A DNA stretch of 35,230 nucleotides, taken from IMG/VR virus record IMGVR_UViG_2872698443_000002; one strand, given 5' to 3'. The DNA comes from a virus. Taxonomy: Duplodnaviria; Heunggongvirae; Uroviricota; Caudoviricetes. Shown piece after piece: positions 1-35,230 of this stretch. The position numbers and the translations under genes were made by a program. Numbering within the stretch: position 1 is the first letter of the stretch; every line of letters begins with the position of its first letter. The notes beneath the pieces are model-generated. The model did not search any database and had not been told where the DNA came from. It was given only the letters and a program-made list of their open reading frames with translations.

Positions 1-1032
1 TCAATCGCGTCTCAGCTGGGGTAAGCGAGACATCTTGGCGGGTTGATAAGCTATAGTGATCAAGAACTGAGAATACTTGAACCAATTCTCTAGAATCCCT
101 TCACCATATATCAAAATTTTATCTTCTATAGGGAAGTACAAGTTTACCACTTCATTTCTGCAAGTATCCAAGAAGGCGTAGGTTATCTCTTCTAAGGATT
201 GCAGTGATTCGTACAGAGTGCCAAAATCATAAAATGGTGAATAAACTTGGTATTTATTATAACTATCATTTATTACAAATGACTTTTTATAATGAAATCC
301 ACCTAAACACAACAGTTTACAAGTTTTTTCATAAATAATCATAACTCCTACAAATATTCTCATCTTTGTTGTGCAAAGTTCCTCTGTAGGATGTATTTGA
401 TTTTCACTCTCGGATAATTGCTTGAGTCTTGCGTTGATTTCTACCCAACATTTGTGTAAATCAATAACAAATTGCTCATTAATATCTAATTGTTGAGAAT
501 CATCAGGCGTAGATTGTGGGTATGCTTTTCTATATAATTCTTGTGGATGTTTTATAAAATGTTGGTAGATTGCTTCAGCTTGAGCTTCCTGAACCGGGTA
601 GTAGCTGCCTATTCTTTTTCCTTCGATTTTTTTATATAAATCAAGATGAAATTTCATGTGGTTGTAATATAAATCTACCCTGTTTTTCCTTTCTGCCTCT
701 GAGATCTGTTTTTCTGTTTGTTTGGTTCTGTGTAGGTTGTTTACTATTGAAACTAAAGGTACTGCAGATGCAAGGATGAGTAATGGTAATTTCGAGATAT
801 CTAAAAATCTCTCATAACCGTGACTTGTAAGACTAAAAGAGTGTATTTTATCTATCCAGACAAAAGAACCAAAGTAAAGGCTGGTGAATAAAGGTAGGCC
901 TATTGCAGCCCAGAACAAGGGTTGTTGGAACAAGCTTCTATGATCGAGAACATAAAGTCGATATTTTATAAATAAGAATATACAACCTAATAAAACGGAT
1001 AGGTACATAAATGTGCTAATGCTTTTTTCCAT
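1..1032 (-). CDS. hypothetical membrane protein; AT-rich cargo gene immediately downstream of int
   Basis: 343-aa ORF. The first ~100 aa carry three hydrophobic helix-like stretches, followed by a ~240-aa soluble region with no motif I recognise. Its ATG starts 2 nt after the int stop (tgaTAATGg). Visibly more AT-rich than the phage backbone. Confidence 0.6.
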   Translation of the reverse strand: MEKSISTFMYLSVLLGCIFLFIKYRLYVLDHRSLFQQPLFWAAIGLPLFTSLYFGSFVWIDKIHSFSLTSHGYERFLDISKLPLLILASAVPLVSIVNNLHRTKQTEKQISEAERKNRVDLYYNHMKFHLDLYKKIEGKRIGSYYPVQEAQAEAIYQHFIKHPQELYRKAYPQSTPDDSQQLDINEQFVIDLHKCWVEINARLKQLSESENQIHPTEELCTTKMRIFVGVMIIYEKTCKLLCLGGFHYKKSFVINDSYNKYQVYSPFYDFGTLYESLQSLEEITYAFLDTCRNEVVNLYFPIEDKILIYGEGILENWFKYSQFLITIAYQPAKMSRLPQLRRD

Positions 1033-1034
1033 TA

Positions 1035-2054
1035 TCAGTATCCCAACATAGCCAGTGGATTTTTTGTTACAGCATCTTCTAAATGATCTGGCGAAAAATG
1101 AGCATAAACCATCGTCATTTTTATATCAGAGTGACCAAGAATATCGCGTAGTACCAATATGTTTCCGCCATTCATCATGAAGTGACTGGCGAATGTATGG
1201 CGCAACACGTGTGTGCACTGGCCTTCAGGCAGGTCTATACCGGCTCGTTTTACTGCGCGCTCAAAAGCTTTTCTGCAGGGCGTGAATAGTTTCCCTCTGT
1301 TTTTGGGGAGTTCTTCATATAGCTCCTGAGATATCGGTACGGTTCGGTTTTTCTTGCCTTTAGTTTTGGTGTAGGTGATCCGGTATTTTGATAATTGATG
1401 GCCCTGCAGGTTTTCGGCTTCACTCCATCTCGCGCCGGTGGCCAGACATATTTTTGCAACCGTCAGCAGACTAGAGCTTTGAGAATCGGCGCAGGCATCC
1501 AGCAGACGTTTAATTTCTTCCGGGGTCAGGAACGCCAATTCACTCTCAGCAATTTTAAACGTTGGCAGCCCAGCAAGCGGGTTGGGGGCTGACCAGTGGC
1601 CCAGCTTTTTCAGTGTACCAAAAACAGATGATAGATTGCGCTGTTCAAGGTTTACCGTGCGGGGCTTAACGGGCGACATAAACGTGCCATCTTCATTTCG
1701 TACTTCACCTTTTAACCGTGCTTCGCGGTATTTCGTAAAGTCACCGGCTGTCAGTTCTGAAGCGATGGGATCGCCTAGACCATTACAGATAATACTAAGT
1801 TTCGCCATGAGGCGCTTGGGGTCTGTGAGTGTTTGACCATACAGGGAATACCACAGCTCAATTAATTCTGATAGATGTCGCCGATCTTCCTTTTCCCCCA
1901 GCCATGGTTTTTTGTTCACTTCTTCCATTGTGAAGCTTTCAAATGCAATAGCTTCGCCTTTGGTAGCAAATTGCTTACGCACGCGCTTACCATTGCGTCC
2001 ATTGGGATAGCACTCACACAACCATTTTCCGTTCGGCTGTTTTCTGATGGTCAT
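1035..2054 (-). CDS. int: phage integrase, tyrosine recombinase (P2/186 family)
   Basis: 339 aa. C-terminal catalytic region (...HVLRHTFASHFMMNGGNILVLRDILGHSDIKMTMVYAHF...) has the R..H-x-x-R...Y pattern of tyrosine recombinases. Sits directly downstream of cI on the same strand, as in 186. Confidence 0.9.
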   Translation of the reverse strand: MTIRKQPNGKWLCECYPNGRNGKRVRKQFATKGEAIAFESFTMEEVNKKPWLGEKEDRRHLSELIELWYSLYGQTLTDPKRLMAKLSIICNGLGDPIASELTAGDFTKYREARLKGEVRNEDGTFMSPVKPRTVNLEQRNLSSVFGTLKKLGHWSAPNPLAGLPTFKIAESELAFLTPEEIKRLLDACADSQSSSLLTVAKICLATGARWSEAENLQGHQLSKYRITYTKTKGKKNRTVPISQELYEELPKNRGKLFTPCRKAFERAVKRAGIDLPEGQCTHVLRHTFASHFMMNGGNILVLRDILGHSDIKMTMVYAHFSPDHLEDAVTKNPLAMLGY

Positions 2055-2057
2055 AAG

Positions 2058-2708
2058 TTAGAGGTTCTTGATTACTTTGACTGCACGTCCTACGACTTCC
2101 ACATCATCTACAGAACATTCAAATGAAGTGTCATCTTGGTTAACTACTATTTTGTTTCCGGGTATGCGCGCAATTTTGACGATGTTTTTCATACCGTCGA
2201 TGTCTATGAGCCAAATTCCGTTACTAAGCTGTTTTGCTGATGTATCAACAATGTAATTGCCGTCGTTAGCTTTGACGTACAAACAATATTCGGCTTTTCC
2301 GGGTATCAAAGTCTGATCAAGGAAAACATCCCCCATCTCTTCGAGCGTTCCGTTCTCAATGGTTGCCTGCCTTACTGATGGGATAACTATCTTTGAAAGG
2401 GGGCGAACTGTAGGTGAACTCTCGTTTTTGAACTTATTTTTTTCTTCTGTTTGAGGATACATTTCCCCTTGGCCCGTTGTCAGCCAAAGAAGAGAAATAC
2501 CTGTTTCAAGGGCACATTGAATAACCCAGTCAGCAGGGAAGCTATCACGTAACATCCTGTTTGCCATGGTGCTTTTTGATGCTTCGAGGTGTTCAACCAA
2601 CGCAATCTGAGTGTTGAAACCATAGGCAGTCATCAGCCTTTTGATGGTCTCTCTTCCTCCCGTATTTGCACCTGTATTAATCTTCAAGATGAACTCTCCA
2701 TTTGACAA
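2058..2708 (-). CDS. cI: CI-type immunity repressor (186 CI-like)
   Basis: 216-aa ORF from a TTG; N-terminal HTH-like segment (AYGFNTQIALVEHLEASKSTMANRM) and a C-terminal domain ending ...FECSVDDVEVVGRAVKVIKNL. Its stop is 4 nt from the int start (cI-int operon). The start codon is uncertain: TTG at 2708 or ATG at 2633. Confidence 0.7.
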   Translation of the reverse strand: MSNGEFILKINTGANTGGRETIKRLMTAYGFNTQIALVEHLEASKSTMANRMLRDSFPADWVIQCALETGISLLWLTTGQGEMYPQTEEKNKFKNESSPTVRPLSKIVIPSVRQATIENGTLEEMGDVFLDQTLIPGKAEYCLYVKANDGNYIVDTSAKQLSNGIWLIDIDGMKNIVKIARIPGNKIVVNQDDTSFECSVDDVEVVGRAVKVIKNL

Positions 2709-2730
2709 TCCAATAACGAGATCGTATTTT
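2702..2730 (+). promoter_or_regulatory. candidate rightward early promoter (pR-like): TTGACA, 17-bp spacer, TATTTT
   Basis: Perfect -35 hexamer TTGACA at 2702..2707 and a -10-like TATTTT at 2725..2730, reading toward apl/cII. Overlaps the cI start, consistent with a face-to-face switch as in 186. Confidence 0.35.
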
Positions 2731-2810
2731 TGTATTTAACTTCTAATATGAGAGTTTAGAAGTTGGGGTTAAACATCATAAAACGAGCTTAAACCAAGAG
2801 ATACTGCACT

Positions 2811-3053
2811 ATGAGCACAGATATTTCAATTCGTGTACCAAAAGAGATGGCTACGCCTGCTGAATTCGCTGAATGGGAAGGGATTTCCCGTGGGTCTGTT
2901 TACCAAAAAATTCACCATGGCCAACTCGCTAAGTACATGGTCAAGAAAGAAAAAAACAAAGGCCGCGTAAGCCTGCGTTATCTGATGTACAAAACTGATC
3001 AGGTCCGTGAATCCCTCGGTCATTCCAACTTCCGCGTCATTGTTGGTAAGTAA
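2811..3053 (+). CDS. Apl/Cox-like excisionase and switch regulator (small HTH protein)
   Basis: 80-aa ORF, first gene transcribed divergently from cI-int. HTH-like segment EFAEWEGISRGSVYQKIHHGQL. Position and size match 186 Apl / P2 Cox. Confidence 0.6.
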   Translation: MSTDISIRVPKEMATPAEFAEWEGISRGSVYQKIHHGQLAKYMVKKEKNKGRVSLRYLMYKTDQVRESLGHSNFRVIVGK

Positions 3054-3085
3054 CTTCAATTATGGGAACTTTCTAAGGGAGCACC

Positions 3086-3595
3086 ATGTTTGATTACAAG
3101 ATTTCCAAACATCCGCATTTTGATGAAGCCTGTAGAGCTTTTGCACTACGTCACAATATGTCCAAGCTGGCAGAACGTGCAGGAATGAATGTTCAGACAC
3201 TGCGAAACAAACTCAACCCAGATCAACCACATCAGCTTACAGCGCCAGACATCTGGCTGCTTACCGATCTGACTGAGGACTCAACACTGGTAGATGGTTT
3301 TCTGGCACAGATTCATTGTCTGCCATGTGTTCCGATTAATGAGGTGGCAAAAGAGAAACTGCCGCATTACGTCATGAGTGCAACTGCAGAGATAGGACGT
3401 GTCGCGGCAGGTGCGGTTTCTGGCGATGTAAAAACCAGTGCAGGCCGTCGTGATGCGATCAGCAGCATTAACTCTGTTACACGACTGATGGCGCTGGCTG
3501 CTGTTTCATTGCAAGCCCGTTTACAGGCTAATCCTGCGATGGCGAGTGCAGTTGATACCATGACTGGTCTTGGTGCTTCATTCGGTTTGCTGTGA
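3086..3595 (+). CDS. cII: CII-like lysogeny establishment activator (186 CII-like)
   Basis: 169-aa ORF directly after the apl-like gene, preceded by RBS AAGGGAG. N-terminal HTH-like region. Same length and position as 186 CII. Confidence 0.65.
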   Translation: MFDYKISKHPHFDEACRAFALRHNMSKLAERAGMNVQTLRNKLNPDQPHQLTAPDIWLLTDLTEDSTLVDGFLAQIHCLPCVPINEVAKEKLPHYVMSATAEIGRVAAGAVSGDVKTSAGRRDAISSINSVTRLMALAAVSLQARLQANPAMASAVDTMTGLGASFGLL

Positions 3596-3602
3596 GGTGC
3601 TT

Positions 3603-3803
3603 ATGCTTACGAAAGAACCATCATTTGCATCGCTGCTGGTTAAACAAAGCCCGGCAATGCATTACGGTCACGGCTGGATCATGGGTGAGGATGGTAAACG
3701 CTGGCATCCGTGCCGTTCACAAGATGAATTGCTGGCAGAACTATCTACGAAAAAACGGGGGAACAAATGGCTATTGAAGGCGCTGCGGCGACTGTTCCAT
3801 TAA
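3603..3803 (+). CDS. hypothetical early protein
   Basis: 66-aa ORF; ATG at 3603 is 5 nt after a GAGG RBS that overlaps the cII stop. The overlapping alternative frame 3592..3777 translates to Cys/His/Trp-rich junk. Confidence 0.5.
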   Translation: MLTKEPSFASLLVKQSPAMHYGHGWIMGEDGKRWHPCRSQDELLAELSTKKRGNKWLLKALRRLFH

Positions 3804-4108
3804 GCCCCGGTGAACGCCTGAATGGACTTAATCACATTGCGGAGTTAAGGGCGAAAGTATTTGGCCTGAATATTGAGTCAGAGCTTGAGCGGTTTATTAA
3901 AGATATGCGTGATCCACGGGATATCAATAACGAACAAAATAAACGAGCACTGGCTGCCATATTCTTTATGGCAAAAATTCCAGCTGAACGTCATAGCATC
4001 AGCATTAATGAGCTGACCACTGACGAAAAGCGGGAGCTGATTAAAGCAATGAATCATTTTCGTGCAGTGGTGAGCTTATTTCCCAGACGGCTAACCATGC
4101 CGAATTAA
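3767..4108 (+). CDS. hypothetical early protein
   Basis: 113-aa ORF in the early rightward operon, overlapping the preceding gene by 37 nt. Confidence 0.5.
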   Translation: MAIEGAAATVPLSPGERLNGLNHIAELRAKVFGLNIESELERFIKDMRDPRDINNEQNKRALAAIFFMAKIPAERHSISINELTTDEKRELIKAMNHFRAVVSLFPRRLTMPN

Positions 4109-4175
4109 CCAACTAATGAAATTAATGGCGTAAACCCGCTGGGCATCCCTTTATCTAAATACAGGAGAATTGATT

Positions 4176-4409
4176 ATGCGTAATATTGAAACCCTCACGA
4201 CTAAAACCGGACCGGATGACACAGGGCTTAATATTTTACTGACAGAGGCTCGTCTGGAAGAACGCCGGGCAAGGGCTGAAGCAATGGCAGCTCGCCTTGA
4301 TCGCCTGGCGTGTCATATCACATCCCGCCAGTTAAACCACGTCGAAGCGGCAGAACTGCTGCGTGTGACTGCTGAAGCAATCCAGAACGAAGCGCAGGAG
4401 ATCCACTGA
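4176..4409 (+). CDS. hypothetical early protein
   Basis: 77-aa ORF from ATG 4176, preceded by AGGAG at 4164..4168. Confidence 0.5.
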   Translation: MRNIETLTTKTGPDDTGLNILLTEARLEERRARAEAMAARLDRLACHITSRQLNHVEAAELLRVTAEAIQNEAQEIH

Positions 4410-4636
4410 TGGCTGATGCAATGGATCTCGTACAGCAGCGAGTTGAAGAAGAACGCCAACGTCATATCCGTGCTGCCCGTGCCAAAACGCCGGGCGTGTC
4501 CCGCGTGCTTTGCGTTGAGTGTGAAGCGCCAATTCTGCCAGCACGCCGTCGTGCCATTCCGGGTGTGCAGCTTTGCATTACCTGTCAGGAAATCGCAGAG
4601 CTGAAAGGCAAACATTACAACGGAGGTGCTGTATGA
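4409..4636 (+). CDS. TraR/DksA-family C4 zinc-finger protein
   Basis: 75 aa with C-x2-C-x17-C-x2-C (CVECEAPILPARRRAIPGVQLCITCQ). Small phage proteins of this family are common in P2-like early operons. Confidence 0.8.
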   Translation: MADAMDLVQQRVEEERQRHIRAARAKTPGVSRVLCVECEAPILPARRRAIPGVQLCITCQEIAELKGKHYNGGAV

Positions 4637-5257
4637 GCACCATCCTGAAATGGGCGGGAAATAAAACCGCCATAATGTCCGAACTGAAAAAGCATCTTCC
4701 TGCTGGCCCGCGACTGGTTGAACCTTTCGCGGGATCCTGTGCAGTGATGATGGAGACGGATTACCCCAGCTATCTTGTTGCGGATATTAATCCTGATTTA
4801 ATCAACCTCTATAAAAAGGTTGCTGCTGATTGTGAGGCGTTTATATCTCGTGCCAGAGCTTTATTTGAGGAAGCAAACAGGGAGGTGGCTTATTACAACA
4901 TAAGGCAGGAGTTTAATTACTCCACTGAAATTACTGATTTCATGAAAGCGGTATATTTTCTGTATCTCAATCGTCATGGTTATCGTGGGTTATGTCGCTA
5001 TAACAAGAGCGGGTATTTCAACATTCCCTACGGTAATTATAAAAATCCGTATTTCCCTGAAAAAGAAATTCGCGCATTTGCAGAGAAAGCCCAGCGGGCA
5101 ACGTTTATCTGCGCCAGCTTTGATGAAACGCTGGCGATGTTGAAGGCGGGGGATGTGGTGTATTGCGATCCGCCTTATGACGGTACGTTTTCCGGCTATC
5201 ACACTGATGGCTTCACTGAAGATGACCAGTATCACCTGGCATCCGTTCTTGAACATC

Positions 5258-5262
5258 GATCA
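5258..5262. repeat. IS2 target-site duplication, left copy (GATCA)
   Basis: The 5-bp GATCA immediately left of the IS2 end is repeated at 6594..6598. Confidence 0.8.
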
Positions 5263-5353
5263 TAGACTGGCCCCCTGAATCTCCAGACAACCAATATCAC
5301 TTAAATAAGTGATAGTCTTAATACTAGTTTTTAGACTAGTCATTGGAGAGCAG

Positions 5354-5719
5354 ATGATTGATGTCTTAGGACCGGAGAAACGCAGACGGCGTACTACACA
5401 GGAAAAGATCGCTATTGTTCAGCAGAGTTTTGAACCGGGAATGACGGTCTCCCTTGTTGCCCGGCAACACGGTGTGGCAGCCAGCCAGTTATTTCTCTGG
5501 CGCAAGCAATACCAGGAGGGAAGTCTTACTGCTGTGGCCGCAGGAGAGCAGGTCGTTCCTGCCTCTGAACTTGCTGCTGCCATGAAGCAGATTAAAGAAC
5601 TCCAGCGCCTGCTCGGCAAAAAAACGATGGAAAATGAACTCCTTAAAGAAGCCGTTGAATACGGGCGTGCAAAAAAGTGGATAGCGCACGCGCCCTTATT
5701 GCCCGGGGATGGGGAGTAA
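5354..5719 (+). CDS. insC: IS2 transposase OrfA (InsC)
   Basis: 121 aa, [41 protein letters not shown]..., HTH-type OrfA of IS2. Confidence 0.9.
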
Positions 5720-6582
5720 GCTTAGTCAGCCGTTGTCTCCGGGTGTCGCGTGCGCAGTTGCACGTAATTCTCAGACGAACCGATGACTGGAAAGATGGTC
5801 GCCGCAGCCGTCACTCAGATGATACGGATGTGCTTCTCCGTATACACCATGTTATCGGAGAGCTGCCCACGTATGGTTATCGTCGGGTATGGGCGCTGCT
5901 TCGCAGACAGGCCGAACTTGATGGTATGCCTGCGATCAATGCCAAACGTGTTTACCGGATCATGCGCCAGAATGCGCTGTTGCTTGAGCGAAAAACCGCT
6001 GTACCGCCATCGAAACGGGCACATACTGGCAAAGTGGCCGTGAAAGAAAGCAATCAACGATGGTGCTCTGACGGGTTCGAGTTCCGCTGTGATAACGGAG
6101 AAAAACTGCGAGTCACGTTCGCGCTGGACTGCTGTGACCGTGAGGCACTGCACTGGGCAGTCACTACGGGCGGCTTCGACAGTGAAACAGTACAGGACGT
6201 AATGCTGGGAGCGGTGGAACGCCGCTTCGGCAACGAGCTTCCGGCGTCTCCAGTAGAGTGGCTGACGGATAATGGTTCATGCTACCGGGCTAATGAAACA
6301 CGGCAGTTTGCCCGGATATTGGGGCTTGAACCGAAGAACACGGCGGTGCGGAGTCCGGAGAGTAACGGCATAGCAGAGAGCTTCGTGAAAACGATAAAGC
6401 GTGACTACATCAGTATCATGCCTAAACCAGACGGGTTAACGGCAGCAAAGAACCTTGCAGAGGCGTTCGAGCATTATAACGAATGGCATCCGCATAGTGC
6501 ACTGGGTTATCGCTCGCCACGGGAATATCTGCGGCAGCAGGCCAGTAATGGGTTAAGTGATAACAGGTGTCTGGAAATATAG
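5677..6582 (+). CDS. insD: IS2 transposase OrfB (InsD), DDE catalytic domain
   Basis: 301 aa from GTG 5677, overlapping orfA in the -1 frame; an A-AAA-AAG frameshift motif lies just upstream of the orfA stop. Confidence 0.9.
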
Positions 6583-6593
6583 GGGCAAATCCA

Positions 6594-6598
6594 GATCA
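6594..6598. repeat. IS2 target-site duplication, right copy (GATCA)
   Basis: Direct repeat of 5258..5262. Confidence 0.8.
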
Positions 6599-6822
6599 TC
6601 TGAAGGTCATCCGGTCATTGTTTCTAACAGTGACACATCCCTGATTCGTTCGCTGTATCGCAATTTCACTCACTACTACATCAAGGCAAAACGCAGCATC
6701 GGCGTGTCGGCTGGCGAGAGTAAATCTGCAACAGAAATCATTGCTGTTTCCGGGGCGCGCTGCTGGGTGGGATTTGATCCTTCGCGTGGCGTGGATAGTT
6801 CTGCCATGTACGGAGTGCGTGC

Positions 6823-9237
6823 ATGAGCCATGATGATATGAACAACTGCAGCGGCTTTAACGAGGCCGCCGCAGCATTCTCATGGAACAGCCCGAAAAAG
6901 GCCATTAACCCTTATCTGGACCCGGCGGAAGTTGCGCCGGTTTCTGCGCTTTCAAACCTGATCACTCTGTACGCTGCCGATAACGAGCAGGAACAACTGC
7001 GCCGCGAGGCACTGAGTGATCAGGTCTGGGAGCGTTATTTCTTTAATGAATCCCGTGATCCTGTCCAACGCGAAATGGAGCAGGATAAGCTCATTAGCCG
7101 GGCAAAGCTGGCGCATGAGCAGCAGCGTTTTAATCCAGATATGGTCATTCTGGCGGACGTCAATGCCCAGCCTTCCCATATCAGCAAGCCGCTGATGCAA
7201 CGTATTGAATACTTCAGCAGCCTGGGCAGGCCAAAGGCTTATTCCCGCTATTTGCGTGAGACGATTAAGCCATGTCTGGAACGACTGGAGCATGTACGCG
7301 ACAGTCAGCTATCCACTTCTTTTCGCTTTATGGCAAGCCATGAAGGGCTGGACGGCCTGCTGATCCTGCCTGAAATGAGTCAGGAGCAGGTGAAACGCTT
7401 GTCTACCCTTGTCGCTGCGCATATGAGCATGTGTCTTGATGCAGCTTGTGGCGATTTGTATGTCACCGATGACGTTAAGCCAGAAGAAATCCGCAAGACA
7501 TGGGAAAAGGTGGCAGCGGAAACCCTGCGTCTGGATGTCATCCCGCCTGCGTTTGATCAACTCCGCCGGAAAAGAAACCGCCGTAAACCCGTGCCCTATG
7601 AACTCATTCCGGGTTCGCTGGCGCGTATGTTGTGCGCCGACTGGTGGTACCGGAAATTATGGAAGATGCGTTGCGAATGGCGGGAAGAGCAGTTGCGTGC
7701 TGTCTGCCTGGTCAGCAAAAAAGCATCTCCCTATGTCAGCTATGAAGCCGTGATGCATAAACGTGAGCAGCGCCGTAAGTCGCTGGAGTTTTTTCGTTCT
7801 CATGAACTGGTGAACGAAGACGGCGACACGCTGGACATGGAGGATGTGGTAAACGCCAGCAGCAGCAACCCTGCGCATCGCCGCAATGAGATGATGGCCT
7901 GTGTTAAAGGTCTGGAGCTTATCGCGGAAATGCGCGGTGACTGCGCCGTTTTCTACACCATCACCTGTCCGTCACGTTTCCATTCCACGCTAAATAACGG
8001 CAGGCCAAACCCGACCTGGACCAACGCGACAGTAAGACAAAGCAGTGATTATCTGGTCGGCATGTTTGCTGCATTTCGTAAGGCTATGCACAAAGCCGGG
8101 TTGCGCTGGTATGGCGTGCGGGTGGCTGAGCCGCATCATGACGGCACAGTTCACTGGCACCTGTTGTGTTTCATGCGCAAAAAAGACCGCCGCGCCATTA
8201 CTGCATTGTTGCGTAAGTTTGCCATCCGTGAAGACCGCGAGGAGCTGGGCAATAACACGGGACCACGCTTTAAGTCTGAGCTGATAAACCCGCGCAAAGG
8301 AACGCCGACAAGCTACATTGCGAAATATATCAGTAAGAATATTGACGGGCGTGGTCTGGCTGGCGAGATCAGTAAGGAAACGGGGAAATCCCTGCGTGAT
8401 AACGCTGAATACGTTAATGCCTGGGCGTCTCTGCATCGTGTTCAGCAATTCCGCTTCTTTGGCATTCCGGGGCGTCAGGCTTACCGTGAACTGCGATTGC
8501 TGGCTGGTCAGGCGGCAAGGCAACAGGGTGACAAAAAAGCAGGTGCGCCGGTACTGGATAACCCGCGCCTTGATGCCATTCTGGCTGCTGCTGATGCTGG
8601 TTGTTTTGCCACCTACATCATGAAGCAGGGCGGCGTACTGGTTCCCCGCAAATATCACCTCATCAGAACCGCTTATGAAATCAACGAAGAGCCAACCGCC
8701 TATGGCGATCACGGTATTCGTATTTATGGCATCTGGTCACCCATTGCAGAGGGCAAGATCTGCACTCATGCAGTGAAGTGGAAAATGGTTCGTAAGGCCG
8801 TTGACGTTCAGGAGGCGGCAGCCGACCAGGGCGCTTGCGCCCCTTGGACTCGTGGCAATAACTGTCCCCTTGCTGAAAATTTGTACCAACAAGGGAAAGA
8901 CAAATCAGCTGATGGAGATACCAGAACGGATATCACCCGCATGGATGACAAGGAGTTGCACGATTACCTGCACAGTATGAGCAAAAAAGAGCGCCGGGAA
9001 CTGGCAGCAAGGTTACGCCTGGTGAAACCGAAACGGCGTAAAGACTACAAACAGCGAATTACAGACCATCAGCGACTGCAGCTCGTGTATGAACTGAAGT
9101 CCAGGGGATTTGATGGCAGCGAGAAAGAGGTCGATTTACTCCTTCGCGGCGGCAGTATTCCGTCAGGAGCAGGCCTGCGTATCTTCTATCGGAACCAGCG
9201 TTTGCAGGAAGATGATAAGTGGCGAAACCTGTATTAA
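6823..9237 (+). CDS. A: replication initiation endonuclease gpA (rolling-circle, HUH class)
   Basis: 804 aa. Contains an HUH-like motif (VHWHLLCF) and a downstream tyrosine motif ([14 protein letters not shown]). Position after the early operon matches P2/186 gene A. Confidence 0.9.
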
Positions 9238-9306
9238 TTACGCGGGTTAACAATTCGTGCTCTTAATAATACCAGGCATATCAGGCTGATGAGCGTAAAA
9301 AAACGT

Positions 9307-9349
9307 TTTACATCAGTAAGATTATTATATACTGTAAATATAAACAGTG
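9307..9349 (+). promoter_or_regulatory. SOS-regulated promoter: -35 TTTACA, -10 TATACT, overlapping LexA box TACTGTAAATATAAACAGTG
   Basis: CTGT-N8-ACAG at 9332..9347 matches the LexA box consensus and overlaps the -10 (9328..9333). It sits about 45 bp upstream of the tum-like ORF. Confidence 0.7.
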
Positions 9350-9389
9350 GTTATGTATACAGTATTGCTTTGGTGTCATAGGAGGAAAG

Positions 9390-9578
9390 ATGCAGGACTA
9401 TTTTTTGGAGTCTTTGAAGCTCCAGCGCATTGATTTTTTTCTTAAGCTTGTAGCGGCTAGTGAGTGTAGTGATGAAGAGAAGGGGCTGGCTCTGCAGTGG
9501 GTTTCTGAACTGACAGATGAACTCATGGCAAAAATCAGAACCCACGAATACAACCGCTCAATGGATGTCATCAGCTGA
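9390..9578 (+). CDS. tum-like SOS antirepressor, N-terminal portion (possibly one half of a split tum)
   Basis: 62-aa ORF directly downstream of the LexA box. Size and position fit the N-terminal half of a 186 Tum-like protein. Confidence 0.45.
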   Translation: MQDYFLESLKLQRIDFFLKLVAASECSDEEKGLALQWVSELTDELMAKIRTHEYNRSMDVIS

Positions 9579-9588
9579 GGTGACTTTT

Positions 9589-9822
9589 ATGCGCATTGAA
9601 ATAATGATCGATAAAGAGCAGAAGATTAGCCAGTCTACACTGGACGCCCTTGAATCCGAGCTTTACCGCAATCTGCGCCCCCTGTATCCCAAAACGGTAA
9701 TTCGTATCCGCAAAGGTAGCTCTAACGGTGTGGAACTTACCGGATTGCAACTGGACGAAGAAAGAAAACAAGTGATGAAAATTATGCAGAAGGTGTGGGA
9801 AGACGACAGCTGGCTGCATTAA
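9589..9822 (+). CDS. DinI-like protein
   Basis: 77 aa, MRIEIMIDKEQKISQSTLDALESELYRNLRPLYP...VMKIMQKVWEDDSWLH, resembling E. coli DinI (MRIEVTIAK...ETWESADDWF). RBS GAGG at 9576..9579. Its frame stays open upstream to 9517, overlapping the previous ORF. Confidence 0.8.
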   Translation: MRIEIMIDKEQKISQSTLDALESELYRNLRPLYPKTVIRIRKGSSNGVELTGLQLDEERKQVMKIMQKVWEDDSWLH

Positions 9823-10033
9823 GAAACGTTGCTGGCGTCTGAACCTGCTTCTGGCGTCAGCAAGGTTGAACCGCGAGCCTTGAGAGGCGTTAACCATAAG
9901 TAAAAAGACAGTAATCACTTGATTATCTATCAGGGCGAGACCTATGCTGCACTTTTAGTTATAACTCATAATGTATTGAAATTATTAGAATATATGTCAT
10001 TCTTAAAATGTGTATGCTTATCAAGGAGCAAGA

Positions 10034-10906
10034 ATGAAACGTGGCATTGTAGCTAATCCTAATGAAATGAGTTTTCATAGAAATAATAGTACGGTCTATC
10101 TTGGGGCAGGTTTAACTGAGCAGGATATTAATTATTTCTGCTTTTACTGGGATGATGTGGTTATTCTAGATAGTGAAAATATTCACTCGATTGTGCCTAA
10201 AGAAAAAGAATTATTAGATAATGGGGTATTACGTAGACCTATTATGAAACATGATGGTATGCTGAATATCCAAGACTTTCCATTTTTATATACGGAATTT
10301 CAGTTGCAGACATTGGATGAATTCAGGAAGAACGAGCCTGCTACTTATTGGCACTTTCATCAAACAGGGGAAAATTTAATATATGATAAAGAACAGAAAA
10401 CGGCCCTTCAGTTGAGATTGGAGTTGTTTAATGTTCTGAGAATTCCTGATAAAGATGCTCATATAGAAGATATATTACGTTTTAAAGATGATTGTCAGGA
10501 TGATCTTAATGCGTTACATGAGTACTTAGAAAAACTGTATACTGAAGTCCTTTATTCTAGAGACCCTAATCTAACGAGGGCTAAAAATTTTTCTTTATTA
10601 CAAGAGGCTGTAGTTAATCTTGATAAAGCTATCGAAGGGAAATGGAGAAATCCTATCAGAATGGGAGTCAAAGCCAATCCAGAAGTAGATGGTGGGCAGG
10701 TTATGGAATTTTTAAAACCGTTGTACCATGCTGCTATTGCTGGTTATTCAGGCGGTATTATTCCCGGTATGGTTACAGCCTTGGCAACCGCAATTCCAAG
10801 TTTTATAAAAATCCAACCAGAATGGGTGGGCTTTAGAGATAAGGGGCCTAAAGAATTAGCTTATCTTACCAAAGCAACGCATAAGGGGTTGATTAAGAGA
10901 GCTTAA
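10034..10906 (+). CDS. hypothetical protein; AT-rich cargo ORF in the A-to-cos variable region
   Basis: 290 aa from ATG 10034 (RBS AAGGAG 6 nt upstream; an upstream GTG at 10010 is also possible). Visibly AT-rich. C-terminal glycine-rich hydrophobic segment AAIAGYSGGIIPGMVTALATAIPSF. No catalytic motif recognised. Confidence 0.6.
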   Translation: MKRGIVANPNEMSFHRNNSTVYLGAGLTEQDINYFCFYWDDVVILDSENIHSIVPKEKELLDNGVLRRPIMKHDGMLNIQDFPFLYTEFQLQTLDEFRKNEPATYWHFHQTGENLIYDKEQKTALQLRLELFNVLRIPDKDAHIEDILRFKDDCQDDLNALHEYLEKLYTEVLYSRDPNLTRAKNFSLLQEAVVNLDKAIEGKWRNPIRMGVKANPEVDGGQVMEFLKPLYHAAIAGYSGGIIPGMVTALATAIPSFIKIQPEWVGFRDKGPKELAYLTKATHKGLIKRA

Positions 10907-11078
10907 GGCATTTTAATCGATTTTCGCAACTATATTCCTTCGTAACCACACAAGTGCATGACTATGCCGCATGAATCCGCATGATCGTTTGAGGATCGTT
11001 TTAGCTGAGGCCCGCTAGGAATGGCGGGCCTTTGCTTATGTCATGCAGGCGCATGAAAACCACTACATAAAGCGGGCA

Positions 11079-11097
11079 GGCGTGGCGGGGATACGAG
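11079..11097. other. candidate cos cohesive-end site (GGCGTGGCGGGGATACGAG)
   Basis: Lies in the intergenic region just downstream of portal gene Q, where P2/186 cos is located. The first 13 nt resemble my recollection of the 186/P2 cohesive end (GGCG(T/A)GGCGGGGA...). Confidence 0.4.
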
Positions 11098-11258
11098 CGC
11101 GCGCAACGGGGTAAAATGGCCAAAATCCGGCACAGCCTCTGGCCCGCTGGCGGCCTCATTTAGTGGAGGGGGGGGAGATGTCAGGGCAAAAAGAAACGCC
11201 CCGCAGAATGCTGCTGAGGCGTTGTGAGAGTTGGTCGGTTATTGATGTTATGAGTATG

Positions 11259-12302
11259 TCAGCTTCGTTTGCCCTTAAGTCCTAAGTCATAGGCTTCAAA
11301 ACGGATAACCTCTTCATCCAGCCAGTCATTCAGCTCCTGCAGTCGCTTTTGCAGGGGCATCAGTTCATTGCGGACGAAGACACGGCTCGCTTTTTCCACA
11401 TCCCCAAAGCCGCCAGTGTTGTTGGGAATGATGCCCATCATTTGCGGCGGTACGCGGTGAGCCGCCATCATGTCATCGCGGCTGACGTTCTTGATGTTCA
11501 GAAATTCATCCTTCGCCGCGACTTCCGACAACGGGATAATCTGAATGCCATCTTTTTTGCCGTTAGGCGAGTACATAAACAGGTTGCGGAAGTTGCCCGG
11601 TCCTTTAGCGCTTTTCATTGCCTTGCGGATGTTGTTCACATCCTCCTGGTTCTGTGCGGCGTCGGTCATGTACATGATGAAGCCTGCGTGGCTGCCGTTA
11701 ATGTAATACTTGCGGCGGAACAGCGTGGCGGATTCGTTGAGCAGAGCTGACGGAATGGCAGAAAGGTAACCCGGCAGACCATAAATCTCCTGGTTGATAT
11801 CCGGCTCCATCAGGTGGAAGACGTTACCTTTTGTGAACTGATACGGCTGTGTCGTCAGGCTGTATTGCACAAACCAGTATGTTTCAAGGTCAAGCCCGCG
11901 TCGGGTGTATTTTGCCAGTGCAGGCTCCAGCGAAATAACTTCACCAAAGCGGTTCGTGCGTTTCTCCAGGTAGGCGTTACCAAAAACCAGATAGTCCTGC
12001 ACAAAACGGGTAAATGCCTGCTGGCTGAGAAGGCGATGTGGAATATAGGTACTGCTGATAATGTCACGCTTAACACTGATCGGGGAGCTGTGGTGCACGG
12101 CGGCGCGGAAGGTGCGCGCCAGTCCGTCAAAGCTGATGGGCGGCTCATACCAGCGATCCATCTGTACGCATTCCACATAGTCCAGCAGTTCGCGGCGGTC
12201 CAGTACAGGAATGGGATCACCAAAGCTGAAAGCCTCCGCAACGGGTTTTTTAGTTTCTTCTGCAGTTACGGTTTCGCCTGGCGCGATATGTTCTTTCATC
12301 AA
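11259..12302 (-). CDS. Q: portal protein gpQ
   Basis: 347 aa; size, position next to cos and upstream of the terminase ATPase, and P2 gene order. Confidence 0.85.
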   Translation of the reverse strand: MMKEHIAPGETVTAEETKKPVAEAFSFGDPIPVLDRRELLDYVECVQMDRWYEPPISFDGLARTFRAAVHHSSPISVKRDIISSTYIPHRLLSQQAFTRFVQDYLVFGNAYLEKRTNRFGEVISLEPALAKYTRRGLDLETYWFVQYSLTTQPYQFTKGNVFHLMEPDINQEIYGLPGYLSAIPSALLNESATLFRRKYYINGSHAGFIMYMTDAAQNQEDVNNIRKAMKSAKGPGNFRNLFMYSPNGKKDGIQIIPLSEVAAKDEFLNIKNVSRDDMMAAHRVPPQMMGIIPNNTGGFGDVEKASRVFVRNELMPLQKRLQELNDWLDEEVIRFEAYDLGLKGKRS

Positions 12303-14065
12303 AAAATCTCCACAATATTGCTGGTATTGGCGGACTCGCCCTGCAGCGGTTCGTTAAACAGTGCGTGCATGGTTGCCCATGCCAGATCGGCATGGCTGGC
12401 TTCTTCGCTGCGGCTGGCTTCGTAGGTCGGGCGGTTGCCACTGGCGGTGGTGGCGCGACGGATTGCCATGAATGACTGCGCAATGTCGGTATGTCCGGCG
12501 TCAAACTCCAGACGGCGGTGGCTGATAATGTCGTAGGCCTTGAGTACCAGGGCGTTTTTAACGTTGGGGTTGTAGACAAACTCCCGGACGGCAGGAAAGA
12601 ACGCTTTCACGTTCTCGTAAACCCCGTGACCGACGCCGGTTGAGTCGATACCGATATAGGTCACGTTGTACTGTTCGGTCAGTTTTTTGATGGCGTCAGC
12701 CTGGGCGCGGAAGTCCATCCCGCGCCACTGGTGACGCTCAAGAATGCGAAACTTACCGCCTGGCACGGCTGGCGGTGCCACCACCACGCATCCGGCGCTG
12801 TCGCCGTTCTGCGTACCTTTTGCCGGGTCATAACCGATCCACACTTCGCGCCAGCCAAACGGGCGCAGGGCCAGTGCATGAAAGTCGGTCCAGACTTCCC
12901 AGCTGTCCACCATGCACGCCTGCAATTCGCTGAGCGGGAACACAGATGCGAGATCGTCAACGAACTCGCACATCAGCAGGTTCTGGTATTCGTCCGGGCT
13001 GTACTCCATGCGCAACTGGTCGAGGTCGAACAGGTTACAGCCGCCGCGTACCGCATCTTCCACGGTGACTATCTGGCGGTATTGCCCGTCTGCGCACAGC
13101 AGGCCGGGGGCCAGATTGCTGTGGGACAGGTCGATGTCCACCTTATCGGCTTTGTTGCGCCCACGGTTGAACAGCGCACCGGACCAGAACGGATAAGCAC
13201 TGTGTGTCAGGCTGGATGGCGTGGAAAAATAGGTCTGTCGCCATTTCTTGTGAATAGCCATACCGGAAGCCACTTTGCGCAGCTCCTGGAATTTCGGTAT
13301 CCAGAAATATTCATCCAGATACAGGTTGCCGTGGTAACTCTGGGCCGTGCGGGCATTGGTGCCGAGGAAATACAGTGTGGCCCCGTTGGGAAGCACCATC
13401 GGATCGCCTTTCAGCTCCACCTCCACTTCTTTGGCGAAGTCGATGATGTACTGCTTAAAGACGTGAGCCTGTGCCTTACTGGCAGAAAGGAAAATCTGGT
13501 TACGTCCGGTAAGCAGGGCGTCAATCAGGGCTTCACGGGCAAAGTAAAAGGTCGCACCGATCTGGCGTGACTTCAGCAGGTTGCGGATGCGGTTGGTTTT
13601 TCCGGCTTCCCACCAGTGGCGCTGATAGTTGAACATGGAGGAATGGAAGATTTCTTCCAGCTTCTCAATCTGTTCATCGGTGAAAACGTTCTTTTCCGGC
13701 TGACGACGCGGGCCTTTGTTGCGGTTGGCGACGTTAGGGTTTAAGTCGGCTTCGTTGCCGCCATTGTTAAACTTGCCGATCCGCGCGTGGCGCTCCGACT
13801 GGCGCGCCAGCAAGTCAATCTCTTTGAAATCTTTCCCTTCTTTGTGCTCCTTCATAATGAGCTGGCAGTAGCGTGCGGCGGTGGTGAGCTGCATCTGATC
13901 CAGCGGCCCATAGTCACCCCACTTGTCGCGTTTTTTCCAGCTGTGAACGGTTGCAACTTTCTCGCCCAGCATTTCAGCAATGCGGGCTACGCGATATCCC
14001 TGAAAGTACAGCAGCATGGCCTGCCGACGGGGATCGAGATCTGCGGATGTCAGTGTGGTGTTCAT
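12299..14065 (-). CDS. P: terminase large (ATPase) subunit gpP
   Basis: 588 aa, overlaps the Q start by 4 nt. Length and position match P2 gpP. Confidence 0.9.
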   Translation of the reverse strand: MNTTLTSADLDPRRQAMLLYFQGYRVARIAEMLGEKVATVHSWKKRDKWGDYGPLDQMQLTTAARYCQLIMKEHKEGKDFKEIDLLARQSERHARIGKFNNGGNEADLNPNVANRNKGPRRQPEKNVFTDEQIEKLEEIFHSSMFNYQRHWWEAGKTNRIRNLLKSRQIGATFYFAREALIDALLTGRNQIFLSASKAQAHVFKQYIIDFAKEVEVELKGDPMVLPNGATLYFLGTNARTAQSYHGNLYLDEYFWIPKFQELRKVASGMAIHKKWRQTYFSTPSSLTHSAYPFWSGALFNRGRNKADKVDIDLSHSNLAPGLLCADGQYRQIVTVEDAVRGGCNLFDLDQLRMEYSPDEYQNLLMCEFVDDLASVFPLSELQACMVDSWEVWTDFHALALRPFGWREVWIGYDPAKGTQNGDSAGCVVVAPPAVPGGKFRILERHQWRGMDFRAQADAIKKLTEQYNVTYIGIDSTGVGHGVYENVKAFFPAVREFVYNPNVKNALVLKAYDIISHRRLEFDAGHTDIAQSFMAIRRATTASGNRPTYEASRSEEASHADLAWATMHALFNEPLQGESANTSNIVEIF

Positions 14066-14111
14066 GGCACAAACCTACAGCCTTGAATGAAGGCTTTCCC
14101 CGCCTGCGGTT

Positions 14112-14129
14112 TGTGTGGTTGTCGGTACA
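14112..14129. promoter_or_regulatory. Ogr-type late-promoter activator site (TGT-N12-ACA) in the divergent P/O intergenic region
   Basis: TGTgtggttgtcggtACA, centred about 87 bp upstream of the O start and 55 bp upstream of the P start. The partial dyad TGT-N12-ACA is the P2 late-promoter element. Confidence 0.5.
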
Positions 14130-14207
14130 AATACCGCGCATTGTTTCACTGCCCCCATCACCGCAACCATAAGGCTCCAGTAAGTTTTTTCTAACGGAGC
14201 ACGGCTC

Positions 14208-15041
14208 ATGACAGTGAAAGCAAAGCGTTTTCGCATCGGGGTGGAAGGTGCCACCACCGACGGACGCGAAATCCAGCGTGAATGGCTGGAACAGATGGCA
14301 GCCAGCTACAACCCGGCGGTGTATACCGCGCTGATTAACCTTGAGCACATCAAGTCTTATCTGCCGGACAGCACCTTTAACCGCTACGGCAAGGTGACGG
14401 CGCTGTTTGCTGAAGAAATCACGGAAGGTCCGCTGGCAGGCAAGATGGCGCTGTATGCCGACGTTGAGCCAACGGAGTCCCTGGTGGAACTGGTGAAAAA
14501 AGGCCAGAAATTATTCACCTCTATGGAAGTCAGCCCGAAGTTCGCTGATACGGGCAAAGCCTACCTGGTCGGCCTGGCTGCCACTGATGACCCTGCCAGT
14601 CTGGGTACGGAAATGCTGACATTCAGCGCCAGTGCAGCCCATAACCCGCTGGCAAACCGCAAGCAGAATCCTGCCAATCTCTTTACCGCTGCAGAGGAAA
14701 CGGTGATCGAACTGGAAGAAATCCAGGACGACAAACCGTCCCTGTTTGCCCGCGTCACGGCGCTGTTTACCAAAAAAGAGCAGTCCGATGACGCCCGGTT
14801 CTCTGATGTGCATAAGGCCGTGGAGCTGGTCGCCACTGAGCAGCAAAACCTGAGCGCACGCACCGAAAAATCCCTGTCTGAGCAGGAAGAACGCCTGTCT
14901 GAGCTGGAGACTGCCCTGCAGGCACAGCAAACCGCCTTTAACGAACTGGTGGACAAGCTGAGTCATGAAGACAGCCGCCAGGACTACCGCCAGCGTGCAA
15001 CAGGCGGTAACGCCCCCGCTGACACTCTGACCAATTGCTGA
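14208..15041 (+). CDS. O: capsid scaffolding protein gpO
   Basis: 277 aa, first gene of the rightward head operon; acidic, coiled-coil-like C-terminal half. Confidence 0.85.
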   Translation: MTVKAKRFRIGVEGATTDGREIQREWLEQMAASYNPAVYTALINLEHIKSYLPDSTFNRYGKVTALFAEEITEGPLAGKMALYADVEPTESLVELVKKGQKLFTSMEVSPKFADTGKAYLVGLAATDDPASLGTEMLTFSASAAHNPLANRKQNPANLFTAAEETVIELEEIQDDKPSLFARVTALFTKKEQSDDARFSDVHKAVELVATEQQNLSARTEKSLSEQEERLSELETALQAQQTAFNELVDKLSHEDSRQDYRQRATGGNAPADTLTNC

Positions 15042-15057
15042 TGGAGCACAAAACCCG

Positions 15058-16116
15058 ATGAAGAAGAATACCCGCTTTGCTTTTAACGCTTACCTGCAGC
15101 AGCTGGCGCGTCTGAACGGTGTGGCAGTTGAAGAACTGTCCAGCAAGTTCACCGTGGAGCCGTCTGTACAGCAGACGCTGGAAGACCAGATCCAGCAGTC
15201 CGCCGCTTTCCTGACGCTGATTAACGTCACGCCAGTGACTGAGCAGTCCGGTCAGCTGCTGGGGTTGGGTGTTGGCAGCACCATTGCCGGAACCACTGAT
15301 ACCACCGCGAAAGAGCGTGAACCTGTCGATCCGACGCTGATGGTCGATGTGGAATACAAATGCGAGCAGACCAACTTTGACACGGTGCTGACCTACGCGA
15401 AGCTGGACTTGTGGGCGAAATTTCAGGATTTCCAGGTGCGTATCCGTGACGCCATCGTGAAACGTCAGGCACTGGACCGCATCATGATCGGCTTTAACGG
15501 CGTGAAGCGTGCGAAAACCTCCAACCGTAGTGAAAACCCGCTGCTGCAGGATGTGAACAAAGGCTGGCTGCAGAAAATCCGTGAGGATGCACCGGATCAC
15601 GTCATGGGCAGCACCACCACAGGCGGTGAAACCACACCGGGCGCGGTGAAAGTCGGTAAAGGTGGCGAATATGCCAACCTGGACGCCGTGGTGATGGATG
15701 CCGTCAATGAGCTTATCGACGTGGTCTACCAGGACGATGACGATCTGGTGGTGATTTGCGGTCGTGAGCTGTTGTCTGACAAGTATTTCCCACTGGTCAA
15801 CAAAGAGCAGGAAAACAGTGAAAAACTCGCTGCCGATATGATCATCAGTCAGAAACGCATGGGTGGCCTGCAGGCCGTGCGTGCGCCGTTCTTCCCGCCG
15901 AATGCACTGCTGATCACCCGTCTGGATAACTTGTCCATCTACTGGCAGGAAGACACCCGCCGCCGTTCAGTTATCGACAACCCGAAACGTGACCGGATTG
16001 AAAACTTTGAATCCGTTAATGAAGCCTATGTGGTTGAGGACTACCGCTGCGCCGCACTGGTGGAAAACATCCAGATTGGTGATTTCAGCGCCGCCGCAGC
16101 AGAAGCCGGAGCGTAA
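15058..16116 (+). CDS. N: major capsid protein gpN
   Basis: 352 aa, follows the scaffold gene; size matches P2 gpN. Confidence 0.9.
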   Translation: MKKNTRFAFNAYLQQLARLNGVAVEELSSKFTVEPSVQQTLEDQIQQSAAFLTLINVTPVTEQSGQLLGLGVGSTIAGTTDTTAKEREPVDPTLMVDVEYKCEQTNFDTVLTYAKLDLWAKFQDFQVRIRDAIVKRQALDRIMIGFNGVKRAKTSNRSENPLLQDVNKGWLQKIREDAPDHVMGSTTTGGETTPGAVKVGKGGEYANLDAVVMDAVNELIDVVYQDDDDLVVICGRELLSDKYFPLVNKEQENSEKLAADMIISQKRMGGLQAVRAPFFPPNALLITRLDNLSIYWQEDTRRRSVIDNPKRDRIENFESVNEAYVVEDYRCAALVENIQIGDFSAAAAEAGA

Positions 16117-16119
16117 ACC

Positions 16120-16770
16120 ATGAGCCTGAGTCCCGCACGGCAGCATCGCCTGCGCGTTCAGGCTGAACAGGCCGCCCGTGAGGGCGGCAGTGTTCGCCAC
16201 GCGTCGGGCTATGACCTGATGCTGCTGCAGCTGGCGGAAGACCGCCGCCGTCTCAAGGGCGTTCAGTCCACGGTGAAAAAAGCGGAAATAAAGGTGGAGC
16301 TGCTGCCGAAATATGCCGCCTGGGCGGAGGGCGTCCTGGCTGCCGGAGGCGCTCAACAGGATGACGTGCTGATGTACGTGATGCTGTGGCGCATTGATGC
16401 CGGAGATTATGCCGGGGCGCTGGAGATCGGGCGTCATGCCCTGCGTCATGGCTGGGTGATGCCTCTGGGTAACCGCAACGTGCAGACCGTGCTGGCAGAG
16501 GAAATGGCAGATGCAGCGCAGAGCGCAATGCTTGCCGCTACCGGCTTTGATGCCGATCTGTTGCTGCAGACGCTGGAGCTGACAGACGGTCTGGATATGC
16601 CGGACCAGTCACGGGCGCGTCTGCATAAAGCGATTGGCGCTGTCCTGAGTGAAAGCAATCCGGCTTCCGCCCTTAATCATCTCAACCATGCGTTACAGCT
16701 CGATCCCCGCTGTGGCGTGAAAAAAGACAAACAGCAGCTGGAGCGCAGACTGCGCAATGACAGCCGCTGA
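16120..16770 (+). CDS. M: terminase small (endonuclease) subunit gpM
   Basis: 216 aa, immediately after the capsid gene, as P2 gpM. Confidence 0.8.
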   Translation: MSLSPARQHRLRVQAEQAAREGGSVRHASGYDLMLLQLAEDRRRLKGVQSTVKKAEIKVELLPKYAAWAEGVLAAGGAQQDDVLMYVMLWRIDAGDYAGALEIGRHALRHGWVMPLGNRNVQTVLAEEMADAAQSAMLAATGFDADLLLQTLELTDGLDMPDQSRARLHKAIGAVLSESNPASALNHLNHALQLDPRCGVKKDKQQLERRLRNDSR

Positions 16771-16865
16771 CAGAACGTGCCCCCGCGCACGGGCGGCACG
16801 GGGTGGCGAAAGGCATAGCCACATCAAAATCCCGTCCACCGCCCTCTATTTCAGGAGAAAGCAGC

Positions 16866-17330
16866 ATGAAGTTTGTTGCGCCAGAACAGGCACCGGAACA
16901 GGCGGAAATCATCAGGAATACGCCGTTCTGGCCTGATGTGGACCTGTCGGAGTTTCGCAGTGTCATGCGCACTGACGGCACGGTGACGCAGCCGCGTTTA
17001 AAGCAGGTTGCGCTGTCGGCAATTTCGGAGGTCAACGCAGAGCTGTATGAGTTTCGCAGACGTCAGCAGATGCTGGGGTATGCGTCGCTGGCTGAGGTTC
17101 CGGCGGAACAGCTGGACGGCAAAAGTGAGCGCATTCAGCATTATTTCAACGCGGTTTACTGCTGGGCACGCGCCATGCTCAACGAGCGTTATCAGGACTA
17201 TGACGCCACGGCATCCGGTGTGAAGCGGGGCGAGGAACTGGCGGAAGCAAGCGGTGATTTGTGGCGTGACGCCCGCTGGGCCATCAGCCGGGTGCAGGAT
17301 GCGCCGCACTGCACAGTGGAGCTTATCTGA
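16866..17330 (+). CDS. L: head completion/stabilisation protein gpL
   Basis: 154 aa from ATG 16866, preceded by CAGGAGAAAG. The ORF-track start at 16803 is a GTG further upstream. Confidence 0.8.
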   Translation: MKFVAPEQAPEQAEIIRNTPFWPDVDLSEFRSVMRTDGTVTQPRLKQVALSAISEVNAELYEFRRRQQMLGYASLAEVPAEQLDGKSERIQHYFNAVYCWARAMLNERYQDYDATASGVKRGEELAEASGDLWRDARWAISRVQDAPHCTVELI

Positions 17331-17533
17331 TGAAAGTGCGTGCGTATCAGTATGACACGGTGGACGCGCTTTGCTGGCGTCATTACGGGCGCACGCAGGG
17401 TGTCACGGAGCAGGTACTGAAGGCAAATCCGGGGCTTGCCGAATACGGCCCCTTTTTACCTCACGGGCTGCAGGTGGAGCTGCCGGACATACCGACAACC
17501 ACCACCGTGCAGACTGTCCAGCTATGGGACTGA
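17330..17533 (+). CDS. X: tail protein gpX
   Basis: 67 aa, same size and position as P2 X; its ATG overlaps the L stop (TGATG). Confidence 0.8.
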   Translation: MKVRAYQYDTVDALCWRHYGRTQGVTEQVLKANPGLAEYGPFLPHGLQVELPDIPTTTTVQTVQLWD

Positions 17534-17536
17534 ATT

Positions 17537-17752
17537 ATGACGCTTGAGCGAATCAGCGCCTTTATCACGTATTGCATCGCCGTCGTGCTGGCCTGGCTGG
17601 GCGATTTGTCCATCAAGGATGCCTCAACGCTGGGCGGCCTGATGATTGGTGTGCTGATGCTGGCTATCAACTGGTACTACAAACACAAAGCCTACCAGCT
17701 TCTGCGCGACGGGCAGATCTCGCGGGAGGACTATGAATCCATCAATCGTTAA
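17537..17752 (+). CDS. putative holin
   Basis: 71 aa with two hydrophobic helices and a charged C-terminus, immediately upstream of the endolysin. Confidence 0.6.
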   Translation: MTLERISAFITYCIAVVLAWLGDLSIKDASTLGGLMIGVLMLAINWYYKHKAYQLLRDGQISREDYESINR

Positions 17753-18245
17753 ACGCTGCCTTGTCGGGACCGTGCTGGCTATTGCTGCCACGCTGCCGGG
17801 TTTTCAGCAGCTTCACACCTCCGTGGAGGGGCTGAAACTGATTGCCGATTATGAAGGTTGTCGTCTGCAGCCGTATCAGTGCAGCGCGGGTGTCTGGACC
17901 GACGGCATTGGTAATACGTCGGGCGTCATTCCCGGCAAAACCATTACGGAGCGACAGGCAGCAGAAGGGCTGATCTCCAACGTGCTGCGTGTGGAGCGGG
18001 CGCTGGAAAGGTGTGTGAAGCAACAGCCGCCGCAGAAGGTGTATGACGCTGCGGTGTCGTTTGCCTTCAACGTGGGAACGGGCAATGCCTGCAGTTCCAC
18101 GCTGGTGAAATTGCTCAATCAGCGGCGCTGGGCGGATGCGTGCCGACAGTTGCCGCGCTGGGTTTATGTGAAAGGTGTTTTTAATCAGGGGCTGGATAAC
18201 CGCCGTGCGCGGGAGATGGCCTGGTGCTTACAGGGAGCAAACTGA
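17733..18245 (+). CDS. endolysin, phage lysozyme (GH24-like) with N-terminal signal-anchor-like segment
   Basis: 170 aa. Contains the lysozyme-type E...D...T region (LKLIADYEGCRLQPYQCSAGVWTDGIGNT). N-terminal hydrophobic stretch VGTVLAIAATLPGF suggests a SAR-type endolysin. Confidence 0.85.
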   Translation: MNPSIVKRCLVGTVLAIAATLPGFQQLHTSVEGLKLIADYEGCRLQPYQCSAGVWTDGIGNTSGVIPGKTITERQAAEGLISNVLRVERALERCVKQQPPQKVYDAAVSFAFNVGTGNACSSTLVKLLNQRRWADACRQLPRWVYVKGVFNQGLDNRRAREMAWCLQGAN

Positions 18246-18246
18246 A

Positions 18247-18624
18247 ATGAAAAAGAAAGTAATCAGCGGGCTGTTTCTGATGTTATGGATGGCGCTGTTG
18301 ATCGCAGCAATGGTGTATCCGCAGGGGATTTTTCCGGTACTGGCAGCGTCCGGTGTCTGGGTAGCCTGTCTGCTGACATGGGCGGTAATTCCGGTAGCAC
18401 TGGCTGCGTTAATTAAGAACGGCCCGCTCTGGCAGGAGTTGAGGGCATCTTTGCTAAAGACCATTACCCGAAAAGAAAACGTATTTATCAGCTGGGTGAT
18501 GCGATTGCTGATTGTCGTAAGTTTCGCCTGGACGGGGTGGGCTATTACCCTGGTCTTTTATCTGCTGACCGTTATTGCCTTCTGGATGATCCGTAATCAG
18601 ATTGCGCAACAGGTAGCAGCATGA
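18247..18624 (+). CDS. lysA: LysA-like lysis-timing membrane protein
   Basis: 125 aa from ATG 18247; three or four hydrophobic helices; position matches P2 lysA. Confidence 0.6.
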   Translation: MKKKVISGLFLMLWMALLIAAMVYPQGIFPVLAASGVWVACLLTWAVIPVALAALIKNGPLWQELRASLLKTITRKENVFISWVMRLLIVVSFAWTGWAITLVFYLLTVIAFWMIRNQIAQQVAA

Positions 18625-19049
18625 ACCGGTTGCTGCTGGTTGTGCTGGCGTTATTACTGGCGGCGCTGGGCTGGCAGACGTGGCGGCTGGCTGATGCCAG
18701 CCAGACCATCAGCACGCAGGCAGACGAGCTTCGGAGCAAAAGCCAGGCACTGGCAAAGAGCAACAGCCAGCTTATCAGCCTGTCCATTCTGACTGAAACC
18801 AATAACCGGGAGCAGGCGCGGCTCTATGCCGAAGCAGAACAGACCAGTGTACTGCTGAGACAACGACAACACCGGATTGAGGAACTGAAACGTGAGAACG
18901 AGGATTTACGCCGCTGGGCTGATACTCCTTTGCCTGCTGACATTATCCGGCTGCGGGAACGCCCCACACTCACCGGAGGTGCAGCTTACCGTCAGTGGTT
19001 GTCCGCGAGTGACGCCGTGTCGGCTGGGACAGGCAGCGCCGCGCACTAA
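18621..19049 (+). CDS. lysB: Rz-like inner-membrane spanin (LysB)
   Basis: 142 aa with an N-terminal transmembrane helix and a coiled-coil-like periplasmic region; contains the out-of-frame nested lysC. Confidence 0.7.
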   Translation: MNRLLLVVLALLLAALGWQTWRLADASQTISTQADELRSKSQALAKSNSQLISLSILTETNNREQARLYAEAEQTSVLLRQRQHRIEELKRENEDLRRWADTPLPADIIRLRERPTLTGGAAYRQWLSASDAVSAGTGSAAH

Positions 19050-19182
19050 CGGTGGCCTGAACGCGTTGCTGGATGAAACGGAGGCCGCCTGGGCGGTCTG
19101 TGCAGACAAAGTGGACATGATTATTGCGTGTCAGGAGCGAAACAGTGAACAAACCACAATCCCTGCGCCACGCCCTCAATAA
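18892..19182 (+). CDS. lysC: Rz1-like outer-membrane lipoprotein spanin (LysC), nested in lysB in another frame
   Basis: 96 aa with a lipobox (LTLSGC) and proline-rich periplasmic segment; starts inside lysB in a different frame and extends past its end. Confidence 0.7.
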   Translation: MRTRIYAAGLILLCLLTLSGCGNAPHSPEVQLTVSGCPRVTPCRLGQAAPRTNGGLNALLDETEAAWAVCADKVDMIIACQERNSEQTTIPAPRPQ

Positions 19183-19576
19183 AGCGGTGCCTTATGTCCG
19201 CAATAACCCGGACAAACTGCATCTGTTTGTGGATAACGGTTCGCTGGTTGCCACGGGGGCCAGCTCCATGTCATGGGAGTACCGCTATACCCTGAACGTG
19301 GTGATAGAGGATTTCAGCGGCGACCAGAATCTGCTGATGGCCCCGGTTTTACTGTGGCTTCGGGATAACCAGCCCGATGCCATCAATAACCCGGCGTTAC
19401 GGGAAAAGCTATTCACCTTTGAGGTGGATATTTTGCGCAACGATGTCTGTGATATCAGCCTTAACCTGCAATTGACGGAACGTGTGCTGGTCAGTACTGA
19501 CGGCAGTGTGTCGAGCGTTGAAGCTGTAGCAGAACCCGATGAACCTGAAGAAATGTGGACGGTGAAACGTGGCTGA
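19145..19576 (+). CDS. R: tail completion protein gpR
   Basis: About 143 aa from GTG 19145 (VNKPQSLRHALN...); P2 gene order. Confidence 0.8.
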   Translation: MNKPQSLRHALNKAVPYVRNNPDKLHLFVDNGSLVATGASSMSWEYRYTLNVVIEDFSGDQNLLMAPVLLWLRDNQPDAINNPALREKLFTFEVDILRNDVCDISLNLQLTERVLVSTDGSVSSVEAVAEPDEPEEMWTVKRG

Positions 19577-20015
19577 ACTGCAGAAGGTGGACGACTGGCT
19601 GAGTGCCTTGCTGGCGAATCTGGAACCAGCCACGAGAAGCCGCATGATGCGCCAGCTGGCGCAGGAACTGCGCCGGACACAGCAGCAGAATATCAGGATG
19701 CAGCGCAATCCAGATGGCAGCAGCTATGAACCGCGCAGGGTAACAGCACGCAGCAAAAAAGGCCGCATCAAACGTCAGATGTTTGCAAAGTTGCGCACCA
19801 CAAAATACCTGAAAACTGCCGCCAGCGCCGACTCTGCCAGCGTACAGTTTGAAGGCAAGGTGCAGCGTATTGCCCGTGTTCACCATTACGGCCTGCGTGA
19901 TCGCGTCAGTCGCAAAGGACCGGAGGTCCGTTACGCAGAGCGCCGCCTGCTGGGTGTAAATGATGATGTTGAGGCAATGACCCGCGACATGATTCTGCAA
20001 TGGCTGGCGGGGTGA
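19569..20015 (+). CDS. S: tail completion / virion morphogenesis protein gpS
   Basis: 148 aa from GTG 19569; P2 gene order. Confidence 0.8.
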   Translation: MAELQKVDDWLSALLANLEPATRSRMMRQLAQELRRTQQQNIRMQRNPDGSSYEPRRVTARSKKGRIKRQMFAKLRTTKYLKTAASADSASVQFEGKVQRIARVHHYGLRDRVSRKGPEVRYAERRLLGVNDDVEAMTRDMILQWLAG

Positions 20016-20019
20016 TCTT

Positions 20020-20037
20020 TGTATCAGCACTGATACA
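20020..20037. promoter_or_regulatory. Ogr-type late-promoter site (TGT-N12-ACA, perfect palindrome TTGTATCAGCACTGATACAA) upstream of V
   Basis: TGTatcagcactgatACA, centred about 55 bp upstream of the V start codon. Confidence 0.5.
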
Positions 20038-20083
20038 AGTTGCAGCACTGCCGCCTTTCTTCCCCTGATGGCAACCTTTCCCT

Positions 20084-20662
20084 ATGAACGCACAATTAAC
20101 CGAAATCATGCGCCTTATCACCAACCTGATCCGCACAGGGGTAGTCACCGAAGTGGACAGGGAAAACTGGCTTTGCCGGGTGAAAACGGGCGAGCTTGAA
20201 ACCAACTGGATCAGCTGGCTGACGCTGCGTGCCGGGAATGCCCGTACATGGTGGCGACCATCGGAAGGTGAGCAGGTGGTGCTGCTGAGTCTGGGCGGCA
20301 ATCTGGAAACCGCCTTTGCGCTGCCCGCTGTCTATTCGAATCAGTTCGCACCACCGTCGACGTCGGCGGACGCCTGCGTGACAGAACATCCTGACGGTGG
20401 CTGGTTTGAATACGAACCCGCCACCGGGCGCTGGTATGTCAGGGGCATCAAATCAATGGTCATTGAGGCTGCTGACAACATCACCATGAAAACCAGTGAG
20501 TTTGTACTGGAGGCTGACCGCACGCGCATTAACAGCGAAGTGGTGATCAATGGTGGCGTTACCCAGGGCGGCGGAGCGATGAGTTCTAACGGGATCGTGG
20601 TTGATGCGCATCAGCATACTGGCGTCCTGAAAGGCGGCGATACAACCGGAGGCCCGGTATGA
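20084..20662 (+). CDS. V: baseplate spike protein gpV
   Basis: 192 aa; first gene after the palindromic late-promoter element; P2 gene order V-W-J-I-H-G. Confidence 0.85.
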   Translation: MNAQLTEIMRLITNLIRTGVVTEVDRENWLCRVKTGELETNWISWLTLRAGNARTWWRPSEGEQVVLLSLGGNLETAFALPAVYSNQFAPPSTSADACVTEHPDGGWFEYEPATGRWYVRGIKSMVIEAADNITMKTSEFVLEADRTRINSEVVINGGVTQGGGAMSSNGIVVDAHQHTGVLKGGDTTGGPV

Positions 20663-21018
20663 CGCTTTATAGCGGGATGAACAATACCAGCGGCAAAGTC
20701 ATTACTGATATTGATCATCTGCGCCAGTCGGTGCGGGACATTCTGCTGACACCGCAGGGTAGCCGTATTGCCCGCCGGGAATATGGTTCCCTGCTGTCGG
20801 CACTGATAGATCAGCCACAAAATCCGGCATTACGCCTGCAGGTCATGTCGGCAGTGTATGTGGCGCTGAGTCGCTGGGAGCCACGGTTGACGCTGGATTC
20901 CATCACCATCAACAGCAATTTTGACGGTTCAATGGTGGTGGAGCTGACCGGGCGGCGGAATAACGGTGTGCCTGTGTCCCTTTCCGTATCAACAGGAGCA
21001 GAGAATGGCAGTGATTGA
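20659..21018 (+). CDS. W: baseplate protein gpW (gp25-like)
   Basis: 119 aa; size and order as P2 W. Confidence 0.85.
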   Translation: MTLYSGMNNTSGKVITDIDHLRQSVRDILLTPQGSRIARREYGSLLSALIDQPQNPALRLQVMSAVYVALSRWEPRLTLDSITINSNFDGSMVVELTGRRNNGVPVSLSVSTGAENGSD

Positions 21019-21913
21019 CCTTTCGCAGTTGCCTGCACCGCAGATTGTGGATGTGCCGGACTTTGAGACGCTGCTTGCCGAACGCAAGGCAGAATTTGTG
21101 GCGCTTCATCCGAAAGATGAGCAGGAAGCAGTGATCCGCACGCTGGAACTGGAATCTGAACCCGCCACTAAATTGTTGCAGGAGAACGCTTACCGTGAGT
21201 TGCTTCTGCGCCAGCGTATTAACGAAGCCGCGCAGGCGGTGATGGTGGCTTACGCGATGGGCGGCGATCTTGACCAGCTCGCTGCCAACTACAACGTGAC
21301 ACGCCTGACGGTGACGCCTGCTGATAATGATGCTGTGCCGCCCGTTGCAGCTGTGATGGAAAGCGATGAAGCGTTGCGCCTGCGTGTGCCTGCAGCCTTT
21401 GAAGGGCTTTCTGTTGCGGGGCCAACTGCAGCTTATGAATTTCATGCCCGAAGCGCCGACGGTCGGGTGGCGGATGCCAGTGCAACCAGCCCGGCACCTG
21501 CAGAGGTGGTGCTGACTGTCCTTAGCCGCGAAGGCGATGGAACTGCAGAAAAAGACCTGCTGGACGTGGTGGAAAAAGCTCTGAACAGTGAGAACGTCCG
21601 CCCGGTGGCTGACCGTCTTACGGTTCGCAGCGCAGAAATCATCCCGTATCGCGTGGAAGCCACCATTTTTCTCTATCCGGGACCGGAAGCAGAGCCGGTA
21701 ATGGCAGCGGCAAAAGCCAGTCTGCAGAAGTACATTGCCAGCCAGACGAGGCTTGGTCGGGATATTCGCCGTAGCGCCATCTTTGCTGCTCTGCATGTTG
21801 AGGGTGTTCAACGTGTGGAACTGGCTTCTCCGCTGGCGGATGTGGTCCTGAACAAAACACAGGCGGCATCATGTACGCAGTGGAGCGTAACCAACGGAGG
21901 AACGGATGAATAG
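21005..21913 (+). CDS. J: baseplate protein gpJ
   Basis: 302 aa from ATG 21005 (RBS AGGAG 6 nt upstream), overlapping the W end. Confidence 0.85.
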   Translation: MAVIDLSQLPAPQIVDVPDFETLLAERKAEFVALHPKDEQEAVIRTLELESEPATKLLQENAYRELLLRQRINEAAQAVMVAYAMGGDLDQLAANYNVTRLTVTPADNDAVPPVAAVMESDEALRLRVPAAFEGLSVAGPTAAYEFHARSADGRVADASATSPAPAEVVLTVLSREGDGTAEKDLLDVVEKALNSENVRPVADRLTVRSAEIIPYRVEATIFLYPGPEAEPVMAAAKASLQKYIASQTRLGRDIRRSAIFAALHVEGVQRVELASPLADVVLNKTQAASCTQWSVTNGGTDE

Positions 21914-22511
21914 TCTGCTGCCACCGGGTTCAACTTCACTGGAGCGCCGACTGGCGCAAACCTGTAGCGGGATTTCTGATTTGCAGGTACCGCTGCGTGA
22001 CTTGTGGAATCCGGCTACCTGTCCGGTCAGCTTCCTGCCTTATCTCGCCTGGGCGTTCTCTGTGGATCGCTGGGACGAGGGCTGGACAGAAAGCGTCAAA
22101 CGCCAGGTAGTGAAGGATGCTTTTTATATTCATCAGCATAAAGGAACCACCAGTGCCGTGCGGCGGGTGGTGGAACCGTTCGGATTCCTGATCCGCATTA
22201 TTGAGTGGTGGCAGACCGGAGAAACACCGGGCACGTTTCGCCTGGATATCGGCGTGCAGGACCAGGGCATCACTGAAGATACCTATCTGGAACTTGAGCG
22301 ACTGATAAGCGATGCCAAACCATGTAGCCGCCACATGATCGGCATGTCCATCAATCTGCAGACCAGCGGCCCGCATTGGGTGGGAGCCGCCAGCTATCTT
22401 GGCGAAGAAATCACGATCTATCCGTATATCAACGAAACGATTATTTCCGGTGGCACCGCGCATGAAGGCGGGGCGGTCCATGTTATTGACACAATGAGAG
22501 TGAATCCATGA
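21906..22511 (+). CDS. I: baseplate/tail protein gpI
   Basis: 201 aa, overlaps the J end and the H start. Confidence 0.85.
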   Translation: MNSLLPPGSTSLERRLAQTCSGISDLQVPLRDLWNPATCPVSFLPYLAWAFSVDRWDEGWTESVKRQVVKDAFYIHQHKGTTSAVRRVVEPFGFLIRIIEWWQTGETPGTFRLDIGVQDQGITEDTYLELERLISDAKPCSRHMIGMSINLQTSGPHWVGAASYLGEEITIYPYINETIISGGTAHEGGAVHVIDTMRVNP

Positions 22512-24031
22512 GCACAAAATTTTATACCCTGCTGACGGATATTGGCGCGGCGAAACTTGCCAGCGCCGCCGCGCTCGGTGTGCCGCTAAAAATTACCCAT
22601 ATGGCGGTCGGCGATGGCGGTGGAGTATTGCCAACGCCGGACGCAAAGCAGACGGCACTGGTAAATGAGAAACGCCGGGCTGCGCTGAATATGCTTTATA
22701 TCGACCCGCAGAACAGCAGCCAGATTATTGCCGAACAGGTGATCCCTGAAAACGAGGGCGGTTGGTGGATACGTGAAGTGGGCTTGTTTGATGAGTCCGG
22801 GGCATTGATTGCCGTGGGCAACTGCCCGGAAAGCTATAAGCCGCAACTGGCTGAAGGTAGCGGGCGCACTCAGACCGTGCGCATGGTGCTGATTACCAGC
22901 AGCACGGACAATATCACCCTGAAAATCGACCCTGCTGTAGTGCTGGCAACCCGCAAGTATGTGGATGACAAGGCACTGGAGCTGAAGGTGTACGCGGATG
23001 ATCAGATGGCAAAACATCTTGCCGCACCGGACCCGCATTCACAGTACGCGCCAAAAGCCAGCCCGACATTTACCGGAACCCCCAAAGCGCCAACGCCAGC
23101 GGCGGGGAATAATACCACGCAGGTTGCGACCACTGCGTTTGTACAGGCGGCACTGACGGCCCTTATTAATGGTGCGCCAGCCACGCTGGACACGCTGAAA
23201 GAAATAGCCGCAGCCATTAACAATGATCCGAATTTCAGTACCACCATTAACAATGCGCTGGCACTAAAAGCACCGTTGTCGAGTCCGGCACTCACCGGAA
23301 CGCCAACAGCCCCCACGGCGGCGCAGTCGGTCAACAATACACAGATTGCCACTACGGCTTTTGTGAAATCGGCGATTGCAGGAATGGTGGGTTCTGCACC
23401 TGCTGCACTGGATACACTGAACGAACTGGCGGCGGCACTGGGGAATGATCCGAACTTTGCCACGACAATGCTTAATGCGCTGGCAGGTAAACAACCGCTG
23501 GACAATACGCTTACCAATTTGAGTGGAAAGGATGTGGCTGGTCTTCTCGCATACCTTGGTTTGGGAGAAGGTGCTCCAGCTATTGGCGTTCCGTTCTTCT
23601 GGCCGTCCGCCGCAATGCCAGATACCGTAATCGAAAGCTGGTCCGGCATGGTGTTTTTGAAGTTCAACGGCGCGAAATTCTCTGCCACTGATTACCCTGT
23701 GCTGGCGAAAGTGTTTCCTTCGCTGGTATTACCTGAAGCCCGCGGTGATTTCATTCGTATCTGGGATGATGGTCGTGGTGTAGATAGTGGACGTGGATTA
23801 CTTAGTACGCAGTCTGACCTGATGAAACAATTTACTTTGCAATACTACGGTCCTTCTGCTGGTACTGGAACAAGAATGGTTTTCGCCCTCCAGAGTAATG
23901 CGAACGGCATATATACGAGTGGTATTAGTCAGAATGATGGTAGTGGCACCGCTGCGGCTTTTAATGTACCAGGCGGCACCGAAACACGCCCACGTAACAT
24001 TGCATTCAACTTTTTAGTAAGGGCTAAATAA
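22508..24031 (+). CDS. H: tail fibre protein gpH (constant N-terminal part plus currently expressed variable C-terminal cassette)
   Basis: 507 aa. Contains two tandem ~57-aa repeats (...SPTFTGTPKAPT...NDPNF / ...SPALTGTPTAPT...NDPNF). A gix-like crossover site lies inside the gene at 23544..23569. Confidence 0.85.
   Translation: MSTKFYTLLTDIGAAKLASAAALGVPLKITHMAVGDGGGVLPTPDAKQTALVNEKRRAALNMLYIDPQNSSQIIAEQVIPENEGGWWIREVGLFDESGALIAVGNCPESYKPQLAEGSGRTQTVRMVLITSSTDNITLKIDPAVVLATRKYVDDKALELKVYADDQMAKHLAAPDPHSQYAPKASPTFTGTPKAPTPAAGNNTTQVATTAFVQAALTALINGAPATLDTLKEIAAAINNDPNFSTTINNALALKAPLSSPALTGTPTAPTAAQSVNNTQIATTAFVKSAIAGMVGSAPAALDTLNELAAALGNDPNFATTMLNALAGKQPLDNTLTNLSGKDVAGLLAYLGLGEGAPAIGVPFFWPSAAMPDTVIESWSGMVFLKFNGAKFSATDYPVLAKVFPSLVLPEARGDFIRIWDDGRGVDSGRGLLSTQSDLMKQFTLQYYGPSAGTGTRMVFALQSNANGIYTSGISQNDGSGTAAAFNVPGGTETRPRNIAFNFLVRAK
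23544..23569. repeat. invertase crossover site, left (TTCTCGCATACCTTGGTTTGGGAGAA), inside H
   Basis: 26-bp imperfect dyad. It matches the reverse complement of the 25624..25649 site at 18 of 26 positions, including the central ACnTTGGTTT, and the codon phase is identical in both. Confidence 0.6.
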
Positions 24032-24624
24032 TGAAACCTGTTTTTGATAAAAATGGGCTGGCTACAGTGCCGGGTGATATGCGTTGTTTTTATTATGATG
24101 CAGTAACGTCTGAATATACTGGCTGGTCTGATGAATATATTAATACTGGTGTAAGTATGCCCGCCTGTTCCACTGGTATTGACCCGGGCGAATACATTCC
24201 GGGGAAAGTGGCAGTATTTACGGGTAAGGGATGGAGCCATGAAGAAGACCACCGCAATGAGACTGCTTACTCAATCGAAAATGGCGCAGCTGTTACAGTG
24301 GATTATATCGGTGCCATCAAAGACGCTTATGTCACGCTTTCACCGTTAACGCCATACGATAAATGGGATGGTGAGAAATGGGTGACAGATACTGAGGCAC
24401 AGCATAGTGCCTCAGTAGACGCGGCAGAAGCACAGCGCCAGTCGCTGATTGATGCTGCAATGGCTTCCATCAGTCTGATTCAACTGAAATTGCAGGCCGG
24501 GCGGAAGCTGACGCAGGCAGAAACAACCCGACTTAACGCCGTGCTGGATTACATTGACGCGGTGACGGCAACAGATACCAGCACCGCGCCGGATATCATC
24601 TGGCCTGAACAGCCGGAGGCGTAG
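24031..24624 (+). CDS. G: tail fibre assembly chaperone gpG (Tfa), expressed orientation
   Basis: 197 aa directly after H. Its C-terminus (...DYIDAVTATDTSTAPDIIWPEQPEA) resembles that of the convergent tfa copy. Confidence 0.8.
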   Translation: MKPVFDKNGLATVPGDMRCFYYDAVTSEYTGWSDEYINTGVSMPACSTGIDPGEYIPGKVAVFTGKGWSHEEDHRNETAYSIENGAAVTVDYIGAIKDAYVTLSPLTPYDKWDGEKWVTDTEAQHSASVDAAEAQRQSLIDAAMASISLIQLKLQAGRKLTQAETTRLNAVLDYIDAVTATDTSTAPDIIWPEQPEA

Positions 24625-25030
24625 GCCATTCAATATCTGGAGCACTGGAAATATCAACCATTTCCAGTGCGTCCAGATAATCAAACCAGGCGTTCAAAAG
24701 TGCTTCTTCATCTGGCTTGATGCGTTTGAGCGCCAGTCTTGTCCGTAGCATCTCTGTTTCCGATTTCACTTCTGATATCAGAAATACTTTTTTGACTTCC
24801 GCCTGATGCACCAATTCCTCATGGGTAGGCAGAGTGACATTCACCCAGGCAGGTCGACCTTTGACACTACCGAGTTCTTTTCCTTCCGGAGCCGGTTTCA
24901 TCCAGTATTTATCACGCTCTGAATCCGTCAGTTTAACGATATCGTCCGGCCATGTTCCGGCGGCGATATAGCCGTCTTTCATATCCAGAGGATAAAACGC
25001 CAACGTTGTGGCTGAGAAGCACATATCCAT
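24596..25030 (-). CDS. alternative tail fibre assembly chaperone (tfa'), silent orientation
   Basis: 144 aa, convergent with G with 3' ends overlapping; C-terminus (...DYLDALEMVDISSAPDIEWPTPP) is related to G. Confidence 0.7.
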   Translation of the reverse strand: MDMCFSATTLAFYPLDMKDGYIAAGTWPDDIVKLTDSERDKYWMKPAPEGKELGSVKGRPAWVNVTLPTHEELVHQAEVKKVFLISEVKSETEMLRTRLALKRIKPDEEALLNAWFDYLDALEMVDISSAPDIEWPTPPAVQAR

Positions 25031-25032
25031 AA

Positions 25033-25677
25033 TTAAAATCCTATCGCTAGCCAGGTGGTGGCGTTATTATCGGGAAGGAGCACTCTGTCTGATGTGTTGC
25101 TTAACACGCAAATCTGTGTGGCATTAAATCCGACATTCGTTATAGCATTAGCTGTCCACACTGATGTCGTTTGTCCGCCGCCCGGCGAAGACTCGCCGAC
25201 AAACAGTGGTGGTCTTGTGAAAGCCACCGGGAATTTTACGTAGACATCTGTTGGTGTAATCTCTGATAGCCCCCACTGTATAATCATGCCGGACGGTAAC
25301 TTCTGATATCCATTAGTTGACGGTGAACTACCAAAATCAGCAGGTAGCCCGCGCACCAAATCGGCATCAAGCCCTGACCCGGAACCATCAACCTGAAGCA
25401 GTTTTGTCAGTATTGCCTGCGCCGTTACCTGTTCTTCAAGAGCAAGACTTCCTCCTTTGTTTTGCAGATATACGTATTTTGCGGCACCGTCGACTTTAAA
25501 AGCGATAGCAAATTGTTTCTTCTGTTCATCATATGCCAGCCAAAGACTATCCTCTGGCCTGCCAGACTCAAACACGAAAGTCGAGAATCTGTTATCTGTC
25601 TTATCTCTCTTCAGGTTCAGTAATTCCGGTAAACCAACGTTTATGAAAATGCAGAGATAACGGCTAACTGGCATCAT
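25033..25677 (-). CDS. alternative tail-fibre variable C-terminal cassette (promoterless, silent orientation)
   Basis: Reading frame open through the crossover site. Sequence after the site (...IFINVGLPELLNLKRDK...) parallels H at its crossover (...LLAYLGLGEGAP...). The functional part is about 25033..25636; residues upstream of the site are read-through only. Confidence 0.65.
   Translation of the reverse strand: MMPVSRYLCIFINVGLPELLNLKRDKTDNRFSTFVFESGRPEDSLWLAYDEQKKQFAIAFKVDGAAKYVYLQNKGGSLALEEQVTAQAILTKLLQVDGSGSGLDADLVRGLPADFGSSPSTNGYQKLPSGMIIQWGLSEITPTDVYVKFPVAFTRPPLFVGESSPGGGQTTSVWTANAITNVGFNATQICVLSNTSDRVLLPDNNATTWLAIGF
25624..25649. repeat. invertase crossover site, right (TTCCGGTAAACCAACGTTTATGAAAA), gix/hix-like
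   Basis: Closely resembles Gin/Hin-family recombination sites (compare gix TTCCTGTAAACCGAGGTTTTGGATAA); inverted relative to the site in H; about 55 bp upstream of the invertase gene. Confidence 0.65.
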
Positions 25678-25704
25678 CCCCGGTTTTTATTCAGGGGATT
25701 GATC

Positions 25705-26271
25705 ATGCTTATTGGCTATGTACGCGTGTCAACAAATGACCAGAACACCGATTTGCAACGTAATGCACTGAACTGAGCGGGATGTGAGCGGATTTTTGAG
25801 GACAAAATCAGTGGCACTAAGTCCGACAGACCGGGACTGAAAAAACTGCTCAGGACATTATCGGCAGGTGACACTCTGGTTGTCTGGAAGCTGGACAGGT
25901 TGGGGCGCAGTATGCGGCATCTCGTTACGCTGATAGAAGAGCTGCGCCAGCGTGGCGTGAATTTCCGAAGCCTGACTGACAGTATTGATACCAGTACCCC
26001 AATGGGCCGTTTCTTTTTTCATGTCATGGGGGCCCTGGCTGAAATGGAGCGCGAACTGATAGTTGAACGTACCAGGGCGGGGCTGGCTGCAGCTCGCGCC
26101 AAAGGCAGAGTAGGTGGACGCCGTCCTAAGTTGATCACCGAACAGTGGGCACAGATTGGACGTTTACTCGAGGCCGGAGAATCAAGACAGCGTATTGCAC
26201 TGATTTTTGATGTAGGTGTTTCCACAATTTATAGAAAATTTCCGGCAAATAAGAGCAATGAATCCCCCTGA
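25705..26271 (+). pseudogene. Gin/Pin/Hin-family serine DNA invertase with in-frame TGA at codon 24
   Basis: MLIGYVRVSTNDQNTDLQRNALN-stop (TGA 25774..25776), then the same frame continues AGCERIFEDKISG...LVVWKLDRLGRS...FRSLTDSIDT...GRFFFHVMGALAEMERELIVERT... to 26271. This is a full-length invertase apart from the single stop, which falls where Gin/Hin have a Cys/Ser codon. Confidence 0.8.
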
Positions 26272-26319
26272 ATCAGCATTATGTTGATTATCCCTGCAAG
26301 CAGACAAATACCGTCATTT

Positions 26320-26337
26320 TGTATGAATAACGGTACA
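26320..26337. promoter_or_regulatory. Ogr-type late-promoter site (TGT-N12-ACA) upstream of FI
   Basis: TGTatgaataacggtACA, centred about 86 bp upstream of the FI start. Confidence 0.5.
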
Positions 26338-26413
26338 ACTGCGATTAGCTGTTTGTCAGGCACAATCACTTCAACATAGGGCGAAGCCTAATCCAATCAG
26401 GAGGTTCGCCACT

Positions 26414-27586
26414 ATGGCTCAGGATTACCACCACGGGGTGCGCGTTGTTGAAGTCAACGAAGGCACCCGATCCATTACCACGGTGAGCACCGCCATCGTG
26501 GGTATGGTCTGCACGGGCGATGATGCCGATGCAAAAATGTTTCCTCTTAATAAACCCGTGCTGATCACTGATGTGCTGACTGCCAGCGGTAAAGCGGGTG
26601 AGTCCGGTACTCTGGCCCGTTCGCTGGATGCCATCGCTGACCAGGCAAAACCCGTGACCGTTGTTGTGCGTGTGCCGCAGGGTGAAACGGAAGACGAAAC
26701 CACGACCAATATCATCGGCGCAGTGACTGCTGAAGGTAAAAAAACAGGTATGAAAGCCCTGTTATCTGCCCAGTCACAGCTCGGCGTTAAACCGCGCATT
26801 CTCGGCGTGCCAGGCCACGATAACAAAGCCGTTGCGACTGAGTTGCTGAGCGTGGCGCAAAGCCTGCGTGGGTTTGCTTACCTGTCAGCGTATGGCTGCA
26901 AGACGGTACAGGAGGCGATCACTTACCGTGAAAACTTCAGCCAGCGCGAAGGGATGCTGATCTGGCCTGACTTTACGGGCTGGGACACGGTGCTGAATGC
27001 CGAAGCAACGGCATATGCCACCGCCCGTGCGCTCGGTCTGCGCGCCAAAATTGATGAGCAGACCGGATGGCACAAAAGCCTGTCCAACGTGGGAGTGAAC
27101 GGTGTCACCGGAATTTCTGCTGATGTGTTCTGGGATCTGCAGGACCCGGCAACCGATGCAGGTCTGCTTAACCAGAACGACGTTACCACGCTTATCCGCA
27201 AAGACGGTTTCCGCTTCTGGGGTTCCCGCTGTCTGAGCGATGACCCGCTCTTTGCCTTCGAAAACTACACCCGCACGGCGCAGGTACTGATGGACACGAT
27301 GGCAGAAGCGCACATGTGGGCAGTGGACAAACCGCTGAATCCGTCGCTGGCCCGCGACATTATCGAAGGTATCCGCGCCAAAATGCGCAGCCTGGTCAGT
27401 CAGGGGTATCTCATTGGTGGTGATTGCTGGCTGGACGAGTCGGTGAACGACAAAGACACTCTGAAAGCCGGGAAACTCACTATCGACTACGACTACACGC
27501 CAGTGCCGCCACTTGAAAACCTGATGCTGCGTCAGCGCATCACCGATCAGTACCTGGTGAATTTCGCCAGCCAGGTCAGCGCGTAA
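26414..27586 (+). CDS. FI: contractile tail sheath protein gpFI
   Basis: 390 aa, first gene of the F operon; size as P2 FI. Confidence 0.9.
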
Positions 27587-27595
27587 GGGGACAAC

Positions 27596-28111
27596 ATGGC
27601 TTTACCACGCAAATTAAAACACCTGAACCTGTTTAACGACGGGAACAACTGGCAGGGGATCGTTGAGTCGCTGACGCTGCCGAAATTCACCCGCAAATAT
27701 GAGAAGTATCGCGGCGGCGGAATGCCGGGGGCAGTGGATGTGGATCTGGGGCTTGATGACAGTGCTCTGGACACAGAATTTTCCATTGGTGGTACTGAAC
27801 TGCTGCTGTTTAAGCAGATGGGCAAAGCCACGGTGGATGGCATCCAGCTGCGCTTTACTGGCTCTATCCAGCGTGACGATACCGGGGAAGTGCAGGCTGT
27901 GGAGCTTGTGGTGCGAGGACGTCACAAAGAAGTGGATTCCGGCGAGTGGAAGACGGGCGAAAGCAACACCACCAAAGTGACCAGTACCAACAGCTACGCG
28001 AAGCTGACCATCAATGGTGAGGTGCTCTATGAAGTGGACCTTATCAACATGGTGGAAATTGTGGACGGTGTGGACCTGATGGAAGCGCACCGCAACGCCC
28101 TCGGCCTCTGA
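27596..28111 (+). CDS. FII: tail tube protein gpFII
   Basis: 171 aa immediately after the sheath gene. Confidence 0.9.
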   Translation: MALPRKLKHLNLFNDGNNWQGIVESLTLPKFTRKYEKYRGGGMPGAVDVDLGLDDSALDTEFSIGGTELLLFKQMGKATVDGIQLRFTGSIQRDDTGEVQAVELVVRGRHKEVDSGEWKTGESNTTKVTSTNSYAKLTINGEVLYEVDLINMVEIVDGVDLMEAHRNALGL

Positions 28112-28165
28112 TGTATCTGAACGGCGCGGGATACCGCGCCAGAACCCAATTTACAGGACAATAAA

Positions 28166-28468
28166 ATGAGCGATAAGCAGACTGAAAAGACCATTCAACT
28201 GGATACCCCCATCATGCGCGGTAAAACAGAAATTACCGAAATTGTGCTGCGTAAACCGCAGTCCGGTGCGCTGCGCGGTATACGCCTGCAGGCCATTATG
28301 GATATGGATGTGAACGCGATGATGACCGTGATCCCCCGCATTTCCAGTCCGGCACTGACCGCACAAGAAATTGCAGAGATGGACCCGGCAGATCTCACCG
28401 CTATGTCGGTTGAGGTTGTCACTTTTTTGTTGAAGAAGTCGGTGCTTGCCGGTTTACCGACAGCCTGA
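28166..28468 (+). CDS. E: tail assembly chaperone gpE
   Basis: 100 aa; contains the T-TTT-TTG slippery site near its 3' end. Confidence 0.8.
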   Translation: MSDKQTEKTIQLDTPIMRGKTEITEIVLRKPQSGALRGIRLQAIMDMDVNAMMTVIPRISSPALTAQEIAEMDPADLTAMSVEVVTFLLKKSVLAGLPTA

Positions 28469-28602
28469 CGGTTGACGATCTGGTGGCTGATATCGCCACC
28501 ATCTTTCACTGGCCGCCATCCGTTACTGACGTTATGCCGCTGACCGAAGTGCTGGAATGGCGGTATAAAGCGATTCAGAGAAGCGGGGCTAACGATGAGT
28601 GA
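28166..28602 (+). CDS. gpE+E' frameshift-extended tail assembly chaperone (programmed -1 frameshift near 28429)
   Basis: The -1 frame after TTTTTTG is open and reads ...FVEEVGACRFTDSLTVDDLVADIATIFHWPPSVTDVMPLTEVLEWRYKAIQRSGANDE, ending at a TGA (28600..28602) that overlaps the T start codon. Confidence 0.7.
28423..28429 (+). promoter_or_regulatory. slippery heptamer T-TTT-TTG for the E/E' -1 translational frameshift
   Basis: Six consecutive T followed by G, in X-XXY-YYZ phase with the E frame. Confidence 0.7.
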
Positions 28603-31600
28603 TAATAACCTGCGCCTGCAGGTCATTCTTAATGCGGTTGACAAACTCACCCGCCCATTCCGTGCTGCACAGGCCAGTTCGAAAGAGCTGGCTGGCGCAA
28701 TCAGAAACTCCCGTGACGCATTAAAGCAACTCAATCAGGCGGGTAACAGCCTGGAAAAATTTCGCAAGCTGCAGGCCGATAACAAAAAGTTAGGCGACAG
28801 GCTGAACTATGCCAGACAGAAGGCAAATTTGCTTAGTTCTGAGCTGGAAGCGATGGAACAACCATCACAACGGCACCTTGTGGCTTTAGGTCGGCAAACG
28901 CTGGCAGTCCAACGCCTGGAAGAACAACAAAAATATTTGCAGAAGCAAACGGCGCTTGTGCGTGCAGAACTGTACCGGGCGGGAATTTCTGCGAAAGATG
29001 ATGCGGGAGCAACTGCCCGTTTAGCCCGTGAAACATCACGTTATAACCAGGAACTGTCGAAACAGGAGGCGCGGCTGAAGCGACTGGGGGAAGCTCAGCG
29101 CAGGATGAATGCAGCGCGTGCCAGTTATGCCCGTTCGCTGGAGGTGCGCGATCGCATCGCAGGAGCCGGAGCCACCACCACGGCGGCAGGGCTGGCAATG
29201 GGGACGCCAGTGATGGCGGCAGTAAAAAGCTATACCAGCATGGAAGATGCCATGAAAGGTGTGGCAAAGCAGGTCAATGGTCTGCGTGACGATAATGGCA
29301 ACCGCACTGCACGTTTTTATGAAATGCAGGATGCCATCAAAGCTGCCAGCGAACAGTTGCCGATGGAAAACGGTGCGGTGGACTTCGCTGCACTGGTTGA
29401 AGGTGGTGCGCGTATGAACGTTGCAAACCCTGACGACAGCTGGGAGGACCAGAAACGTGACCTGCTGGCCTTCGCCAGTACGGCAGCAAAGGCGGCAACA
29501 GCCTTTGAGCTGCCAGCGGATGAACTGTCAGAAAGTCTGGGGAAAATCGCCCAGCTCTACAAAATCCCTACCCGCAATATTGAACAGCTCGGTGATGCGC
29601 TGAACTATCTGGATGATAACGCCATGTCGAAAGGGGCAGACATCATTGATGTCATGCAACGCCTGGGCGGTGTGGCTGATCGTCTGGATTATCGTAAAGC
29701 GGCGGCGCTGGGTTCCACCTTCCTGACACTGGGCGCTGCGCCAGAGGTTGCAGCCAGTGCAGCAAACGCGATGGTGCGTGAATTGTCCATTGCCACCATG
29801 CAGAGCAAGAGTTTCTTTGAAGGGATGAATCTGCTGAAACTCAATCCTGAAGTGATTGAAAAGCAGATGACGAAGGATGCGATGGGAACCATCCAGCGCG
29901 TGCTGGAGAAGGTGAACGCACTGCCGCAGGATAAGCGCCTGTCTGCCATGACCATGTTGTTTGGTAAAGAGTTTGGCGATGACGCAGCGAAACTGGCAAA
30001 CAACCTTCCGGAACTGCAGCGCCAGCTAAAACTGACAGCGGGCAATGATGCGCTCGGTTCCATGCAGAAAGAATCCGACATCAACAAGGACTCACTTTCT
30101 GCTCAGTGGTTGCTGGTCAAAACCGGAGCGCAGAACACCTTCAGCAGCCTGGGCGAAACGCTGCGCCAGCCGCTGATGGATATTCTGTACACGGTGAAAA
30201 GCGTCACAGGGGCGTTGCGTCGCTGGGTGGAAGCTAACCCGGAACTGACAGGCACACTGATGAAAGTAGCCGCTGTGGTGGCTGCCGTTACCGTGGGCCT
30301 CGGCACCTTAGCGGTGGCGCTGGCTGCAGTGCTGGGGCCGCTGGCAGTGATCCGTCTGGGATTCTCTGTGCTGGGTATCAAAATGTTACCTTCCGTTACG
30401 GCAGCAGTAACTCGAACCAGCAGCGCGTTGTCCTGGCTGGCTGGCGCACCACTGGCACTGCTGCGACGCGGGCTTGCTTCATCGGGCAACGCCGCAGGTT
30501 TACTTACTGCGCCGTTGTCGTCTTTGCGCCGCACGGCATCACTGACGGGAAATGTCCTGAAAACGGTAGCAGGTGCGCCGGTTGCACTTGTGCGGTCTGG
30601 ATTATCCGGGTTACGTGCGGTTGCTGTGATGTTTATGAATCCACTGGCAGCACTACGCGGTGGACTGGCTGCCGCAGGCGCGGTGCTGCGTGTGCTGGCA
30701 TCCGGTCCGCTGGCGATGCTGCGCGTTGCCCTGTATGCCGTATCTGGTCTGTTAGGTGCTCTGCTCAGTCCGATAGGTCTTGTGGTTACTGCACTGGCGG
30801 GCGTGGCGCTGGTTGTCTGGAAATACTGGCAACCCATCACCGCATTTCTCGGTGGCGTGGTGGAAGGATTCAAAGCGGCGGCAGGTCCCATCAGTGCTGC
30901 ATTCGAACCGCTTAAGCCCGTGTTTCAGTGGATTGGCGACAAAGTACAGGCGCTGTGGGGCTGGTTTACTGATCTGCTGACGCCCGTAAAGTCGACCTCT
31001 GCCGAACTGCAGAGTGCAGCGGCAATGGGGCGGCGATTCGGGGAGGCACTGGCGGAAGGGCTGAATATGGTCATGCATCCGCTGGACTCCCTGAAATCCG
31101 GCGTTTCCTGGTTGCTGGAGAAACTCGGCATTGTCAGTAAAGAGGCCGCAAAGGCAAAACTACCGGAAAGCGTGACGCGTCAGCAACCTGCGACGGTGAA
31201 TGCAGACGGTAAAGTGATGATGCCATCGGGTGATTTTCCGTCATGGGGATATGGCTTTGCGGGTATGTATGACAGCGGCGGCTATATCCCGCGTGGGCAG
31301 TTTGGCATCGTCGGTGAAAACGGGCCGGAAATTGTTAACGGCCCGGCAAACGTGACCAGCCGGAGAAATACAGCTGCACTGGCTGCCGTTGTCGCCGGAA
31401 TGATGGGCGTTGCTGCCGCGCCAGCAGAGCTTCCACCGTTGCATCCTTTGGCGCTTCCCGCGAAAGGCGGTGAAGCGATGGTGAGTCGTGCAGCTACTGT
31501 GCCGCCCATTTACCGGATTGAAGCACCGACGCAGATCATCATCCAGACACAGACAGGACAAAGTGCGCAGGATATTGCGCGGGAGGTGGCCCGCCAGCTT

Positions 31601-31672
31601 GATGAACGTGAACGCAGGTTGAAGGCAAAAGCCAGGAGTAACTACAGCGATCAGGGGGGATACGACGCATGA
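28595..31672 (+). CDS. T: tail tape measure protein gpT
   Basis: 1025 aa; coiled-coil N-terminal third, Ala/Gly/Leu-rich hydrophobic central block; position after E/E'. Confidence 0.9.
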   Translation: MSDNNLRLQVILNAVDKLTRPFRAAQASSKELAGAIRNSRDALKQLNQAGNSLEKFRKLQADNKKLGDRLNYARQKANLLSSELEAMEQPSQRHLVALGRQTLAVQRLEEQQKYLQKQTALVRAELYRAGISAKDDAGATARLARETSRYNQELSKQEARLKRLGEAQRRMNAARASYARSLEVRDRIAGAGATTTAAGLAMGTPVMAAVKSYTSMEDAMKGVAKQVNGLRDDNGNRTARFYEMQDAIKAASEQLPMENGAVDFAALVEGGARMNVANPDDSWEDQKRDLLAFASTAAKAATAFELPADELSESLGKIAQLYKIPTRNIEQLGDALNYLDDNAMSKGADIIDVMQRLGGVADRLDYRKAAALGSTFLTLGAAPEVAASAANAMVRELSIATMQSKSFFEGMNLLKLNPEVIEKQMTKDAMGTIQRVLEKVNALPQDKRLSAMTMLFGKEFGDDAAKLANNLPELQRQLKLTAGNDALGSMQKESDINKDSLSAQWLLVKTGAQNTFSSLGETLRQPLMDILYTVKSVTGALRRWVEANPELTGTLMKVAAVVAAVTVGLGTLAVALAAVLGPLAVIRLGFSVLGIKMLPSVTAAVTRTSSALSWLAGAPLALLRRGLASSGNAAGLLTAPLSSLRRTASLTGNVLKTVAGAPVALVRSGLSGLRAVAVMFMNPLAALRGGLAAAGAVLRVLASGPLAMLRVALYAVSGLLGALLSPIGLVVTALAGVALVVWKYWQPITAFLGGVVEGFKAAAGPISAAFEPLKPVFQWIGDKVQALWGWFTDLLTPVKSTSAELQSAAAMGRRFGEALAEGLNMVMHPLDSLKSGVSWLLEKLGIVSKEAAKAKLPESVTRQQPATVNADGKVMMPSGDFPSWGYGFAGMYDSGGYIPRGQFGIVGENGPEIVNGPANVTSRRNTAALAAVVAGMMGVAAAPAELPPLHPLALPAKGGEAMVSRAATVPPIYRIEAPTQIIIQTQTGQSAQDIAREVARQLDERERRLKAKARSNYSDQGGYDA

Positions 31673-32154
31673 TGATGGTGCTGGGATTGTACGTGTTTAT
31701 GCTGCGCACCGTGCCGTATCAGGAACTGCAGTATCAACGCAGCTGGCGACATGCGGCTAACAGCCGGGTAAATCGTCGTCCGTCCACGCAGTTTCTGGGA
31801 CCGGACAACGACATGCTGACGCTTTCCGGTGTTCTTATGCCGGAGATAACAGGCGGCAGGCTGTCGTTGCTGGCACTTGAGCAGATGGCAGAACAGGGGA
31901 AAGCATGGCCCCTGATTGAAGGCAGTGGCACGATTTATGGCATGTATGTGATTGAGGGACTGAATCAGACTAAAACGGAGTTTTTCCGCGACGGTATGCC
32001 GCGCCGGATTGAGTTCACCCTGTCGCTCAAACGGGTGGATGAATCCCTGTCCGATATGTTCGGTGATCTCAGTGCGCAACTGAATAATCTGCAGGACACG
32101 GCAACGTCTGCCTTAAGCGATATCAGTAAAACGGTGGGAGGGCTGCTGTCGTGA
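31669..32154 (+). CDS. U: tail protein gpU
   Basis: 161 aa, overlaps the T stop; P2 order T-U-D. Confidence 0.85.
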   Translation: MMMVLGLYVFMLRTVPYQELQYQRSWRHAANSRVNRRPSTQFLGPDNDMLTLSGVLMPEITGGRLSLLALEQMAEQGKAWPLIEGSGTIYGMYVIEGLNQTKTEFFRDGMPRRIEFTLSLKRVDESLSDMFGDLSAQLNNLQDTATSALSDISKTVGGLLS

Positions 32155-33251
32155 ATTTCAGCTCTGAACTGCTTAACAAAGGCAACAAAACTCCCGCATT
32201 CAGCATCAGTATTGAGGGCAGGGATATCACCACTGTGCTGGATAACCGCCTGATGAGTTTGACGCTGACGGATAACCGGGGCTTTGAAGCGGACCAGCTT
32301 GATCTGGAGCTGGATGACGCTGACGGAAAAATCGTGCTGCCGCGCCGTGGTGCGGTTATTACGCTGGCGCTGGGCTGGAAGGGGCAGCCGCTTTTCCCGA
32401 AAGGGGCATTCACAGTGGACGAGATTGAACACACTGGCGCACCGGACCGCCTGACTATCCGGGCGCGAAGTGCTGATTTTCGGGAAACGCTGAATACCCG
32501 CCGTGAAAAATCGTGGCATAAGACCACCGTCGGGGAAGTGGTGAAGGAAATAGCCGCGCGGCACAAGCTGAAGATGGCCCTGGGTAAAGACCTGTCGGAT
32601 AAGCCCGTGGAGCATATAGACCAGACTAATGAGAGTGACGGCAGTTTTCTGATGCGGCTGGCGCGACAGTACGGTGCCATCGCGTCGGTGAAAAATGGCA
32701 ATCTGTTATTCATCCGGCAGGGGCAGGGCAAAAGCGCCACTGGTAAACCTCTGCCAGTGATCACTATCACACGCAAGGACGGCGACAGTCACCGATTTAC
32801 CCTGGCAGATCGCGGAGCCTACACGGGCGTAATTGCCAGCTGGTTGCATACCCGCGAACCTGCGAAGAAAGAAAGCACCACGGTGAAGCGTAAGCGCAGA
32901 ACTAAGAAGCAGAAGAAAGAGCCGGAAGCGAAGCAGGGCGATTACCTGGTGGGTACGGATGAAAACGTGCTGGTACTTAATCGCACTTATGCCAACCGGA
33001 GCAACGCTGAACGGGCAGCGAAAATGCAGTGGGAACGCCTGCAACGCGGCGTTGCGTCATTCTCGCTACAACTGGCGGAAGGGCGGGCAGATCTTTACAC
33101 GGAAATGCCAGTGAAAGTTAGTGGCTTTAAACAACCGATAGATGATGCGGAATGGACCATTACGACTCTGACTCATACCGTCAGCCCGGATAATGGTTTT
33201 ACGACCAGTATTGAACTCGAAGTGAAGATTGATGATCTTGAAATGGAATAA
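32151..33251 (+). CDS. D: tail protein gpD (late control gene D)
   Basis: 366 aa, last gene of the tail operon. Confidence 0.9.
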   Translation: MNFSSELLNKGNKTPAFSISIEGRDITTVLDNRLMSLTLTDNRGFEADQLDLELDDADGKIVLPRRGAVITLALGWKGQPLFPKGAFTVDEIEHTGAPDRLTIRARSADFRETLNTRREKSWHKTTVGEVVKEIAARHKLKMALGKDLSDKPVEHIDQTNESDGSFLMRLARQYGAIASVKNGNLLFIRQGQGKSATGKPLPVITITRKDGDSHRFTLADRGAYTGVIASWLHTREPAKKESTTVKRKRRTKKQKKEPEAKQGDYLVGTDENVLVLNRTYANRSNAERAAKMQWERLQRGVASFSLQLAEGRADLYTEMPVKVSGFKQPIDDAEWTITTLTHTVSPDNGFTTSIELEVKIDDLEME

Positions 33252-33319
33252 AGTGTTCTCAATATTGATATTTTGTGTATCATTACAATGATTCTGATAG
33301 CAAAGGTAGGGATCTGGAT

Positions 33320-33538
33320 ATGATGAATTGTCCAAAGTGTGGTCATGCGGCACACACAAGGAGCAGTTTTCAAGTAACTGAAAGCACCAAAGAGCGTTAC
33401 TGCCAGTGCCAAAATATTAACTGCGGGAGCACTTTTGTTACCCATGAAACAGTGGTCCGGTTTATTGTGACACCCGCACTGATTGCTACTGCTCCTCCAC
33501 ATCCATTGCCAGGTGGTCAGGGGCATATGAATTTTTGA
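33320..33538 (+). CDS. ogr: Ogr/Delta-family zinc-finger late-gene activator
   Basis: 72 aa from ATG 33320 with C-x2-C...C-x-C-x4-C (MMNCPKCGHAAH...YCQCQNINCGSTF) and C-terminal ...PHPLPGGQG, typical of P2 Ogr. Confidence 0.85.
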   Translation: MMNCPKCGHAAHTRSSFQVTESTKERYCQCQNINCGSTFVTHETVVRFIVTPALIATAPPHPLPGGQGHMNF

Positions 33539-33545
33539 GAAAGAG

Positions 33546-33569
33546 AACCTGCTACGGCAGGTTTTTATT
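33546..33569 (+). terminator. rho-independent terminator after ogr
   Basis: AACCTGC-TACG-GCAGGTT hairpin followed by TTTTATT. Confidence 0.6.
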
Positions 33570-34047
33570 CATCTGGGATCTCACCCGTTTCAAGAAAATG
33601 TATAAAGCCAGGCTCATCTATGATGATTGTGCCTTTCATCCTGGCTGCCGATACTTTTGATGGGCCTGCATTGTAACCGCAACAGAGCATCTGAAGGCTT
33701 TGGGTTACAGAGGTTCTTACCGTTAATCCTTGTTCATTCGCCTTATCAACCAATCTTTCTTTATCTGCTTTCTTAAATCCGGTGAAACACACATCGAATG
33801 TATTTTTTTTCGGACCAGACTGCTTAGTGAGATGTGAGTAGTTTTCGGGGAGGAATGACGCGCATTCCTGAATGGCTTGTTCTGGTGAATCGTACTGTTT
33901 AAGAATGCGGTCTTTTCGGAAGGTTTTTATTCGATCGGTGTTCTTACAAATGCCCTGTATATGATTTTCGCTATAACTGATGCTCTGTATTGAGTGAACT
34001 CCGATACGACCATTTGCATTGATGTAAACAAAGTGAAGTTCTTCCAT
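33565..34047 (-). CDS. hypothetical two-domain protein: N-terminal WYL-like segment plus C-terminal BRCT-like domain; AT-rich cargo gene next to the attachment site
   Basis: 160 aa with RBS AGAGG 6 nt upstream. The C-terminal ~75 aa align position-by-position with the BRCT domain of NAD-dependent DNA ligase. The N-terminus (...NGRIG...GICKNTDRIKTFRKDRI) resembles the GyC...R.FR.DRI signature of WYL beta-barrels. Confidence 0.65.
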   Translation of the reverse strand: MEELHFVYINANGRIGVHSIQSISYSENHIQGICKNTDRIKTFRKDRILKQYDSPEQAIQECASFLPENYSHLTKQSGPKKNTFDVCFTGFKKADKERLVDKANEQGLTVRTSVTQSLQMLCCGYNAGPSKVSAARMKGTIIIDEPGFIHFLETGEIPDE

Positions 34048-34127
34048 GTGAAACCTCTTTGCATGATTTCAAGAGGGCGACAGGCAAGATAGACGCAAAA
34101 GTCTGTCGCCATTTTGCCGCCACTACC

Positions 34128-34160
34128 AAAGAAAAAGGGGCTACGCTTTCACGTAACCCC
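34128..34160 (-). terminator. rho-independent terminator immediately 3' of ssrA
   Basis: On the minus strand: GGGGTTACG-TGAAAG-CGTAGCCCC followed by TTTTTCTTT, starting 10 nt after the tmRNA CCA end. Confidence 0.6.
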
Positions 34161-34170
34161 TTGTTTTATT

Positions 34171-34533
34171 TGGTGGAGCTGGCGGGAGTTGAACCCGCGT
34201 CCGAAATTCCTACATCCTCGGTACTACATGCTTAGTCAGTCTTTACATTCGCTTGCCAGCTGCGGACGGACACGCCACTAACAAACTAGCCTGATTAAGT
34301 TTTAACGCTTCAACCCCAGGCAGGGCTTCCACGCGATCTCTTTTGGGTTTGACCTCTCTTGATCCCCGTCCTAAGAGCGGAGGCTAGGGAGAGAGGGCTC
34401 TAAGCAGGTTATTAAGCTGCTAAAGCGTAGTTTTCGTCGTTTGCGACTATTTTTTGCGGCTTTTTACGAGGCCAACCGCCCCTCGGCATGCACCTTGGGT
34501 TTCGCAAATCCCGTCGAATCCAGAATCAGCCCC
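34171..34533 (-). ncRNA. ssrA: tmRNA (SsrA)
   Basis: The reverse complement begins GGGGCTGATTCTGGATTCGACGGGATTTGCGAAACCC and ends ...GGTTCAACTCCCGCCAGCTCCACCA. It contains the ANDENYALAA tag-coding region (...GCAAACGACGAAAACTACGCTTTAGCAGCTTAA) and the tRNA-like 3' end. Length is 363 nt. Confidence 0.95.
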
Positions 34534-34747
34534 AATGTGTAAAGGTAAGTATACCAGATTTATGAGCGCCATGACCAGCCTCAATGGCGTTATCGTTAAA
34601 GATTTAGCACCCATGTAGCCTGATTTTTATTCGATTAAGCAATGGGATGGCAACATTTGTGTCGGATGTGATAGCCAATAAGATGTTCATTCGCGCCGCC
34701 GGAGAGGGAGGCGCGGTGAGGAACTGGTCAATAATTGGAGTGCAGGT

Positions 34748-35230
34748 TTAACGGTGGGCGTTTTTCATGATACGCGCTTTATCCACCTGCCATTCGCGCT
34801 CTTTGATATCTGAACGTTTATCGTGCTGTTTCTTACCTTTGGCGACGCCGATTTTCACTTTGCACCAGGCATTTTTCCAGTACAGGGAGAGCGCCACTAC
34901 GGTATAGCCTTCTCGATTGACGCGACCGTACAATGAGTCCAGTTCGCGCTGGTTGAGAAGTAACTTGCGGGTACGGGTAGGATCGCACACCACATGCGTG
35001 GAGGCCACTGCCATTGGCGTGATGTTTGCGCCAAACAGGAACGCTTCTCCGTCACGCAGAAGGACATAGCTGTCGCTGATATTGGCTTTTCCTGCGCGCA
35101 GGGATTTAACTTCCCAGCCTTGCAGGGCAAGTCCCGCTTCGAACTCTTCTTCGATAAAGTATTCGTGACGGGCGCGCTTGTTAAGCGCGATGGTCGCTGA
35201 ACCAGGTTTATGTGCTTTTTTCTTCGTCAT
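34748..35230 (-). CDS. smpB: SsrA-binding protein SmpB
   Basis: 160 aa, [56 protein letters not shown]..., immediately upstream of ssrA in the same orientation. Start codon is at the window edge. Confidence 0.95.

Follow-up and report, generated by a model that had tools for sequence, protein, structure and literature searches.

An AT-rich gene at the right end of a P2/186-like prophage encodes a protein in which a flexible linker some 10 residues long joins a WYL barrel to a BRCT domain, with no catalytic domain. This gene, here called the WYL-BRCT gene, is accessory in P2/186-like phages, where it is a member of the leftward lysogeny module. Amongst the roles that could be assigned to such a protein, the one that we rank first, and only tentatively, is that of a lysogen-expressed superinfection-exclusion factor that works without an effector domain.

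Locus and gene organization

The DNA analyzed here (the window) is a stretch of 35,230 nucleotides whose end is the right junction of a P2/186-like prophage inserted at ssrA, with smpB lying beyond the tmRNA gene. The features of the locus are tabulated in Table 1. The range of 33565-34170 that the initial annotation had assigned to the gene comprises the coding sequence and the intergenic stretch up to ssrA. With a GC content of 41.4%, compared to 51.9% for the window, the gene falls in the 6th percentile among windows of the same size. Its open reading frame, translation and base composition agree with the earlier description of an AT-rich gene of 160 codons that lies between ogr and the 3' end of ssrA, on the strand opposite to the late genes. 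In P2 and 186, the ogr/B terminator is annotated at the position matching the hairpin that separates the convergent ogr and WYL-BRCT genes. In the circular phage genome, the lysogeny operon (int, cI) lies ahead of the WYL-BRCT gene and is read in the same direction. A DinI-like gene is also present in the prophage.

Table 1. Features of the WYL-BRCT locus, given in positions of the window.
Feature	Position	Strand	Basis
Lysogeny operon: int (1035-2054) and 186-type cI (2058-2708)	1035..2708	−	Pfam; gene order in Cartapus, MLG42
Tail gene D	32151-33251	+	5' of ogr in the order D, ogr, WYL-BRCT, tmRNA, smpB
ogr (late-gene activator), convergent with the WYL-BRCT gene	33320..33538	+	PGAP on identical prophage; tblastn synteny, 80 loci
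Hairpin separating ogr and the convergent WYL-BRCT gene, probable bidirectional terminator	33546..33563	.	Terminator scan; P2 and 186 annotation
CDS of the WYL-BRCT protein, 160 aa, ATG start, stop codon included	33565..34047	−	ORF list; RefSeq WP_000391794.1 'BRCT domain-containing protein'; phrog_2561 E 2e-77; dN/dS
Single BRCT domain, LigA/RFC1 class, aa 85-154	33586..33795	−	
WYL domain (Sm-like five-strand barrel) at aa 3-52, with two short helices behind it at aa 55-73	33892..34041	−	
Shine-Dalgarno GAGG, 6 nt before the ATG	34054..34057	−	Sequence; AAGGTG/GAGG at the same place in diverged homologues
Direct repeat TGGCGGCA-AAA-TGGCGACA, probable Int arm-type sites of attP/attR	34104..34122	−	Conservation; 186 consensus
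ssrA Rho-independent terminator, phage-borne copy	34135..34162	−	Terminator scan; 12-bp stem and T run
ssrA (tmRNA), just upstream of the WYL-BRCT gene, same orientation in the prophage	34171..34533	−	ARAGORN

The statement that nothing is encoded in the corresponding interval of P2 was borne out, as the approximately 100 bp between ogr and attP hold a terminator and Int/IHF sites and are free of genes. The slot between ogr and the attachment site is also gene-free in Felsduovirus RE2010 and SEN8, both of which use the ssrA site. A comparison of related P2/186-like prophages at ssrA, as had been proposed in the initial annotation, found the slot empty in these two and filled in others.

Domain composition of the protein

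The C-terminal domain is a BRCT domain of the LigA/RFC1, or DNA-binding, class. On the single sequence, the Pfam BRCT model (PF00533) scored 19.5 bits (E 1.1e-3), below its gathering score of 21.3 bits; the same model matched 45 of the 72 standalone relatives (best E 2e-6) and 49 of the 60 fused ones (best E 6e-46). A profile of the WYL-BRCT family matched LigA and RFC1 BRCT chains in the PDB at E ~5e-5. The AlphaFold2 model of the 160-aa protein (mean pLDDT 92) has canonical BRCT topology over residues 85-154, with the beta-alpha-beta-beta-alpha-beta-alpha fold of the class. Thus, family profile, relatives and fold agree with the BRCT assignment, including the profile and AlphaFold checks that had been suggested for it. 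The claim that the domain matches the BRCT of LigA residue by residue held as far as homology is concerned, which is supported by the family-level and structural tests, but its wording was overstated, with an identity of about 20-25%.

The phosphate-pocket set of BRCT domains (Thr/Ser-Gly after beta1, a basic residue in alpha1 and Lys in alpha2) is present in the protein. Three of these residues, T89, G90 and K131, do not vary across 72 sequences, and K96 is conserved to at least 90%; in alignments with RFC1 and LigA, all four fall on the FTG and GxxK motifs. From the alignments and the work of Kobayashi et al. 2006/2010, we take T89, G90, K96 and K131 to correspond to T415, G416, R423 and K458 of RFC1.

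The N-terminal domain is a WYL/Sm-like barrel that keeps the ligand-binding hallmark residues. The Pfam WYL model (PF13280) did not match the single sequence at E<=10; it did match five of 72 standalone relatives (best E 1.5e-5) and 24 of 60 fused or longer ones (best E 1.2e-8). When residues 1-74 were modelled alone, a five-strand barrel and two helices were obtained with a pLDDT of 94 and a pTM of 0.80, and the closest structural neighbours of this barrel were WYL domains, with PafBC, CapW–ssDNA, BrxR and DriD as the best. Searched against the PDB, the profile of the N-terminal domain matched Pif1-WYL and PafBC chains over the motif region at E 0.005-0.1, the top match being the WYL domain of Pif1 (8bnv, E 0.005). 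In this profile, HIQ (28-30) aligned to the W-Y-L triplet and TFRKDR (42-47) to the NFRLDR beta4/beta5 loop of PafBC and of the Pif1 WYL domain; H28 aligned with the Tyr of WYF/SYL in PafB/C, a position at which the consensus of the N-terminal domain is Tyr.

Mutagenesis of PafBC has shown four WYL positions to be essential (PMC6789036), namely the Tyr/His of beta1, the Tyr of the triplet, and, in the loop, a Phe together with two Arg. All four of these positions are kept in the WYL-BRCT family, with Y8 invariant, H or Y at 28, and F43, R44 and R47 conserved to at least 90%. Fold, hallmark residues and the Pfam matches of relatives therefore agree on a WYL-like N-terminus, including the motif that had been pointed out from the sequence.

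The WYL domain, the linker and the BRCT domain fully cover the 160 residues, which is consistent with the earlier view that an enzymatic part is absent. Phage databases nevertheless give the protein enzymatic names: phrog_2561 and RefSeq phage records carry the label 'DNA ligase', and the Cartapus record says 'exonuclease'. A genuine DNA ligase or exonuclease is next to impossible in our estimate. The label of phrog_2561, the record annotations and weak NCBIfam matches to LigA and to a DEDDh exonuclease favor such an activity, but there is no room in the protein for an adenylation or DEDD domain, and its domain content refutes it. The match to TIGR00575 reached 19.6 bits, where the cut-off is 444, and covered positions 549-650 of the 652 of LigA alone; that to NF004719 reached 26.1 bits, where 389 is required, and covered the BRCT tail of the DEDDh exonuclease alone (229-307 of 331). 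No adenylation, OB-fold, zinc-finger or HhH domain and no DEDD core were found in the 160-aa protein. Both names are wrong, since the matches on which they rest are confined to the BRCT tails of LigA and the exonuclease, and they should be replaced. PGAP names the protein 'BRCT domain-containing protein'.

Distribution and selection

One search returned more than 120 homologues of the protein at E<=1e-3, and a separate search of clusters at 50% identity returned 2612 at E<=1e-3, of which 214 were at E<=1e-30. Most members of the family are standalone proteins of about 160 aa. For the closer, moderately diverged pairs of copies of the gene, dN/dS is ~0.04-0.05; in comparisons with homologues of 56-74% identity, pS is 0.8-0.9, indicating saturated synonymous sites, and pN is 0.18-0.29. 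The number of homologues, in concert with the low dN/dS, argues for a genuine gene instead of a chance open reading frame, and by these substitution patterns it is under strong purifying selection.

Near-identical DNA was found in 170 of 5426 complete E. coli genomes (~3%) and in the phages 500465-1 (Wadgaonvirus) and Cartapus (Elveevirus). P2-like phages with the gene span Enterobacterales, Pasteurellales, Vibrionales and Burkholderiales, and the gene is absent from P2, 186 and Felsduovirus (RE2010, SEN8). Amongst the longer relatives, of which 60 were scanned, the additional parts were BRCT or WYL repeats, transmembrane helices or sequence without an assigned domain. Some relatives carry two to three N-terminal transmembrane helices. 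No enzymatic domain was found among the fusion partners of these 60, nor was a conserved enzymatic partner gene.

Placement in the lysogeny module

Across 80 viral contigs surveyed by tblastn, the WYL-BRCT gene was always proximal to the attachment site and convergent with ogr/D, and this placement persisted while the identity of D fell from 100% to about 50%, also at attachment sites other than ssrA. The vegetative genomes of Cartapus and MLG42 have the order cI <- int <- (variable gene) <- attP <- WYL-BRCT, with the WYL-BRCT gene facing ogr. In the present lineage the gene thus lies just past attP, across from int, so that integration places it at the right end of the prophage, behind ssrA.

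The more distant homologues, with 34-45% identity, are placed in the lysogeny operon itself. Eight or more further P2-like lineages carry the gene downstream of the immunity repressor, usually with the integrase on its other side. A Xenorhabdus prophage and a metagenomic P2-like element have the order cI -> WYL-BRCT -> int with gaps of 2-35 nt, and in Pectobacterium two genes without assigned function intervene between WYL-BRCT and int (cI -> WYL-BRCT -> two genes -> int). In Serratia the order is HTH repressor -> Flk_N -> WYL-BRCT -> int, and a related P2-like contig has YebY in addition (HTH repressor -> Flk_N -> WYL-BRCT -> YebY -> int). The gene follows an S24-type repressor in Mannheimia PHL101, where its ribosome-binding site is within the 3' end of the repressor gene, and a 186-type CI in Vibrio PV94, where a small gene separates it from int. 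In Burkholderia P2-like phages, an XRE repressor is followed by a gene without assigned function and then by WYL-BRCT, which is convergent with D.

The adjacent repressor can be of any of three unrelated types (186-CI, S24/LexA-like or short XRE), which argues for a function that is independent of the identity of the repressor and weakens the candidate role of a repressor-specific antirepressor. The repressor-integrase interval also holds variable neighbours, including Flk_N, YebY, a 311-aa protein, and proteins of 246 and 123 aa. Anchor genes flanking a locus with gene turnover, which characterize a hotspot, were thus found on both sides of the interval, and the cI-int interval of Vibrio P2-related phages has been described as an antiviral hotspot (Rousset et al. 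2022; PMC9122126). These observations qualify the earlier interpretation of the gene as acquired, attachment-site-proximal cargo: it is accessory in character, being AT-rich and absent from P2, but it recurs under purifying selection as part of the repressor-integrase module of P2-like phages.

Upstream region and expression

The interval from ssrA to the ATG measures 123 nt, and positions 34103-34215 are common to other ssrA-integrating phages. Within it, the direct repeat listed in Table 1 is kept in all related loci, whatever the attachment site, and corresponds, in reverse complement, to the arm-type consensus of 186 (YAYCGCCAYTY). From the ssrA terminator to the ATG, no sigma-70-like promoter was recognized on the minus strand, either by scan or by manual inspection, and in a comparison of 14 diverged upstream regions nothing promoter-like was conserved, the Int arm-type repeats and the Shine-Dalgarno sequence being the sole conserved elements. 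The initial annotation had credited the gene with its own ribosome-binding site and its own upstream region. The former is present as GAGG, while the latter is without a recognizable promoter and has the Int arm repeats as its conserved element.

In the circular phage, the phage-borne ssrA terminator, which is strong, separates the genes on the int side from the WYL-BRCT gene, and in 186 the corresponding site is annotated as a 'predicted terminator of lysogenic operon'. Because of this terminator, the gene is behind a terminator in the prophage as well as in the circular form, and its expression here may rely on transcription that reads through, either from cI-int or from ssrA, which is highly transcribed. 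The operon position of the gene in other phages makes expression in lysogens plausible.

Comparison with known systems

The protein shares its WYL module with CapW, BrxR, DriD and PafBC. In those proteins, however, a DNA-binding wHTH and a WCX domain, which provides dimerisation and a ligand pocket, flank the module, whereas here the barrel starts at residue 3 and both are missing; additionally, no HTH family was matched. The protein is therefore outside the wHTH-WYL-WCX family and cannot act as a transcription factor of that kind. In LigA and RFC1 (p140), the BRCT domain is an appendage of a ligase or of a clamp loader, whereas here it is paired with a WYL domain alone. A further parallel is offered by Pif1 of the Thermotoga elfii type, in which WYL is likewise HTH-free and serves as an accessory ssDNA-binding module on a DNA-metabolism domain (bioRxiv 10.1101/163188); the partner is an enzymatic SF1 helicase in Pif1 and a non-catalytic BRCT here.

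Two partial matches to PADLOC models were rejected as evidence of membership. The C-terminal ~70 residues of PDC-S48 align with the BRCT domain (E 1.8e-7), which covers 72 of 411 profile positions and reflects the shared domain alone, and the match to SspE also stems from the shared BRCT.

Lambda rexAB and P2 tin/old/fun are lysogen-expressed exclusion genes in immunity operons or P2 hotspots. Genes of this kind lie, like the WYL-BRCT gene, in or near the repressor-integrase unit, are polymorphic for presence and absence, and are AT-rich. The likeness does not extend to sequence or fold, in which rexAB, tin/old/fun and the proteins of the cI-int hotspot in K139-like Vibrio phages are unrelated to the WYL-BRCT protein, and typical hotspot cargo is much less widely conserved than the WYL-BRCT gene.

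A domain survey of 2014 had already listed a WYL-BRCT fusion (PMC4012209). That survey was the sole match for WYL, BRCT and phage in the literature, where no functional study of the protein was found; WP_000391794 and PDC-S48 gave no literature matches. The impression that no phage function has been described for this architecture thus holds for the searchable literature. The protein would belong with the WYL-domain nucleic-acid sensors, amongst which a BRCT output and a lysogeny setting are uncharacterised. WYL domains have lately been recognized as ssDNA sensors that switch on bacterial damage responses and defence systems, and all characterized examples come from the host and are linked to an HTH or an enzyme, whereas the present one is a phage version in which BRCT is the sole other part. 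It is embedded in the lysogeny-deciding operon of a large group of P2-like phages.

Possible functions

The mechanism that we propose is drawn from the relatives of each domain. Binding of ssDNA by WYL domains has been reported for DriD, PafBC, CapW and Pif1 (PMC11662680), and by analogy the WYL domain of the phage protein would bind ssDNA. The isolated BRCT domain of RFC1 binds DNA with a Kd of ~10 nM, its preferred substrates being 5'-phosphate ends and above all those that carry a 3' ssDNA overhang (PMC9293009); the phage BRCT may similarly bind a duplex end or nick and favor a recessed 5' phosphate beside such an overhang. Jointly, the two domains would clamp junctions of single- and double-stranded DNA, such as the borders of gaps and resected ends. 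The protein would be made together with the repressor while lysogeny is established or maintained and, having no effector domain, would act by occupancy, so that its presence at junctions of incoming or replicating foreign DNA could block sealing, RecA loading or recombination-dependent replication. Two observations count against such junction binding, as one WYL domain has been reported to bind c-di-GMP and not ssDNA, and BRCT domains often bind a protein or phosphopeptide.

Superinfection exclusion was ranked first, as a possible role, on the basis of a position like that of exclusion genes, AT-richness, presence/absence polymorphism, the absence of an effector domain and the existence of membrane-anchored relatives. 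The antiviral hotspot reported for the cI-int interval and the relative that lies beside an Mrr nuclease and a methylase also count in its favor. Several points speak against it. A constitutive junction binder should also meet the ends of host Okazaki fragments, which poses a problem of toxicity; at the present locus a terminator lies upstream and no promoter is recognizable; and the protein has neither an effector domain nor a conserved enzymatic partner gene or fusion. Additionally, a dN/dS of ~0.04 and retention in four bacterial orders fit a housekeeping gene at least as well as one engaged in an arms race. The restriction of the PADLOC match to the generic BRCT part, and the fold matches that hint at similar small proteins in non-P2 phages, also weigh against it. 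Somewhat more doubtful is the reading of the protein as a minimal phage WYL sensor, which would recognize a DNA structure, ssDNA beside a 5'-phosphorylated duplex end, and not a sequence, have the BRCT domain as its output, and, from its place in the repressor-integrase operon, either exclude other phages or couple signals of damage or infection to lysogeny. If this is correct, exclusion would proceed by capping the gaps or resected ends of competing phages, the WYL-BRCT architecture would gain its first functional role, and prophage factors that are single proteins without enzymatic activity would form a new class. The membrane-anchored relatives would then be abortive-infection or injection-blocking versions. 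If binding of gaps or ends holds, the protein would offer a small and tractable model (160 aa, a confident structure model and clear point mutants) of how a prophage senses or blocks DNA intermediates, and a third accessory locus would be added to the two known hotspots of P2.

Three further roles compete with exclusion. The protein could be a life-cycle accessory factor that acts on the phage's own DNA while lysogeny is established, for example by marking nicks and gaps and helping LigA or repair to make a closed, supercoilable circle for Int, or by protecting intermediates of replication or recombination. We consider this unlikely, although the tight cI-int placement, with apparent translational coupling in the Xenorhabdus prophage and the metagenomic element, the retention in P2-like phages of four bacterial orders under strong purifying selection, and a BRCT domain that most resembles that of LigA, the host sealer of phage cos nicks, are what such a factor would lead one to expect. 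P2, 186 and Fels-2-type phages lack the gene, however, and a protein encoded on incoming DNA is inactive until transcription. P2-type cohesive ends, moreover, are 5' overhangs, unlike the recessed 5'-phosphate/3'-overhang geometry that RFC1-class BRCT domains prefer; this mismatch counts against the life-cycle role and led us to set aside the capping of cos ends. Quite unlikely, in our view, is counter-defence, in which the protein would mask ssDNA or DNA-end signals or shield phage ends from nucleases, with possible targets in the CapW/BrxR WYL regulators that de-repress CBASS or BREX on ssDNA and in RecBCD- or RecFOR-dependent systems. A phage WYL domain could compete with the host defence WYL regulators, which sense ssDNA (PMC11662680), the lack of an effector domain is typical of inhibitors and sponges, the gene is AT-rich and accessory, and there are possible homologues in non-temperate phages. 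Anti-defence genes, on the other hand, are usually early lytic and not part of a repressor operon, and with abundant SSB covering cellular ssDNA, stoichiometric sequestration seems unlikely.

A sensor of ssDNA or damage that tunes the lysis-lysogeny switch or SOS signalling appears improbable and ranks behind counter-defence. Such a sensor could bind the 5' gap junction at which RecFOR loads RecA and thereby raise or lower LexA/Tum-dependent induction, or its direct target could be the repressor or Int. In SOS-independent damage responses, ssDNA is sensed by WYL domains (DriD, PafBC), the gene adjoins the repressor in eight lineages, and the DinI-like gene of the prophage implies that modulation of RecA is a theme of this phage. 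Against this stand the origin of the neighbouring repressors in three unrelated families, which speaks against a specific repressor partner, the lack of an HTH DNA-binding or WCX output domain, and the normal switching of 186, which has no WYL-BRCT gene.

Relatives outside P2-like phages

Amongst 72,556 plasmid records, the family was found in five, some of which are mislabelled phage contigs; a role in conjugation or as a leading-region gene was rejected, as the family is essentially missing from plasmids. Fold matches in BFVD suggest that similar small proteins may occur in phages other than the P2-like ones, such as Vibrio phage SSP002. One relative was located in an integrative island, beside an Mrr nuclease and a methylase.

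Transcriptional and probable integrase signals around the WYL-BRCT gene

The WYL-BRCT gene has a terminator on its upstream side and a probable one on its downstream side. The upstream one belongs to the 3' end of ssrA, which is the phage's own copy, and this stretch of ssrA end plus terminator is common to phages of the Fels-2, RE2010 and SopE-phi type. When the phage genome is considered as a circle, the ssrA terminator falls at the place where the phage 186 annotation puts the terminator of its lysogenic operon. At the other end of the gene, a single hairpin lies between the convergent genes ogr and WYL-BRCT and is probably a bidirectional terminator, with the better T-run on the + strand.

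Features of the prophage discussed in this section (nt positions in the window)
Feature	Position	Strand	Location or note
343-aa ORF, complete	1-1032	−	between int and attL
DinI-like protein	9517-9822	+	downstream of replication gene
DUF6236 protein	10010-10906	+	cos-proximal P2 hotspot (tin/old position)
Single hairpin	33546-33563		directly after the stop of both ogr and WYL-BRCT
8-bp inverted repeat GGCGACAG...CTGTCGCC, 19-nt loop	34076-34083 and 34103-34110	−	WYL-BRCT 5' leader
Direct repeat TGGCGGCA-AAA-TGGCGACA	34104-34122	−	upstream of WYL-BRCT gene
ssrA 3' end, phage-borne	34171-34215		phage's own copy
Terminator of ssrA	34135-34162		phage's own copy

The direct repeat is kept upstream of the WYL-BRCT gene in all related loci, whichever att site is used. 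Read as its reverse complement, the Int arm-type consensus of 186 (YAYCGCCAYTY) fits this repeat, which therefore probably represents the Int arm-type sites of attP/attR. These putative sites overlap the 5' region of the WYL-BRCT gene, and Int binding there could therefore influence its expression. The inverted repeat, which overlaps the second arm-type repeat, is confined to this lineage and is not kept in homologues of 70-74% identity; it could have arisen by chance.

Variable cargo slots and related loci

The int-attL interval is a second variable cargo slot. Its ORF is strongly AT-rich (31-35% GC), gave no match in Pfam or PADLOC, and occupies the place of Orf69 in 186; the same slot in phage Cartapus holds a 401-aa RES-domain protein. 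In the circular genome, this ORF and the WYL-BRCT gene face each other across attP. At the cos-proximal hotspot, the otherwise near-identical prophage of NZ_OZ547033 has two other proteins in place of the DUF6236 protein, one with a HEPN domain and the other a P-loop NTPase.

Among WYL-BRCT relatives, all from outside the window (P0177, P0196, P0211, P0213, P0228, P0172 and P0124), the BRCT domain is repeated five times in one, and some begin with 2-3 transmembrane helices at the N-terminus. The membrane-anchored relatives may act in abortive infection or by blocking DNA entry. One E. coli contig (L041, 2639-5706) has two elements in a tandem arrangement at this ssrA site: a second integrative element, with an Arm-DNA-bind_2 integrase and a DUF4325 STAS-like gene, separates the WYL-BRCT gene from the remnant of ssrA.

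The position of the DinI-like gene is presumably that of the SOS-controlled Tum/Orf97 region of 186, and by this analogy would suggest a prophage with a LexA/Tum-type induction circuit.
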